Assembly: GCA_963719505.1 (NCBI GenBank) | Contig: CAVRCF010000003.1 | Location: forward strand, 1 to 64,000 | Source of the DNA: Halobacteriovoraceae bacterium | GTDB taxonomy: Bacteria > Bdellovibrionota > Bacteriovoracia > Bacteriovoracales > Bacteriovoracaceae | Length of the DNA: 64,000 nucleotides | Direction: 5' to 3' | In this document: piece by piece, positions 1-64,000 of the stretch | Numbering within the stretch: position 1 is the stretch's first letter | How the letters are laid out: each line of letters starts with the position of its first letter | The notes under the pieces: model-generated | What the model was told of the DNA's origin: nothing | Database searches by the model: none | The model's input: the letters and a program-made list of their open reading frames with translations, nothing else | Translations under genes and position numbers: made by a program

Positions 1-1
1 T

Positions 2-526
2 TTTGAACTTACCGCAAAAATTGCTATCGGTTATGATGAAGATAGTGACTCTCATATTGATGATCAAGTTGGGCTTTTTAAAATCATTAGTAATAGTCTC
101 TATCATTTAGATGTGGCTTGCATTGACCAATCAATTAATATCTTCGATCACCTTTTTGCTATGCTAGGTAAGCTCTCTTTTGAACTAGGTATTTTGCCAG
201 ATTTAAAAAAGTGTCTCTATTGTCATGATGATCTAGAGGGGATTGAACTTTTAAAATTTGAACCTCAAAACGGAGGTTTCTCTTGTGCTGATTGTCTTAT
301 GAGTAAAGATCAATCTCATAATGACAAAAATTTTATCGAAGATATGAAAGAAACTAAGAAACTTCGCTCGGCGTTTCTTTTTGTTTTGCAGATGAAATTT
401 AGTGAAATAGAAACATTGAAAGGAATGACCAGAGGAAATTGTGATGCCCTTTTTAATTACTTTTGTTATCAATTTAACCTGAATAAATTAGATTTTAAAT
501 CGTGGTCTATGGTTGTGGCTTTATAG
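2..526 (+). CDS. recO: DNA repair protein RecO, C-terminal part (5' end outside window)
   Basis: Frame is open from base 2 to the stop. It has an LGILPDLKKCLYC...GGFSCADC zinc-finger pattern typical of the RecO C-terminus and lies near glyQS. Confidence 0.75.
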   Translation, partial: FELTAKIAIGYDEDSDSHIDDQVGLFKIISNSLYHLDVACIDQSINIFDHLFAMLGKLSFELGILPDLKKCLYCHDDLEGIELLKFEPQNGGFSCADCLMSKDQSHNDKNFIEDMKETKKLRSAFLFVLQMKFSEIETLKGMTRGNCDALFNYFCYQFNLNKLDFKSWSMVVAL

Positions 527-1021
527 GAAGTTCGCAAAGTCAGTAAGGCTTTTAAAGTCTTTAAATTCTGAATCCTTCTTGCAGTTTATTGTGACTCCCA
601 TAACGCCAGCAGCTTCTCCACATTGTGCATCAATAACCTTGTCTCCAATCATATAGCTTTGAGATGTATCGATATCGTAAATCGAGAGGCATTCGTTTAT
701 CATGATTGGGCTGGGCTTTCTACAGGAACATCCATCCTCAGGAGCATGAGGACAAAACTTGAGGTCTAGAAATTCAATACCCTCTTCTTTAAATCGCTCG
801 ATCATTGTGCTGTTAAATTGGTGCATCTGGCCCACTGAGAAGATGCCACGTCCAATCCCAGACTGATTGGTAATAATAATAAACTCAAATCCTTTGCTCT
901 GCATGATTTTGAGTGCCGAAAACGAGTCCGAATAGAACTGTAAATCATCGGGGTCGTGCATATAATTCTTGTCAATAATGAGGGTATTATCCCTATCAAA
1001 AAAGATGACTTTTCGCTTCAT
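521..1021 (-). CDS. gmhB: D-glycero-D-manno-heptose 1,7-bisphosphate phosphatase (HAD IIIA)
   Basis: FFDRDNTL, TNQSGIGRG, CPH...CSCRKP and MIGDK motifs. Confidence 0.88.
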   Translation of the reverse strand: MKRKVIFFDRDNTLIIDKNYMHDPDDLQFYSDSFSALKIMQSKGFEFIIITNQSGIGRGIFSVGQMHQFNSTMIERFKEEGIEFLDLKFCPHAPEDGCSCRKPSPIMINECLSIYDIDTSQSYMIGDKVIDAQCGEAAGVMGVTINCKKDSEFKDFKSLTDFANFL

Positions 1022-1086
1022 AATACAAGTGTATCAAGTTTATTATTCTTTTACTATATGAGTCGTATAAGCTAGGATTACGGACT

Positions 1087-2799
1087 ATGATTAATCTTTT
1101 AAAAATGATGTATCCTTTCATCAAACCGTATTTGCGCTTGGCAATTTTCGCAACGCTTTGTGCTTTTCCCATTGCGGCTATAAAAGCTTACCAGGCTTAC
1201 TTTATTAAAGAAGTTATCGACGGAATATTTGATCCAAAGGCCACGGAGATGTTGGCTTATAAGCTGGCTGGAATTGTTGTTGGTCTTGCTATCATTAATT
1301 ATCCTTTTCGCTATTTTCACTATTATGGAATGAGATCTGTCGTGGACCGTGCGACCTGTAATATTAGAAGAAGAATTTACGAAAAGTTTCAAAATCTATC
1401 GGCTAGTTATTATTCTAATACAAAGCAGGGTCATCTTCTTTCGGTGATGATTAACGATACAGCGGTTTTTTCCGAGTCATTTATGCATGGAATGGCACTT
1501 ATAAGAGAACCTATTACGGCCATTGGTCTTTTAGGTGTTGCCTTTTATCATGACTGGAAACTGACTCTTATTATTTTTGCTCTGGTTCCTTTCTTTTTTG
1601 TCATTTTCAATGTGACGGGAAAGAGAATAAGAAAATATATCTCTAGGGCCCAAGAAGATACTGCAGCGATGACCCATCATGCGGCTGAGGGTTTAAACGG
1701 TCAAAAAATTATAAAGTCCTTTAATTTGCAATACTATATGGTGTCTCGCTTTGATCTTGCCTTAAATAAGTATATTGGGCACAAGATAAAAAGTAATTCA
1801 GCTGAAGAGCACTCTCATCCTTTAGTCGAAACGGTGGGGGCCTTTGGTTTTGCCACCATTATTATATTGGCCTATTTTAGGAGTAAAGATTCTGGGCTCA
1901 CCGCTGGTGAATTTATGAGTTTCGTTGGATCATTGGCACTTTTTATGGATCCGGTAAGAAGATTTTCAAAGGCGAATACTAAACTCAATCAAGCTCGAGC
2001 GGCAGCGGATAGAATCTTTAAACTGCTAGAAGTCAAAGAAGAGGAAAATACGGGAACGAAAGTTCTTAAGGAATTTAATTCTAAAATAGAATTTAGAAAT
2101 ATATCTTTCTCTTACGGGGATAGAAATGTTCTTAACAATCTTAGCCTCACGATTCATAAAGGTGAAAAAATTGGCCTTGTGGGTCTTTCAGGTTCTGGAA
2201 AGTCGACCCTTGTTGCCCTTTTGCTGAGACTTTATAATATTCAAGAAGGTGAAATTCTCATCGATGGGGTTAATATAAAAGAGTATACCCTTATCAGTCT
2301 TCGAAAAGTTTTTGCCTTAGTTAGTCAGGATATTTTTCTTTTTAACGATACTGTCAGAGAGAACCTCACGGCGGGAATGGAGTACTCTGAAGAAGAAGTA
2401 ACTGAGGCGATTAGAGTTTCTTACGCCGATGAATTTATCAATAATCTTCCTCAAAAACTCAATACTCAAATCGGTGATAGAGGTTTGAAGCTCTCTGGTG
2501 GACAAAGCCAACGCTTAACAATTGCGAGGGCTTTTTTAAAAGACTGCCCAATTCTTTTGTTTGATGAAGCCACTTCAGCTTTAGATAACGAGTCTGAAAA
2601 GGTCGTGCAAAAAGCTCTGGATAAAGTTGCGGGGCATAAAACTGTTATTGCCGTCGCTCATAGACTTTCAACGATTCAAGATTATGATAGAATTGTGGTT
2701 CTGAAAGAGGGTGTGAAGATCGAAGAGGGAACCCACGCCCAGCTTATAGAGCTTAAGGGTGAGTATGAGAAACTATATAATTTAAGCCAAGTAAATTGA
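1087..2799 (+). CDS. msbA: Lipid A exporter-like ABC transporter (TMD+NBD)
   Basis: N-terminal transmembrane domain, Walker A GLSGSGKS, LSGGQ signature, FDEATSALD; divergent from gmhB. Confidence 0.8.
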   Translation: MINLLKMMYPFIKPYLRLAIFATLCAFPIAAIKAYQAYFIKEVIDGIFDPKATEMLAYKLAGIVVGLAIINYPFRYFHYYGMRSVVDRATCNIRRRIYEKFQNLSASYYSNTKQGHLLSVMINDTAVFSESFMHGMALIREPITAIGLLGVAFYHDWKLTLIIFALVPFFFVIFNVTGKRIRKYISRAQEDTAAMTHHAAEGLNGQKIIKSFNLQYYMVSRFDLALNKYIGHKIKSNSAEEHSHPLVETVGAFGFATIIILAYFRSKDSGLTAGEFMSFVGSLALFMDPVRRFSKANTKLNQARAAADRIFKLLEVKEEENTGTKVLKEFNSKIEFRNISFSYGDRNVLNNLSLTIHKGEKIGLVGLSGSGKSTLVALLLRLYNIQEGEILIDGVNIKEYTLISLRKVFALVSQDIFLFNDTVRENLTAGMEYSEEEVTEAIRVSYADEFINNLPQKLNTQIGDRGLKLSGGQSQRLTIARAFLKDCPILLFDEATSALDNESEKVVQKALDKVAGHKTVIAVAHRLSTIQDYDRIVVLKEGVKIEEGTHAQLIELKGEYEKLYNLSQVN

Positions 2800-2820
2800 T
2801 TAATAGAACTGGAGAAAAAA

Positions 2821-4149
2821 ATGAGTGATACAAGTGTAGATTCTGTAAAAGATATGAGTGAGATCGTGAGTCTTTGTAAAAGACGGGGATTTATTTTTCA
2901 AAGCTCTGAGATCTATGGAGGCCTTGGATCTTGTTGGGATTATGGTCCCCTTGGTGTTGAACTTAAAAATAATATTAAAGATTCTTGGTGGAAAGCCATG
3001 ACTTATAGAGAAGATGTTGAAGGAATCGACGCCTCAATTCTTATGCACCCACAAGTTTGGAAAGCATCTGGACATGTCGATGGATTTTCAGATCCACTTG
3101 TTGACTGTAAGGAATGTAAGGCAAGATTTAGAGCCGATAAAATTGATGTCGATGCTCCTTGTGAAAAGTGCGGAGCTAAAGACTCTTTTACTGAACCTAG
3201 AGATTTTAACTTGATGTTTGAGACGACGATGGGGCCAGTTAAAGATTCAGGATCCACTGTTTATCTTAGACCTGAGACCGCTCAAGGAATTTTTACAAAT
3301 TATTTAAATGTTCAAACAACCATGAGAAAGAAACTTCCTTTTGGTGTGGCCCAAATTGGTAAAGCCTTTAGAAATGAAATCACACCTGGAAATTTTATTT
3401 TTAGAACGAGAGAGTTTGAACAAATGGAGATGCAATACTTCATTAAGCCAGGGACTCAAAATGATGCCATGGAAAAGTGGAAAGAGATCCGTTACCAGTG
3501 GCATATAACGAATGGTCTAGATGCCGATAAATTAAGGTGGCATGATCATGGGCAAGAACTTGCTCACTATGCTGATGCAGCTTTTGATATTGAATATAAT
3601 TTTCCTATTGGTTGGGATGAAATGGAGGGGATTCACTCTCGAACAGATTTTGATCTTGGTCGCCACGCTGAACACTCTGGAAAGAACCTAAATTATGTTG
3701 ATGTCGAAGATGGAAATAAAAAATATATTCCCTACGTTTTAGAGACAAGTGTTGGTTGTGACAGGCATCTTCTTGCTGTTTTATGTAACTCGTATAAAGT
3801 TGAAAATGCGGGAACAAAAGAAGAGAGAACGGTTTTAAAGTTTAAACCTCATCTTGCCCCAATTAAAGTTGCGATCATGCCACTTATGAAAAAACCTGAG
3901 CTTCAAAAAGTTGCCAGAGAAATCCTTGGTGATATGCAAAAGCGATATAAGTGTGAGTACGATATCGCGGGATCAATTGGTAAACGTTATAGAAGACAAG
4001 ACGAAATAGGGACACCATTTTGCATCACTATCGACTATGACACTCTTGAAGACCAAGCTGTGACGGTAAGAGATAGAGATACCATGACTCAGGAGAGAAT
4101 CAAGATCGCGGACCTTCAGTCGTTCATCTTAAATAAGTTTGGGTTTTAA
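2821..4149 (+). CDS. glyQS: Glycine--tRNA ligase, homodimeric type
   Basis: [38 protein letters not shown] and [16 protein letters not shown] motifs. Confidence 0.97.
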
Positions 4150-4175
4150 TCTAAATATCTAATTATACAGTCAAA

Positions 4176-4200
4176 GGGGTCTGAAAAATTTTCAGTCCCC
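4176..4200 (+). terminator. Stem-loop after glyQS
   Basis: GGGGTCTGAAA-AAT-TTTCAGTCCCC inverted repeat with one mismatch; weak U tract. Confidence 0.45.
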
Positions 4201-4257
4201 CTTATCGATTGGCCTTTCTTTTGAGATGACATTGGGTAACTTCAATAAGGAATTTCA

Positions 4258-4734
4258 ATGAAACTTTTGACTATTGTTTTATCAATATTATCACTTCAAA
4301 TATTTGCAGCAGACCTTGGGATTGAAATTTACAAAGGTATTTCAAATAAAACTCTTTTTACTTCACCTGTTAAAGTAAACTTTTGGTTAAATTCCGCTGA
4401 GTCTCTTTTAGAAAGAGAGCATGATTTTCATGAAAATGTCTCATATGTAGGTGAAGAATGGGATAGAGTTGAGACCTTTTGTGATTTTTCAACTGAGCAA
4501 TCGGAAGAAGCGTATGAGTCTTCAGAGATTTACGTTGAAACAAAGTGGTCCAAGATAGTGGATAAAGAGCTTAAAACGAAGGCTTACTTTTTAACTTTAT
4601 TTGCTAGAGTGAGTGGTAAATTTGGCGTTTGTGATTTTCCAAGATCAACATATGTGATTGGAAAGGATAAAAAAGAAGTCAACTCCGATCTTCTTTGGAA
4701 GAAGTACAGAGTCGACTTTTCAGACTTTCTTTAA
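4258..4734 (+). CDS. Hypothetical secreted protein
   Basis: AAGGA RBS and a Sec signal peptide (MKLLTIVLSILSLQIFA); no recognised domain. Confidence 0.75.
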   Translation: MKLLTIVLSILSLQIFAADLGIEIYKGISNKTLFTSPVKVNFWLNSAESLLEREHDFHENVSYVGEEWDRVETFCDFSTEQSEEAYESSEIYVETKWSKIVDKELKTKAYFLTLFARVSGKFGVCDFPRSTYVIGKDKKEVNSDLLWKKYRVDFSDFL

Positions 4735-4737
4735 TTT

Positions 4738-4938
4738 TTATTCGGCCATAACTTCTTCGTAATCTGAAGGATTTTGTTCATACTGTTGAACACATTGCCT
4801 TCTCTCGTTTCCAGACATCTGAGAACATTCTGTCGCTGGTGTGACAGTAATTCCGTTTGGATGAGCTGGACTCATCGAGTGCCCTGGACCCATAGATGAA
4901 CAACCAATGAATAGTAAACTTAGAAATAGATATTTCAT
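4738..4938 (-). CDS. Small lipoprotein
   Basis: GGAGG RBS before ATG 4938, MKYLFLSLLFIGC lipobox, and a Cys pair in the mature part. Confidence 0.7.
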   Translation of the reverse strand: MKYLFLSLLFIGCSSMGPGHSMSPAHPNGITVTPATECSQMSGNERRQCVQQYEQNPSDYEEVMAE

Positions 4939-4977
4939 AATCCTCCTTACTTCCATAGATATTTTCACATGCTTCTT

Positions 4978-6030
4978 TTAAAAAAACTGCGCGACGATAT
5001 CTTTTAGTTGTTTAATGTCGTACACAATTGAATGATCTCCAATGCTTACCTCAGTAAAACACTCGAATTCTCCCTTAGATAGGGTGATTTCTCTTGGGTT
5101 GGCAAATAGCACAGTGTTGTATTTATGGCCTAATGAGATAAGTTTCGACTCAACCGTCTTTACATCCTCTTTGAAAAAAAGATGAAACATATTTGAGTGA
5201 GGAACTTGGGGGTGAGTTTTAAGAAGTTTGGAGGTATTAAAAATCGCTGCAATCTCACAAGCTTTCTTGAAGTAGAGAGGCATCTTTGAGAGATTTTGCT
5301 GATAAGACATTTGGGCAGAAAGAGCGTAGGGATAAAGATGAATTAAATTTCCACCGTGACGCCTTTGCCAAACTTTTGATTGAGCGATAAATTTATCTTC
5401 TCCTAAAAGCATTGCTCCAGCGATAGCATTGAGCCCTTTGTAAAAAGAGATATAAACGCTGTCAAAAAGGGCACAAATCTCTTTCACTGATTTTTTATAA
5501 TAAGGCGCACATTCCCAAACTCTTGCACCGTCCAAATGAAGAGGTATTTTGTTTTCTCTACAGTATTCGCTAATTTTTTCAAGTTCTTCAAAGGCTGGAG
5601 CTTCTCCACCAAGGTCTCTTTGGGGAAGCTCGTAGAGTAAAGTTGAAATTTCTTTACCTTCAATATCAGACAGTTTTAGACATCTATTTTTTTCACCTAA
5701 AAGAAGTGATTTCATATGATGAAGTTCACGGTACCCATGCTCTTCATAGACTTCCAAGTGAGATAAGGGATGGAAAGCTACGGCAGAGCTGGAGTTTTGG
5801 CTGTGAATTTTTAAAGCAATTTGTTGCGCCATAGTTCCACTGGGCATAAAGACGGCAGCTTCGAAGTCTAAATCCTCTGCGACTTGAATCTCAAAAGAGG
5901 TCAACTGTTCACCGACTCCGTAAAAATCCAGACTGTTTTGCTCGGATGATTTTGCGAATTGAGCAAGTTCGATAAACTCCTCACTTGGCGAGAGACGTTT
6001 ACTTCCGACTAATCGGGTCTTGGGGTGCAT
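4978..6030 (-). CDS. ltaE: Low-specificity L-threonine aldolase (PLP)
   Basis: FMPSGTMAQQIAL, LHLDGAR and SFYKGL (PLP lysine) motifs. Confidence 0.85.
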   Translation of the reverse strand: MHPKTRLVGSKRLSPSEEFIELAQFAKSSEQNSLDFYGVGEQLTSFEIQVAEDLDFEAAVFMPSGTMAQQIALKIHSQNSSSAVAFHPLSHLEVYEEHGYRELHHMKSLLLGEKNRCLKLSDIEGKEISTLLYELPQRDLGGEAPAFEELEKISEYCRENKIPLHLDGARVWECAPYYKKSVKEICALFDSVYISFYKGLNAIAGAMLLGEDKFIAQSKVWQRRHGGNLIHLYPYALSAQMSYQQNLSKMPLYFKKACEIAAIFNTSKLLKTHPQVPHSNMFHLFFKEDVKTVESKLISLGHKYNTVLFANPREITLSKGEFECFTEVSIGDHSIVYDIKQLKDIVAQFF

Positions 6031-6117
6031 ATTCTACCTTTTTTTGTTATCTAACTATGATAAAATACGAACATTCTTTTTCAAATAAAATAATGAAATA
6101 AAACAAGGAAGTAGTTA

Positions 6118-8784
6118 GTGAAAAAATGGGTCTATGGCTTTAGTAGCGAAAAAACTGATGGTGACAAATCTCAAAAGGATTTGTTAGGTGGAAAAGGTGC
6201 AAACCTTGCAGAGATGTGTAATTTAAAACTCCCAGTTCCTCCAGGATTTACAGTCTCAACTGAGGCTTGCTTGGATTTCTATAAACAAGATAAATCAATT
6301 AGTACTGAGATCAAAGATCAAGTTAATGAAGCCCTTGCGATAGTTGAAAAAAGTACAGGCAAAAAATTTGGAGATAAAGAAAATCCTCTTTTGTTTTCTG
6401 TGCGTTCAGGTGCAAAAGTTTCTATGCCTGGAATGATGGATACAGTTCTTAATCTTGGGATGAACGATGCGACTGTTGTCGCCATTGCCGAAAAGACCGG
6501 AAATCCTAGATTTGCTTGGGATTCTTATCGTCGATTTATTCAGATGTTCTCCAATGTTGTCATGGGTTTAAATACTTCCATTTTAGAAGCTCAACTTGAA
6601 GACCTAAAAGAGGCCAGAGAATACAAAGAAGATACAGACCTTGATGAAGAGGATCTACAAGAATTAGTGGATGTTTATAAAGCTGTTCTTTTAGAAGAGT
6701 ACGGAAAGACATTTCCTCAAAATCCAATGGATCAGCTATGGGCCGCAATCGGAGCGGTTTTTGGTTCTTGGAATAATGCCAGAGCGACAAAATATAGAGA
6801 TATGAATGGTTTTTCTCATGATTGGGGAACAGCAGTAAATGTTCAGTCTATGGTCTTTGGAAATACGGGGGATAATTCTGGAACAGGTGTCTGTTTTACG
6901 AGAGATCCATCAACTGGAGAGAAGATTTTCTTTGGTGAGTACCTAATCAATGCACAGGGCGAGGATGTCGTCGCGGGGATTAGAACGCCAGCACCTATAA
7001 ACGAAGCCAGTAAGAATGATTCTAATAGAAGCTTTAAGACTCTAGAAGAAGTTATTCCAAAAGCCTTTAAGGAGCTGACGCAAATATATCAAAGCTTAGA
7101 AGCCCATTATAAAGATATGCAAGATATTGAGTTCACAATTGAAGATGGAAAACTTTATATTCTCCAAACTCGAAATGGAAAAAGAACCGTGAACGCTGCC
7201 CTGAAAATTGCAGTCGATCTTGTGTCTGAAAAAATCTTAACTGAAGAAGAAGCGGTGATGAAGATCGCTCCAGATGAATTGGATAAACTTCTTCACCCAA
7301 GACTTGACCCCAATGCAAAAAAAGAACACTTGGCAACGGGTCTTCCTGCGAGTCCAGGTGCAGCCTGTGGACAAATTGTTTTTGACTCTGAAGTTGCAGC
7401 AACTTGGGTTGAAGGTGGAAAGAAAGTTATCTTAGTTCGACAAGAAACAAGCCCTGAAGATATTGGTGGAATGAATGCAGCTGAGGGAATTCTTACGGCC
7501 AGAGGGGGAATGACCTCCCATGCAGCTGTTGTTGCCAGAGGGATGGGAAAACCATGTGTGGCTGGATGTACAACTCTTTTAATTAGTGAACATGAAAAAA
7601 CACTTACAATTCAAGGACAGGTTTTTAGTGAGGGAGACTATCTGACTCTTGAAGGAAGTTCTGGAGAAGTTTATAAGGGGATCGTTCCGACAATTGATGC
7701 GGAGATCTCATCAAACTTTGCCACCTTTATGTCTTGGGCCGATAAGTTTAGAAGACTAGGGGTGAGGACAAATGCTGATAATCCGGAGGATACTAAAATT
7801 GCGATCGCTTTTGGAGCCGAAGGAATTGGGCTTTGTCGAACAGAACATATGTTTTTTGCACCGGAGAGAATTTTAGCTGTTCGAGAAATGATTTTTGCTT
7901 CTTCTAAAGATGAGAGGCTTAAAGCAATTGCAAAACTTCTTCCTTATCAAAGAGATGATTTTCAAGGGATCTTTAAAGAGATGGAAGGCCTTCCTGTTAA
8001 TATTAGATTGCTAGATCCTCCTTTGCATGAGTTCTTGCCTCACAAAGAAAGTGAAATAGAGGAATTGGCTGAATCTTTAGATCTGGATGTTTTAATTATT
8101 AAGCAAAGACAAGACTCTCTTCATGAATTCAATCCAATGCTTGGACATCGAGGGTGTCGACTGGGAATCACATACCCTGAGATATATAAAATGCAAGTCA
8201 GGGCCATTATGGAAGCAGCGATACTGGCCAGAGATGCCGGCTCAGTTGTTATTCCTGAAATTATGATTCCCCTCATTGCTTCAGCAAAAGAGCTTGAAAT
8301 ATTGAGAAGAGAATCTATTGAAGAAATTAATGATGTTTTCAGTGAACAAGGTAAAGAGATAAAATACAAGATTGGAACGATGTTAGAACTTCCAAGGGCT
8401 TGTATCACAGCCGACGAAGTTGCACCTCATGCAGATTTTTTCTCATTTGGGACAAACGATCTAACCCAGACAACTTTTGGTTTATCTCGTGATGATGCTG
8501 GAAAATTTCTACCGCAGTATCAAGTAAGAAATATTTTTGAAAGAGATCCATTCGTTGCCCTTGATGTTAAGGGTGTTGGCTTTCTTGTGAAGCATGCAGT
8601 AAAAGTCGGTAAAGAAGCAAATTCAAAACTTCACTGTGGAATTTGTGGGGAGCATGGTGGAGAGCCAAGCTCTATTGATTTTTGTCACAAAGCTGGACTC
8701 GACTATGTAAGTTGTTCGCCTTTTAGAGTTCCAATTGCAAGGTTGGCTGCTGCTCAATCAGCGATTAATGAAAAAAATAAGTAG
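6118..8784 (+). CDS. ppdK: Pyruvate, phosphate dikinase
   Basis: LGGKGANLAEM, GGMTSHAAVVARG, SFGTNDLTQ and GICGEHGG motifs. Confidence 0.98.
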   Translation: MKKWVYGFSSEKTDGDKSQKDLLGGKGANLAEMCNLKLPVPPGFTVSTEACLDFYKQDKSISTEIKDQVNEALAIVEKSTGKKFGDKENPLLFSVRSGAKVSMPGMMDTVLNLGMNDATVVAIAEKTGNPRFAWDSYRRFIQMFSNVVMGLNTSILEAQLEDLKEAREYKEDTDLDEEDLQELVDVYKAVLLEEYGKTFPQNPMDQLWAAIGAVFGSWNNARATKYRDMNGFSHDWGTAVNVQSMVFGNTGDNSGTGVCFTRDPSTGEKIFFGEYLINAQGEDVVAGIRTPAPINEASKNDSNRSFKTLEEVIPKAFKELTQIYQSLEAHYKDMQDIEFTIEDGKLYILQTRNGKRTVNAALKIAVDLVSEKILTEEEAVMKIAPDELDKLLHPRLDPNAKKEHLATGLPASPGAACGQIVFDSEVAATWVEGGKKVILVRQETSPEDIGGMNAAEGILTARGGMTSHAAVVARGMGKPCVAGCTTLLISEHEKTLTIQGQVFSEGDYLTLEGSSGEVYKGIVPTIDAEISSNFATFMSWADKFRRLGVRTNADNPEDTKIAIAFGAEGIGLCRTEHMFFAPERILAVREMIFASSKDERLKAIAKLLPYQRDDFQGIFKEMEGLPVNIRLLDPPLHEFLPHKESEIEELAESLDLDVLIIKQRQDSLHEFNPMLGHRGCRLGITYPEIYKMQVRAIMEAAILARDAGSVVIPEIMIPLIASAKELEILRRESIEEINDVFSEQGKEIKYKIGTMLELPRACITADEVAPHADFFSFGTNDLTQTTFGLSRDDAGKFLPQYQVRNIFERDPFVALDVKGVGFLVKHAVKVGKEANSKLHCGICGEHGGEPSSIDFCHKAGLDYVSCSPFRVPIARLAAAQSAINEKNK

Positions 8785-9661
8785 TCAGATAAATTCATTT
8801 CTCAACAACAGCTATATTGACGCAATTGATGTAGCTGTTGTTAATTTTGAAAGTGGAGATTATGAGTCACACTTGCACTCGAAAAAAGATGAGAAGAAAA
8901 TTTTCTTTGATCTAGCAAGTCTCTCAAAGCCACTAATCAATGGAATTGGTTTTTTAAGTCATCAGGATAAAATATCTAAAGAGATGGAGTTGGTTCTCAA
9001 TCATCGTGGCGGGCTTCCCGCTTGGGGGCTTATTTCTAAAAATAAATGGAAAGAGTATATAAAGAGCTTTCCGATTGCTGAATCACCAACCTTGTACTCC
9101 GACTTTTCAGCTCTGCGTTTTATGTTGGAGTTTGACAGTGCCCATGGATCATTACAGAAAGTGGCGGGTGAGCAGTGGGATGCAGACATAAAGTTTTGGA
9201 AAAACCTTGAGGCAGCGGATCAAACTGTACAGAACGGATATATCAAGAAGAAGCCTAACTTTAAAGCTGTCCACGATCCCAATGCTTATAACTTAGATGA
9301 GTTCGTAAGCCACGCCGGTCTTTTTGGCACAGCAGAGGCAGTGGCAAAAACCTTATTAAAATTAAATACAAAATATAATTTATTGGAGATGATGAACTCA
9401 ACTCTAATAAGCTCACCCCACCGCTTTAATGGTGGATGGGATAGAGTTGAGGATATCAACAATACCTTCGCTGGTGTTGGATGTTCAAAGGAAACTTTTG
9501 GGCACTTGGGGTTTACTGGTACTTCTATTTGGATTGATACAAATAAGAAGTTGGGACATATAATTTTAGCCAATGCAACGAAGCATTTTTGGTTTGATAA
9601 GGGCGAGTTTAATAAACTGAGAAAAAACATCGCCTCTGAAGTTTGGAGTGAAAGAAAATGA
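8768..9661 (+). CDS. Serine hydrolase, beta-lactamase/AmiE-like family
   Basis: SxxK (ASLSK), YSD, VHDPNA, HAGLF and GHLGFTGT motifs; ATG 8768 overlaps the end of ppdK. Confidence 0.8.
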   Translation: MKKISSQINSFLNNSYIDAIDVAVVNFESGDYESHLHSKKDEKKIFFDLASLSKPLINGIGFLSHQDKISKEMELVLNHRGGLPAWGLISKNKWKEYIKSFPIAESPTLYSDFSALRFMLEFDSAHGSLQKVAGEQWDADIKFWKNLEAADQTVQNGYIKKKPNFKAVHDPNAYNLDEFVSHAGLFGTAEAVAKTLLKLNTKYNLLEMMNSTLISSPHRFNGGWDRVEDINNTFAGVGCSKETFGHLGFTGTSIWIDTNKKLGHIILANATKHFWFDKGEFNKLRKNIASEVWSERK

Positions 9662-11091
9662 ATTTAGAAAATATGATTGAGGGAGAAGCTCTTTTAAAAA
9701 GAAAAGAGAGTATAAAGAAAGTCTTCTTCTATAGAATTTGTGGAACAGGCATGGGAGCTTGTGCATGCCTTCTTAAAGAAGCTGGTTTTGAAGTCGAAGG
9801 CGCTGACCAAAGTTTCTCACCTCCAATGAGCACATACTTAGATTCAACTGGGATCCCTTGTCACTCTTTAGATAAAGTTGATACTAAATTTCTTCAAAAA
9901 TACGATCTCATTATTGTTGGAAACTCAGTTCCAAGAAATTCAGAACACGCAGCTTTAATTGAATCCTGTGGCGTATCTTTCACGTCATTTCCCACAATCT
10001 TAGGTCAGTTTCTTTTAAAAGATAAAGAGGTTATCGGTATTGCCGGAACCCATGGTAAAACGACGACGACATATTTTTTGACCCAAATGCTTGAATCACT
10101 TGGTGAAGACACAGGTTATCTTATAGGCGGGATCATTGATGGGAGAGCTCCCTCTCGAATTGGGAAGAGTAAATTTTTTGCTATTGAATCAGATGAATAC
10201 GACTCAGCATATTTTCAGAAGTACTCAAAATTTAGACAATATGAAATCGACTCATTGGTTGTAACCTCCCTTGAGTATGACCATGCTGACATCTTCGCAG
10301 ATATGGAAGCTATAGAGTCAGAGTTTGAAGCAGTATTGCCAAAAATTTCTAACACCGTCATTGCCAATGATGCTTATCCCTCTATTCAAAAACTAAGTAA
10401 AAAAGCTACAACACCTTTTCTTATTTATGGCTTAGACTCTGAAGTTGGTCCCAGAGAAATTGTGACAAAAGATGGTCTCACTTCATTTAAAATGGTGATT
10501 AAGAATCAAGAAGAATCTTTTTCAACAAATATTATAGGTGTTCATAATATTTTAAATATCGCCTCAGCTATTATTGTTTTAGTTAACTATGGCTTTGAGG
10601 TTGAAAAGGTTCGAAAAGCGACTCAAAAGCTTGGACTGGTTAAAAGACGTCAAGAGGTTCGAGGAGTTTATCAAGACTCAATAGTTATTGATGACTTCGC
10701 TCACCACCCGAAAGCTATTACTTTAACAACTGAAGCTATCAGGGAGAGATTTCCAGGTAGACAGATTATTACAATCTTTGAGCCCGTCTCTGCCACAGCG
10801 AGAAGTAATGTCTTTCAGAACGAATTTAGAGATAGTTTGGCCTTGTCTGATAAAGTCATTATTGCTAGGTCACCCATAAAGACGACAGCAAAAAATGGAA
10901 AAGATCTAGACTGTGAAAAACTTATTCAAGAGATTAACGAGATTGGGAAAAGCTCATTTCTTTGTAATAATTTAGAAGATCTGCAAGGTAAAATTGATGA
11001 CTGGGCCAATAAAGACAACTTGCTTTTAATTTTGAGTAATAGAACCTGTCTAGGATTATGGGAGTCTGACTTTGTTAAAAAGCTTCGTTAG
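9658..11091 (+). CDS. mpl: Murein peptide ligase (Mpl/MurC family)
   Basis: ICGTGMG, AGTHGKTTT, ESDEYDSAYF, LEYDHADIF and DDFAHHP are Mpl-type motifs. Confidence 0.85.
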   Translation: MNLENMIEGEALLKRKESIKKVFFYRICGTGMGACACLLKEAGFEVEGADQSFSPPMSTYLDSTGIPCHSLDKVDTKFLQKYDLIIVGNSVPRNSEHAALIESCGVSFTSFPTILGQFLLKDKEVIGIAGTHGKTTTTYFLTQMLESLGEDTGYLIGGIIDGRAPSRIGKSKFFAIESDEYDSAYFQKYSKFRQYEIDSLVVTSLEYDHADIFADMEAIESEFEAVLPKISNTVIANDAYPSIQKLSKKATTPFLIYGLDSEVGPREIVTKDGLTSFKMVIKNQEESFSTNIIGVHNILNIASAIIVLVNYGFEVEKVRKATQKLGLVKRRQEVRGVYQDSIVIDDFAHHPKAITLTTEAIRERFPGRQIITIFEPVSATARSNVFQNEFRDSLALSDKVIIARSPIKTTAKNGKDLDCEKLIQEINEIGKSSFLCNNLEDLQGKIDDWANKDNLLLILSNRTCLGLWESDFVKKLR

Positions 11092-12751
11092 CCTTTTTAT
11101 TCTTCTTATTGCTTTTAATGTGAAAGCCGAAGTGAACCCTCTATTTGGTTGGCAGGGAAATCTTTATAAAAAAATTAAAGAATATAATAAAATCCATAAA
11201 GAATTTTCAAAAAAAGTTTGTACACCAGGAACGGACTTTAAGTTTAAAAAACTTTTAAAAAATTACCGAGGAACAGGTCACTACCTTCCTCTTATTGATG
11301 ATCATATCGATAGACGTGCTATCAGTATCAACCTCGTTTTGTTTAAGAAGAAACTTGCCCATATTAAAGCCATTGAGAAAAAGCTCTTAAAACAAAAGGA
11401 GCTGCCAAACTACAAGAAGGTCTCCGAGGATTTAAAAAATAGTGTAATGCTCCTTTTAGAATATAAAAAACAGCATTACATGACAAAAGATGAAAAAAAA
11501 CAAAAAGAGCTAAAAGAGCTTTCAAAAAAAGCTTTAGGTTTGCTTCAAAAACAATACGACCAGTTTATGGATGATATTTATTTCTTTAAAAGTTTTAACT
11601 ATCCAAATGATCATTTAGCGAATCGTTTTGCCTACGATAGTAAACAGTCAACGAAGGCTGAAACCTCCAAACAAAGAGCTAATAGAATTTTCTTTTACCG
11701 TAAAATTGTTGAAGATGGTGCTTACGAGCCTGGGAACATTAGCGGAGATATTTATACACGCTCAACTCTTGATACGATTTACTATACTTTGAGAACTGAA
11801 AAAGACTTTATCTCAGAAAATCTTCGTCATGATTTGGATTGGGTTCTTAAAGTCATAGAGAGATTTATTGATAGAGGCTACAAGAAACAACTCGCTAGAA
11901 TTAGAGAGTGGGAAGAGCGAACTCAGATCAAGTACAGCTTTTACAAAGATATAATTCAATCAAAGAATAAGAAGAAAGCTCAAAAAATTGTGGAAGAGAA
12001 GAACAAAGCAAGCTTTGCTTTAAAGGACTTCACCTATGAAAAGCAAGCGGAGACTTACCATTTTTGGCGAAAAAAGGATCAAATTTGGAAAGCACTCTTT
12101 AGTCTCGAGACGATTCTTTACAACGAAGTTGGAAGAGTTGATGGAGAAGATGGTCTCGAGAGGATAGATGTTGCTCATATCGTTATGAATAGAGTTCTCG
12201 ACCCGGTTTATTCTTCTTTAGAACCGACACAACCGTTGGTCGACTACATTAAACTACCTCGATCTGAGTGGGAAAAAGAGAGGTGGCTTAATACTTTATT
12301 TAGAGTGGGGGAGTTCTCTTTTACCTATCATTATATTCCTTCTTCTTCTCATATCTATTGTCCTGATCTTAGCCGAGTTGGAAGAAATCTTAGAGATAAG
12401 AATTTGAAGATCTCTCTTAAGGCGCTTAAATCTCCTCGAACTGACTTTGATGTTTTTCGCTACTTCTCTAGGATCTCCATGTTGGGCAAAATTGATATGA
12501 CAACGGTTTGGACTGATTATGTTCCTGTTGCCGAAAAGCCTGGCTATGAAGCTGGTAATCAGAAAAAGCTTCTTCGCTTATACAACTCGGGCGCCTATGA
12601 TTTCTATTACGGCTTTGAAGACCCACAAGGGGATGAGTTCTTTGTCATCTCAATTTCAGACACCATTTATTCAATGACTATAAGGCGGGGAGTCCCTAAG
12701 TTTTACAAGTACAGAGATCCACATCTTTTTAAGTATTTCTCTAAGAAGTAA
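11072..12751 (+). CDS. Secreted protein with C-terminal SleB/Hydrolase_2-like cell wall hydrolase domain
   Basis: Signal peptide, long helical Lys-rich region, then LETILYNEVG...IDVAHIVMNRV...EFSF, resembling the SleB catalytic motif. Confidence 0.55.
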   Translation: MLKSFVSLFILLIAFNVKAEVNPLFGWQGNLYKKIKEYNKIHKEFSKKVCTPGTDFKFKKLLKNYRGTGHYLPLIDDHIDRRAISINLVLFKKKLAHIKAIEKKLLKQKELPNYKKVSEDLKNSVMLLLEYKKQHYMTKDEKKQKELKELSKKALGLLQKQYDQFMDDIYFFKSFNYPNDHLANRFAYDSKQSTKAETSKQRANRIFFYRKIVEDGAYEPGNISGDIYTRSTLDTIYYTLRTEKDFISENLRHDLDWVLKVIERFIDRGYKKQLARIREWEERTQIKYSFYKDIIQSKNKKKAQKIVEEKNKASFALKDFTYEKQAETYHFWRKKDQIWKALFSLETILYNEVGRVDGEDGLERIDVAHIVMNRVLDPVYSSLEPTQPLVDYIKLPRSEWEKERWLNTLFRVGEFSFTYHYIPSSSHIYCPDLSRVGRNLRDKNLKISLKALKSPRTDFDVFRYFSRISMLGKIDMTTVWTDYVPVAEKPGYEAGNQKKLLRLYNSGAYDFYYGFEDPQGDEFFVISISDTIYSMTIRRGVPKFYKYRDPHLFKYFSKK

Positions 12752-12826
12752 TTGCCCAAATGATGGAAAGATAGTATAAATGCCACCTAGTGTATTATTT
12801 GTTTAGTTAGAGCAGGAGAATAAAAG

Positions 12827-13990
12827 ATGCTTAAAAATTATATCTTTACATCAGAGTCAGTGACAGAAGGTCATCCAGACAAAATAGCAGATCAAATCAG
12901 TGATAGCATCTTAGATGCTATTTTAGAGCAAGATCCTCAATCAAGGGTCGCTTGTGAGACGTTAATCACAACGGGATTAATTCAAATCGCAGGAGAAATC
13001 ACGACAAACGCTCAGATTGATTACCATGCAGTTGCAAGAGATACTGTTCGAAAGATTGGTTACGATCATTCAGATAAAGGTTTTGATGCAAACACTTGTG
13101 GTGTTAATTTAGCTCTTGGCAAGCAGTCTCCTGATATTGCTCAAGGAGTAAATGTTGGTGAAGGGATCGATCTTGATCAGGGTGCTGGTGACCAAGGAAT
13201 TATGTTTGGTTACGCTTGTAATGAAACTGATTCATTTATGCCAATGACAATTGATCTTTCTCATAAACTTGCTAAGCAACTAGCTATGGTTCGTCATGAA
13301 AATATTATTCCAGGACTTAGAGCTGATGGTAAAACTCAAATCTCAGCTCAGTATATCGATGGAGCTTTAAAGAGAATTGACTCTGTTGTTGTTTCTACTC
13401 AGCATGCTGCTGATGTAACTCAAAAGCAACTTCACGAGAGCATAAGAGAAGAAGTTATCAATAAAATCGTACCAAGCGACTTAATTGATAATGAAACGAA
13501 GTTTTTTATTAATCCAACTGGTAAGTTTGTTATCGGTGGACCGATGGGAGATGTTGGATTAACGGGAAGAAAAATTATTGTCGATACTTATGGTGGACAC
13601 GGAGCTCACGGTGGTGGAGCATTCTCTGGGAAAGACCCTTCTAAGGTTGATAGGTCTGCGACTTACGCTGCAAGGCAAGTGGCAAAGCATGTAGTTGCTG
13701 CGGGATTAGCTGATAGGGCACTTGTTCAGGTTGCCTATGCTATTGGAGTTTCAAAGCCAATGAGTTTTCTTGTAGACTGTTTTGGAACGAACAAAGTTGA
13801 TCAAGATGCGATAACAAAAGCTGTAAACGAGATTTTCGACATGAGACCAAAAGCGATTGTTCAAAGATTAGACCTTTTGAGACCGATCTATAAAGAAACT
13901 GCGGCTTATGGTCACTTCGGAAGAACATCGGCAACAGGATTTACCTGGGAAAACCTTGATTATCTAGAAGAATTAAAAGCAAAGTTTTAG
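12827..13990 (+). CDS. metK: S-adenosylmethionine synthetase
   Basis: [19 protein letters not shown] and [16 protein letters not shown] motifs. Confidence 0.99.
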
Positions 13991-14013
13991 AAAAAACAAA
14001 AAAAAGAGAAAAC

Positions 14014-14042
14014 AAAAAAGCCCTCATATGAGGGCTTTTTTT
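14014..14042 (+). terminator. Rho-independent terminator after metK
   Basis: AAAAAAGCCCTC-ATAT-GAGGGCTTTTTTT. Confidence 0.9.
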
Positions 14043-14097
14043 ATGACAAGAATTAGACATTGAAGACAAGCCTCTTATTAAGCACTAATGTTTAAAC

Positions 14098-14553
14098 ATG
14101 AAATATCAAATAACGACACACCCTGATTTTATTAGCCACGAAGTAAATAAGTTCTTTCCCTGTAGCAAAAGTAAAATTGAAAATGTTTTTGCTAATCTTC
14201 AAAAAAGAGAAACTTTTGTTAAAGGTCAGATTCCTCCTTATAAGGTTGAATTTGATTCCCCGATCCAGTCTGGAGACTTTGAGACGGGAGAGTTAAATAT
14301 TCACCATGGACCGCTTCTGAGTGTCCACGGTGTGATAGGGGAAATCACTGATCACTACAGGGATCTAAAATACTTTTATGGGTCTTATATTTTAAGTTTT
14401 CGACTTGTTCGACCTGTTAGACTAGAGTTCTTTAAAGAAAAAGACGGAATTCGCTTGAAGATTACCTGTTTGATTAAACCATGGTTCAAAAAGCCTTGGG
14501 AGATTCTTAATGATATATTTTGGAAGTTCTTTGGTGTAAGCTTTCTTTTTTAA
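14098..14553 (+). CDS. Hypothetical protein
   Basis: 151-aa ORF filling the gap after the metK terminator; no recognised motif. Confidence 0.65.
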   Translation: MKYQITTHPDFISHEVNKFFPCSKSKIENVFANLQKRETFVKGQIPPYKVEFDSPIQSGDFETGELNIHHGPLLSVHGVIGEITDHYRDLKYFYGSYILSFRLVRPVRLEFFKEKDGIRLKITCLIKPWFKKPWEILNDIFWKFFGVSFLF

Positions 14554-14567
14554 ATCGGACCAGCAAA

Positions 14568-15026
14568 ATGATTACAATTCAAAAAATGAAAGATACTGAG
14601 TTTGATATTGTTATCAATAACCCTGACGATGGTTATGCTCAAGGTATCGCAGACACTGATGGTATAAGCCTTGAGCGTGCAATTGAGAAAGCTCAAAAAC
14701 AGTTGTCGGAACTTCTTCCCGATGGGATTAAATCAAAAGATCACTATTTTTATAGCGCCTATCAAGAGAATCAGTTTGTAGGCTATGCATGGGTCAATAT
14801 CAAAAAAGAGACGATGAATGCTTGGGGATACAATATCTATGTTGAAAGAAAATTTAGAAGATCTGGTATTGCGAAAGAAATTTTTAAAACTCTACAAATT
14901 GAACTAAAAAGTATGGGGGTTAAACAAATTAGTTTTCACGTATTTGCAAATAATAAAAATGCGATTGCTCTCTATGAACAAAGTGGTTTTGAAGTTTCTA
15001 ATATCGTGATGAAAAAAGAGCTTTAA
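14568..15026 (+). CDS. GNAT family N-acetyltransferase
   Basis: IYVERKFRRSGIAK acetyl-CoA motif and HVFANNKNAIALYEQSGF; ATG 14568 preferred as start. Confidence 0.85.
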   Translation: MITIQKMKDTEFDIVINNPDDGYAQGIADTDGISLERAIEKAQKQLSELLPDGIKSKDHYFYSAYQENQFVGYAWVNIKKETMNAWGYNIYVERKFRRSGIAKEIFKTLQIELKSMGVKQISFHVFANNKNAIALYEQSGFEVSNIVMKKEL

Positions 15027-15062
15027 TCTTCTATAAATTTAATTTCATGTTATTCTAGACGG

Positions 15063-15293
15063 GTGAATGAATTATATTTCTTAGTCCGCTATATTCCTTT
15101 TTGGGCCGTCCCTCTCTTTCTTATGGGTGGAGAATTCGCTTATCTATTCTATATGAGAAAGAAAAAAAAGCGGTTTTTGGTATGTCTTTTTATCTCTTTG
15201 TTCGCTTCACTTGCATTAGCTTTCTATTACTGGGCCGGTGGTCCAGAGAGATCAGTTGATTTTTTGATTGAATTCATCAGGTATTACTTTTAA
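15063..15293 (+). CDS. Small membrane protein (2 TM)
   Basis: Two hydrophobic helices separated by a basic RKKKKR loop. Confidence 0.65.
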   Translation: MNELYFLVRYIPFWAVPLFLMGGEFAYLFYMRKKKKRFLVCLFISLFASLALAFYYWAGGPERSVDFLIEFIRYYF

Positions 15294-15297
15294 AAAC

Positions 15298-15311
15298 GTC
15301 TATTTTTTGAC
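15298..15311. promoter_or_regulatory. FleQ-type box GTC-N8-GAC
   Basis: GTCTATTTTTTGAC upstream of the FleQ/FlrA-like gene. Confidence 0.45.
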
Positions 15312-15428
15312 AAACCACAAATAAAAGAAGCGAAGCGTCGCATTAATAATTTTGTTGCAATTAGTTAATGTCAATCATTCTGGTGGATTGGCCCAATACC
15401 AGTAAGAATTAGTCAGTTTTTTCCCCGT

Positions 15429-15467
15429 GTTAATAATTTGACACCCATACCTTTATTCAGCTAGCAT
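15429..15467 (+). promoter_or_regulatory. Sigma-70-type promoter overlapped by a FleQ-type box
   Basis: TTGACA (15438-15443), 18-nt spacer, TAGCAT (15462-15467); the box GTTAATAATTTGAC (15429-15442) covers the -35. Confidence 0.5.
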
Positions 15468-15497
15468 TTACAGTGAGAGAGAGCTAAGGAGAGGTCA

Positions 15498-17045
15498 ATG
15501 GATGATTTAAATTTCTTACATAATGCATTTGAAGGCGACAAAAATCGCGCCCCTCAAATAGAGGAAAAAGATTCATTAGAGAGTTTTGGGTTAAACCCAA
15601 GAATTATCGTCGTGGAAGATGATAAAATTTTAGGTTTAAGTATCAAAAAATATTTAATGAAAACTCTAGACTGCCAGGTTGAGCTTTATACAAGTTCGAT
15701 TGATTGTCTTGGGGAACTACTATCTAGCCCAGATAGAACAGAGCAGTTTTGCCTTGTTACAGATATCAGTCTTGAAGCTGGAGCAGATGGCCTTCTTCTG
15801 ATTGATAACTTAAGAGATAAAGGGTTTAATTTTGTCTCTATTGCAATGACTGGATTCGCAAGTATCGAAAATGCAATTGCAGCGACTAAAAAAGGTGTCT
15901 ACCATTACCTCACAAAACCATTTGAACTTGAGAGCTTACAAAAACTTATCATTAACGCTATTTCAGATAAACTTGGTGTAAAAGTTTCTAGGCTTTCAAG
16001 TGATGACAATTCATTTGGAAAAATGAAGGGAAAAGTTGTTAGGAATGTAAAAATTGAAGCGCCCACAGAAGAGGATATGTTTTGCGGAATGATCGGTAGA
16101 TCAAAGCAGATGAAACAAGTCTTTGAAAGAATACAAAAAGTTGCTTTGACCGAATCGACAGTTCTTATTATGGGACCATCAGGTACGGGTAAAGAGCTTG
16201 TTGCAGGAGCTATCCACGCACTTTCTTCAAGAAATAGAAATACAAAGGTCTCAGTTAACTGTGGGGCCATTCCAAGAGATCTTTTAGAGAGTGAACTTTT
16301 TGGTCATATCAAAGGATCATTCACAGGCGCAATCTCCAATAGAAAGGGACGTTTTGAGCTGGCCGATAAAGGGTCCATCTTTTTAGATGAAATTGGTGAT
16401 ATGCCACTTCTTTTACAAGTAAAACTTTTAAGAGTTCTTCAAAATAGAACAATTGAGCCAGTTGGTTCAACTCAGCCTATCTCAATTGATACAAGAGTTA
16501 TCGCTGCAACTCACAGACATCTTGAGAATATGGTCGAAGAAGGAACTTTTAGGGAGGATTTATTTTATCGTCTCAATGTCATTCCAATTACTATTCCTTC
16601 TCTAAAAGAAAGAAGAGAAGACATACCTCTTTTACTCTCTTACTTTGTTACTCGTTTCACTTCAGCCGATAGAAGTAATGAAATTCACTTTACGGATAAA
16701 GCATTAGAGATGTTAATAGATTACGATTGGCCAGGAAACGTCAGAGAGCTTGAGAATATTATTGAAAGACTTGTTATTTTAAGAGGGGGATCTGAAATCC
16801 TTCCTGAGGATTTACCAGCAAAAATCTTTAGAAATAATCCTCTTGCAACTGACCATTATAAGCATATTTTTGAACTTCCAAAAGATGGAGTTGATTTAAA
16901 AAGAGTTCTCTCTGATATTGAAGATTCTTTAATCATTCAAGCTCTTAGTCATACGGAAGGCAATAAAAACCAAGCGTCCAAACTCTTATCACTCAATAGA
17001 ACAACACTAATTGAGAAGATGAAAAAGAAGGCGTTAAATATTTAA
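15498..17045 (+). CDS. Sigma-54-dependent response regulator (REC-AAA+-HTH), FleQ/FlrA-like
   Basis: REC domain (VEDD, TD, KPF), Walker [15 protein letters not shown] loop, [16 protein letters not shown] and an HTH ending [10 protein letters not shown]. Confidence 0.9.
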
Positions 17046-17057
17046 CTTTCTTACTCT

Positions 17058-17954
17058 ATGAAAAAGATTGATAAAGATTTTAAAAGCTATCTAGGTCAGG
17101 GTGAAAACTCTGACCTTTTTGTTTTCGTTATCGCCTTTGATAGAAAGTTCGATAAGCACTTCGGTCTGGATTACTCGAAAGCCGAATCAAATCTTATCGC
17201 TATTGATGACGATCTCTATCCAGGTCTTGATGACTCAGCTCTTTTAACTAGCTATCTTGATTACTTTCAAATTCATGAAGACCTGCCACAAAATGCAACA
17301 CTGGTGGATCTAGGAGCAGGCTATTGTCGAGGGACTCTACTTTTTGATGCTCTAGGGAGTAAGAGGTGTATAAGTGTCGAGATTGCTGAAAATAGAGTTG
17401 AAAGAGCAAAGCAACTTAGTCCAAATGATATTATTTTAGCGGATATGACTTCTTCAAGTTTTATCATTCCCAAGGAGAGTTACTACTTTATTTATCTTCC
17501 GGTCTCTAAAGTGCTCTACTCTCTTTTCAAAAAAATAATAAAACAAAAGATTGAAGCGACCTTTTACGTTATCGAGAGCCACGGTGATCTCATCGATTTT
17601 TTCTTCATGCACAACACTTTGTTCACCCCTGTAGGAAAGCCTTTCAAAACATCAACTCCACGTCACCGCAGTTGGGTGCATAAGTTTAAGTCAAATATTG
17701 TTGAGGATCCACATATAAAAGATGAAGACTTCTACACCAATATTCCTCTTTGGCATCTTTACAATTTTGACAGTGATAAAAAGTTTATTATTGAATCAAA
17801 AATTATGAATTCGAATCAGACAAAGAAGTGGGAAGCCAATGTTAAAAATAGCAGTATCATAAATTACAATGGAGACCTTGCGGTGTACTTGGAAAATCCT
17901 TCCCGAATACTGCAGTTGGATACTCAGGATAAAATATTAAGAATAACTCCCTAA
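17058..17954 (+). CDS. SAM-dependent methyltransferase-like protein
   Basis: LVDLGAGYCRG motif I, followed by SVEI. Confidence 0.55.
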   Translation: MKKIDKDFKSYLGQGENSDLFVFVIAFDRKFDKHFGLDYSKAESNLIAIDDDLYPGLDDSALLTSYLDYFQIHEDLPQNATLVDLGAGYCRGTLLFDALGSKRCISVEIAENRVERAKQLSPNDIILADMTSSSFIIPKESYYFIYLPVSKVLYSLFKKIIKQKIEATFYVIESHGDLIDFFFMHNTLFTPVGKPFKTSTPRHRSWVHKFKSNIVEDPHIKDEDFYTNIPLWHLYNFDSDKKFIIESKIMNSNQTKKWEANVKNSSIINYNGDLAVYLENPSRILQLDTQDKILRITP

Positions 17955-17983
17955 GTCATTGGAAATAAATAATATTACTTTCC

Positions 17984-17997
17984 GTCAGAGTAGTGAC
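17984..17997. promoter_or_regulatory. FleQ-type box upstream of the TPR/flagellar operon
   Basis: GTCAGAGTAGTGAC (GTC-N8-GAC). Confidence 0.45.
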
Positions 17998-18117
17998 ATG
18001 GAAAAATATTGCCCCGGAGCAAAATATTCCTTTTATCTGATTCAAATTCCTGTACAATAATTTTTAAGGGCTATTCAGGAAGAGTGACCCAAAATATAAC
18101 GAGACAGGAAGTTTCAA

Positions 18118-20898
18118 TTGATAATACAAAAAATGTTCATTTTTCTGACATTTATTTGCGTGGCTTTGGGAAATTTTTCCGCTCAAGCAGCTGTATTATC
18201 TCAAACAGAGTTTGAAACTCACCTCCGTTGGAAAATCAAATCCCTTAAGCAACAAGTTCAAATTAAAAAATCAGATGACTCTCTTATTATAAAGACACTT
18301 GATAAAAATCTTTTTGATTCTCTATCATCAGAGATGATCGCGCTTAAAAAACAAAATACTTATATAAAGGACATCTCTTATAAAGCTGATAACCTTCCAG
18401 TTGAAGCCGCTACCATCACAATCCAGCTTGCTAACGACTCAATTGAGCTTTTCACTTTTTATAAGGACCAAACAAATGCTTATGTCTTAGATTTCTGGGA
18501 AAATAAAGACACTGTGGTTACTAAGAAGGCTGCTGTCGTTAATAAACCTGCAGTGATAAAGCTTGCAAAACCAAAAGCTGTAAAAAAGAAAGGTGCTAAG
18601 AAACAGAAGAAGAAAAAGACTTCTTCGAAAAAGAAGATGGCTTCCGTTCTTAATCCTGAAAAAATAATTGAAAAAAATCAAAAAGATGGTTTTAGAGACT
18701 TTAGGTACGGATCAGCATTTATTTGGGATTACGCAGCCTTTATTCCACCCCTTGAAAGAGATATCAGTACAAAGGCTAAAACTCCTGACTTTCTCTATAA
18801 AGTTGAGGATAGAGAGTTTAAAACGGACAAAAAAGAATCTCACATGCAGTTGACGATAAACTTCTATAGAAAGTCTAAGTGGGGATTGATGAATAGATCA
18901 ATCAGCCTTTATGAAGAGAGATATGGACGTGATAAGAATGCAGAAGTTAATGACTATCTTAAAGCCAACTCACTTATTAGAAATATTATCAAGCCAACAA
19001 TGGCATCGAAGAAGCTTACTGACGAAGAGAAGTCTGAACTTGCAGACCTCAAGGCTGAAGGTAAGGCTATACCAGATAGACTCAATGAAAACCTTTCAAG
19101 TAAAGCAATTTTTCAAACAGCTATTAATCTCCTCTCGAAGGTAAGTGAAAGAACAAATAACTATGCGTTAAAAGTAGCGACACTACGTTATATCCTTCAA
19201 GATAGTATCGATAGAGAAGATCATGTAAAATCGCTTCAAATTGCAAAGAGACTCTATGTTGAAGCCACAGAGCAGTTTGATGATGCCATGATTATTAGAA
19301 GTTCTACGGTGATCTTGAACTCTTTGGCCAACCTCAAGCAATTAGATAAGATAAAGGAATTTATTTCAGCGAAGGCTGTTATAAGAGTTTTACCAAAGCA
19401 AGTCGGTCATGCTTATATAAGTTTTGTAAACCTTGCGATGGATAAACCGAATCAAGTGATAAGTTACTATCAAGCGAAAGAGGCAGGACTTGTTAAACCT
19501 GTTCACCCTGCGATTCTGTACAATACAGCTGAAGCCTACTTTAGAGAGGCTCAGTACGAAAAGGCAGTGATGCTTTTTGATCAATTTGTTGTGAGCTATT
19601 CATTTTTCAAAAATAGTTCTAATGCAAGGTTAAGAATTGCATTGTCCTACGACTTAATGAATAAAGATCCAAAGAAGACTTTAGATTTATACAAAAATAC
19701 AATTAACCTAGCATCTGATCCTGCCGTAAGGTACGAGGCTAAGGTGAGGTATGTTGGTCTTAGAGCTGCGAGAAAGACTCAGCCAAATGAGAAAGATCTA
19801 GAGACAATTGTTTTCCTTGAACAAAGCGCTGCAGAGAAAAAAGCGATATCGAACGATTTGAGAAAACTTCTTTGGCTGACTCGTTTAAGAACAATGATCA
19901 ACTCTGAAAAGTATGAAGATGCTATCGCCTACCTTTCAACAATTCCTCTTGAGACACTCAAGCTTATTGATAAAAGAACGTTTGAAGGAGAGGGAGCTGA
20001 AATTGTATTAGGACTTATCAAGTCAGCTTATTTGAAAGATGACTATTCTAGAGCCGTAAAGACTTGGGAAGTTTATAAGGATAAGTATGAAAACAAAGTT
20101 GCAAGTTCAACTTATTTAAATTTTATCATTGCTGATTCTTACTTAAAGCTTGGATTTAAAAGCTCTTTTGAAAGAGAATTTGTCAGGTTAAAGAACTTAA
20201 AAGAAGAGAAAATTAGAACATTTCCACGTTGGGTTTCAGCCCATAAAAACATAAAAGTATCAGACTATATCGTAGAATTAGAAATAGAAAAAATGGTGTT
20301 GGCAAAAGCTTGGAAAGAGCTCTCAGACTACCTGGAGTCAAATCGCACCAATAAGAACATCAACTATAATTATTACAAAGGTCTTGTGAGCTATAAGCTT
20401 CGCGACTATAATAGAGCTGTAGCTAGTTATGAAAATATTCTAGTAAAGCCAAACCTAAATAATTACCTAACCCCAATCCAGAGCCAGACAATGTTAACAA
20501 CTTATATTGAAGCATTAAATCTAACAGGAGACTCTGATCGATTTAGAAAGAATGTTGCTGCTTTAATAAATGACATTCGTCGTGGGGCTAAGGCAGAGTA
20601 CGCAAAAATGCTCGAGAGATTTGAGTATCTTTATTTGGAGTCATTATATTCAGAGAAAAACACGAACTTCAAACTATTACTTACAAAAGCAAATGAATAC
20701 TTGGCTTCTTTTGCTAAGCCAGTATATAACGATAGAGTAAATTTCCTAAGGGGAATTGCACTAATTCAAGAATCACAGGAAGTGGAAGGCGAAAAAGTAT
20801 TAAAGTCTCTATTAGAAAACAAAGAAACACCAGAGTATTTAAAAGGACTAGCAAGAACGGAGCTTTCGACTCTTGCTATTAAGAATAAGACATTATAA
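18118..20898 (+). CDS. Exported tetratricopeptide-repeat protein
   Basis: Signal peptide and TPR-like helices (e.g. ILYNTAEAYFREAQYEKAVMLF); first gene of the flagellar run. Confidence 0.75.
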   Translation: MIIQKMFIFLTFICVALGNFSAQAAVLSQTEFETHLRWKIKSLKQQVQIKKSDDSLIIKTLDKNLFDSLSSEMIALKKQNTYIKDISYKADNLPVEAATITIQLANDSIELFTFYKDQTNAYVLDFWENKDTVVTKKAAVVNKPAVIKLAKPKAVKKKGAKKQKKKKTSSKKKMASVLNPEKIIEKNQKDGFRDFRYGSAFIWDYAAFIPPLERDISTKAKTPDFLYKVEDREFKTDKKESHMQLTINFYRKSKWGLMNRSISLYEERYGRDKNAEVNDYLKANSLIRNIIKPTMASKKLTDEEKSELADLKAEGKAIPDRLNENLSSKAIFQTAINLLSKVSERTNNYALKVATLRYILQDSIDREDHVKSLQIAKRLYVEATEQFDDAMIIRSSTVILNSLANLKQLDKIKEFISAKAVIRVLPKQVGHAYISFVNLAMDKPNQVISYYQAKEAGLVKPVHPAILYNTAEAYFREAQYEKAVMLFDQFVVSYSFFKNSSNARLRIALSYDLMNKDPKKTLDLYKNTINLASDPAVRYEAKVRYVGLRAARKTQPNEKDLETIVFLEQSAAEKKAISNDLRKLLWLTRLRTMINSEKYEDAIAYLSTIPLETLKLIDKRTFEGEGAEIVLGLIKSAYLKDDYSRAVKTWEVYKDKYENKVASSTYLNFIIADSYLKLGFKSSFEREFVRLKNLKEEKIRTFPRWVSAHKNIKVSDYIVELEIEKMVLAKAWKELSDYLESNRTNKNINYNYYKGLVSYKLRDYNRAVASYENILVKPNLNNYLTPIQSQTMLTTYIEALNLTGDSDRFRKNVAALINDIRRGAKAEYAKMLERFEYLYLESLYSEKNTNFKLLLTKANEYLASFAKPVYNDRVNFLRGIALIQESQEVEGEKVLKSLLENKETPEYLKGLARTELSTLAIKNKTL

Positions 20899-20928
20899 AA
20901 AATCGGCATAAAAAAGACAGGAGGTCTA

Positions 20929-21921
20929 ATGTTTGCATCAGAAATGAATTCTACGGAACAGAATGTTCAATTAAATCCAGCAACAGCTACGAATTCAAAC
21001 CTAATTGGTAACCACCCTAAATTCGCTAAAGCACTTGAGTTTGCAACAAACGTTGCAGTTACAAAAGCGCCTGTGTTAGTTGTAGGTGAGTCAGGGTCAG
21101 GTAAAAAATCATTTTGCCAATACATTCATGGATCATCAGCTAGAGCCAACGGAGAGTTTTTAACTGTAGACTGTTCTCAAGACGCTCAGAAGGTTGAAAA
21201 TACAATTCTTGGTCATAGAGATGAAGAATCAGGAAGATTCAACAAAGGGATCCTAGAAAAAGCAAATGGTGGATCAGTTATTCTTTCAAATATCGATGCA
21301 CTTGACGAAAAATTTCAAAAAAGATTATACCAAATTATTCAAGAGCTTACTGACTATGATTTAGACGTAAGAATCATGGCAACAACATCTAAGAATCTTT
21401 CTAAGTATGTTGGAGCAGGTCGATTTTATAGAGCTCTTTATACTTATTTTTCAGGATCACAAATTGTCTTAGTTCCACTAAGAGAAAGAGGAACTGATAT
21501 TGAAGTCCTAGCAAATCATTTTGCAACTTCTTGGGCGACAGAAAATAATCAAGAAGCAGCAAGCTTTTCAGAAGAAGCAAGAAACAAGATTTCTTCTTTT
21601 TACTGGGCTCATAATGTTGCTGAGTTAAAAACAGTAATTGAGAACACTGTGGCTAACCTTGAAGGAAACGTTATTGATATCGGCGCAATTGAGCTTGGGG
21701 AGAGAAAAGCTGAAGCAGAGTCAAATGATATTAATGATGATGGATTAAAGCTTATGTCTTTTAAAGAAGCAGAAAAACTATTAATCAAGAAAGCTCTTAT
21801 CCATACTTCTGAGAACAGAACTCAAGCAGCTAAAATTTTAGGTGTCTCTATTAGAACACTAAGAAATAAGATCAATGAGTACAGAGGTGATGGTAATAAC
21901 TATTTCGTAAATTTGAGATAA
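20929..21921 (+). CDS. Degenerate sigma-54-activator-like AAA+/Fis-HTH protein
   Basis: Walker A GESGSGKK and HTH NRTQAAKILGVSIRTLRNK are present; GAFTGA, Walker B and sensor II are altered. Confidence 0.85.
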   Translation: MFASEMNSTEQNVQLNPATATNSNLIGNHPKFAKALEFATNVAVTKAPVLVVGESGSGKKSFCQYIHGSSARANGEFLTVDCSQDAQKVENTILGHRDEESGRFNKGILEKANGGSVILSNIDALDEKFQKRLYQIIQELTDYDLDVRIMATTSKNLSKYVGAGRFYRALYTYFSGSQIVLVPLRERGTDIEVLANHFATSWATENNQEAASFSEEARNKISSFYWAHNVAELKTVIENTVANLEGNVIDIGAIELGERKAEAESNDINDDGLKLMSFKEAEKLLIKKALIHTSENRTQAAKILGVSIRTLRNKINEYRGDGNNYFVNLR

Positions 21922-21943
21922 GTTAAAATTCTTCGGAGCGATT

Positions 21944-22351
21944 ATGGATATCAACGATAGAACATTACAAGCATTAGCAGCGGGACTTAAGTTCAGAGAG
22001 ATGAGACAAGAAATTATCTCCTCAAACGTCGCGAATGCAGAAACACCAGGTTATAAAGCAAAAAGGTTGGAGTTTGAAAAAGCACTAGCAAGAGCTCTGG
22101 ATGTTGATGGTCAACAGGGGATGAATATCGACGACAATCGTCATTTTAATGTCGGTGGCGGTGGTTTTGAAAATTTAGAACCTGAAGTTATTGAAGATCC
22201 AAATGGAGTTGTAAGTGAAAGCGGAAACTCTGTAAATCGTGAACAAGAAATGGCGAAAATGGCCGAAAATAAGATCATGTATGACACGTTAGTTCAGTTG
22301 ATGAACAAGAAACTTGGTCTTAAGAAGTACATACTGAACTCAGAAAGGTAA
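21944..22351 (+). CDS. flgB: Flagellar basal-body rod protein FlgB
   Basis: SNVANAETPGYK and GNSVNREQEM motifs; operon position. Confidence 0.95.
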   Translation: MDINDRTLQALAAGLKFREMRQEIISSNVANAETPGYKAKRLEFEKALARALDVDGQQGMNIDDNRHFNVGGGGFENLEPEVIEDPNGVVSESGNSVNREQEMAKMAENKIMYDTLVQLMNKKLGLKKYILNSER

Positions 22352-22363
22352 GAGGAGTAATTA

Positions 22364-22801
22364 ATGGATTTACTAAAAAGTATGAAAATTAGTGCAAGTG
22401 GATTAGCAGCAAATCGTAAAAGAATTGAAGCTATTTCATCAAACATTGCTAATGCTCAAACGACTCGAACAGCTGAGGGAGGACCTTATCGTAGAAAAGA
22501 AGTGGTATTTGGTTCAGAACCTGCAAGAGATAAATTTGCCGATATTCTCGAAGGTGAGATCGATGCGAAAGCAGAAACTGTCCATGTTACTGAAGTTATA
22601 TCATCTGACAAACCACCCGTTCTAAAGTATGACCCAAGTCATCCTGATGCAAACAAAGACGGATACGTGGCGATGCCAGATATCAATGTAATGAAAGAGA
22701 TGGCCGACATGATTTCGGCTCAAAGAGCCTATGAAGCAAATATCTCTGCGATAAATACGAGTAAATCAATGGCCGTTAAAGCGCTTGAGATTGGAAGGTA
22801 A
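22364..22801 (+). CDS. flgC: Flagellar basal-body rod protein FlgC
   Basis: NIANAQTTR, GGPYRRK, YDPSHPDA and RAYEAN motifs. Confidence 0.97.
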   Translation: MDLLKSMKISASGLAANRKRIEAISSNIANAQTTRTAEGGPYRRKEVVFGSEPARDKFADILEGEIDAKAETVHVTEVISSDKPPVLKYDPSHPDANKDGYVAMPDINVMKEMADMISAQRAYEANISAINTSKSMAVKALEIGR

Positions 22802-22818
22802 CACTAAAAGGTTAATGT

Positions 22819-23178
22819 ATGATTAAGAATTACGGACAAATGCAAAATACACTTAAAAACTATGATATGAAAAATTGGTCTAAGAGTGTTGAAGTTGGGA
22901 ATCGAATTGATTTCAAAAATCAACCTTTTAACCCAGAAGTTGGTCAAACAAGTGAGACTAAGACCTTCGGAGACTTTTTGGTCGATTCGGTGGCAAAAGT
23001 TAATAATCTTCAAGCCGACGCCAATACAGCGATGGAAAAACTAGCTAGTGGAAAGTCTAATAACCTTCATGAAACACTGCTCGCTGTAGAAAAAGCTGAT
23101 ATTGCTTTTAAGACGATGAACCAAGTTCGGTCTAAAGTTATTGATGCTTATAGAGAAATAATGAAAATGCAAATATAG
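22819..23178 (+). CDS. fliE: Flagellar hook-basal body protein FliE
   Basis: C-terminal VRSKVIDAYREIMKMQI. Confidence 0.95.
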   Translation: MIKNYGQMQNTLKNYDMKNWSKSVEVGNRIDFKNQPFNPEVGQTSETKTFGDFLVDSVAKVNNLQADANTAMEKLASGKSNNLHETLLAVEKADIAFKTMNQVRSKVIDAYREIMKMQI

Positions 23179-23215
23179 TTGATTGGATTAACGCTATTGA
23201 ATCAGGAGGATTCTT

Positions 23216-24904
23216 TTGCAAGACTTTATAAAACAAATTACTGGAAATTTTACTGAGTTCTTCTCGTCTCTCGATACAAATAGAAGAATCAGTCTTATTG
23301 GGATTGGATCTCTACTCGTTGCCATCATGGTAAGTTTAGTTATCTGGGCATCTAAAACTCAATATAAGCTCTTATTCTCTGATCTAAGTAAAGAAGATGC
23401 TGGAAGTATCTCTCAGTTGCTAGAGCAAGGAAAGATAAGCTATCAAGTAAAAGATGAAGGAAAAAGCATCTACGTTCCGGAGGATCAAGTTGAGATTTGG
23501 AGATTAGAGATTGCAAAAAGAGGTGTTAATTTAACTTCTACAGTTGGATACGACGTCTTTGATAAGCAAGCTTTTGGAACAACAAGTTTTGTTCAAAAAA
23601 TCAATAAACAGCGAGCGATTGAAGGCGAGCTGATGAAAACAATAAAACATATTCGAGGAGTAAATAGAGTAAGGGTTCACCTTTCTCTACCTGAATCGAG
23701 TCCCTTTGTTTCGGAGAAAAAGCCACCCAGTGCCTCAGTTGTCCTAGACCTAAATCGTGGATTCGAACTGGCAAAGTCAGAAGTTAAAGGGATCCAAAGT
23801 TTAATTCAAGCCTCTGTTGATGGTATGCGAGAAGAAGATGTCGTGATCATTGATGCTAAAGGTAAAAAACTTACTGAGAATGTTGGAGATGCTATGTCTC
23901 AACATACAGCGAGTAGACTGGCACTTGAGGGGAAAGTAAATCGTCAATACGAAGGACAAGTTGAAGAGATATTAAAAAGAGTCGTGGGCCAAGGTAAAGT
24001 TATCGCCAAGGTTAACGTTAAAATGGACTTCACTGAATCTTATCAAACACAGACTTCTTATGACGGGGAGAACTCAGCTGTTCTGTCAGAAGTTGCAAAC
24101 AAACAAAACTATAGAGGCTCACGCCCATCTCCTCAGGGGATGCCAGGTGCGAGAAGTAATCTTCCAGGGGAGAAGCCACAACCAGGAATTCCGGAAACGA
24201 GAAGTGACACTGATAAGTCTTTAACTACGAGAAACTATAATGTTCCAAAGACAGTGACTCAGTCGAAGAAGCCGACGGCTCAAATTGAAGCCATCAGTGT
24301 GGCCGTAATGGTTGATGGAAAAAGAGTTCCTCAATTCGACGAGGCTGGAGAGCCGATATTGAATGACAATGATCTTCCGGTGACAAAATACGAGCCTTGG
24401 AGTGAGGCTGAAATTGCAAACTTTAAAGCAATCGTTGCATCAGCTGTAGGCCTTAATGAAGGACGAGGTGATTCAATCGTTATTAAGAATATGGAGTTTG
24501 CACAAGAAGATCTGTCTGAAGCAGAGGCTCTTCTTCGTCAAAGAGAAAACAGAGAGATCATTAAAAACTTAACTAAGTATTTGATGATCGGTGTTCTTAT
24601 TACACTTCTGTTCTTTGTTGTTATCAGACCATTTATTCAATGGGTTACTGAAAACACTGTTGAATCAATTGAAGACTTTTTACCTAAAACAATTGAAGAA
24701 TTAGAAAAGATACAAGCTAATCAATCACTTCCAGGTCTAGAGGATGCACTTCCAACTATTGAAGACAAAATGAATCCAGAAAAGATTGAAGGTAATATGA
24801 TTAGAGAGAGAATTATTAACTTAGTTGAATCAAACCCGGCTAAAGCAGCACAGGTTGTTCACGAGATGATTCACTCACAGGATTCACATAAAGAAATAGC
24901 TTAA
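23216..24904 (+). CDS. fliF: Flagellar M-ring protein FliF
   Basis: Two TM helices, FGTTSFVQKIN, RAIEGEL and PSASVVL motifs. Confidence 0.96.
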   Translation: MQDFIKQITGNFTEFFSSLDTNRRISLIGIGSLLVAIMVSLVIWASKTQYKLLFSDLSKEDAGSISQLLEQGKISYQVKDEGKSIYVPEDQVEIWRLEIAKRGVNLTSTVGYDVFDKQAFGTTSFVQKINKQRAIEGELMKTIKHIRGVNRVRVHLSLPESSPFVSEKKPPSASVVLDLNRGFELAKSEVKGIQSLIQASVDGMREEDVVIIDAKGKKLTENVGDAMSQHTASRLALEGKVNRQYEGQVEEILKRVVGQGKVIAKVNVKMDFTESYQTQTSYDGENSAVLSEVANKQNYRGSRPSPQGMPGARSNLPGEKPQPGIPETRSDTDKSLTTRNYNVPKTVTQSKKPTAQIEAISVAVMVDGKRVPQFDEAGEPILNDNDLPVTKYEPWSEAEIANFKAIVASAVGLNEGRGDSIVIKNMEFAQEDLSEAEALLRQRENREIIKNLTKYLMIGVLITLLFFVVIRPFIQWVTENTVESIEDFLPKTIEELEKIQANQSLPGLEDALPTIEDKMNPEKIEGNMIRERIINLVESNPAKAAQVVHEMIHSQDSHKEIA

Positions 24905-24925
24905 TATAATGCAGGAGTTAACAGT

Positions 24926-25960
24926 ATGTCTGATTCGAAAACACTAGACCCCGATGTAGAATATGCTCTACTGAGCGGTTTAGATAAATCAGCAATTTTA
25001 ATGAGTAGTTTGGGACCAACACCTGCAAAGATGGTCTTCAAACACATGAAAGATAACGATGTTAAGCGTCTGATCAATCAGATGGCGATGATTACAAAGT
25101 CTCCCATTTGGATGGTTAAAAGAGTTCTTGAAGAATTCTATTCGGCTCTTAATGAGGATGCTGATCTTCTCTTTTCAGAAAATAAAGGCCGAGACTTTAT
25201 TCTTGGCGCTCTTGGTGAAGACCGAGCGAAACAACTTTTAGGTCAAGTTGTTGAAGTTGGTATGGCCAACACACTTGAATCTCTAGAACTTGTTGATACA
25301 AGAACACTTGCAAACTTTCTTATCAATGAGCATCCACAAACGATTGCTTTAATTATCGCTCACCTTACAACAGAGAGAAAAGTTGATGTTCTTCGTAAGC
25401 TTCCAGAGGGTCTGCAAGCTGAGGTCGTTCTCAGAGTTGCCAATCTAGATTTCGTCTCTCCTGAACTTATAGCTCAGCTAGATGATGTTCTAAAAACGGA
25501 ACTCTCAACTCTTGGATCCATTGATACTCAACAACTTGGTGGAGTTGAGCCAATTGCAGATATGCTCAATATGATGGACAAAGCGGCTGAGAAAAATGTT
25601 ATGGCAAGAGTTGAGGAAAAAGATCCTGAACTTGCTGAAGAAATTAGAAAACTCATGTTTGTCTTCGAAGACCTGGTCTTTGTTGATGATAAAGGGATGC
25701 AAGAGCTTCTTAAAGTTGTTGATAATCAAAAACTTACAATCGCGCTTAAAACATCCCCTGAAGAAGTTAAGCAAAAACTCTTTAAAAATATGTCGAACAG
25801 GGCGGCTAGTCTTCTCAAAGAAGACCTTGAAGCTCTTGGGCCAACAAAACTATCAGATGTTGAAAAGTCTCAACAAGAGATTGTTCAGCAAGTTAAAGAT
25901 CTGGAGTCAAAAGGCAAGGCAATTATCTCTCGCGGTGGCGAGGGGGATGCAATGGTTTAA
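24926..25960 (+). CDS. fliG: Flagellar motor switch protein FliG
   Basis: EHPQTIA, GGVEP, MFVFEDL and NMSNRA motifs. Confidence 0.97.
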   Translation: MSDSKTLDPDVEYALLSGLDKSAILMSSLGPTPAKMVFKHMKDNDVKRLINQMAMITKSPIWMVKRVLEEFYSALNEDADLLFSENKGRDFILGALGEDRAKQLLGQVVEVGMANTLESLELVDTRTLANFLINEHPQTIALIIAHLTTERKVDVLRKLPEGLQAEVVLRVANLDFVSPELIAQLDDVLKTELSTLGSIDTQQLGGVEPIADMLNMMDKAAEKNVMARVEEKDPELAEEIRKLMFVFEDLVFVDDKGMQELLKVVDNQKLTIALKTSPEEVKQKLFKNMSNRAASLLKEDLEALGPTKLSDVEKSQQEIVQQVKDLESKGKAIISRGGEGDAMV

Positions 25961-25983
25961 TTTGGATTTAAAGGAAGGGATAA

Positions 25984-26805
25984 ATGTCATTTCAAAAAGG
26001 TAACAAAGTTGATGTTGAGACATTTTCATTTAGCCAGTTAACTCCTACTCAAGGTAACCCTGGAGAAATTACTGAATTTGAACTTGAGGCTTTGAGTCCT
26101 GCCACCGACTTTAAAAAGAAGCTCTCGGAAGATATTATTCGTCTTGAAAGAGAACATGAAGTTTCAAGTGGCTTTAGTATTGATGAAAATGTAAGAGAGC
26201 ATCGAGGTCTTAGAGATCAAGAAAATACAGACTTTGAACAAAGAGTTGAAGAAGAAGTTGCAAGAAGACTTAATAAGAGAATGAAGCAAGCCTATGAAGA
26301 AGGTTTTACTGCAGGAGTTGAAGATGGAGCTAAAAAAGCTTACGACGAAGCAGCTATTCAGTATGATGAAAAAATCTTAGTCTTTGAACAGTTTCTCACT
26401 CAGATGATGGAACAAAAAGAGTCAATTCTTGTTGAGAGCAAACAAGAAGCTTACGCTTTAATTAAAAATCTAACGAAATGGATTATTCTCAAAGAAGTTC
26501 AAGACAAAGATTATATTGAAAGGCTTCTTGAGAAATTGATTCTAGAAGTAAATACAAAATCCAACCTTACGATCAGAGTAAATCAAGAAGACTTTGATGA
26601 CCTTCCTGGTGTCATTGAAAAGGTCGAGAGTCGTCTTGGGGCTCTAACAAATGTGAGACTTGAAATTGGACATGACCAGACTGAAAGGGGAATTGTTCTT
26701 GAATCTGAAGTCGGTGTCATTGATGGCTCTTTTAAATCACAGATGAAATCACTCGATAAATTATTTGAAAATGTTGGCATTGTTGATAAAGGTTCAAATG
26801 AATAG
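25984..26805 (+). CDS. fliH: Flagellar assembly protein FliH
   Basis: AYEEGFTAGVEDG GxxxG repeats and GIVLESEVGVIDG; lies between fliG and fliI. Confidence 0.85.
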   Translation: MSFQKGNKVDVETFSFSQLTPTQGNPGEITEFELEALSPATDFKKKLSEDIIRLEREHEVSSGFSIDENVREHRGLRDQENTDFEQRVEEEVARRLNKRMKQAYEEGFTAGVEDGAKKAYDEAAIQYDEKILVFEQFLTQMMEQKESILVESKQEAYALIKNLTKWIILKEVQDKDYIERLLEKLILEVNTKSNLTIRVNQEDFDDLPGVIEKVESRLGALTNVRLEIGHDQTERGIVLESEVGVIDGSFKSQMKSLDKLFENVGIVDKGSNE

Positions 26806-28165
26806 TGAACCCTTAAACTTTGACTCCATTGTTAAAGAGTTTGAGACCAGTTCTCCTTATCAAAATGTAGGAAAAATTCTCTCCAGTCACGGAATGATCT
26901 ATGAGGCAACCCTTCCAAGAGCAGTTATGGGATGTTGTGTAGAACTCGTTACTCAGTCCGGAGAGACTTGCCTTGGAGAAGTTGTAGGGATTGATGGGCA
27001 TAAGTGTAAGCTCATGCCTTATAAAGAAATTACAGGTATCAATTCTCAAACAAAAGTTTATCTTCGAGACCTTACGACAACGATTAATATCAGCCCGGCA
27101 ATGCTTGGACGAGTTGTGGATTTTCAAGGAAACCCAATCGATGGTAAAGGTCCTATATTAAAATCAAATGATTCAAAAAACCTCTCTATTTTTGGAGAGC
27201 CTATAAACCCGCTAGATAGACCTCCAATTCGTGAGCCTCTGGATACAGGGGTCAATGCCATTAACACCTTTATAACAGCTGGAAAAGGCCAAAGACTCGC
27301 TATTATGGCCGGATCTGGAGTCGGGAAGTCGACTCTTATGAGTATGATTGCCAGAAACACCAATGCTGATATCAACGTCATCGCTCTTATTGGAGAGAGG
27401 GGACGAGAAGTTTTAGAATTTATAGAATCTGATCTAGGCGTTGAGGGACTTAAAAGAAGTGTTGTTGTGGTTGCAACTAGTGATACCAGTGCTCTTATTC
27501 GAGCCAAAGCGGCGTACACCGCTACCACAATTGCTGAATATTTTAGAGATTTAAACCAAGATGTTATTTTAATGATGGACTCCATCACTCGTTTTTCTAT
27601 GGCCCAAAGAGAAATTGGAATGAGTACGGGGGAACCTCCTGGACAAAAAGGATATGGGCCAAGCGTCTTTGCTAAACTTCCAAAGTTAATGGAAAGAGCA
27701 GGGACGAAACGGGGAGCTGGAACCATTACGGGAATCTACACCGTCCTTGTTGAGGGTGGAGATATGGATGAGCCTATTGCTGATGCTGTAAGAGCTATTA
27801 GTGACGGGCATATTGTTTTATCCAGAGAACTCGCAGCCAAAAATCATTTTCCTGCCATCGATGTTCTCGAGTCAATCTCAAGAGTCATGAATAAAGTGGT
27901 CACTCGGGAGCATACTATAGTCGCTGGTCACCTAAGAGATCTGATGGCTTCTTTTAGAGAGTCAGAGGATTTGATTAATGTTGGTGCTTATGCCCACGGG
28001 ACAAATCCAAAAGTTGATAAAGCCATTATGGTCAATGGTGATATTACAAACCTTCTGCAACAACAGATGGAAGATAGCTCTACGATTGAAGAACTTTACG
28101 AACAAATTGTGGAGATCGCAAGAAAGTCTGAAGGCCAAGTCGCTGATTCCGAAGGTGAGCAGTAG
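26798..28165 (+). CDS. fliI: Flagellar export ATPase FliI
   Basis: AGSGVGKST, LIGERGREV, MDSITRF and DGHIVLSR motifs; ATG 26798 overlaps the fliH end. Confidence 0.97.
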   Translation: MNSEPLNFDSIVKEFETSSPYQNVGKILSSHGMIYEATLPRAVMGCCVELVTQSGETCLGEVVGIDGHKCKLMPYKEITGINSQTKVYLRDLTTTINISPAMLGRVVDFQGNPIDGKGPILKSNDSKNLSIFGEPINPLDRPPIREPLDTGVNAINTFITAGKGQRLAIMAGSGVGKSTLMSMIARNTNADINVIALIGERGREVLEFIESDLGVEGLKRSVVVVATSDTSALIRAKAAYTATTIAEYFRDLNQDVILMMDSITRFSMAQREIGMSTGEPPGQKGYGPSVFAKLPKLMERAGTKRGAGTITGIYTVLVEGGDMDEPIADAVRAISDGHIVLSRELAAKNHFPAIDVLESISRVMNKVVTREHTIVAGHLRDLMASFRESEDLINVGAYAHGTNPKVDKAIMVNGDITNLLQQQMEDSSTIEELYEQIVEIARKSEGQVADSEGEQ

Positions 28166-28167
28166 CA

Positions 28168-28617
28168 ATGGCCCAAAAATATAAATTTAAATTAGAAGCT
28201 GTTCTCAAGATGAGAAAAATTCGTGAAGACCAATGTAAAATGGAGATCGGGCGAATTCAAGTTGAAATCCAAAAGATCAAAGATCAAATCGCTGAACAAA
28301 ATGCTGGTATTGGTGAAGCTTATGAAATGCAGGAACAGGCGTTAAAAGATGGATCAACTGGGCAAGAGAGTCGATTTCACCCCTATTTTGTCACAGGCAA
28401 GAGAAGTCATATAGAATCATTAGAAAGAGATATGGGCGAGCTTGAACAACGAGTCGCCAGAATGTATCAGATTCTTACTCAGTTTAGAGCGGACGTAAAA
28501 CTTATTGAGAAAATGAAAGATAAAGATCAAAAGAAATTTCAAAAAGCTCGAGATAAAAAAATAAATGCAGATCTTGAAGAGCAAAACCAAATGCTTAGAC
28601 AAATTTTAAAAGGTTAA
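28168..28617 (+). CDS. fliJ: Flagellar export chaperone FliJ
   Basis: KYKFKLEAVLKMR N-terminus, coiled coil, directly after fliI. Confidence 0.85.
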   Translation: MAQKYKFKLEAVLKMRKIREDQCKMEIGRIQVEIQKIKDQIAEQNAGIGEAYEMQEQALKDGSTGQESRFHPYFVTGKRSHIESLERDMGELEQRVARMYQILTQFRADVKLIEKMKDKDQKKFQKARDKKINADLEEQNQMLRQILKG

Positions 28618-28618
28618 T

Positions 28619-29149
28619 ATGAAACAAATTATTATTCTACTGGCCATGATTGTACTTTTTAAAACTCACGCTGCTGAGGAAAAAATCTATACTGAAACGC
28701 AAATGCGCGAGAAGGTAGATAAAATGGTCAATCAAAAAATCGAAAAAATAAAAAAATCATCGATCGCTGACCTTACGAAAGAAATCATGAAAAGAGAAAG
28801 TGATCTTGAACAAAAAGAGATCGCTCTTCGGGCTAAAAAAGAGCAATTAGCTCGTGCCGAAGAAACACTTTCAAAGAAAATAGCGGGACTTGAAGATCAG
28901 CAAAAGAAGATCATCGGATGTATCGAAGACAATAAAACCGGTGAAGCCAGAAGAATTAAGCAGTTAGTTAGTATGATTGCGAACATGAAACCGGTAAAAG
29001 CTGCCGATGTACTCAGTGTTCAAGATAGTTTAATTTCCGTTAAAATACTTGAACAGATCGATCCAAAGAGGGCTTCGAGGATTTTTAACCTCATGGACAA
29101 GGAAGTTTCTGCCCGACTTCAAAAACAGTACTTAAATATGCAAAAATAG
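28619..29149 (+). CDS. MotE/FlbB-like protein (coiled coil plus MgtE-N-like domain)
   Basis: Signal peptide, coiled coil and MKPVKAA...IDPKRASRIFNLMD; lies between fliJ and fliK. Confidence 0.7.
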   Translation: MKQIIILLAMIVLFKTHAAEEKIYTETQMREKVDKMVNQKIEKIKKSSIADLTKEIMKRESDLEQKEIALRAKKEQLARAEETLSKKIAGLEDQQKKIIGCIEDNKTGEARRIKQLVSMIANMKPVKAADVLSVQDSLISVKILEQIDPKRASRIFNLMDKEVSARLQKQYLNMQK

Positions 29150-29165
29150 TAATGAGACACATTGC

Positions 29166-30401
29166 GTGCAGGATGCGCGTAATATAGGGAAACACACAAC
29201 AGGAAGTTTAATGAACGTAAATGCATCAGTGCAAAATTTATCTTCACAAAAAGCTGGCCAGGCGATGAAGCAGGCTAGTGGTGAGATGGATGCGTTAACT
29301 GCATTAAGCCAGCAACTAGAAATCACTCCAGAGATGCTTGCCGAAAACCCAGAGCTAGCAAAGCTACTAGAAGGCAACAAAGAAGGATTAGATTTTCAGT
29401 CACTTTTAAAAGAATCAGAAAGTCCGAAGGGAGAAAAAACCTTAACTGACTTAATGAAAGGATTGAAAGAAGCAGCTGGTGAAGTCGGTGAAAACGTAGA
29501 AAGTCTTAAGGGCGAGAAGCTCGTGAAGGATCCAGCGCTTAAAGAAGCCGCTTTTAAGGATCCAAAGATTCAACAAGCCGTATTTAAAGATCCAAAGATT
29601 CAAGCAAAAATTGAACAAGGAATCCTTAAAGGTGATCCAGAGGATCAAAAGAATCAAAAGTTAGAAAAAGCAGGACTTGTAAACTTGGAAGAGTTTGTTA
29701 AAAACCAATCTCCAACAAAAAAAGCTGCTATGAACAATGCGTATAAAAATTCTATGAATGAGTCTCTTCTTAATAAAAAAATTGATGCTCAGATTCCATC
29801 TCTTACGGGTGCGAATACAACGAAGCCGATGAAAGTTACAGACTTTATGTTAATGGGAAATGAGTCTCAAGACGCTGGTGATTCTGCAATGCAATTTGGG
29901 AAAAATCAAACGACTCAGATTCAAAATAACAACTCGGCGGCAACAGTTGGTAAAACCTTTGATATGAGCACTCTTACAAGTGATGCTACGGGTGAAGTTA
30001 TTGGGAAGATTCAAGATTATATTATCCAAACAAGAGCGAGTAATGAGCCAAATGTTCAAATGAGCTTTGAGCATAAAGATCTTGGGATGATTGATCTTCA
30101 AGTGACAAAAACAGGCACAAACGAATTAAATATTATGATTAATTCTCGGACGCAAGAAGGAGCGAAGTTCTTCACACAAAACCAAAGTGAACTTCTTCAA
30201 TCTCTTTCTCAAGCTGGAATTAAAGTCGCTGATCTTAAGCTAGATTCAAGTAGTAATACGAATCTTTCACAAAATGGAAATGAGTCGAGTCAAAATCAAG
30301 CGGATAAAGGCCAACAAGGTCAGCCGAGAGATCAGAGACACTCAGACTCAAGAAGACGTGAAGAACTTTGGAAACTATTTGACCAAAGAGAGGCTGCATA
30401 A
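29166..30401 (+). CDS. fliK: Flagellar hook-length control protein FliK
   Basis: Low-complexity N-terminus, C-terminal T3S4-like domain (HKDLGMIDLQV...LLQSLSQAGIKV) and Q-rich tail; precedes flgD. Start codon uncertain. Confidence 0.8.
   Translation: MQDARNIGKHTTGSLMNVNASVQNLSSQKAGQAMKQASGEMDALTALSQQLEITPEMLAENPELAKLLEGNKEGLDFQSLLKESESPKGEKTLTDLMKGLKEAAGEVGENVESLKGEKLVKDPALKEAAFKDPKIQQAVFKDPKIQAKIEQGILKGDPEDQKNQKLEKAGLVNLEEFVKNQSPTKKAAMNNAYKNSMNESLLNKKIDAQIPSLTGANTTKPMKVTDFMLMGNESQDAGDSAMQFGKNQTTQIQNNNSAATVGKTFDMSTLTSDATGEVIGKIQDYIIQTRASNEPNVQMSFEHKDLGMIDLQVTKTGTNELNIMINSRTQEGAKFFTQNQSELLQSLSQAGIKVADLKLDSSSNTNLSQNGNESSQNQADKGQQGQPRDQRHSDSRRREELWKLFDQREAA
29526..29603 (+). repeat. 30-bp in-frame tandem repeat in fliK (two full copies and a partial third)
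   Basis: Units begin AA(G/A)GATCCA at 29526, 29556 and 29586, encoding KDPALKEAAF/KDPKIQQAVF/KDPKIQ. Confidence 0.8.
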
Positions 30402-31396
30402 TGGAAATGGGTAGACCACTGTCAGGTCAGAGAAATAAATTCAATGAAGTGACAATTGCTAAAAAGGCAAATAACGTCGACCCATCTCAAATGTCTCCTC
30501 AAGAGAAAGAAAAATACATGCAAAACCTTACCGGTTATAAAGAGAATAATAAAATATTCGTTGACGGTGAGAAGCATAATAAAATGGGAAAGGATGAGTT
30601 TTTAAAGCTTTTGACTTTCCAGTTAAAAAATCAAGACCCAATGAAACCAATGGAGCAGGGAAAGATGGCTGGCGAACTTGCACAGTTTTCTCAACTTGAG
30701 CAGCTTACAAATTTAAATACTAAGTTTGACGGTATGGGGCGAGATAAAAATATTGAATCTAAATTTTATGGAGCAAGCTTTCTTGGAAAAGAAGTTGTGA
30801 CAAATGGTTCAAGTTTAGAATTAAAAGGTGACGGAGAAAAATCAGATATTCTTTTTAATTTGCCAAAGCCAGCTTCAAAAGTTCTTCTTCGAGTTTTCGA
30901 TAAAAGAAATGCAATGATTGGTGAAGTGTGGCAGCAAAATGTTGGTCGTGGAAATCAATCTGTTACTTGGGATGGAATTTCTTTAGATGGAACTCCTGCC
31001 GTTAAAGGTGAATACAGAGTTCAAGTTATGGCCTTTGATGAGAGTGCTCAAAGAATGGCTGTTGAAACAAAAAATAAAGGAACAGTTGAATCTATTTTCT
31101 TTGAAAATGGTGAAACAGTTTTAAAAGTTAATGGAAAAAAAGTTTATCTTCGTGATGTCGATTCTTTTCACCTTGAAGGTAAAGGAAGAGTATCAACGGC
31201 TAAAGAAAACCACACTGCAGAGGCTCTTGCTGGTGTTGAACAAAAAGTGGGAAGATCTGCCGGATCGAATTTACCTATTGCGCAAAATAATAATATCGGG
31301 GTAAACTTAGATAGGGCTAAAAAACAATCTGGCCTCAACACTTATGGTAAACAGAATGTTGGAACAGGTATAACAAACGTATACGATACGGAGTAA
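30401..31396 (+). CDS. flgD: Flagellar hook-capping protein FlgD
   Basis: GKDEFLKLLTFQLKNQDP, LAQFSQLEQ and the WDG Ig-like domain. Confidence 0.95.
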   Translation: MEMGRPLSGQRNKFNEVTIAKKANNVDPSQMSPQEKEKYMQNLTGYKENNKIFVDGEKHNKMGKDEFLKLLTFQLKNQDPMKPMEQGKMAGELAQFSQLEQLTNLNTKFDGMGRDKNIESKFYGASFLGKEVVTNGSSLELKGDGEKSDILFNLPKPASKVLLRVFDKRNAMIGEVWQQNVGRGNQSVTWDGISLDGTPAVKGEYRVQVMAFDESAQRMAVETKNKGTVESIFFENGETVLKVNGKKVYLRDVDSFHLEGKGRVSTAKENHTAEALAGVEQKVGRSAGSNLPIAQNNNIGVNLDRAKKQSGLNTYGKQNVGTGITNVYDTE

Positions 31397-31398
31397 AA

Positions 31399-31809
31399 TT
31401 GGCGAATAATATAAACAATATATTAATTCCAAATGTTACAAAAACTTCTCATCAGAAGAGTGTAGACGTATCGAACCGCTTACCAAAAGAAGGTAAGCCA
31501 AGTGAATTTAATAATCTTTTAAAAGAGATTAATTCTGAGAAGCCCGTTCACGGTGGAATTAATCTAAGCACGCACGCGGCTAAAAGGTTAAGTGAAAGAA
31601 AGATTGATTTTAACGGAGAGGAATACCTCAAAGTTAAAGAAGGGATTTCCAGATTGAGTGCCAAAGGTGGTAAGAACTCTCTAGTAATCACAGATAAAGC
31701 TGCTTACATCGTAGATGTAGCAAATGAAAAAGTTATAACAGCTGTTGATAAGATGAGTATGAACGACAATGTTTTTACAAAAATCGACTCAACAGTTTTT
31801 ATGAATTGA
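31399..31809 (+). CDS. Flagellar operon protein, TIGR02530 family
   Basis: STHAAKRLSER, KGGKNSLV and NVFTKIDS motifs; typical position between flgD and flgE. Confidence 0.85.
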   Translation: MANNINNILIPNVTKTSHQKSVDVSNRLPKEGKPSEFNNLLKEINSEKPVHGGINLSTHAAKRLSERKIDFNGEEYLKVKEGISRLSAKGGKNSLVITDKAAYIVDVANEKVITAVDKMSMNDNVFTKIDSTVFMN

Positions 31810-31922
31810 TATAAATTTTTTTGTTGTTAAAGAAAACGGGTTGGTCCTTTCCGGAAACCTCAGTTTAGAGCCTTTAGTGCTCTACTCATTCTTTAACTCA
31901 TGTAGGTCTAGGAGGGACAATC

Positions 31923-33203
31923 ATGGGATTACTATCATCTTTCAACACTGGTGTATCGGGACTTGCTGCGGCAGGTACAAGTATGGGCGTTATCGGGGAT
32001 AACATTGCCAACGCGGGGACACACGGTTTCAAACGCTCAAGAGCAGAATTTCAAGACATGTTAGCAAAAAGTCTAAAAGGTATCGATGGTGGAGATCAGA
32101 TCGGTTCAGGGACAAAACTTGCTCACGTCACAGCTCAATACTCTCAAGGGAGTATCAAAAGAACAGAAAATATTACAGACGTAGCCCTAAATGGAAATGG
32201 ATTTTTCACAATTAAGGCTCCATTTGGTCAAGGTTATACAAGAGATGGTGCTTTCCACTTCGACAAAGAAGGTCAATTGATCACTGGTGATGGTTACCAA
32301 GTTATGGGTTTCCAAGCTGATGACAAAGGAAAGATCACAGCAAAACAAGATGTTATTAAATTAGGAAATACAACAGTTCCAGCTGAAGCAACTTCAGAAG
32401 TTGAGTTCTCTATGAACGTTGACTCAAGAGAGAAGCCTAAGCAGTTTAACCCACTTAACCCAGAAGACACTTCAAACTTTAATACAAGTGTTACTGTTTT
32501 TGATAATATCGGAACTCAAAGAGTTGTCACGATGTACTTTAACAAACTAGGGCCAAATCAGTGGGAATACCATGCAATGGCAGATGGCAAAGACGCTCAA
32601 GGTGGAGTTGAAGGTCAGATGGTTGAGATGGCAAAAGGTAATTTACAATTTGATTCAAGAGGTAGACTTCAGTCAGAAACTCCACAGTTAAACTCTTTTA
32701 ACTTTAATAATGGAGCGGCTGCGGGACAAGAAATCAAGTTCAACTTTGGTGAATCAATTGCTGAAGGTGGAGATGGAAAAGGTGCAAGTACACAGTACGG
32801 AACTGACTCTTCAATCGCAAGACATACACAAGACGGGAATAGTGCAGCAACTCTTTCTTCATTATCATTTAATGACGACGGTGTTCTATCAGCTTCTTAC
32901 GATAATGGTACAACAAGAGATATCGCACAAATTGCCATCGCAAAATTTGAAAACAACGAAGGTCTCTTCAAGACAGGTAAAAACCTTCTTAAAGAAACAA
33001 GAAAGTCTGGTCAACCGGCAATTGGTCAACCAGGAAAAGATGGAAGAGGACAAGTTTACTCTAAGTCTATCGAGCTTTCTAACGTTGATATCGCAAATGA
33101 ATTTATCGATATGATGGGTGCACAAAGAAACTTCCAAGCAAACACAAGAACGATCACAACGAGTGATCAGATGCTTCAAGAAGTTCTTAATATCAAGAGA
33201 TAA
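31923..33203 (+). CDS. flgE: Flagellar hook protein FlgE
   Basis: GDNIANAGTHGFK, YTRDGAF, ELSNVD and QRNFQAN motifs; GGAGG RBS. Confidence 0.96.
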   Translation: MGLLSSFNTGVSGLAAAGTSMGVIGDNIANAGTHGFKRSRAEFQDMLAKSLKGIDGGDQIGSGTKLAHVTAQYSQGSIKRTENITDVALNGNGFFTIKAPFGQGYTRDGAFHFDKEGQLITGDGYQVMGFQADDKGKITAKQDVIKLGNTTVPAEATSEVEFSMNVDSREKPKQFNPLNPEDTSNFNTSVTVFDNIGTQRVVTMYFNKLGPNQWEYHAMADGKDAQGGVEGQMVEMAKGNLQFDSRGRLQSETPQLNSFNFNNGAAAGQEIKFNFGESIAEGGDGKGASTQYGTDSSIARHTQDGNSAATLSSLSFNDDGVLSASYDNGTTRDIAQIAIAKFENNEGLFKTGKNLLKETRKSGQPAIGQPGKDGRGQVYSKSIELSNVDIANEFIDMMGAQRNFQANTRTITTSDQMLQEVLNIKR

Positions 33204-33352
33204 TCTCTAGGTATTAAAAAATAAAAAGTATAAGTTGCAATTGAGGTAGATGTGAGAGACCTACCTCAATATTCACGCAACGAAATGGAAGCAAGAAGCC
33301 TCCAAATTCTTTTTGCTGACATAAAACACATAACAACAAAATATCAACGAAG

Positions 33353-33382
33353 AAAAAGCCCCAGGAATTTGGGGCTTTTTTT
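33353..33382 (+). terminator. Rho-independent terminator ending the flagellar operon
   Basis: AAAAAGCCCCA-GGAATT-TGGGGCTTTTTTT. Confidence 0.88.
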
Positions 33383-33392
33383 GTGAGAGAAA

Positions 33393-33995
33393 GTGATGAA
33401 AAAAATTATAGAGAATATGCCAAAGGTTTATGAAGACAATGCAGAAGCTTTTCATAAGCAAAGAGATAAGTCGTTGTTTGAAAAGGCGTGGCTCGATAAA
33501 TTCCTTAAGCACGTTGACGGAGAGGTCCTAGATATCGGCTGTGGGAGCGGAGATCCCATTACTAGGTATTTGATAATTGAGGGATATAAAGTTACTGGTG
33601 TTGATCAATCTAATTCAATGATAGGAATAGCAAAGAAAAATTTTCCAAAAAATGAATGGCTTGTAGGAGATATGAGACAGATTAGTCTGGATAAAAAATT
33701 TTCAGGTATTATTGCTTGGAATAGTTTTTTTCATTTAACAAACTCTGATCAGAAAATGGCTTTTAAAAAGTTCTTGTATCATCTTCTACCTGAGGGCGTG
33801 CTCATGTTTACTGCTGGACCAAGTAATGGTGAAGTTTTAGGACGTGTCAATGGTTTTGACGTTTATCACAGTAGCATGTCAAGCGATGAGTATAAAACTG
33901 AACTAGAGAAACTTGGAATGCAAATTATCGATTATAAACTTGAAGACTCAAGTTGTAATATGCATTCAGTTTATCTAGCTAAAAGAATGACCTAA
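33393..33995 (+). CDS. Class I SAM-dependent methyltransferase
   Basis: VLDIGCGSG, GVDQS, GDMR and AWNSFFHL motifs. Confidence 0.88.
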   Translation: MMKKIIENMPKVYEDNAEAFHKQRDKSLFEKAWLDKFLKHVDGEVLDIGCGSGDPITRYLIIEGYKVTGVDQSNSMIGIAKKNFPKNEWLVGDMRQISLDKKFSGIIAWNSFFHLTNSDQKMAFKKFLYHLLPEGVLMFTAGPSNGEVLGRVNGFDVYHSSMSSDEYKTELEKLGMQIIDYKLEDSSCNMHSVYLAKRMT

Positions 33996-34523
33996 AGTCT
34001 CTTTATAGAGATACCATGTAACTAAAACTAATGAATGGTTTATAACACCAGAATCAATCATCTGTTGAACCTCGGAAATGCTTTCCTTTACAACTTCAAT
34101 TTCTTCATGCTCATCTAGTTTAAGATCTCCAAAACTATCAAGTCCTGTGGCCAAAAAGTGATAACAAAAATTATTAAAATGAGCGGGATTAGGTCTGCAA
34201 CTTCCAAGTTCTTTGATATCAAATTGACTAGCTCCAGTTTCTTCAAGGAGTTCTCTTTTGGCAGCCTCTAGTGGATTTTCACCCTCATCAATGATTCCCG
34301 CTGGGAATTCATAGGTAACTTCACTGGTTCCAAATCTGAACTGTTTCACTAGGATAACCTCACCATCACGAGTTATCGGTAGCACATTGACCCAGTTTCT
34401 GGACTCAATGACAGTAAATTCAGATTGTTTACCACTTGTAGGTGATTGAAATTGTTGAAAAAAGACTTTAAAGATCTTTGCGTCAAGAACTTCGCGTTTT
34501 TTGCCACTTATCCACTTTTTCAT
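33975..34523 (-). CDS. NUDIX hydrolase (ADP-ribose pyrophosphatase-like)
   Basis: Nudix box GIIDEGENPLEAAKRELLEETG; LVKQFR. Confidence 0.9.
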   Translation of the reverse strand: MKKWISGKKREVLDAKIFKVFFQQFQSPTSGKQSEFTVIESRNWVNVLPITRDGEVILVKQFRFGTSEVTYEFPAGIIDEGENPLEAAKRELLEETGASQFDIKELGSCRPNPAHFNNFCYHFLATGLDSFGDLKLDEHEEIEVVKESISEVQQMIDSGVINHSLVLVTWYLYKETLGHSFS

Positions 34524-34576
34524 TCTTTGCCTTTATAATAATAGAATAGTAAGTTAAATATATACTCGGAGAAAAT

Positions 34577-35014
34577 ATGAAGTTAGTCATTATCATGCTT
34601 TTAACATTATCATCAGCTTTTGCAAAAAACTCATTGGTTGGAGCTTATGCCGAGTATAACTTTGATGCGGGTAATATCAAGGGAACGATGAAAGTTGAAC
34701 TCACAAACTACAATCCAGCTTCAAATACTTTCACACAAACAACAACGACTCATTCCGAAGGCAATACAAATGTAGATACTGATACTGTGTCTGCAGATGA
34801 TATCAATACTCAGGATGAGAATTTAATGATCTTAAGTATCTGTGAGACTGAGCTAGGTGGAAAACTTCAGCAGCTTACAGTTGCGGCCGGTACATTTGAA
34901 ACTTGTAATATCTCTGATACAGATACGAGATTCTACTTTGCCAATGTTCCTTTTGGATACGTAAAACTCATCTCTACAATTCAAACAGTAGAGCTAAAAA
35001 GCTTTTCTTTCTAA
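34577..35014 (+). CDS. Hypothetical secreted protein
   Basis: GGAG RBS, signal peptide ending SSAFA, and an LTVAAGTFETC motif. Confidence 0.75.
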   Translation: MKLVIIMLLTLSSAFAKNSLVGAYAEYNFDAGNIKGTMKVELTNYNPASNTFTQTTTTHSEGNTNVDTDTVSADDINTQDENLMILSICETELGGKLQQLTVAAGTFETCNISDTDTRFYFANVPFGYVKLISTIQTVELKSFSF

Positions 35015-35874
35015 GAAGCTTTTAAAAACTTTCTAACAAAATACCTTTTTATAAAAATCATCCACACGGGCTTTGGTTTTTCTACTTTATGTGTCCATGG
35101 ATTAATAAAGTATCCCCTGTAATTGGAAACATCTGTAATACCTAAAACATTTCGAATCACTTCATAGGCCATAAGTGTTCCGGTATTAATGACCATTGGA
35201 GAAAAAGAAATTCTCTTTCTCGTGCCCGCAGCAATTTCTTTAGCAATATCAGGATCGATATAATCAACATTAGTTGTATGGGTCATAACGAATTCAATCT
35301 CTTTTAAAAAACATCCAGAGAGTACATCTTCACTTAGCTCAGAGTTTTTCTTACCGACACTTGGATAGTCTAGAAACTCTTCCGGTCTAGGATCCCTTGG
35401 TCTCACTGTGTAGACATTAGGAAAGAGGGAAGCATAAGCATCAATGGCTATTTTTCCGTGCTCTTTAGCTTTTCGCATAAGATTAATGGAGGCAAAAGTA
35501 TCATCACACCCATTGACGACAATATCGACTTTGGACAGAATTTTATCTAGCTCAGGCACCCAATCCTCTGGTGCTCTTTCGATCTTTAAATCGGGGTTTA
35601 TCTTTAAGCATCTTTCTATCGTCGATTCTAATTTTGATTCGTCAACATTGTCTAAATCACAAAACACTTGGCGATTCATATTGGAAACTTCAAAGGTATC
35701 AATATCCACTAGTATGAAGCTTTCAATCCCTGCTCTGACCATCGTCATAAGAGCGGCACCTCCCATCCCCCCAACGCCTGCAACAAAGACTCTCGTCTCT
35801 TTTAACTTCTCTTGTTGTGTTGGTGTCACGAAGCCAATATTTCTTGTCGTGAATTCCGAATAGTTAAATGTCAT
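35011..35874 (-). CDS. ThiF/MoeB/E1-like adenylyltransferase
   Basis: VAGVGGMGG, DIDTFEVSNMNRQ and VNGCDD motifs; no CxxC zinc pairs; ATG 35874 overlaps the upstream gene. Confidence 0.9.
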   Translation of the reverse strand: MTFNYSEFTTRNIGFVTPTQQEKLKETRVFVAGVGGMGGAALMTMVRAGIESFILVDIDTFEVSNMNRQVFCDLDNVDESKLESTIERCLKINPDLKIERAPEDWVPELDKILSKVDIVVNGCDDTFASINLMRKAKEHGKIAIDAYASLFPNVYTVRPRDPRPEEFLDYPSVGKKNSELSEDVLSGCFLKEIEFVMTHTTNVDYIDPDIAKEIAAGTRKRISFSPMVINTGTLMAYEVIRNVLGITDVSNYRGYFINPWTHKVEKPKPVWMIFIKRYFVRKFLKAS

Positions 35875-36823
35875 GAGTATCCTTTGAGTTCGGTATAAGC
35901 CATCTAAAGTAGGGAAGAACAATTGTTAAAAATAAAGCTAAGAAAATGTTTACAATAAAATTACCAAGAGCACCTTGTATAACTTTATTTTTTAAAGTAC
36001 GAATAATAAATTTAATATCTAAAAACGCGACCTGCATAAAGTCATCACCGCGGGCATAGTCTAGACTGTCTTCCAAAAAGACATCCACTCTTGTGTCTGC
36101 TCTATATTTTGCACATTGAGCAAACGTCTTTTTAAGGTTATCAGATCCCCCTGTATAGGAGTCTTCTATGATAAAGTCCTCAGCTAGAAAAATAGCTTCC
36201 TCTCCAACTCCGAAAGCCTGTTTATGCTCATTAAATATTTTCTGGGCAATAATTTTTTGCTCCTGGTTGGGTTCATCTTGGTACATTGACGGATAGCAAG
36301 AGGTATAAAAGTCTTGCACGAGACCAAAGGCTGCTGGGACTTGAGTAACGTTACTTATCCATTGTTTTCTAAATCCATTTTTAAGGAGAATGAAAAGGTT
36401 AGGTAGCCCGTATATTAAAGTTGTAATATTTTTTCCACGTGAGGCTTTAGAGACAAAAGCCAGGCCTAAATGGAGAACTTCTTCTGTCGTCGCTCCCAGC
36501 TCAATATGAAAATAGATCTGGGCTGACATGGCAATAGGTCTATCATCCTTGTCGTAGATGATACTAATAATCCTTTTAGCTAAGTCTGATGCTTCGCCTT
36601 TTAAAACACCATATTCTGGGACATCAATTGCATCTTCTGAGTTTGCCACAACATCGGTGACATCTTTAATGATTCTTTGAAGTTGTTCCTCTGTGCACCA
36701 AAGAGCTGGCTTTTCCCAAATTTCAAACTTTAAACCACCGCGAAGTTCTATGCGACAATTAAATCTCTCACTGTCCGTTGTAACAGCTTTTATAATGGAA
36801 TAGAGATTTCTAGCGACGAGCAT
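35864..36823 (-). CDS. Atypical GNAT-fold protein with C-terminal membrane anchor
   Basis: VLHLGLAFVSKASRGKN resembles GNAT motif A; C-terminal hydrophobic helix; GGAG RBS before ATG 36823. Confidence 0.6.
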   Translation of the reverse strand: MLVARNLYSIIKAVTTDSERFNCRIELRGGLKFEIWEKPALWCTEEQLQRIIKDVTDVVANSEDAIDVPEYGVLKGEASDLAKRIISIIYDKDDRPIAMSAQIYFHIELGATTEEVLHLGLAFVSKASRGKNITTLIYGLPNLFILLKNGFRKQWISNVTQVPAAFGLVQDFYTSCYPSMYQDEPNQEQKIIAQKIFNEHKQAFGVGEEAIFLAEDFIIEDSYTGGSDNLKKTFAQCAKYRADTRVDVFLEDSLDYARGDDFMQVAFLDIKFIIRTLKNKVIQGALGNFIVNIFLALFLTIVLPYFRWLIPNSKDTHDI

Positions 36824-38003
36824 AGGTATCTCCAATGATGAGAGCGGTAATTTTTCCAAAACACAGGCTCATCTCGTCTATACTCTCTGATGGGTAAACC
36901 TCGACAGTTAATATCGTTTCATCATCGAGATAATAAAAGACATGACATTTGTAAAACTTGAAGGCTTTTTCTATTTCAATCTTAAGCTCTCTACAAATAT
37001 CTAATTCCTCCTGATGAAGGGGACTATCCAGCAGATCGATGGAGAGGACTCTGGACTTATCTTTTAGAAACTGTTGAAAATGAATGAATTTATTTTCATT
37101 GAGCTCATTGATATTTATATAGCGAGTTCTCTTTACGTAATTGAGAAGCTCTATATCTCTCACTTCTTTAAAATGGATAAGCTCTTTAGTTGCAGACTTT
37201 ATATCAAAGCGGTAGATCTTAGAAATATTGCTAAAGATCGACTTAAAGGTGAGTTCGATAAGAAATGAGGCTATGACAATAAATGAAAAGATACTCCAGT
37301 CAGCATTTGGAATGAGAAAGTAGAGGGTATAGGAGAATCCTAATATTTTAATAATCGAGAAAAACGAGCCCAATAACATATTTTTTCGTGTTAAGGAGTG
37401 TGAATTATTGATCATGGCCGTGACGATGAAGACAATAGGAAAAATAAGAAGCGCTGAGGGACGAGTTGAAAAATAATTTCGACTTAGTGTCCAGTCAACG
37501 AGAAGAATAATTAAGGCAGAAGCCATGGCGATAAGAGAGCCAGAGTATCTTCTTTTTTCAAAGTTTGATTTCGCTGATTGAAGACCCTTGAAGTTTAGAG
37601 CATACAGATAGCCAAATATAGATATTTGCCAAATGAACGATAGGCCCAACCAATATACTGTAACGTGGTAGTCTGTCGCTGTTCCTATTAAAAGAATAAA
37701 GAAGATAGTGCTAATGTAGAGCTTAAACTTTATGGAGAGCCTAAGTTTTCCAATTTTTTCAAAGAAAATGAGAATACTAAACATGCATAGGGTGAGAAAA
37801 AAGTGCTCTAGATTATAGGCGGTAGACTCAACGGTTCTTTCAGAAATGGATCTAAAACTATAGGCCAGCCCTAAACTGAGTGTCATAAATCCGTAAATGA
37901 TTCTAATAGAATCCTTCTTTTTCATGATAAATGCGGACGCGGCTAAAAGAATGAGACTCAGCGAAGCCAGAGCATTCAGTTTAGCGATAAGAATATCTGT
38001 CAT
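36810..38003 (-). CDS. Polytopic membrane protein (about 8 TM) with soluble C-terminal domain
   Basis: Repeated hydrophobic helices over roughly the first 260 aa; no catalytic motif in the tail. Confidence 0.75.
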   Translation of the reverse strand: MTDILIAKLNALASLSLILLAASAFIMKKKDSIRIIYGFMTLSLGLAYSFRSISERTVESTAYNLEHFFLTLCMFSILIFFEKIGKLRLSIKFKLYISTIFFILLIGTATDYHVTVYWLGLSFIWQISIFGYLYALNFKGLQSAKSNFEKRRYSGSLIAMASALIILLVDWTLSRNYFSTRPSALLIFPIVFIVTAMINNSHSLTRKNMLLGSFFSIIKILGFSYTLYFLIPNADWSIFSFIVIASFLIELTFKSIFSNISKIYRFDIKSATKELIHFKEVRDIELLNYVKRTRYININELNENKFIHFQQFLKDKSRVLSIDLLDSPLHQEELDICRELKIEIEKAFKFYKCHVFYYLDDETILTVEVYPSESIDEMSLCFGKITALIIGDTYARR

Positions 38004-38009
38004 GATGCC

Positions 38010-38036
38010 TTATCGGAGTAGTTGACAAAAACATTA
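38010..38036 (-). promoter_or_regulatory. Sigma-28 (FliA)-type promoter
   Basis: Minus strand TAAT-N15-TCCGATAA, 6 nt before ATG 38003. Confidence 0.6.
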
Positions 38037-38068
38037 AAGAATTCTTGAGGTTTTGACGATATGAACCT

Positions 38069-39166
38069 ATGGAAATTAAAACTGATAGATTTAAAGACTT
38101 TTTTGAAGTCCCGTTTAGTATTTATAAAGGCTCAAACTACGTTTCACCTTTCAAAGATGACCTTAAACGTTTTCTCAATAAAAGGAACCCCACATTTGCG
38201 GGTAAGGATAATTTTGAGATCTTTACTCTTTATCAAGGTGGCAAGTGTATCGGAAGGATCTGTGCACATGTTCATGGAAAGTATAATTCCCACTACAAAT
38301 CCAAAACAGGATTCTTTGGCTTTTTTGATTGTATAAATGACCAGGCAGCAGCCAACCTCCTTTTGGATTCAGCTTGCACTTGGCTCAAGCATAAAGGGAT
38401 GACAGAGGTGTGGGGAAACTTTAATCTGACAACCCAGCAACCTTTTGGCGTGATGACTGAGGGATTTGAAAATAAGCCCTATATGGAAATGCTCTATAGT
38501 CCAAAATATATAGCTGATCTCTTGAGAGCTCGTGGGTTTAGTCCCGACTTCCCAGTGACAACCTTTGAAATTGATTTAGATAATGCTCTTGAAAATGACT
38601 TACAATCCGCTAAAGTTGCAGAGATTTTAAGCAGTGACGACTTTGAAATCAGAAAGGTTTCAAAGAAAAACTTTAAAAAACAAATGGCCCAGTGCTGTGA
38701 ACTTTTAAATATATCTTTTGCAAAAAATCCACTCTTTGTTCCCATTTCAAATGAAGAATTTTGGTTTCAAGCCAAAGAGATGACTTATATTTTAGATGAA
38801 GAGATTACTCAATTTATTTATCATAAAGAAGAAGTTGCAGGTGTTGTCGTCTGCGTCCCTGACCTAAACCCTGTTCTTGAAAAGTTTAAGTCACGTCTTG
38901 GATTAGGACTTATTTATAATCTTCTTCGTCTTAAGAAAAATAAGGATCGTGCTCTTTTGGTATTCGCATCAGTAGATCCGAAGTTCCATTCCCAAGGCTT
39001 AGGTGCCGCTATGTTTATCCGCTGTATTGAAAACCTTGTAAAAAATGGATACAAAAGTCTAGGAATAACCTGGGTTAGTGATTCAAACAAAGCGTCTTTA
39101 GCCGGGATTAATAAACTCAAGCATAAAAAACTTCATAGGCTTTATATCTTTAAAAAAGCTTTATAG
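38069..39166 (+). CDS. Tandem-GNAT acyltransferase, YghO/bacterial ceramide synthase-like family
   Basis: IGRICA, GFFGFFDCIND, WLKHKGM..VWGNFN, GFENKPYMEMLYSPKY, VDPKFHSQGLG and TWVSDSN motifs. Confidence 0.75.
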   Translation: MEIKTDRFKDFFEVPFSIYKGSNYVSPFKDDLKRFLNKRNPTFAGKDNFEIFTLYQGGKCIGRICAHVHGKYNSHYKSKTGFFGFFDCINDQAAANLLLDSACTWLKHKGMTEVWGNFNLTTQQPFGVMTEGFENKPYMEMLYSPKYIADLLRARGFSPDFPVTTFEIDLDNALENDLQSAKVAEILSSDDFEIRKVSKKNFKKQMAQCCELLNISFAKNPLFVPISNEEFWFQAKEMTYILDEEITQFIYHKEEVAGVVVCVPDLNPVLEKFKSRLGLGLIYNLLRLKKNKDRALLVFASVDPKFHSQGLGAAMFIRCIENLVKNGYKSLGITWVSDSNKASLAGINKLKHKKLHRLYIFKKAL

Positions 39167-39706
39167 AGGTGATATCATCGAACGAAGATGCTTATTGAAT
39201 TTCTCTAAAAGCTCTTCCGTTGGAACAAGTTGTCTTTCTGTAATTCCAGCAAGATCAAAAATCTTTTTTGCAATCTTATGACTCTCAGTAAGAGCGTGCT
39301 TGTTTGAAAGGTAAATGACTTCTTTCACACCAGAGCTGGCCAGTAACTTTGCACATTCATTACAGGGAAATAACGTTACATAGCAGCGGCTGTTTTTTAG
39401 ACTTCGAGGTGAGTGTAAAATAGCATTGGCTTCAGAGTGGACGACATAGCCGTATTTTTGATGCTCTAAAGGCTGAGATTTGTCTTTTCCCCATGGGAGT
39501 TTAGTCTCATCAATCCCAGCAATAAAACCATTGTAGCCCATTGTTATTTGGTGGTTAAATTCATCAACAAAAACACTTCCCACTTTTGTGGCAGGATCTT
39601 TTGATTTAAAACTGGCCATCATCGCTTGCAACATAAAGTACTCATCCCAAGTGAGAGCACTTTTGGCTTCAAAGTAATTTGGATTTTTGCTTAAATCTTC
39701 AGGCAT
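39161..39706 (-). CDS. Deoxycytidylate (dCMP) deaminase, ComEB-like
   Basis: WDEYFM, SKDPATKVG, GYNG, HSEANA and PCNEC zinc motifs. Confidence 0.92.
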   Translation of the reverse strand: MPEDLSKNPNYFEAKSALTWDEYFMLQAMMASFKSKDPATKVGSVFVDEFNHQITMGYNGFIAGIDETKLPWGKDKSQPLEHQKYGYVVHSEANAILHSPRSLKNSRCYVTLFPCNECAKLLASSGVKEVIYLSNKHALTESHKIAKKIFDLAGITERQLVPTEELLEKFNKHLRSMISPL

Positions 39707-40674
39707 TAGAAACTCACACTATCTGGGTCAACACCAATAGAGTCGTCAGGCGTGTAGTTTTCTGTATTGTATTCCTGTTCTGTTGAATCTGCTTTCATAA
39801 GTGGTTTTTTGTTAAGCATGATTACCTGATCGAGATGATTGCGAAGAGTTGAGAGGCCTTTGATCACCTTTTCCATATCTTCGTGATTAGATGTCATCTC
39901 TTCAAGAATGACTTTAGCTGCGAGCTTATTAAGTCTTTTCGTTAGGGTATCAATACTTTTATATTCTTTTGGAAAACTTGGTGCAAATAAGACATCGTCA
40001 ACTGCTTGGTCAACGCCCTTTGATTTAATTGCCTTAACTAAATCTTTCACTTCACGAGTTGATTTGTCTTTTACCATATCAACAATCTTGTCTTGATCTT
40101 CTTTACCAAGTTTAATTATTTCGTTCGTTTGTGAAGCGTTTAATTCTCCGTGCTTTCTATACTCTTTAACTTTATCAGAAGAATTAGCATCTCTATCAAT
40201 AGCACTTTTTATTACTTTTTTAGAAAGACCCGTTTTCTCAGAAGTTAGGTCGATGAAAGATCGTTCTTCATTAGGGAGATCAACATGAGTGTTTACGCCT
40301 TCTTGAGTTGTCATATCTTCATCTTTAACTTTCTTAGCATTTGGATAAAGTTCTTCGTAGATTTCTCGTCCACGATTAAGGCATTTTTCGAATTCAACTT
40401 TGGTAAGGTCTTTTCTAACAAGGTTTTCATCAATTGAGATAAGCTCTTGTTCAGCTTCTGTTTTATCAACACGGTAAACGGGAACTTCCGACACACCTAG
40501 CTCTTTTAGAGCACTATATCTTCTGCCGCCAGCGATGAGTTCATTGTTATTATTGATAACGAGAGGACTGATAAGTCCCACTGTCTCTATACTCTTTTTT
40601 AGTTTTTCGATATTTGTTTCAACTCTTAAATATGAACTTTTAGTTTTGATGTCAGTGATTGAAATCATTTCCAC
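39706..40674 (-). CDS. ParB/Srx N-terminal domain protein with HTH
   Basis: LKKSIETVGLISP, LIAGGRRY (GxxR), ENLVRKDL and an HTH-like SEKTGLSKKVI. Confidence 0.85.
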   Translation of the reverse strand: MEMISITDIKTKSSYLRVETNIEKLKKSIETVGLISPLVINNNNELIAGGRRYSALKELGVSEVPVYRVDKTEAEQELISIDENLVRKDLTKVEFEKCLNRGREIYEELYPNAKKVKDEDMTTQEGVNTHVDLPNEERSFIDLTSEKTGLSKKVIKSAIDRDANSSDKVKEYRKHGELNASQTNEIIKLGKEDQDKIVDMVKDKSTREVKDLVKAIKSKGVDQAVDDVLFAPSFPKEYKSIDTLTKRLNKLAAKVILEEMTSNHEDMEKVIKGLSTLRNHLDQVIMLNKKPLMKADSTEQEYNTENYTPDDSIGVDPDSVSF

Positions 40675-40822
40675 GAGTACCTCTCTAGTTGGTGTCTATA
40701 AAAGTTAAATGCAATTGTGTGTGTGCGCTGGAGTTTGCTTCAAGGGAATAATAAAGTCTAGGATTTTCTAAAAAGAGGGTAATAATTCAGGGTTTTGGGC
40801 GGTGAGTTTAAAGTGGTTTTGT

Positions 40823-41059
40823 TTACTCTTCGCCGTCATCACCAATGGCACCAACCGGGCAGCACGCAAGAGCATTTTCACATTCTTCTTTGGCTTCTTC
40901 AGTTTCTGGCTGATTTGTAACAAAAGCATGACCGTCATCATCGTTCATGGCAAAAAAGCCAGGGGCTTCAACAACACAGGCATCACAAGCAATACATTGA
41001 TCATCAACGTAGTATCTGCCTTCTTTATTCATTGACCACTTTGCTTCTTTATCTGCCAT
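40823..41059 (-). CDS. Ferredoxin (single Fe-S cluster)
   Basis: CIACDAC...CPVGAI motif. Confidence 0.92.
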   Translation of the reverse strand: MADKEAKWSMNKEGRYYVDDQCIACDACVVEAPGFFAMNDDDGHAFVTNQPETEEAKEECENALACCPVGAIGDDGEE

Positions 41060-41089
41060 CACTTATCCACGTGCTCTTGATTAAAGAGC

Positions 41090-41117
41090 AAAAAAAAGCC
41101 CACCTAAAAGATGGGCT
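41090..41117 (-). terminator. Rho-independent terminator after ppiD
   Basis: Minus strand AGCCCA-N9-TGGGCT followed by a T run. Confidence 0.75.
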
Positions 41118-41139
41118 CTAAAGGTATTTATAGTCTTTC

Positions 41140-42633
41140 TTACAATAGATTTGGATATGTGACAACCTTTGCGTTGTCCTGAAGAAACTTTGAGATATCA
41201 GTTTGTAGTTGATTAGTCAGTCCGGTTGATGCAACTTCTTGCTCAGTCTTTAGGGCTTGTTCAACTTCAGCTTTTACTTCATCGTCAGTCATTCTTTTTG
41301 TCACTTTCGCCATCGATATATTGAGAGCGCTCTCTTCCATGATAAAGTCTTTTTTCGCTGTGAAAATCTCTTTTACTTTGTCAGTCGGTATAGTCACCTC
41401 TTCAACTCTTAGGTCAAATTGATTCACTTTTGCCTGCGGTTTGTGAGTAAAACCATATTTCTTTGCAAGAGCTGTTACTTCACCGTAGTTTTCATCTTGG
41501 TAAGCTTTCTCTAGCTTTCCTTTAATGGACTCAACGAGATCGTTAAGAGCTTTTCTATTACTTTTTTGAAGGTGATTTCTCGCCACTTTATTTTGAACTT
41601 CAGAGAGTTCTTTCTCAACAGCAGCCTCTTTATCGGTAACATAGATAATGTGATACCCATAGCTAGTTTTAATAGGTTCAGATATTTGACCCTTTCTCAT
41701 TGAGAAAGCAGCATTTTCAAATTCTGGAACCATTCTACCTTTTGTGAACCAACCAAGCTGCCCACCTTTGGCACCTTGACCTGATGGATCTTCAGTCTCT
41801 TTACCTGCAATCGTTTTAAAGTTCGATCTGGTAAGTCTTTTCTTTGTCGCTTTTGCTTTCTTTAAAACATCAGCCTCACTATTATTAGCATCAATTTTGT
41901 AAAGGATGTGACGGGCTTCAACTCGAGCCGGTTTATTGAATTCTGACTTCATAGAATTGAATAGACCCTCTAGGATCTTTTCATTTTTCTTTTCTTCAAC
42001 AAAGGCTCTAACTTCTTTATCTGAAACCGTAACATACTTTGTTAAGTCTTCTTTTTTTACTTCAACAGCATTAGCAGTTACCGCATTTTTCTTAAATCTT
42101 TGGATATCTCTAATATAACCTTTTGAAGGAGACAAAGAGGAGATAATTGTCGAGATTTTTCTGGTTGCAATATCATTGGCAATAAGTTCTTCGTATTTGG
42201 CAGGAGCAAAGTTATTTTGAGCCAAAAGTGCTCTATACTTATTCACGTCAAATTTCTTATCAGTTAAAAAGTATGGAGTTTTTTTAATCTCTTCTTTAAT
42301 CTCTGTCTCTCCAGCATCAAGATTCATATCTTTCGCAAGATTTAAGATAAGCTTTTGCTGCACAAGCCTATTTATAACGCCTTCTTTTATTCTAAATTGA
42401 CGTATTTGCTGATTCGTTAGAGCCTTGCCTCCAAACATTTGAGAAAAGCGGGCAAGTTCTTGATTATAAGCGTTTTGATACTCGCTAAAAGTTATTGGCT
42501 CACCGTCGACAGTTCCTACAGCACCTTGGCTGGAATTAAAGCCATCAAAGCCTGTGAGAGCAAAGCTGACCATGATTGCACCGAGGAAAAAAGTAATGAT
42601 CACGTATGATGTTTTACTTTGAAATTTATTCAT
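41140..42633 (-). CDS. ppiD: PpiD/SurA-family peptidylprolyl isomerase
   Basis: N-terminal TM, SurA-N-like domain and a parvulin domain (ARHIL, GGQLGWF, MVPEFENAAF, YGYHII). Confidence 0.8.
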   Translation of the reverse strand: MNKFQSKTSYVIITFFLGAIMVSFALTGFDGFNSSQGAVGTVDGEPITFSEYQNAYNQELARFSQMFGGKALTNQQIRQFRIKEGVINRLVQQKLILNLAKDMNLDAGETEIKEEIKKTPYFLTDKKFDVNKYRALLAQNNFAPAKYEELIANDIATRKISTIISSLSPSKGYIRDIQRFKKNAVTANAVEVKKEDLTKYVTVSDKEVRAFVEEKKNEKILEGLFNSMKSEFNKPARVEARHILYKIDANNSEADVLKKAKATKKRLTRSNFKTIAGKETEDPSGQGAKGGQLGWFTKGRMVPEFENAAFSMRKGQISEPIKTSYGYHIIYVTDKEAAVEKELSEVQNKVARNHLQKSNRKALNDLVESIKGKLEKAYQDENYGEVTALAKKYGFTHKPQAKVNQFDLRVEEVTIPTDKVKEIFTAKKDFIMEESALNISMAKVTKRMTDDEVKAEVEQALKTEQEVASTGLTNQLQTDISKFLQDNAKVVTYPNLL

Positions 42634-42787
42634 TAAGAATCCCTTTTTATCTTTTAAATTTAAGTTAAAATTCTATTATCTTTTTGAGTAAAGTCAATCA
42701 ATAACCCCCGTTTAGAGATTGGCATAAGCCTTTCGTTTGGGTAGTGTTGAATGAATATTTAATGTCTTTTTACTGCGCGGTGTTGCT

Positions 42788-43669
42788 TTGAGAAATTTTA
42801 CAGTTGATTCTTCCCGCTGGAAGCTTGCCAATAATATAATTGTCTTGGTGATAGCCTTGTGGGGAGTGTCAAAACATCAATATACCATCAATAGTGTTTC
42901 AACTTTTGAATCATTTTTGATCGAGGCTTTTGCTCCAATCCAAAGGGGAACTCTTTCTGTTAAAGAGAGAATCTCCTATATGTTCGACCACTATATTATG
43001 ATTGTGAACACCTCAAAAAATAATGAGGAGCTCAAGGACCAAGTGGCCACACTAGAGAATGAAATTTTTGGTCTTAGCGAAGTTGAAAAAGAAAATGAAA
43101 GATTAAAACAGCTGTTAGAGTTTGGGAAAAATATCCCAAGAAAAAAAGTTCTCGCTCAAATCGTCTCACTTGACTCTTCCAATGAGTTTAAAGTTTTGAG
43201 GATTAATAAAGGTGAAAGCGATGAACTCAAGCTCTATAGTCCGGTCATCACCATGACTGGGCTGGTGGGGTATGTGTACCGATTGACTCCCAATTATGCC
43301 GATGTTCTCACAATCTTAGATCAAAATAATAGAGTGGATGCCATCGTTGCAAGAACTCGCTCTCACGGAATCGTCGAGGGAACTGCGGGGTTTAAAACAA
43401 GGCTTAAGCACGTCAATAGAACTGAGGCGATAAAAATTGGTGATGAAATTGTCACGGCCGGTTTGGGGGCCATTTATCCCAAAGGCATAAAAATTGGAAA
43501 AATTTCTCAAATCGATAAAGAGAATTTTGGTATCACCCAAGACGTAGAGGTTGAGCCATCTGTTGATTTTAATAAGTTGGAGGAAGTTGTTGTGCTTCTT
43601 GAAGATCCGACTCTTCCAGCGATGAGTGAAGAAATTGAAATCGAACAAAAAGTGGAGGAGAACAAATGA
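42788..43669 (+). CDS. mreC: Rod shape-determining protein MreC
   Basis: ENERLKQLL coiled coil, GLVG and TAGLGAIYPKGIKIG motifs. Confidence 0.93.
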   Translation: MRNFTVDSSRWKLANNIIVLVIALWGVSKHQYTINSVSTFESFLIEAFAPIQRGTLSVKERISYMFDHYIMIVNTSKNNEELKDQVATLENEIFGLSEVEKENERLKQLLEFGKNIPRKKVLAQIVSLDSSNEFKVLRINKGESDELKLYSPVITMTGLVGYVYRLTPNYADVLTILDQNNRVDAIVARTRSHGIVEGTAGFKTRLKHVNRTEAIKIGDEIVTAGLGAIYPKGIKIGKISQIDKENFGITQDVEVEPSVDFNKLEEVVVLLEDPTLPAMSEEIEIEQKVEENK

Positions 43670-44199
43670 GATACTCTGCCTTAGAAATTTTTTATGGAAC
43701 GATTAAGACTTGTCTGCTTTTAATCTTTTTAGAAATTTTTACTACAGCTTTTTTACCTAGTATGGGCATTGAAAACTTTAAGCCTGCTTTTAGTGTTCTC
43801 ATTGTTCTGTTTTTGGCTTTTCGATTTGATAACCCTTTTCTTCCCTATTTAATTTTTATCACTCAATACCTCCATTCTATCTTCTCTATTGAGGGGTGGG
43901 CCATTGGAACTCTGGCGGGAATACTCGTTTCATTGTCGTTAAGATTTTTAAAAGATCTCCTCGATTTCTCTACGGCCATATCGACAATTATCGTTGTTCA
44001 GATTTTTCAATTAGCTTGGTTTGTCTTGATCTCACTGATGTTGTCGATAAAGCTTGGAACATTTGATTCTTTTATAAGTATCTTTTGGCAGTTTGTTCCA
44101 GAGAGTTTTGTTCTATCGATTTGTTCTCCCTTTTTCTTCTCAATTCTTGAGAGGTTTTGGAAAGTTAACCGCTCTCACAGTCACGGAGTTTCAATTTAA
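43666..44199 (+). CDS. mreD: Rod shape-determining protein MreD
   Basis: Hydrophobic 177-aa protein coupled between mreC and mrdA. Confidence 0.75.
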   Translation: MRYSALEIFYGTIKTCLLLIFLEIFTTAFLPSMGIENFKPAFSVLIVLFLAFRFDNPFLPYLIFITQYLHSIFSIEGWAIGTLAGILVSLSLRFLKDLLDFSTAISTIIVVQIFQLAWFVLISLMLSIKLGTFDSFISIFWQFVPESFVLSICSPFFFSILERFWKVNRSHSHGVSI

Positions 44200-46196
44200 T
44201 GTTTGGTGAAGAAGATCTGATCAAGGTTCATAAGGCCCGTGGGGTTCAGGTTGCAAATATTATATTATTTTGCTTTAGCTTAATTTTTATCAGGCTTTGG
44301 TATCTGCAAATCTTTAAAGGGGAGCTCTATCATAAGTTCTCCCTTCAAAATAGACTTCGAAAAGAAATCGTTCGCGCGCCCAGAGGGATGATCTTTGATC
44401 GTAACGGCGAATTGCTGGTCGATAATATTCCGCGCTTTGATGCCATCCTTACAAGGCAGTTTCTTTCTAATAAAAAAGAAACTCTCGACAGACTGTCTGA
44501 TATTTTATCGATGGATGTAAAGGATATTAAAAAGATCATAAAAAAGATGTCTTTTCAGGCGAAGTATCGACCTATTATTATTAAGAAAAATATCAGTCTA
44601 AAAGAAGTCGCGAGAATTGAGACTGAGAATGCTTTCTTGCCAGGTGTCTCGGTAGATACTTTTATCTCTCGTGAGTATGTTGATAAAAATGTTGGAGCAC
44701 ACCTTCTCGGATATATCTCAGAGATTTCCCAAACTCAACTTCCCAAATACAAAAAAAGAGATAATATCGACTACAAGCTGGGAGATTTTATCGGCCAGTT
44801 TGGTATTGAAGAACAGATGGATAAATCGATTCGTGGAACCAATGGTTTTGAATATGTGGAAGTTGATGCTCTTGGAAGAAAGAAAAAGTTTATTAATACG
44901 GATGACCTTTTTCAAGGCGAAGAAAATGTTAAGCCAACTCCAGGGGATAACTTAAGACTGACAATTGATCGCGATATGCAGATCAACGGTTTTAAAGCTC
45001 TTAAAGGAAAGACGGGAAGTGTTGTGGCCATTGATGTTGAAACGGGACAGGTCTTAACAATGGTTTCTACCCCCGCTTTTGATCCTTCACAGTTCAGTCG
45101 AGGGTTAACCACTGAGTATTGGAAATCTCTTATTAATAATGAAGAAAATCCTCTTCGGGACAGAAACATTCAAGAACATTTCTCTCCAGGATCAACCTTT
45201 AAACCTTTTACCGCAATCGCTGCTCTTGAAGAGGGCATTATAGATGAGAACACAAAAATCCGTTGTCATGGCTCTTTTAGACTTGGACGAAGAGTTTATC
45301 ACTCTTGGAAAAAATACGGGACAGAGAAAGTAAATGTTAAAGATGCCTTGATGCAGTCTTGTAATATTTTCTTTTATAAAGTTGCAACAGAGTTAGATAT
45401 TGATGATCTTTCCCGCTACGCCAATATGTTCGGTTTTGGAAGTCGAACGGGAATAAGACTTCCTAGAGAAGTTTCAGGTCTTATGCCAACGAAAGAGTGG
45501 AAACTCAAAAGAAATGGAGAACCTTGGCAGCAAGGGGAGACTCTTTCTTGCTCGATTGGTCAGTCCTATGTTTTAGTTTCAAGCCTACAACTTGCTAACG
45601 CCTTTGCGGCTATCGCAACCAAAGGGAAACTTTTTAAACCCTACGTTGTTAAAGATGTTGTGGATAATAATGGCAACGTTTTAAAAACAAATGAGCCAGA
45701 GTTGATAAGAAATATTGAATTAAAAGAGAGTACTTGGAATAGCGTTCGGGAAGGTCTTTATCGAGTCATGAATGAACCCAAGGGTACTGGATGGTGGAGA
45801 AGAGGCGCTGGAAATCAGATGGCCGGAAAAAGTGGAACCTCTCAGGTTATACGGGCTCAAAGTGCTGATCAGCTTTACTCAAAATGTAAGGATATGGATT
45901 ACAAGTTTAGACACCACGGAGTCTTTGTTGCTTTTGCACCTTTTGATGATCCCAAAATTGCCGTGGCTGCTCTGGTAGAACACGGTTGTGGTGGCTCTAG
46001 TGCCGCTGCTCCAGTAGTGGAGAAAGTCGTGAGCACCTATATGGAAAAATATTTTCCAGAGAAAAAAGAAAAATTCGCTGTCATGGAAAAAAAGCAGTTT
46101 TTAAGTTTTATTAGAAAACGAAATGCAGCGAAAGCAAAAGCTGAGCAAGAAGCAGTCGAAGAGAGCGAGGTGGAAGTTGAATCAAACGATAATTAA
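44199..46196 (+). CDS. mrdA: Penicillin-binding protein 2
   Basis: APRGMIFDRNG, PGSTFK (SxxK), SCN and KSGT motifs. Confidence 0.95.
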   Translation: MFGEEDLIKVHKARGVQVANIILFCFSLIFIRLWYLQIFKGELYHKFSLQNRLRKEIVRAPRGMIFDRNGELLVDNIPRFDAILTRQFLSNKKETLDRLSDILSMDVKDIKKIIKKMSFQAKYRPIIIKKNISLKEVARIETENAFLPGVSVDTFISREYVDKNVGAHLLGYISEISQTQLPKYKKRDNIDYKLGDFIGQFGIEEQMDKSIRGTNGFEYVEVDALGRKKKFINTDDLFQGEENVKPTPGDNLRLTIDRDMQINGFKALKGKTGSVVAIDVETGQVLTMVSTPAFDPSQFSRGLTTEYWKSLINNEENPLRDRNIQEHFSPGSTFKPFTAIAALEEGIIDENTKIRCHGSFRLGRRVYHSWKKYGTEKVNVKDALMQSCNIFFYKVATELDIDDLSRYANMFGFGSRTGIRLPREVSGLMPTKEWKLKRNGEPWQQGETLSCSIGQSYVLVSSLQLANAFAAIATKGKLFKPYVVKDVVDNNGNVLKTNEPELIRNIELKESTWNSVREGLYRVMNEPKGTGWWRRGAGNQMAGKSGTSQVIRAQSADQLYSKCKDMDYKFRHHGVFVAFAPFDDPKIAVAALVEHGCGGSSAAAPVVEKVVSTYMEKYFPEKKEKFAVMEKKQFLSFIRKRNAAKAKAEQEAVEESEVEVESNDN

Positions 46197-47286
46197 CTAT
46201 CTTAAAAGGTACGACTACAGTTTTCTTGTAAGTATGTTGGTCATTTTTATTATTGGAATTTTAAATCTCTACTCGGCGACTCATGCTCACACTAGTGAAA
46301 CAATGCAAAACCTTTATAAGTCACAGCTTATGTGGTTTGTTCTGGCCAATATCACAGCTTTTGCTGTGTCTTTATTTCCGCCTAAATCTCTTTTTCGATT
46401 CTCTTATTGGATTTACGCGCTCAATGTTTTTCTTTTAATTCTCGTCCTCGTTATGGGGAAAAAGGGAATGGGGGCGCAAAGATGGCTTGTGATAGGTGGT
46501 TTTAGACTCCAGCCTTCAGAGCTGATGAAAATATCCGTGGCTTTGGCCTTGGCGCGCTTTTACGCGAAAAGTAATCCAGAAAGAGAGCTTTATTTAAAAG
46601 ATCTCATCATTCCTTTTTTAATGACTATTGTGCCAACTGTTCTGATTGTCCTGCAACCAGATCTTGGGACTGGACTTCTTTTACTTTTGATCTTTCTCGT
46701 TATCACCTTCTATAAAAGACTTCGCTGGAAATCTATTGGTATTCTCGCTGTGATGGGTATTGTCGGTGGACTACTCATGTATAACTTTGGTTTGAAAGAG
46801 TACCAAAGAAAAAGGATTCTCACCTTCATTGATCCCCAAGCTGATGCCAAGGGGTCAGGATATAATGCAATCCAGTCACAAATTGCTATTGGCTCCGGAA
46901 GAATTATGGGAAAGGGTTTTAAAAACTCTTCTCAAGCTTCATTAAATTATCTTCCTGAAAATCATACAGACTTTGTGTTCTCAATTTTTAATGAAGAGCA
47001 CGGATTTTTCGGATCCATCGTTTTGGTAGCTCTTTATATTATTCTGATCATGCGCTTTATTTGGCTGTCCAGTTCGGTGCTGAGGTTTTACGAGTCGGTG
47101 CTGGCCATTGGGATCATGTCCATTTTCTTTTGGCATACCTTTATAAACATGTCGATGGTAATGGGGCTGATGCCCATTGTGGGTCTGCCTCTGCCTTTCA
47201 TGAGCTACGGGGGATCCAGTCTCCTAACCTTTGGAATCTGTATAGGAATTGCGACCTCATTGAGTAATGCACGAAATCTCTTTTAA
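46177..47286 (+). CDS. rodA: Rod shape-determining protein RodA
   Basis: GAQRW, QPSELMK, QPDLGT, PENHTDF and PFMSYGGSS motifs; TTG 46177 has a GAGG RBS. Confidence 0.95.
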   Translation: MNQTIINYLKRYDYSFLVSMLVIFIIGILNLYSATHAHTSETMQNLYKSQLMWFVLANITAFAVSLFPPKSLFRFSYWIYALNVFLLILVLVMGKKGMGAQRWLVIGGFRLQPSELMKISVALALARFYAKSNPERELYLKDLIIPFLMTIVPTVLIVLQPDLGTGLLLLLIFLVITFYKRLRWKSIGILAVMGIVGGLLMYNFGLKEYQRKRILTFIDPQADAKGSGYNAIQSQIAIGSGRIMGKGFKNSSQASLNYLPENHTDFVFSIFNEEHGFFGSIVLVALYIILIMRFIWLSSSVLRFYESVLAIGIMSIFFWHTFINMSMVMGLMPIVGLPLPFMSYGGSSLLTFGICIGIATSLSNARNLF

Positions 47287-47373
47287 CTGTTAAATCCAAG
47301 ACTTAGGCTAAGCATTGATGTAGAAGTTACACGTTGCGTTGTGGCTGGTCTTACTTTAGTGTATTCCTAATGG

Positions 47374-49671
47374 ATGAAAGTTTTTATCCCTCTATTCGTG
47401 GCCGTTTTTGGTCTTAATGCACTAGCTGTCGACTCTAGTGGATTGCTGCTTTCTGCCTTTTGTCCAAATACAGGAACTCAGACCGCTCAGGCTTTAAACC
47501 AAAGTCAGCAACTGGGAAATATCGTTGAGATCCTCAAAACTGATCCCGAGTGTAGTGGCTTAGCCTCTGGAACTCAGAATCTTATTAATAACGTGGCTTC
47601 ACTTGAGAGTATTAGAACTTCAGCGGACGAGACTTCAAGGATAAGAGAAAAGCTAGAACTCTTTGAAGAAAATGCAGCGATTGAAAGATCAAATATTTTG
47701 GCCAATTTTGAGGCACAATTTCAAGCACAGTATATGGCCGATAATCCAAGTGCAACAACATCTGAAGTTGAGCAGCAAGTATCGTTAGCGGTTGGCGGCC
47801 ATGTTCCTTACTCTGATTATTTGAGCTCCCTTGAACTGACAGTCAACGAGTTGAGAATTGAACAATTTTCTAATAGGCTAGAAGTGGGTTTTGATGCCGA
47901 TGATAGAGCAGTTGAGCATCAACAAATTGCTCTCATTCAATCAAATATGAGCTCACTCCTATCGACTCTTTCAACCTCAACAAGTTGTACGAATGCGAAT
48001 GAATCAATCGCTCCAGCGGTTGTATCAAATGTCTTGGGCTTGGCCTCATCGGTTATTCCCGGTATCGTCGGCTCAGTGGTGGGCCTTGGGGCAAGTATCG
48101 TCAATGGTTCAGCTCAACTTATTAGAAACTTAAAGTATAACGGTCTCTCTCGTTCGGTAGAGAGAAACCAGATGAAGCAAGCCCTAAGCTGCACTTTCGA
48201 GGGGCTTACGAATACTTATTGTAAAGCTCAAGATAGTTTAAACCTCATTAAATACAACCAAGAAATGGAAAGAGATAACTGCTTCACTTCAGATTGTAAG
48301 CTTTTGAAAGTGGGGATAGATCTTCTTTCAAAAAAATCAAATTCTCTTAACTCCTGGATCAATCTTATTATTTCTGGTGCAACGCCAAGTAATGCTGATG
48401 CCGTTTTTACTTATGAGCGTGCCATTAATCTCCAAGCGAGATTTAATATCAACACGCAAGAACTTGAAGGTGTCCTCAATGGTGCAAGAAATGAGCTTTC
48501 CAGACCGGGTGCCAGAGAGACGACAATTTTGAGAAACTTAATGGAAACACTTGCAACTAGAGTGGCCTTTAGATCTTTCGAAGAAGGAAATTCATTTGGT
48601 ACTGGGAGAGCACTTCCGTATGCCGACTTCTTTCAAAGAAACGGAGATAAGGAATGTGGTGCCTTTGCTTACTTCTTTAATCCTGATCGAGATGACCGTC
48701 AGCTAGAAGAGAGAGATGCAACCAACGGAGAGTCTTGTATTGTCGCTGCAAATAATACTTATCCACTGCCACTGACTGTATCAATCGCTGAACTTCAAGA
48801 AAGGGTAAGGCTTCTTACTGAAGAAACATCAGCTACAGTGGCTTTTCAGGTTCAATTGGTCTCAGAGGAGAACACAAGTAGTATTCTTTCTCGTTACGAA
48901 TCAGTAGATAATCTCTTTAACTCTTCACCAAAAAGATTTCTTAAAGACCTTAGGAAATACTATGCAGACTTTGAAAGCTACCTAGATAAAAATGACATAG
49001 ATAGACCTCTATTGAGAAACTATATTGAAAGAGCTGTTAACCAGTCTGCTAAAGTTGAAACTATTATTCGCGCAAACAGTTGCACTGATTTTGACGATGT
49101 CGCTGATGATTGTGATGTTGAAACAACAAAGCTCACTTTACTTAGAAGAACTCTCGCTCCAAGTCAGCAGGTTCTATCAGTTCAAAATTCTTTAAGAGGA
49201 ATCTTTAGAGAGCACGTTGAGATCTCTAAACTCAATAATGATATCTCTGATGAAGATCTCCTTCTTCTTTTAGATACAAGTACTGAAGATAGTTCAAATA
49301 TACTCGCACGAAATAATTTGGACCAACAAGCTGTTCTTGAAGATGCTGATACGGCAAAAAGTATATCCAAAGGAAATTTGAAAAATTTCTGGGATATTTT
49401 TGAGCGCGGAATTTATGGAACCTTAAAAGAGCTAAGAAGAGATGGAGACTTAAACGTTTTAGGTCGACTATGCGTGAGAGCTGCCATTTCTCCTTTGTCA
49501 AAAAGACAGTATCGAAAACTCACCAAGTATTGTGGTGGGACAGTTTACAAAAGCGTTAATCCAAAGATTGCTGATATTAAGTTTGATGACGTGATTAACA
49601 AAGCCTTTGAGTCTAAAGCTTGTTCAGTCTTCAACTTTAAAAGAAGACAGTTATTTCTTAATAACAACTAG
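47374..49671 (+). CDS. Large secreted helical hypothetical protein
   Basis: Signal peptide, several Cys pairs, coiled coil and an internal Gly-rich hydrophobic segment. Confidence 0.8.
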   Translation: MKVFIPLFVAVFGLNALAVDSSGLLLSAFCPNTGTQTAQALNQSQQLGNIVEILKTDPECSGLASGTQNLINNVASLESIRTSADETSRIREKLELFEENAAIERSNILANFEAQFQAQYMADNPSATTSEVEQQVSLAVGGHVPYSDYLSSLELTVNELRIEQFSNRLEVGFDADDRAVEHQQIALIQSNMSSLLSTLSTSTSCTNANESIAPAVVSNVLGLASSVIPGIVGSVVGLGASIVNGSAQLIRNLKYNGLSRSVERNQMKQALSCTFEGLTNTYCKAQDSLNLIKYNQEMERDNCFTSDCKLLKVGIDLLSKKSNSLNSWINLIISGATPSNADAVFTYERAINLQARFNINTQELEGVLNGARNELSRPGARETTILRNLMETLATRVAFRSFEEGNSFGTGRALPYADFFQRNGDKECGAFAYFFNPDRDDRQLEERDATNGESCIVAANNTYPLPLTVSIAELQERVRLLTEETSATVAFQVQLVSEENTSSILSRYESVDNLFNSSPKRFLKDLRKYYADFESYLDKNDIDRPLLRNYIERAVNQSAKVETIIRANSCTDFDDVADDCDVETTKLTLLRRTLAPSQQVLSVQNSLRGIFREHVEISKLNNDISDEDLLLLLDTSTEDSSNILARNNLDQQAVLEDADTAKSISKGNLKNFWDIFERGIYGTLKELRRDGDLNVLGRLCVRAAISPLSKRQYRKLTKYCGGTVYKSVNPKIADIKFDDVINKAFESKACSVFNFKRRQLFLNNN

Positions 49672-49674
49672 AGG

Positions 49675-49690
49675 TGGCATTCTTTTTGCT
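49675..49690 (+). promoter_or_regulatory. Sigma-54 (-24/-12) promoter
   Basis: TGGCATTCTTTTTGCT has exact GG-N10-GC spacing, in intergenic DNA before 49748. Confidence 0.65.
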
Positions 49691-49747
49691 TCTTAAAGGG
49701 TAGTGAGACGAGATTCACTACCTACACAGACGGAAAAAGGAATAAAT

Positions 49748-49972
49748 ATGTCTAAACTTTTAACAGTTGTTGCCCTTATTAGCAGTATTTCCTATACATC
49801 TTTGGCCTTCGGATTTGACCATATTTTGCCAGGACAGTTATCGACAAAGGGCTTAGTCAGAATGAGTCTTTGGTATGAAGGAGTTGATTCTCAGGCTGAA
49901 GCAACAGAAAATCAGGAGCTTAAGGGGCATAAAATCTCTGAAGAGCTTGATAGAGCCCTCTCGGATCTCTAA
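49748..49972 (+). CDS. Small secreted hypothetical protein
   Basis: AAGGA RBS before ATG 49748; signal peptide ending SLA. Confidence 0.6.
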   Translation: MSKLLTVVALISSISYTSLAFGFDHILPGQLSTKGLVRMSLWYEGVDSQAEATENQELKGHKISEELDRALSDL

Positions 49973-49991
49973 ACAAAAAAAAGTATGACTT

Positions 49992-50020
49992 TGATACTAT
50001 ATCGTACTATTATAGTATCA
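49992..50020. promoter_or_regulatory. Inverted-repeat operator at the MarR gene start
   Basis: TGATACTATA-N9-TATAGTATCA perfect 10-bp inverted repeat reaching the ATG. Confidence 0.6.
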
Positions 50021-50478
50021 TGAAGAAGATTTCAATTATTGGAAGCCTATTAAAAAAAATCTACAGAAAGTTCAATTCAGATCTTCTTGAAGCCCTTCAA
50101 GCTAAGGGTTTTCTTGACCTAAGACCAAGCTTTTTAGAAATTCTCTTATTCGTCTGTGACGTTGATGCGCCATCGATTAAAGAGATTGGTTTTGCCTGTG
50201 GCCTAAAAAAACAAACCATGACAAGTCATCTCAATGAGTTGGAAAAAAGAGGGTATATTACTCGTCAACCAAGTCTTAGTGATAAAAGAGAGCTCAACGT
50301 TTACCTTACAGAGTATGGTCAAAAATTTAAGGTTATTTTGTTAGAAGTTATTACGGATTTGGAACAGAACTATCTCAATTCGATCGGAGAGGTGGAATTA
50401 GAGCGGATTGCTCATACACTCGATAATTTTCATACTAAAATTTATTCCCACGATTTGGAACAACAGACACTTATTTAA
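50020..50478 (+). CDS. MarR family transcriptional regulator
   Basis: wHTH pattern LNELEKRGYITR...DKR...LTEYG. Confidence 0.9.
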   Translation: MKKISIIGSLLKKIYRKFNSDLLEALQAKGFLDLRPSFLEILLFVCDVDAPSIKEIGFACGLKKQTMTSHLNELEKRGYITRQPSLSDKRELNVYLTEYGQKFKVILLEVITDLEQNYLNSIGEVELERIAHTLDNFHTKIYSHDLEQQTLI

Positions 50479-50999
50479 GCAACTTCTTTAAGAACAGTTT
50501 TTTGAACTTTCGATTCTGGCCAATACTTATACCCACCTGAGACATTGTTAACATTATAGAATCCCAAATGATTTAAAAGCTCACAAGCAAGTATTGAACT
50601 TACGCCATCTTCGCTTATGACGAGAATTGGAGTCGCTTTGTTGATGATCTCACTATATCTAAAATTGAGTTCATCAAAAGGGATGTGAAGAGCTTCTTCT
50701 ATTTGTGTCGAGGGTTGAAAACCTTCAGCGCTAACATCTAAAACAATAAATTGTGAGTCCTGCTTTTGAAAAAACTTATAAGCAGATTCAGGAGACATAT
50801 CATTATACTTTCTACCGTTGAGAATATAATCGTCTGATAGCTTTTCACCATTTTTAACACGCAAAAGATGGCATCTTTCAATTTCTTGATAGGTCTCAAG
50901 TTTTTGATTGAGTTGAATAATTTGCTGTTGTAAATCCACCACCGTATTGGAGAGATTGTTAATAGCATAAAAGACATTTTTCTGTAGTTTTGTTTTCAT
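50475..50999 (-). CDS. Rhodanese-like domain protein with N-terminal coiled coil
   Basis: IVLDV, ALHIP and NVSGGYKYW motifs; the usual active-site Cys appears replaced (VISEDG); ATG 50999 lies downstream of the sigma-28 promoter. Confidence 0.75.
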   Translation of the reverse strand: MKTKLQKNVFYAINNLSNTVVDLQQQIIQLNQKLETYQEIERCHLLRVKNGEKLSDDYILNGRKYNDMSPESAYKFFQKQDSQFIVLDVSAEGFQPSTQIEEALHIPFDELNFRYSEIINKATPILVISEDGVSSILACELLNHLGFYNVNNVSGGYKYWPESKVQKTVLKEVA

Positions 51000-51007
51000 C
51001 ACCTTCT

Positions 51008-51035
51008 TTATCGGCGAAAAAATCAAAGAGCTTTA
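51008..51035 (-). promoter_or_regulatory. Sigma-28 (FliA)-type promoter
   Basis: Minus strand TAAA-N16-GCCGATAA. Confidence 0.7.
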
Positions 51036-51038
51036 GTC

Positions 51039-51926
51039 CTAAAAGAAAGGATAAATAGTACCAAAGTGAATTTGTCCGATAATGATTGAAGCCAAAAAGG
51101 CACAGGTCAGGAAGAGGGCTCCCTCGTATATACCCTGTCCAGTGTGAAGAGCATCATTATCTTCGGTTGTATGAATAGGGTTGATTTTAAAGATATATCC
51201 GATACCAAATCTAAATATTGGTAAGATCAAAGCTCCTAAAAGAACTTTTAAGATGACTTGGATGCAGTATGAGGTGATATCGTGGTGCTCATGAGAGAAA
51301 GCTGCACTAATAAGGACGGTATTTCCCATAAGAAAGCCACTGTAGGAGACGGCCAATCCAATATTTTTCTGAATCATAAGACTATTAAAGGTGAGGCTTG
51401 AGGCGTACTTGTAAAGTTTAGTGGCAAACCCAAAAATGACGAGGGCGAAGAGCCACAGGATCATGAGAATAACCAAAGAAGTCTCCGACTCTTTAAAAAT
51501 AGTTCGAATGATATAGGCCAGACAAATTGATAGAGTGAAACTCACAATACCGTAGGCCATATTCTTTTTCTTCAGCACTTCAGTTTTATACTCGAAATTA
51601 TAAAGAATAATACTTTCCATAATCCAAATGGATAAAAGATAAAGGACAAAACCTATAATCCCCCACACAAAAAAGTGGAAAGAGCTTATAAAGACTCCAA
51701 TATACTCGTTGAATTCAAGTGTTGAAAAAATTAGGGAGACTCCAATAAGTCTTGAAAAAATATGCAGAGTATCTACTGGATTCTCAGAAGGGTAAATCTT
51801 TTTCAAGATTTGCTTTTTCTTCGATGGATAAAATATCGTATGAGCGTACTTATATAAAAAGAGGGCTATACAGATAAAGCATGTAAAAAGGATTCTAATT
51901 AATAGTTTATCAAAAATTTCATTCAT
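51039..51926 (-). CDS. DUF350-like polytopic membrane protein
   Basis: Repeated units with KKNMAYGIV and QKNIGLAV, matching the DUF350 N-x-A/G-x-G/A pattern. Confidence 0.65.
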   Translation of the reverse strand: MNEIFDKLLIRILFTCFICIALFLYKYAHTIFYPSKKKQILKKIYPSENPVDTLHIFSRLIGVSLIFSTLEFNEYIGVFISSFHFFVWGIIGFVLYLLSIWIMESIILYNFEYKTEVLKKKNMAYGIVSFTLSICLAYIIRTIFKESETSLVILMILWLFALVIFGFATKLYKYASSLTFNSLMIQKNIGLAVSYSGFLMGNTVLISAAFSHEHHDITSYCIQVILKVLLGALILPIFRFGIGYIFKINPIHTTEDNDALHTGQGIYEGALFLTCAFLASIIIGQIHFGTIYPFF

Positions 51927-51938
51927 CTTTTATTTCCT

Positions 51939-52607
51939 TTAGAAGTTTCTTTTTAGGTAGTCTTTAAAGAAACCTTTAAAATCTATTTTACGTTCTTTGT
52001 TTCGCTGAAAGTATTGAGGATAGTATTTTTTTGTTAGTTCGTTTTCAAAGCCAAACTCATCGTTAAAACCATAAAAAGGTTTATTATTATTTTCTCTGAC
52101 TAAAGCCTCTTGGTAGAAGCTGTATGTCGGAGTAAATTCGCCCCAACCTAAATAACTTGGCAGGTGTCTGTAAACTCTATAGAACTTCCACACTTTGTCC
52201 TTGTCTTGATTCTTTCTCCAAGATCCAAAGTTTCGATCACCAATAAAAATTGTTCCAGGGGGCAGAGGAGTGTCAGTAATTCTTTCATCTTGGTATCGCC
52301 TAAAAATAGAAAGACCAATATTCTTTTGATTTTTATCGTTAAATTGACCAGAGACTCTCGCTATAATTTCTTCATATGATTGAAAGCCATAAACGACTTT
52401 GTATTTGTGATAGTAGGTCTTAATAATAAAACCAGTCGAGTGAATATCCGTGAGGATCACAGAAGCCGGTCCCGCTCCGATAAGCTTAGATAGAGACTCA
52501 GTGTTGTGAACATAATTGACACCGTATTCAGAAGGAGAAAGACTCTTGGATAAACCTAAGTAGACTAAAAGTAAAAGGATGTAGATTACAACATTATTTA
52601 ATTTCAT
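51939..52607 (-). CDS. Membrane-anchored hypothetical protein
   Basis: N-terminal TM and an aromatic-rich PPGTIFIGDRNFGSW...WKFY motif. Confidence 0.75.
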   Translation of the reverse strand: MKLNNVVIYILLLLVYLGLSKSLSPSEYGVNYVHNTESLSKLIGAGPASVILTDIHSTGFIIKTYYHKYKVVYGFQSYEEIIARVSGQFNDKNQKNIGLSIFRRYQDERITDTPLPPGTIFIGDRNFGSWRKNQDKDKVWKFYRVYRHLPSYLGWGEFTPTYSFYQEALVRENNNKPFYGFNDEFGFENELTKKYYPQYFQRNKERKIDFKGFFKDYLKRNF

Positions 52608-52608
52608 T

Positions 52609-53907
52609 TTAGGATTGAACGATCTTTAGAATATTCTTCTTATGAAGGGAACTGAGATCACCAAATTCACAGTGAATTCTATCGACTGAATGAGAGTGAC
52701 TAAACTTTTCAAACAGAGAAGTTGCCTTGTGAATATCTTGAATAAAAAGTTGTTCTGAAAAAATACCAGATTCTCTCACAACTTTAAGGGGATATTTATT
52801 GGATTCCGTATCCGCACCATTGTAATACTTGGATAGACGTCCACTAGATGAGCATTTAATAAAATCAATCCCTTGTTCTGTGAGATAATTCTCTAACTGA
52901 GACAATTGATCTTTTTGTGAAATGCCAAAGGTTTCAAATATCTTTTGAGGGATATGATTTCTCACTATTTTTTGGGCCCATTCATTTTTTGAATTTCTCA
53001 AGGTTTTCATCAAGCGATGATCGTCGTGTTCAAGGTACTTTTCAATATCTGCTGGTATGGAATATTCCTCTGGAGCGTGAGTAAAATATCGCTTGAGCAT
53101 CTTCTCTAAACATACTGACTTATAGTGGAAGTAGACCATTAAGAACATATGAAAACGACAAAGTAAAAAGTCATCAAAAGTTGCAACGGCCCTTTCACTT
53201 ATTCCAAGAAACGCTTGGTCTTTGATGATAGCGATTCTGAGGTTATCGATGATCCAATCGAGATCAAATTTTCCATAGCTGACACCACAAAAATAGCTAT
53301 CTCTAAGAAGGTAGTCCATTCTGTCGCAGTCCATCTCACTTGAGACGAGCTGATGCATAAGAGGGAAATAGTTAATACCTTGCAAGGTGAAGTACTCAGG
53401 ATTTGTTGTTTCTCCTACAATAAGCTCTGCAATATTTTGGGGATTAACACCAAACTCTTCAATCACACCTGCAAAAGCTTCTGTAAAGGATGAATCAATA
53501 ATAGATTTTATAGTATAGTCTTCATGGGTTGCTTGAGCTTGTGGGTTTCCAATAAAACTTTTTGGAAGGTGAAGCTCCTTGACTGAAGGCATGACAAACT
53601 CTGTTGTGTGACTCAAAGGAGCGTGTCCGATATCGTGAAGAAGACAACCAAGACGAACGGTCTCTTTGAGTTTCGCAAGTTCTGGTGTTTTATCGTGGTC
53701 TCTGAATAATCCATCAAAAACCTTGCTGGCGATATCCATCACTCCAAGAGAGTGAAGATAACGGGTATGTGTGGCTCCAGGGAAAACAAATTCCGAGAAA
53801 CCTAGTTGTTTTATATTTCTTAAGCGCTGAAAGAATGGATGCTCTAAAATTTCTATTTCAGAATCTTGAACTTTAATAGATCCGTGTACTGGGTCTCTTA
53901 CTTCCAC
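52609..53907 (-). CDS. HD-domain phosphohydrolase (SAMHD1/YwfO-like dNTPase family)
   Basis: RDPVHG, FQRLRNIKQLG, HTRYLHSLG, LLHDIGHAPLSH and DCDRMDYLLRD motifs. Confidence 0.9.
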   Translation of the reverse strand: MEVRDPVHGSIKVQDSEIEILEHPFFQRLRNIKQLGFSEFVFPGATHTRYLHSLGVMDIASKVFDGLFRDHDKTPELAKLKETVRLGCLLHDIGHAPLSHTTEFVMPSVKELHLPKSFIGNPQAQATHEDYTIKSIIDSSFTEAFAGVIEEFGVNPQNIAELIVGETTNPEYFTLQGINYFPLMHQLVSSEMDCDRMDYLLRDSYFCGVSYGKFDLDWIIDNLRIAIIKDQAFLGISERAVATFDDFLLCRFHMFLMVYFHYKSVCLEKMLKRYFTHAPEEYSIPADIEKYLEHDDHRLMKTLRNSKNEWAQKIVRNHIPQKIFETFGISQKDQLSQLENYLTEQGIDFIKCSSSGRLSKYYNGADTESNKYPLKVVRESGIFSEQLFIQDIHKATSLFEKFSHSHSVDRIHCEFGDLSSLHKKNILKIVQS

Positions 53908-53910
53908 GGC

Positions 53911-54162
53911 TTAGCCTTTTATCTTTTGAGCGTTTTGTTCTAACCAGGCAACGATATCACTTGATTCAAACATAGGTTTATCATCAATATAGAGGCATGG
54001 TGTCGTTGAGCGACCCGTTGTTTTTTGATGAAACTTTAAAGCGTCTGAGTCTTCATGAATGTTTTTAAAGTCGATATGATCTTTCAAACCGAGAGATTCA
54101 ATCTTTCTTAAAACCATTTGGCAAAAGGGACACTGAGTAAAATAATAAAGTTCTAATTTCAT
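53911..54162 (-). CDS. Glutaredoxin
   Basis: CPFC active site, TTPCL and ESSDI; ATG 54162 preferred because the upstream TTG lies in a terminator. Confidence 0.88.
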   Translation of the reverse strand: MKLELYYFTQCPFCQMVLRKIESLGLKDHIDFKNIHEDSDALKFHQKTTGRSTTPCLYIDDKPMFESSDIVAWLEQNAQKIKG

Positions 54163-54175
54163 AGGGGTTTTATAC

Positions 54176-54202
54176 AAAAAAAAGTGGCCATCTGGCCACT
54201 TT
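54176..54202 (-). terminator. Rho-independent terminator after the H1-like gene
   Basis: AAAGTGGCCA-TC-TGGCCACTTT with a T run on the minus strand. Confidence 0.85.
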
Positions 54203-54241
54203 AAATCAATTTATGTTGCAGTGTGTAGTTCTTTGTACAAG

Positions 54242-55057
54242 CTAATTTTTATCGATATCAAAACCAACTGGTTTACCGCTATGGGCATACTCAGCATCTT
54301 CATCAAAAATTTCATCTTCGTCTTCAATATCTTCTGGAGAGTCTAATCCCTCGTTGTAGCTCCAACCATAACCAAATGCATTTGATTCAGTTTCATCGTC
54401 TGAGTTGTATTCATCAGAGAGAAGCTTCTCACTATCGTTTGCGATAGGGGCTTGGGCAACAGGATTCTTCTTTGGAACATCAGAAACTGGAGCTTCTAAG
54501 GAGTCCATAGCAATATCGTCATCGTCCAACATATCATCTTGAATCAGATCTATATCTTTTGAAATGACGGGAGCCAGTTTTTCAACTTTTGGCTGCGGTT
54601 TTTCAACTTTTGCTTTTACTTTCTTTACAGCTTTCTCAACCACTTTGGTTGCTTTCTTAGCAACTTTCTTTGCTTTTTTCGTTACTTTCTTAGCCGCTTT
54701 TTTTGCAACTTTTTTCTTTGTGGCTTTCTTAGTAACTTTTTTAGCTACTTTCTTCGTTTTCTTTGCGACTTTCTTCGCTTTCTTAACAGCTTTTTTTACA
54801 ACTTTTTTCTTGGTGGCTTTCTTTGCTACTTTTTTAGCTTTTTTCGCAACCTTCTTGGCAACTTTTTTAACTTTCTTTGCTGTCTTTTTCACTGCTTTTT
54901 TAGCAACTTTTTTCGCCGTCTTTTTCTTCGTCGCTTTCTTTGCTTCTTTTTCAGCAGCTTTTTTAGCAACTTTTTTTGCTGGTTTCTTTGCTATCTTTTT
55001 TGCTGCTTTCTTCGCAGTCTTTTTCGTCGCTTTTTTTGCTGTTTTCTTTTTTGCCAC
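54242..55057 (-). CDS. Histone H1-like Lys/Ala-rich protein with acidic C-terminus
   Basis: KKVA/KKTA/KKAT repeats over about 150 aa, then an Asp/Glu-rich tail; GTG start with AAGGA RBS; own terminator. Confidence 0.85.
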   Translation of the reverse strand: MAKKKTAKKATKKTAKKAAKKIAKKPAKKVAKKAAEKEAKKATKKKTAKKVAKKAVKKTAKKVKKVAKKVAKKAKKVAKKATKKKVVKKAVKKAKKVAKKTKKVAKKVTKKATKKKVAKKAAKKVTKKAKKVAKKATKVVEKAVKKVKAKVEKPQPKVEKLAPVISKDIDLIQDDMLDDDDIAMDSLEAPVSDVPKKNPVAQAPIANDSEKLLSDEYNSDDETESNAFGYGWSYNEGLDSPEDIEDEDEIFDEDAEYAHSGKPVGFDIDKN

Positions 55058-55227
55058 TTTAAAATCCTTGTTAGTTAATTTAGACTAAAATTATATATTT
55101 CGTTTACCTAAAGTGTAAATGTTTGTCTTAATGTTTCAAGTCCCCAAGATCTAAACCTATACGTTGGAGATTGAGAGGATTAGCGAATTCCTTCTGCCCT
55201 GTCGCTCTTGCGGCACCTAGTGATGCC

Positions 55228-57843
55228 TCATTGCCCTTCAGAGTGAATGGGGATACCAGCACCGTTGGAGCTTTCTAGGAATGTTGGAGAACTCCCTGAT
55301 TGCAAGGATTTGAGGGTTACAAACTTAGAGGAATAAAAGTTTCGTTTCATATTTTGAGAGTCGGATCTCACAGCATTATTCCATATTCCACTTGCACTTG
55401 CGTCATTTTGCGGGCCAGGTCGATAAGCTGAAAAAATAATATCTTTTGTGTCATCTTTTATTGAGAGCGTCGTGTTGAAAAAATCATTGTCTATATTTGT
55501 CGAAAAATACTTCTTCATCATTCCTACTAGGTAGGAATCTTCTGGGTCAACTCCTGCGGGAACACAGCCGGTTGTATTGGCGAGAACCCCAAGGTCTAGT
55601 GCTCGATTGCCCAGGTAAAAGTAGGCGAACTTTCCTGCAATGCTGGCACAAGTTGGTTTCGCATCATCGCTTTGAGAAGCTGCTTGAGAGCTTAAGTAAC
55701 TCACATCAATATCTGAGATCAGTTTTGCAGCAGCTTCTCCAAGATTTCCTCCAGTTGCAGCAGAGCTATTTTCCAAGTAAATAGAAGAAGCCGCCGAATT
55801 CATCGACTTTATATATTTTTTCACGGCAAGTATCTGTTTACCAAGATAGTCATTTAGGACTCCTTCAACTTCATTGGCATTGCTAAGAAGAGCATTTGGA
55901 CCGTAAAGAGGAGCGTAGAGACTCATATTGTAGTAGCGAGTTCCATTGGGAAGAGACTGTGGATTTTCAGCAGCTCCAACGAGTCCGAATGAATCTAGTC
56001 CTAGGCTGCTATTCATCTCTTCTGGACTTGGAATGAGATAGTTATTGGCATCCCATTTTGTAGGTGCTCTAACGCTAAGAAAAGCATCGCCAATTTGCCC
56101 AACGGAGGGACTCGTTGATGCGAGATTGGCTTTAAACTTCCTAAACATCGCTGCATTATAAAGCCCTGACTTTAATTCCTGGGCAGGATTTGAAGGGTCT
56201 AGAACGGTTATATTTTCGTCGTCAAAGTATCCACCTTCATCCGGAGATCCGTTAGGGTAGTCATAGATTAAATTGGGAACAGCAAAGACTATTTTAGATT
56301 CATCATCAAGCCAACCACCAACGGCTGCGTCTTGAGCTGATTGCCAAAAGGCAGATCCTGTTGGATCAACTGGAAGAGGAGCTCCAGGTGCGTATTGTCC
56401 TGGAGCAAGTGTTTGGCCTTTTCTATCGACAAAGCTTGTCGATTTCATTCCAGTTAAAAAGGCGCTTGAGATTTTTTTTACAGCACCACCGGAGGTGACT
56501 CTTGGCCTAACCGCTGAGCTGTCAGACATATCGAAAAGCATCGGACCCACTCTTCCTCCAAATGGTTTTGCTGCGGCATAGGCTGAAATCATGATGCCAC
56601 CGTCATCATCAAAAGGATTGAACATACCGATGAACTTAGCCTTGCCCTCAACGGCATAATAAGTCAGAACATTTGGGTTTTTGACAAAGCCAAGTGGGTA
56701 GCCTGGAATAGGAAGACCAGTCTTGGTAGAGGCACAGGCTGCTTCAGTATCAATGGTTGAACCTTGAAAAGTGATATCGTCTTTTAAAGAAGTAAAGATC
56801 GTATAAAAAGTTGCAAGGTTTAGGGTCATTAGTTTTAAGTCGACATAGTATTTGTCTTGGAAGGTAGAGCTAGTCTGGGGAATGAGAAGATTAGATGTAG
56901 ACTGTAGACTTTCATCTTTATATGGCTGAGGTGGAAGTTCTCTTAGGGTAAAACTTCTTCTTAGTTCTTCAGATTCATCCCCTTCAGAGCCTCCTAAGTT
57001 TCTCACTCCAGAGAAAAAAGCCTTATTAATTCTCTCTTTCCCGGCCCTTCCTCCATCAATGACATTATTAATGGACTGTGAGCAAAAATCTGAATTGGAA
57101 TCATTTGGTTGAAGACACACTCCATCTAACTCTGGTGGCTCATTCATATGAGCTTCAAGACTTCTCATTCTAAGACCCAGTTCAAAGGCTCTTGGAAAAG
57201 CTCCTGAGGCTTCCGATCCAATCTCTGGAGCAAGTGTCTGCAGAGCATTCTTCTCGCTAGTTTGAACATTGTAAGCCCAAAGAGTAATGGTTAAAAAGTT
57301 GATTTGTGAACGAAGGGCACAGTCTTTATTTTTTTCACTTGTAAGAGTGTCGAGAATTGAGTTGGTTGTTTGATCTAAACTTCCAACGTTTATAGGCTTA
57401 AATCTAGGAAGTCCTGGAATGACATAGTTTTTACAAAGGGCCGTAACTCCCTGACCAGCGAAGTCGATACATCCACTAGGAACATTGTAGCGATCAGAAA
57501 CATTTGCGGCAGAGTTGTTGTAAGTTTGCATATTAAATTTGGTCGTATCCCCAGAAGGGTTTCCAGCGACATCATTAATATTGAGGTTTCCCAAAACATA
57601 ATATTTGAGCATCCACTCTTTATAGACGTTTCTCATTTCAAAATTTAAATGGGAGATATTTGTTAATTGTCTGGCCTGTACACTTGCTCCAGCAAAGGCT
57701 GCAGCATCGACCGCATTTTGAAGGTTAATTTTCACCTTCACAAAAATACCGATATTAATGACAAAAGCCAAAAAGGACATCAGCACAAACAACGTTGTGG
57801 CAAAAAACAAACTGATTTGTCCCTTTTGTTTCTTCGTATCCAT
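55228..57843 (-). CDS. Tad-domain (TadG-like) pilus-associated protein; C-terminus may be frameshifted
   Basis: Prepilin-like KGQISLFF followed by TM and LQNAVDAAAFAGA (Tad motif); large exported C-terminal region. Confidence 0.8.
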   Translation of the reverse strand: MDTKKQKGQISLFFATTLFVLMSFLAFVINIGIFVKVKINLQNAVDAAAFAGASVQARQLTNISHLNFEMRNVYKEWMLKYYVLGNLNINDVAGNPSGDTTKFNMQTYNNSAANVSDRYNVPSGCIDFAGQGVTALCKNYVIPGLPRFKPINVGSLDQTTNSILDTLTSEKNKDCALRSQINFLTITLWAYNVQTSEKNALQTLAPEIGSEASGAFPRAFELGLRMRSLEAHMNEPPELDGVCLQPNDSNSDFCSQSINNVIDGGRAGKERINKAFFSGVRNLGGSEGDESEELRRSFTLRELPPQPYKDESLQSTSNLLIPQTSSTFQDKYYVDLKLMTLNLATFYTIFTSLKDDITFQGSTIDTEAACASTKTGLPIPGYPLGFVKNPNVLTYYAVEGKAKFIGMFNPFDDDGGIMISAYAAAKPFGGRVGPMLFDMSDSSAVRPRVTSGGAVKKISSAFLTGMKSTSFVDRKGQTLAPGQYAPGAPLPVDPTGSAFWQSAQDAAVGGWLDDESKIVFAVPNLIYDYPNGSPDEGGYFDDENITVLDPSNPAQELKSGLYNAAMFRKFKANLASTSPSVGQIGDAFLSVRAPTKWDANNYLIPSPEEMNSSLGLDSFGLVGAAENPQSLPNGTRYYNMSLYAPLYGPNALLSNANEVEGVLNDYLGKQILAVKKYIKSMNSAASSIYLENSSAATGGNLGEAAAKLISDIDVSYLSSQAASQSDDAKPTCASIAGKFAYFYLGNRALDLGVLANTTGCVPAGVDPEDSYLVGMMKKYFSTNIDNDFFNTTLSIKDDTKDIIFSAYRPGPQNDASASGIWNNAVRSDSQNMKRNFYSSKFVTLKSLQSGSSPTFLESSNGAGIPIHSEGQ

Positions 57844-57964
57844 TGATCCTAGCTTTACTTAAACGTCTTTGGCCCCGGTAAAAATTTCCCCTGGGCGCGA
57901 TGTGTCACTACTTTGTAGATTTATCATTAGTATAGCTTAGTACTTTAGTATAAGTCACTGATTA

Positions 57965-58141
57965 ATGGAAGGAGTGTTTTGGTATGGAACTTGAAGTATA
58001 GAGGGTGTCTCGAAGGGTGCCGATCTTCGAGTGTAGTACGTAAACTGAACTCGGCGTACATTTCTCGTTCACGTCTGTTAAAATTTACTCTTCGTAAATT
58101 CACCCCTGGAGTATGGAGATACTCCAGAGGTCCTTTTTTTT
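57965..58141 (+). ncRNA. Candidate structured non-coding RNA (family unknown)
   Basis: Three hairpins inside a GGGTG/CACCC closing stem, followed by a + strand terminator with no credible + strand gene upstream. The 5' end is approximate. Confidence 0.45.
58106..58141 (+). terminator. Rho-independent terminator
   Basis: CTGGAGTAT-GGAG-ATACTCCAG followed by a T run at 58134-58141. Confidence 0.75.
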
Positions 58142-58142
58142 C

Positions 58143-60032
58143 TTACTTAAACTCTTTAACGAACTGTTCAAATTCTCTTTGGGATAAATCCTGCGAGCTT
58201 ATAGAGAAGCACTTCTTCGTCGCTTCAAATTTATCAAAATCTTGTGAGGTCTTAAAAGACGCTGGCTCAATTTCTTTATCGAAGACAAATTTATTATGCT
58301 GAAACCTTTGATTGTCGTGATTATATAAGCCTCTCACTTTATGGAAAGTGACCTCTCCTTTGGAGACCGTTCCCCTTGGTAGTGGCTTCTCGTAGCTATC
58401 GAGTCTTGCGCAAACCATAAGACCCGTCCTTCTTACCTTAAGTTTACTCAAACCTTTATCAAGCCATTTATAACTTTCGTCCACATGCAAGATATCGTTG
58501 AAGTTTTCCTCAGCGACAAATTTTTGCTTTGAGAGTTTGATCAATTTTTCGATGTACTGATCTTTGTCTTTAAAGGGAACCTTAAAGTTTAGGGGAGACA
58601 TAAGTTGGTTATGAAGCTTTTCATCGTACTTAATACTTGTCTTAATTTTAAACTTTAAAGCTTGCTGTAAGTGAATAAAGTCAGAGGATACGTCAATCTT
58701 TAAATAGGAATTATAAACCTCTGGATAGGAGTAAGAGGTATCCAGGTAAATATCGTAGTCAAGAAAGTAGAGAGCTTCTCCCTCGTGAATGACCTTTTCT
58801 TTGTAAGGTTTGAAAACAAACTTTAACGAACTTTGAGTAGCTTGAACCTCTCTAATATTCGGGGCAATATCACTGATATCAGCCTCACTTGCAATTAAGT
58901 CGTCATAGACTTTTTGAGTCTCTCTATGTTTATGTTCAATAGCGCTTATGTTTTCTTTGTTTGAGTCTTCAACTATTGAATCAAGAAAACTTTGAGGAGC
59001 TAGCTTTGCAGTATCAAACTCCACAGAGACAGCATCGACTGAAAGTAGTGAAGCCGTAAACTCGAATGCACCTTTATTCTTTCGAAGACGTCTTGATCTG
59101 TCGGGCTGATTGATTCCACACTCTATCGTTTCCCTGTCTTTAAAAGCTAATCGACTACTTGGATGATTTGAAAAATCATAGATCCACTGGGATCCATCAA
59201 TTCTGGTAACTCGACAAAGAAGGGCGTAGGGCTGGTGCTCTTTTGAAAGGGAACTGTTTCTTGCTCGCTCTTCACTTGTTCCTACAGGGCCTAGGACTCC
59301 AACTCGATGAAAGTCTATCGTTCCAGTTGGAGGAAAGATCATGATGCCTGAATCCTTTGCAAGTTTTATTTTATATTGATATCCGTGAACATTTGAACTG
59401 ATTTTTACTTTCTCTTTCTTCCCAATACTTTGATGCATCTCTTTGTGGTCAGCGTATAGACTTGGAGAGCTTAAATATTTTAGATGGTAAGAAAAAATTC
59501 TTTTGAAATCTTCTGAAATATTATCTGAGCTGAGAAGACTTTCAGAAACGGCAAACTCCTCAATTTGATCAACACTAAAAAGGAGGTTTTTTTGAAGCTT
59601 AAAAGTGACCTCTACTTTTGAAGAGTCACTAAAGTTATTATTTTTACACATGACTTTTTCAAAACTTAAAATGCCATGATCTATCACTTGGTATTCATGA
59701 TTTTCTAGTAATTTTCCTTTATTCACACCGGGGCTTTCATCGACACATTCAAAATCATTTCCAGATAAAATAAAAGAATAGTTTTGGAGACCGAAGATTT
59801 TATCTTTTGAGTGGGTGGAGAAACCATAATCCAGCGGAAGCCTGATCTCATGGATTCCATGTTCTGGCTTTGAAAGATGATAAGTCGTTTTGATATAGTA
59901 GTGGCCATCTTTTTCTACATAGGTGAAGTCGGGATCATCAATGCTAGAGATGGTTCTTCCTCTAAAAGGAGAGTTAAAGGATGCACACGAAGTAGCGGCA
60001 AAAATTACAAGTAAAAACAATGGTTTAAACAT
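58143..60032 (-). CDS. Lipoprotein, possible internal PA-IL/LecA-like beta-sandwich domain
   Basis: Lipobox AATSC and GGAGG RBS; the central segment has a lectin-like pattern. Confidence 0.75.
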   Translation of the reverse strand: MFKPLFLLVIFAATSCASFNSPFRGRTISSIDDPDFTYVEKDGHYYIKTTYHLSKPEHGIHEIRLPLDYGFSTHSKDKIFGLQNYSFILSGNDFECVDESPGVNKGKLLENHEYQVIDHGILSFEKVMCKNNNFSDSSKVEVTFKLQKNLLFSVDQIEEFAVSESLLSSDNISEDFKRIFSYHLKYLSSPSLYADHKEMHQSIGKKEKVKISSNVHGYQYKIKLAKDSGIMIFPPTGTIDFHRVGVLGPVGTSEERARNSSLSKEHQPYALLCRVTRIDGSQWIYDFSNHPSSRLAFKDRETIECGINQPDRSRRLRKNKGAFEFTASLLSVDAVSVEFDTAKLAPQSFLDSIVEDSNKENISAIEHKHRETQKVYDDLIASEADISDIAPNIREVQATQSSLKFVFKPYKEKVIHEGEALYFLDYDIYLDTSYSYPEVYNSYLKIDVSSDFIHLQQALKFKIKTSIKYDEKLHNQLMSPLNFKVPFKDKDQYIEKLIKLSKQKFVAEENFNDILHVDESYKWLDKGLSKLKVRRTGLMVCARLDSYEKPLPRGTVSKGEVTFHKVRGLYNHDNQRFQHNKFVFDKEIEPASFKTSQDFDKFEATKKCFSISSQDLSQREFEQFVKEFK

Positions 60033-60056
60033 TTATCCTCCAGATAGTACACCACC

Positions 60057-60083
60057 TTATCGGATGAATTCGCTCAGGCTTTA
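60057..60083 (-). promoter_or_regulatory. Sigma-28 (FliA)-type promoter
   Basis: Minus strand TAAA-N15-TCCGATAA upstream of 60032. Confidence 0.75.
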
Positions 60084-60153
60084 GGAGAGATGGCAATATT
60101 TTTCATATTATATGGATGGCCCAGCTTTGCTATACTGTTCTAGGAGGGTTTTG

Positions 60154-60606
60154 ATGCAATTTAAAACAGATATATCGAGCTTAAAAAATAAGAAATTTTT
60201 TAAAGTTAAAAATTCTAAAAACGAATTCTTATGTGCTCTATGTAAAGCACCCAGACAAATGCGCTACTCTAAAAATCTCTCCAAAATGTTTTACTTCCGC
60301 CTTTTTCTCTTCAGTGCTTTCTTAGCTTGGGCCGCTTACGCATTTCTTGGACCTAAAGCGATGTCTGCAATCATAGTCATTTGGCCTATTGCTGAGTTCG
60401 TGAACAAAATCCTCTATAGAAAAGAGATCCCTTGTCCATATTGTGGCTTTGATGCCACTTGGTATCGCCGAGATGTAAAAGTTGCAAAGAAAAAAGTAGA
60501 GTCCTTCTGGTCTGAAAGGCTTCCTGAGCGCCAAGAAAAAGCGCAAATTCAAAAACCCATGGTTGACCCTAAAAAACCACTTCGAAATGAAGAACTTGAG
60601 ATTTAA
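60154..60606 (+). CDS. Membrane protein with split zinc ribbon
   Basis: CALC, two TM helices, then CPYC; GGAGG RBS before ATG 60154. Confidence 0.75.
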   Translation: MQFKTDISSLKNKKFFKVKNSKNEFLCALCKAPRQMRYSKNLSKMFYFRLFLFSAFLAWAAYAFLGPKAMSAIIVIWPIAEFVNKILYRKEIPCPYCGFDATWYRRDVKVAKKKVESFWSERLPERQEKAQIQKPMVDPKKPLRNEELEI

Positions 60607-60782
60607 CTTCCCCCTGTAGTCTAGTGCATAGTGTCGCTCGTTCGCGATTACGATACCTTACAAACTCCAATTATAATCAGCTTCTTGAATAGTGGCTAGC
60701 AGTTGAAAAGTTTCTAAATGAGGCTTTTATATTGGAATAATTTGTTATAAGTATTAACGATAAACACATGTAAGGAGAGACA

Positions 60783-61247
60783 ATGAGCGTTAACAAAGTC
60801 ATCATTTTAGGTCGTCTAGGACAAGATCCAGAAATTAAGTACACACCATCTGGAGCAGCAGTATGTAATTTTTCATTAGCTACATCTGAGACTTGGAATG
60901 ACAAAAACTCAGGTCAAAAACAAGAAAGAACTGAATGGCACAGAGTTGTTGTTTGGGGAAAACTAGCTGAGCTTTGTAATCAATATCTTGCAAAAGGTAG
61001 ACAAGCATTTGTTGAAGGGAAACTTCAAACAAGATCTTGGGATGATAAAGACGGAAACAAACGATATACAACAGAAATCAATGCAACGACTGTTCAGTTT
61101 ATTGGTGGACAAGCAAGTGCTGGTTCAAGTGATAATTATTCAAACAATAACCAATCGAATAATAATCAATCCAACAACGATGCTCCTTCACAGGATTACA
61201 ATATCTCATCTGATGCAAACTTTGCCTCTGATGATATACCGTTCTAG
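60783..61247 (+). CDS. ssb: Single-stranded DNA-binding protein
   Basis: [20 protein letters not shown] and C-terminal DDIPF. Confidence 0.98.
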
Positions 61248-61278
61248 GAAAGAAATAAATCTTATAGAAATACCCGAT

Positions 61279-61304
61279 AAGCCCACTTATAAGTGGGCTT
61301 TTTT
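61279..61304 (+). terminator. Rho-independent terminator after ssb
   Basis: AAGCCCACT-TATA-AGTGGGCTTTTTT. Confidence 0.88.
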
Positions 61305-61369
61305 ATTGGATTTTACCCTATAATGCCACTGATATGCTAAAATGTGATTACTAATTTTAGGGAGAAACT

Positions 61370-62488
61370 GTGAGCAATAAAAGTTACTTTTCTGTGAGTT
61401 ATGATCTTATTCAAAAGGGTAAGAAGCTTCCCTATGATCTGTACGTCAACTCATCATCAGTTGAGGACAAGCAAAAATTTGTTAGAATTTTTCCCTCGGG
61501 AGATACCCTCGATCTTAGCGACCTCGAAAGATTTAAGAAAAAATATTTTCAGCTTTATCTCGACGAAGATCATAGAGAGATCTACATGAGAAGTCTTGTG
61601 GATTCAGAGGATAGAGATGACCTCCAGACGACAAACTTTATTAAAGATTCTGCTGTTCAATATCTTCATAAAATCTTCGACTCAGGAAAAGAATTTAATA
61701 CTGAACTTCTCTCAGAAACAATAGGTGAGTGCCGAGGTGCCGTTGAGTCCATGGTAGATGTTTTTGATAAACATAATATTAGTTCTATTACTAATCTTAT
61801 TGGAAATTTAAGCAGCCACGACTTCTACACCTTCGATCACTCAATAAATGTATCCATGTATTGTATATCAATCCTTAGGGCCTTAAAACCAAATGCCACA
61901 AGAGATGAGCTAATCCATGTGGGTCTTGGTGGCCTTTTACACGATTTAGGGAAAATAAAAATCCCCACTCAAATTCTGAATGCCCCTGGAGGGTTAAGTG
62001 ATGCTGAATACGGCGAAATAAAAAAGCACCCAAAACTTGGAATAGACCTTTTGACTTCAGGAGAAGTTGATGTCGCTGATGATCTTGATCTAAATATTAT
62101 TGGCAGAGTTGTGCACGAACACCACGAAAACTGGAATGGTAAAGGTTATCCTTCAGGGTTGATGGAAAACGATATTCACGTCTATGCTAGAATTTGTACT
62201 ATTGCTGATTTCTTTGATGCTCTCACGACAAAAAGGTCTTACAATGAGGTGATGAGTGTATCTAAGGCCATCGATGTTATGTCCAAGTTTAGCGGTGTAA
62301 AGTTAGACCCTAAACTTTTCAAAGCATTTACAGGCCATGTTGATCATCAAAAGTTAAAGAATAAGACACCTTTAAAGTTAGCTGATAGTTTTGACCCAAC
62401 GATTCCCTATGAGAAGATTCCGTTAGAAGAAGTAAAAGAAATCTTTGATGAGGAAAACTTTGGAAAAATTAGAGTAGCAAAAAATTAA
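61370..62488 (+). CDS. HD-GYP domain cyclic-dinucleotide phosphodiesterase
   Basis: YTFDHSINV, LLHDLGK, HHENWNGKGYP and IADFFDALTTKRSY motifs. Confidence 0.9.
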   Translation: MSNKSYFSVSYDLIQKGKKLPYDLYVNSSSVEDKQKFVRIFPSGDTLDLSDLERFKKKYFQLYLDEDHREIYMRSLVDSEDRDDLQTTNFIKDSAVQYLHKIFDSGKEFNTELLSETIGECRGAVESMVDVFDKHNISSITNLIGNLSSHDFYTFDHSINVSMYCISILRALKPNATRDELIHVGLGGLLHDLGKIKIPTQILNAPGGLSDAEYGEIKKHPKLGIDLLTSGEVDVADDLDLNIIGRVVHEHHENWNGKGYPSGLMENDIHVYARICTIADFFDALTTKRSYNEVMSVSKAIDVMSKFSGVKLDPKLFKAFTGHVDHQKLKNKTPLKLADSFDPTIPYEKIPLEEVKEIFDEENFGKIRVAKN

Positions 62489-62501
62489 AAAAAGAGAATG
62501 A

Positions 62502-63725
62502 ATGAAAATAGACTTTAGTGAATTTGAAAAAGCGCAAGAAAAACTAAGCAAAATACTCCCTCCAACTCCATTGATAAAGAATGATTGGTTGTCTGCAAAG
62601 TACGGAGCAAATGTTTTCTTAAAGCTAGAAAACATGCAGCCAGTGGGCTCCTTTAAGTTGAGAGGGGCCACCAATAAAATGGCCAACTTTACGGATGAAC
62701 AAAAAGCAAAAGGTGTTGTTGCCGTTAGTGCAGGAAATCATGCCCAAGGGGTAGCGTGGGCAGCGAAACGTTTAGGAATAAAAGCCACCATTATTATGCC
62801 GGTGCCTTCGCCTCTAGTAAAAATCTCAAATACAGAGAACCTTGGAGCTGAGGTTATTCTTCAAGGCGAAAATGTTGATGAAAGCTTTGAGTTTTGTAAA
62901 AAATATTTAGAAACAAATGATAAAATATTCGTCCACCCTTTCCACGATGCAGAAGTCATTGCAGGACAAGGCTCAATTGCTTTTGAGCTCGTTAAACAAC
63001 TCGATAAGATTGATTTTATCTTTGGCAGTATTGGCGGTGGCGGCCTTATGTCTGGAATTGGAATGGCGCTGAAACAGCTTATGCCTGATTGCAAACTCAT
63101 TGGAGCACAAGCTGCCGGAGCAAATAGTATGGTGCAGTCCTTACAAAAAGGAGAACTTGTCTCCACTGACACGGTTGCCACTTTTGCTGATGGAATTAAA
63201 GTTAAGAATCCTGTTCCAGAAATGTATGAGCTCTTAGATAGTATTATTGATGAAGCGGTAGATATTCCTGATGATTTAACAGCGGCTGCAGTTTTACGTT
63301 TAATGGAACAAGCTGGAATAATAGCAGAAGGAGCAGGGGCGATTAACCTTGCAGCTTTTCACGAGTTATATGAATCTAACCCTCGTCGCTTTAAAGGTAA
63401 GAATGTTGTTCTTATTATTTGTGGTGGGAATATTGATATTAACGTGATCGATAGAATTATTGACAGAGGCTTGGTTGAGACTAAAAGAAGAATGAATATT
63501 TCGATCCTTTTAAATGACAAACCAGGAGCCCTTCAAAACCTCACTGAAGTTATTAGTAAGACGGGCGCCAATATTTTAGAGATTCAACACGAAAGAACAT
63601 CGCCTGATATTGAGCTTCAGCAGTCAGTGGTGAGAGTTACCTTGGAGACTAAGGGATCACTTCACTCTAAAGAGATTTTAGATACAGTTGGTAGAGGGTT
63701 TAATATTTTTACTCAAGGTAAATAA
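62502..63725 (+). CDS. ilvA: Threonine ammonia-lyase with C-terminal ACT domain
   Basis: KLENMQPVGSFKLRGA, SAGNHAQG, IGGGGL, GGNID and DKPGAL (ACT) motifs. Confidence 0.9.
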   Translation: MKIDFSEFEKAQEKLSKILPPTPLIKNDWLSAKYGANVFLKLENMQPVGSFKLRGATNKMANFTDEQKAKGVVAVSAGNHAQGVAWAAKRLGIKATIIMPVPSPLVKISNTENLGAEVILQGENVDESFEFCKKYLETNDKIFVHPFHDAEVIAGQGSIAFELVKQLDKIDFIFGSIGGGGLMSGIGMALKQLMPDCKLIGAQAAGANSMVQSLQKGELVSTDTVATFADGIKVKNPVPEMYELLDSIIDEAVDIPDDLTAAAVLRLMEQAGIIAEGAGAINLAAFHELYESNPRRFKGKNVVLIICGGNIDINVIDRIIDRGLVETKRRMNISILLNDKPGALQNLTEVISKTGANILEIQHERTSPDIELQQSVVRVTLETKGSLHSKEILDTVGRGFNIFTQGK

Positions 63726-64000
63726 TGGCAAAAAAAGAGACAATCTTTTCAAAAGTACCACAAGTTAATCATAAAGAACCTGCTCATGAGATTGATTCAA
63801 ATGAATTTCAAAAGCTAATTGAAAGTAGAAGAAGCGTTCGAGTCTACACGGATGAACCGATCCCAGAAGAGATCATATCAAAATGCATCGACGCAGCTTT
63901 GCTTGCACCGAACTCTTCAAATCTTCAACCTTGGGAATTTTATAGAGTAAAAACTCCAGAGACCAAAAGGCTTGTGGCAAAGTACTGCCTCAATCAACCG
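63725..64000 (+). CDS. Nitroreductase family protein (partial, runs off window)
   Basis: ATG overlaps the ilvA stop (TAATG); SRRSVRVY and APNSSNLQPWEFY motifs. Confidence 0.85.
   Translation, partial: MAKKETIFSKVPQVNHKEPAHEIDSNEFQKLIESRRSVRVYTDEPIPEEIISKCIDAALLAPNSSNLQPWEFYRVKTPETKRLVAKYCLNQP

Follow-up and report, generated by a model that had tools for sequence, protein, structure and literature searches.

A widespread cassette joining a GNAT-fold protein to a ThiF-like enzyme, and its candidate role in making a membrane-associated N-acyl amino acid derivative

Why would a membrane protein, two GNAT-type proteins and a ThiF-like adenylating enzyme be encoded side by side in a Halobacteriovoraceae bacterium, and what might they make together? 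The genes lie within a 64,000-nucleotide stretch of contig CAVRCF010000003.1, which we refer to as the window. All four ORFs of the locus are present, and the arrangement given in the original prediction, three overlapping minus-strand genes with a GNAT gene diverging from them across 65 nt, was confirmed from the ORFs and their starts. The minus-strand genes encode a membrane protein with nine helices and a C-terminal alpha/beta domain (36810-38003, recognized by an HMM of P2 neighbors and by its model), a 319 aa membrane-anchored GNAT-fold protein that we call P2 (35864-36823, recognized by its predicted structure) and a 287 aa ThiF-like enzyme (35011-35874, Pfam ThiF). The plus-strand gene (38069-39166) encodes a 365 aa YghO-family GNAT. 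P2 starts at ATG 36823, with GGAG upstream; the ThiF reading frame stays open as far back as TTG 35922, and its start at ATG 35874 has AAGGA upstream and agrees with the family N-termini in the alignment. With these best starts, the membrane protein gene overlaps P2 by 14 nt and P2 overlaps ThiF by 11 nt.

Of 598 pattern-matched stretches from a collection that represents each species by one genome, 590 contain relatives of P2, which places these relatives in at least 590 species genomes. Gene-set counts refer to the best 80 loci, every one of which holds P2 by construction. Of these, 76 have the membrane protein, 60 have ThiF and 51 have the YghO-type GNAT, counts that bear out the proposed co-occurrence of the four genes. 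All four families occur together in 50 of these loci (MPTYNR 26, MPTYN- 15, MPTY-R 7, MPTY-- 2). Record titles place the loci in Bacteroidota, Bdellovibrionota, Myxococcota, Alpha-, Beta- and Gammaproteobacteria and Acidobacteriota, and the gene set persists across groups while its order differs. The YghO-type gene is always accompanied by ThiF (51/51 loci), and one natural ThiF-YghO fusion exists (P0121). In 16 of the 80 loci the cassette consists of P2 and the membrane protein alone, so its core function does not depend on ThiF. The earlier four-gene view was thus right about linkage and incomplete in content, as the usual cassette has two more members, an Acg/TyzC-like flavin oxidase (48/80) and a RoxA-like di-haem protein (35/80). 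In related loci the oxidase best matches the Acg family NF047509 (159 and 122 bits). Neither additional gene was found beside the present copy, and a cassette-type oxidase was not found in this genome, which is 83.5% complete (no match to the cassette HMM, and just 20.6 bits to NF047509). Ten of the 80 loci likewise have the YghO-type gene and no oxidase (MPTY-R 7, MPTY-- 2, -PTY-R 1), and such oxidase-less variants are seen in Bacteroidota and Myxococcota.

Could these be functionally unlinked genes that happen to be adjacent? The YghO-type gene is encoded on the other strand, 22 of 40 relatives and E. coli have YghO-family genes that stand alone, and the cassette is absent from relatives of this genome: no true orthologue of P2 or of ThiF was found among the 40 searched (best identities 27% and 35%, respectively), which implies that this copy is alone in its lineage. 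Chance adjacency is nevertheless contradicted by the recurrence of the gene set elsewhere, with the four families together across at least six phyla or classes, and both the minus-strand overlaps and the ThiF-YghO fusion argue against it; we find it hardly credible. By sequence comparison, the four genes are one copy of an uncharacterized cassette found in hundreds of bacterial species.

The ThiF-like enzyme matches Pfam PF00899 (E 2e-34) and falls below every NCBIfam family cut-off tested, the best match being PRK08223 (102 bits vs a cut-off of 266), confined to the N-terminal 134 residues. PRK08223 is the top NCBIfam match in 7/7 family members tested, and in some orthologues the MoeB and ThiF models score nearly as high (e.g. 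129.8 vs 110.6 bits). Orthology to TcdA (46.8 bits, cut-off 304) or MoeB (82.7 bits, cut-off 266) is rejected, as both scores lie far under the cut-offs, a result in favor of the original prediction. A separate TcdA-like gene (246 bits) is found on contig C4 of the same genome. On sequence grounds, the enzyme is distinct from ThiF, MoeB and TcdA. Its adenylation residues are invariant across the family, whose alignment shows the invariants RN-G, GxGGMG, DxD, NxNRQ, K97 and NGxD and no conserved Cys. Two features pointed out earlier hold up: none of its four Cys is in a CxxC pair, and the basic C-terminal tail is kept across the family (consensus VRRFL). In a tree of 37 rows, built without MccB, PaaA or E1 representatives, the cassette ThiF clade is sister to a PRK08223 clade holding ThiF-nitroreductase fusions (support 99/96), a grouping that leaves out the MoeB-type and TcdA-type rows. 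The ThiF domains of these fusions belong to the PRK08223 family (440 and 409 bits), and the 11 proteins scanned at their loci include 6 Acetyltransf_5/FeeM-type acyltransferases and 2 nitroreductase-family proteins. Such a fusion with FeeM-type neighbors corresponds to the OxzAB architecture as set out in the available text of bioRxiv 10.1101/2020.06.11.147165 and PMC10404671, and the sister position of the two clades supports the analogy with OxzAB drawn in the original prediction. The cassette enzyme probably has a small-molecule substrate, whose carboxyl it activates or which it cyclizes.

Relatives carry a sister module (3/3 loci) whose ThiF, 35% identical to the cassette enzyme, precedes a protein of 281-294 aa that is a remote homologue of P2 (hhalign 98.4%, E 5.4e-15, 235 columns), and the two ThiF groups form one clade (support 99/97). 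By these comparisons, the sister module is a second, deeper P2-ThiF pairing.

Most characterized ThiF-like enzymes use protein, peptide or tRNA substrates, according to the accessible part of a review (PMC12596934), and PDB sequence matches to the cassette enzyme include MccB and PaaA (E ~1e-9, Rossmann half only). The enzyme might adenylate a protein or ribosomal peptide at its C-terminus in a ThiS/MoaD-, MccB- or PaaA-type reaction, with the GNATs modifying the product. Against this, no ThiS-family gene exceeds the cut-off in the whole genome (best 20.3 bits vs 22.5, inside a 693-aa ORF), and none of 181 small ORFs in 30-44 kb ends in GG, so that candidates of this kind are absent within 7 kb; one, inside a flagellar gene, ends in GNG. 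The lack of a ThiS-type partner and of a nearby precursor peptide reported earlier therefore stands. The gene overlaps also leave no room for a precursor, the 287 aa enzyme has neither an N-terminal peptide-clamp extension nor a conserved Cys, and the tree places it with a small-molecule-type clade. We consider protein or peptide modification very improbable.

P2 itself has no Pfam or NCBIfam match. Its AF2 model (pLDDT 92.7) has a GNAT fold, aligning with 2r7h in VIA over 150 residues (Z 11.1, rmsd 2.9), and Foldseek returns 78 matches at E<=0.001, with NatD at the top. The GNAT-like assignment made earlier thus survives, while the proposed comparison with FeeM is unspecific, as FeeM (Z 9.2) is just one among many GNATs at Z ~9. 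No relation to canonical FeeM/OxzA-type N-acyl amino acid synthases is detectable (hhalign 0.07%). A hydrophobic helix spans residues 285-309 at the C-terminus, and HLGL, W(I/V)SNVTQVP, FGVG, YTGGSD-LKK and LDYxRGDD are invariant motifs in a family of 546 representatives (E<=0.001). Judged by its modeled fold, P2 is a member of a new, unannotated GNAT family and a candidate for the N-acylation of amino acids. Paralogues of P2, both in this genome and in related ones, adjoin PlsC-type acyltransferases in 5/5 loci, and 2 of 13 long P2 relatives tested carry a PlsC-type fusion, among them P0193 (572 aa, P2 profile E 3.7e-49); the N-domains of both fused proteins best match OlsA families.

The divergent gene encodes a second GNAT (Acetyltransf_1, residues 242-345, E 6.3e-7), homologous over its full length to E. 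coli YghO (b2981; 22% identity over 370 residues, E 6e-29). It had been described as a tandem GNAT; membership in the YghO family is upheld, and the tandem arrangement is unproven, as the N- and C-terminal halves align with an hhalign probability of 4.3%. The protein is 37-44% identical to the YghO-type proteins of related loci and scores 517 bits against the cassette profile, vs at most 265 for the YghO-family genes of relatives; by these scores it is the cassette-type YghO orthologue. It has no detectable relation to FeeM/OxzA-type synthases (hhalign 0.28%). YghO-family GNATs may include the bacterial ceramide synthase, as the original prediction stated. E. coli YghO is a GNAT annotated as a putative transcriptional regulator; its gene adjoins glcC and an IS5 element, and ThiF and P2 are absent from the 20 kb inspected. 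In the portion of PMC6199490 available, YghO is mentioned solely in strain and plasmid lists.

The membrane protein is the most constant partner of P2. An HMM built from 70 P2 neighbors has this ORF as its single match in the genome (E 6.6e-10), and the protein retains the family invariants E82 and K94 as well as R51, P74 and D170. In its model (pLDDT 82.6), the first seven helices form a 7TM-type bundle and the alpha/beta domain of about 130 aa is cytoplasmic. A predicted complex with P2 scored 0.41 (runs 0.43, 0.41 and 0.39), vs 0.00 for the best control, with partner pLDDT of at least 73 and contact agreement between runs of at least 37%; among solved complexes, 116 of 157 attain the mark applied, as do 2 of 215 mismatched pairs, and just 18 of the 157 but both mismatches do so at scores of 0.60 or below. 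The prediction weakly supports an association of the two proteins. The membrane protein may be a scaffold, an exporter or a receptor.

As a receptor, the 7TM protein would sense a diffusible N-acyl-amino-acid-type signal made by the enzymes, in a LuxM/LuxN-like scheme with output through the C-terminal domain that shares its chemistry with our best explanation. The top 50 VIA rows, covering residues 1-201 or beyond, are all 7TM proteins, although their Z of 16.2-13.0 is close to what helical bundles attain through arrangement alone. Five of 60 family members weakly match 7TMR-DISM_7TM (best E 1.1e-4), and a language model points to HisKA_7TM (0.88) and GAF clusters, a lead only at under 0.9. 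In 3/3 loci of the sister module, the gene immediately upstream of ThiF, in the same orientation, encodes a histidine kinase; one of these loci has two further multi-helix kinases. A minimal P2-membrane protein pair also fits such signaling, and the available text of PMC12856293 raises a signaling role for oxazolones as a possibility. The membrane protein, however, lacks an output domain of the kinase, cyclase or DNA-binding kind and has no detected homology to the multi-helix kinases of the sister locus (hhalign 0.12%), and its invariant E82 and K94, in a cytoplasmic loop, fit a P2 docking site equally. We think a signal and receptor pair unlikely.

Upstream of the membrane protein gene, the motif TAAT-N16-CCGATAAG (38010-38036, minus strand), which we take to be the sigma-28 consensus, lies 7 nt before the ATG, implying a near-leaderless transcript. 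TAA occurs at this exact spacing at 27 of 130 CCGATAAG sites genome-wide vs about 4 expected, and at 2-7 of the 130 for seven other spacings tested, so the bipartite motif is more than chance. It is the one indication that the locus may be expressed in the attack phase.

Our best explanation, to which we give about an even chance, is a membrane-bound pathway to an N-acyl amino acid whose carboxyl is activated by ThiF, present here as an oxidase-less variant. The co-occurrence data, the ThiF scores against TcdA and MoeB and the ThiF phylogeny all support the membrane-localized N-acyl amino acid or lipid pathway originally proposed. Weighing against it are the lack of a detectable FeeM/OxzA relationship in either GNAT, the low PRK08223 score of ThiF and its confinement to the N-terminal part, the nearly equal MoeB and ThiF model scores of some orthologues, the 37-row scope of the tree, the missing cassette-type oxidase, the 16 loci with P2 and the membrane protein alone and the solitary position of this copy among its relatives. 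From the observed gene structure, folds, gene-set conservation and ThiF tree position, we infer a substrate and all chemical steps as follows. P2 would sit at the inner membrane through its C-terminal helix, probably docked on its 7TM partner, and N-acylate an amino acid with a fatty acyl group taken from acyl-CoA or acyl-ACP. The ThiF-like enzyme would use ATP to adenylate the free carboxylate of the N-acyl amino acid, and the acyl-adenylate would close to a 5(4H)-oxazolone, as with OxzB, TyzB and TrzS, or be captured by a nucleophile. The YghO-family GNAT would tailor or transfer the activated product, which the membrane protein would scaffold, export or sense. In most relatives, the flavin oxidase would add an alpha,beta double bond; since none was found in this genome, we expect a saturated or further conjugated product here. 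For TrzS, cyclization precedes desaturation, and without the oxidase step the saturated cyclized intermediate accumulates, as described in the available text of PMC12856293; by analogy, a cassette lacking the oxidase is chemically plausible. We agree with the original prediction that no product can be named from the sequence. The locus has, in our judgment, an equal chance either way of being a reduced copy of a widespread cassette for a membrane-associated N-acyl amino acid (lipoamino acid) derivative.

The PlsC-type neighbors and OlsA-like fusions of P2's nearest relatives lend themselves to another reading, in which P2 and the membrane protein make a lyso-aminolipid for the cell's own membrane, and ThiF works with the YghO-type GNAT as an ATP-dependent amide ligase, so that a further amino acid or an amine is attached and the product is a membrane lipid of the lipodipeptide type instead of an oxazolone. 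The presence of ThiF in every locus with the YghO-type gene, their one fusion and the oxidase-less loci of Bacteroidota and Myxococcota are consistent with this. The cassette, however, has no O-acyltransferase, and the oxidase in 48 of the 80 loci points to dehydro/oxazolone chemistry. GNATs normally use thioester donors, not adenylates, and we know of no ThiF and GNAT amide ligase pair. Aminolipid extension is in our view distinctly unlikely.

How does the pathway we favor compare with known systems? With ThiF and MoeB, the cassette enzyme shares the Rossmann-type ATP-binding half (residues 36-150; E. coli ThiF at E 1.9e-12, MoeB at 2.7e-12), and it differs from them in that a ThiS or MoaD partner is lacking. 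OlsF and the OlsB/OlsA pair are aminolipid (ornithine or lysine lipid) synthases, and OlsF N-acylates ornithine through its C-terminal domain, according to the accessible sections of PMC12971839. The P2 profile matches proteins that, like OlsF, join an N-terminal PlsC/OlsA-like O-acyltransferase to a C-terminal P2-like domain, a likeness of architecture, and the candidate activity of P2 would likewise be membrane-associated N-acylation of an amino acid. Unlike OlsF, P2 has its own transmembrane helix and the extra invariant motifs YTGGSD and LDYxRGDD, and it is coupled to ThiF. Other close systems are TyzA/TyzB/TyzC of mycobacteria, OxzA/OxzB of Pseudoalteromonas rubra and TrzA/TrzS, which lead from N-acyl amino acids to acyl-oxazolones (PMC10404671, bioRxiv 10.1101/2020.06.11.147165 and PMC12856293, in the parts available). 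The cassette resembles them in the acyltransferase gene that its ThiF-like adenylating enzyme has directly upstream, in the nitroreductase-superfamily flavin oxidase of most related loci, in the ThiF clade's relationship to the nitroreductase fusions and in having neither carrier protein nor precursor peptide. Unlike them, it has acyltransferases that are not of the FeeM/Acetyltransf_5 type, a ThiF under the PRK08223 cut-off with a conserved basic tail, a second, YghO-family GNAT, frequently a RoxA-like di-haem protein and, in the present copy, no oxidase at all. The pathway would resemble the oxazolone lipid pathways but rely on other enzymes and on a membrane partner with a seven-helix bundle.

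The gene set to which this cassette belongs recurs well beyond the present genome. All four genes of the original prediction appear in the ORF list of the window: on the minus strand a ThiF-like gene (35011..35874), the gene for P2, a membrane-anchored GNAT-fold protein (35864..36823), and a membrane protein gene (36810..38003), and on the plus strand a YghO-type GNAT gene (38069..39166). Family alignments and ribosome-binding sites favor ATG 35874 as the start of the ThiF-like gene and ATG 36823 as that of P2, giving overlaps of 11 and 14 nt between the minus-strand genes; 65 nt separate the membrane protein gene from the beginning of the divergent gene. GC content runs from 0.355 to 0.391 over 28-45 kb, and base composition does not mark an island. 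P2 homologues are numerous: a word-indexed collection holds 1223 at E<=0.001 among 3634 candidates, an exhaustive search finds 546 cluster representatives (379 at 1e-10, 147 at 1e-30), and a pattern scan of a one-genome-per-species collection yields 590 loci with a P2 relative. For the best 80 P2 loci, ORFs were called, clustered and scored by HMM, with P2 present by construction. The membrane protein is encoded at 76 of these 80 loci, ThiF at 60, the YghO-type GNAT at 51, a flavin oxidase of about 330 aa at 48 and a RoxA-like di-haem cytochrome c protein at 35; where the membrane protein is missing, in 4 loci, a contig end cuts the locus or little flanking sequence is available. Three patterns predominate: 26 loci have the complete set of six genes, 16 have just P2 and the membrane protein, and 15 have every gene but RoxA. 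The predicted co-occurrence of the four genes elsewhere is thus borne out as a recurrent gene set among the best 80 P2 loci, and chance adjacency is excluded.

Writing M for the membrane protein, P for P2, T for ThiF, Y for the YghO-type GNAT, N for the flavin oxidase and R for the RoxA-like protein, most Proteobacteria have the order P-T-M-Y-N, Bdellovibrionota have M-P-T-Y-N-R, Bacteroidota R-Y-M-P-T and Myxococcota M-P-Y-T. Gene order varies, yet the set is kept, and so it looks like a functional unit. One natural ThiF-YghO fusion (P0121, 679 aa) exists and is the only fusion found for ThiF, and in a word-indexed search no longer protein matched P2 at E<=1e-10; blanks of this kind are weak evidence. 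Closer to home, the P2-like matches in 4 of 40 related genomes, together with one in this genome, are paralogues of at most 27% identity whose neighbors include no ThiF, membrane protein or YghO gene, and the closest ThiF relatives in the same 40 genomes are 35% identical.

The assignment of the ThiF-like protein is solid (PF00899, E 2e-34), and the 41 family sequences compared all keep its adenylation residues, whereas they conserve no Cys. Several features described earlier hold on closer inspection: the protein has 4 Cys, none paired as CxxC, and its basic C-terminal tail is not only present but family-wide. With none of the NCBIfam ThiF-type models does it reach the cut-off, not even with the ThiF model itself (85 bits, cut-off 159), and it is neither TcdA nor MoeB, either of which would have told against the original prediction: it scores 46.8 bits against 304 for TcdA, the tRNA ct6A synthase (PRK15116), and 82.7 against 266 for MoeB. 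The TcdA-like gene of the genome is elsewhere, at C4:241175-241576 (246 bits). In all 7 family members tested the top NCBIfam model is PRK08223, which the window protein matches over its N-terminal half only, at 102 bits (cut-off 266); six orthologues score 105-130 bits. The cassette enzyme therefore differs from the ThiF/MoeB sulfur-carrier adenylyltransferases in its sub-cut-off scores, its lack of CxxC and the absence of a ThiS partner, a search of the whole genome having returned 0 ThiS-family genes above cut-off, in agreement with the original prediction. It also differs from MccB/PaaA-type RiPP enzymes, since at 287 aa it begins at the Rossmann domain and has no precursor-peptide gene; the genes overlap, no candidate small ORF is available and none nearby ends in GG, again as foreseen. 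Modification of a protein or peptide by the ThiF enzyme is, in our judgment, a less likely reading of the cassette. Convergent with the ThiF gene, and overlapping the stop of that gene by 4 nt, is an ORF of 145 aa (34577-35014) that begins like a signal peptide; it matches no family and is not seen in related loci.

We built a maximum-likelihood tree from 37 ThiF-type sequences, with TcdA-like rows as the root and no MccB, PaaA or E1 references; it places the cassette ThiFs in one clade (100/99). They group first with the ThiFs of a second P2-ThiF pairing found in relatives, here called the sister module (99/97), and the two together form the sister group of the PRK08223 clade rather than a part of it (99/96), with MoeB-type rows excluded. 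Given which references the tree holds, the sister relation to PRK08223 is supported, and not proven across the superfamily. A published ThiF network of 2416 sequences in 24 subclusters may include the cassette ThiF among its unnamed subclusters (PMC12856293). Five stand-alone PRK08223-type ThiFs in two relatives (L027-L031, three from G013, two from G024; 325-386 bits) have no acyltransferase, nitroreductase, P2, YghO, membrane protein or oxidase gene beside them, and are thus uninformative on the cassette.

PRK08223 itself has a telling context. In a PRK14851 scan of 300 gammaproteobacterial genomes, 22 gave strong matches, 8 of them full-length (about 660-820 aa). Two ThiF-nitroreductase fusions match PRK08223 with their N-terminal halves (440 and 409 bits) and Rv1355c/Acg models with their C-terminal halves, and the 11 neighboring proteins scanned include 6 Acetyltransf_5/FeeM-type acyltransferases and 2 nitroreductase-family members. 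A fusion with FeeM-type neighbors is the published OxzAB/Tyz architecture, in which an N-acyl amino acid is converted to an oxazolone (bioRxiv 10.1101/2020.06.11.147165; PMC10404671; PMC12479983).

P2 is the candidate amino-acid N-acyltransferase of the cassette, and its predicted structure (pLDDT 92.7, pTM 0.90) has a GNAT fold with insertions, one N-terminal helix and a hydrophobic C-terminal helix. At E<=0.001 Foldseek returns 78 matches, the best of them NatD (1.8e-6), and VIA returns 103 chains at Z>=8, the best being 2r7h and RimI (Z 11.1); one P2 paralogue scores 24.9 bits against Acetyltransf_1 (cut-off 20.7). Judged by its modeled fold, P2 belongs to the GNAT superfamily. Within that superfamily, dozens of other GNATs lie at least as near to it as do FeeM (Z 9.2, rmsd 3.6, 163 residues aligned) and RpaI, an acyl-homoserine-lactone synthase (Z 9.4). 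No Pfam or NCBIfam model matches P2 or the membrane protein, the P2 profile has 0 matches among PDB sequences at E<=10, and the FeeM/Acetyltransf_5-type models PF13444 and PF21926 match neither P2 nor the YghO-type protein. Profile comparison by hhalign with six OxzA-like proteins gives 0.07% for P2 and 0.28% for the YghO-type protein, and for lack of such similarity P2 is not an OxzA/TyzA orthologue.

The ancestry of P2 offers two further clues. Three relatives encode, beside ThiF, proteins of 281-294 aa that are remotely homologous to P2 (98.4%, E 5.4e-15), which implies that the P2-ThiF pairing predates the split of the two ThiF clades. Nearer P2 paralogues, in this genome and its relatives, adjoin PlsC-type acyltransferases in 5 of 5 loci, and 2 of the 13 long proteins matched by the P2 profile are PlsC-P2 fusions (P0193, 572 aa, E 3.7e-49; P0198, 462 aa) with an N-terminal PF01553 domain whose best matches are OlsA families. 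OlsF is described as having the same architecture, its C-terminal domain N-acylating ornithine (PMC12971839); the likeness of P2's PlsC-fused relatives to OlsF is one of architecture rather than of direct comparison with a characterized OlsF sequence. An activity of the cassette as an aminolipid head-group ligase also seems to us a less likely reading. A second locus in this genome (contig C1, about 968455-971900; L008:7278-10754) encodes a nitroreductase (PF00881), a P2 paralogue of 262 aa, an M20 peptidase and a PlsC-type acyltransferase, and looks like a split OlsF-type aminolipid operon.

The divergent gene was correctly called YghO-type: its product aligns with E. coli YghO over residues 8-365 against 29-390 (BLASTP E 6e-29), and from this alignment it is taken as a full-length member of the family. 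The GNAT domain matched lies at the C-terminus; a test for tandem GNAT domains gave 4.3% and did not show the tandem arrangement of the original prediction, and the YghO profile finds only generic GNAT C-terminal matches among PDB sequences (best E 0.019). YghO-family genes occur in 22 of the 40 relatives at no more than 265 bits against the cassette profile, compared with 517 for the window's own protein. Being common at low cassette score, the family is much wider than the cassette and has some ThiF-independent function. Convergent to the YghO-type gene, and not conserved beside the cassette elsewhere, are a dCMP deaminase gene and a gene for a 322-aa protein with only the ParB N-terminal domain (PF02195, E 8.5e-10), which together span 39161-40674 with a 1-nt overlap.

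We favor, as the most economical reading, synthesis of an N-acyl amino acid followed by ThiF activation, a route of which we infer every chemical step. P2 would make the N-acyl amino acid at the membrane, ThiF would adenylate its carboxylate, and the oxidase, where present, would desaturate, with an oxazolone or conjugate as the result; the YghO-type GNAT would perform a tailoring or transfer step tied to ThiF. The flavin oxidase of the cassettes best matches the Acg family (159 and 122 bits, cut-off 199), and also aligns to two other models, Rv1355c and PRK14851, in their nitroreductase halves. It is absent from the window cassette, and this genome (83.5% complete) has 0 matches to the cassette-type HMM, only 20.6 bits for NF047509, and classical nitroreductases of another type. 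Cassettes that lack the oxidase but keep a YghO-type gene account for 10 of the 80, most of them from Bacteroidota and Myxococcota, and TrzS is reported to cyclize before desaturating (PMC12856293). Taken together, these make a saturated or further conjugated product plausible. Two cassette-type RoxA-like di-haem proteins are encoded elsewhere in the genome, at C4:97608-99011 (HMM E 7.8e-44) and C5:463142-464866 (1.3e-33).

The same chemistry could instead serve signaling, with the membrane protein as sensor. The model of this protein (pLDDT 82.6) shows nine helices, with an alpha/beta domain at the C-terminus, and its 7TM-type fold speaks for such a role: the 50 best VIA rows are without exception 7TM proteins (Z 16.2-13.0, over residues 1-201 or more). 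Foldseek gives weak GPCR-like matches only (E 0.035 or worse), weak 7TMR-DISM_7TM (PF07695) matches occur in 5 of 60 relatives, the window protein having no Pfam match, and a language-model search returns HisKA_7TM and GAF clusters, as leads only (score 0.88). Although only 9-17% identical to other cassette members, the window protein is the sole ORF of the genome matched by the family HMM (E 6.6e-10), and keeps the invariant E82 and K94. A CREST/ceramidase identity was considered and rejected: AdipoR2 (Z 16.1) and ACER3 (Z 14.2) are among the 7TM matches, but the family has no invariant His/Ser/Asp set, E82 and K94 being its only invariants.

That P2 and the membrane protein form the minimal pair also fits a signal and its receptor. 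Complex prediction for the two scored 0.41 against 0.00 for the best control, a kind of pass that is, by the tool's calibration, more often wrong unless the complex is likely beforehand, and it weakly supports a predicted complex. The gene immediately upstream of the sister module encodes a histidine kinase in 3 of 3 loci. Against the sensor role, the membrane protein lacks an output domain, and comparison with the multi-helix histidine kinases of the sister loci shows no homology (hhalign 0.12%; hmmsearch E 0.12 and 2). The sister module itself (L024:6512-9714, L025:7086-10353 and L026:7083-10317) consists of a histidine kinase, a 35% identical ThiF and the remote P2 homologue, the latter two sharing a C-terminal ending KKAA, KAA or KKAG; close by, L025 further encodes two multi-helix kinases and a haem-oxygenase-like protein (PF14518). 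Taken furthest, the signaling reading would have it that P2 and the 7TM protein are a self-contained synthase-receptor pair for a new class of lipoamino-acid or oxazolone signals, the ligand being made by the docked enzyme, with the ThiF, YghO-type, oxidase and RoxA-like modules tuning or destroying the signal and the whole switched on with the motility regulon of this flagellated bacterium. We regard this as improbable; were it true, it would supply a testable receptor for oxazolone-type lipids.

Expression may be tied to motility. The sequence TAAT-N16-CCGATAAG lies at 38010-38036 on the minus strand and ends 7 nt ahead of the first ATG. We take the sigma-28 (FliA) consensus to be a TAAA-N15-GCCGATAA-type bipartite motif, which would identify the window motif as FliA-type. 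Genome-wide, TAA stands at exactly that spacing from 27 of 130 CCGATAAG sites, where about 4 are expected and seven other spacings give 2 to 7, so the sigma-28-type promoter of the original prediction stands as a sequence observation, and the motif as a putative FliA-dependent promoter. A generic sigma-70 scan is at background (16 against 15.3 expected), as are terminators (5 against 3.5). The TAA-N16-CCGATAAG motif often falls just 5-10 nt before an ATG, as at C1:1227650, C1:1134518, C2:333898 and C5:422342 and, in the window, at 38010-38036 and 60057-60083, which suggests that many transcripts from sigma-28-type promoters in this organism may be leaderless or near-leaderless. Upstream on the plus strand, at 29166-33203, is a flagellar hook region with FliK-like, FlgD-like and FlgE-like hook proteins, as judged from translations, in keeping with motility and a FliA regulon.

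The discovery of ThiF-dependent oxazolone lipids dates only from 2021-2025, and PMC12856293 explicitly calls their physiological role unresolved. The cassette suggests that the same logic, to acylate an amino acid and activate its carboxylate by ThiF, exists in a second and much wider guise, built from two wholly unannotated families: P2, with 546 cluster representatives and at least 590 species, and the 7TM partner, which has no Pfam family. If the favored chemistry is confirmed, two large families of 'hypothetical proteins' would gain names, the YghO-type GNATs of E. coli would gain a first functional context, and a compact soluble-plus-membrane system would be at hand for asking what oxazolone-type lipids do. 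The oxidase-less window copy is a natural dropout that should show ThiF action on a saturated substrate. An acyltransferase, a ThiF and a nitroreductase-type oxidase together make an already known kind of system, and the titles and abstracts of the Oxz, Tyz, Trz and stieleriacine work and of a ThiF review contain no description of this gene set. Compared with the Oxz/Tyz/Trz pathway, the window cassette has no ThiF at the level of PRK08223, no FeeM/Acetyltransf_5-type synthase and no nitroreductase-superfamily flavin oxidase. The cassette is a distinct variant of that known kind, set apart by acyltransferases that are not orthologous, by its 7TM partner and by additional modules.
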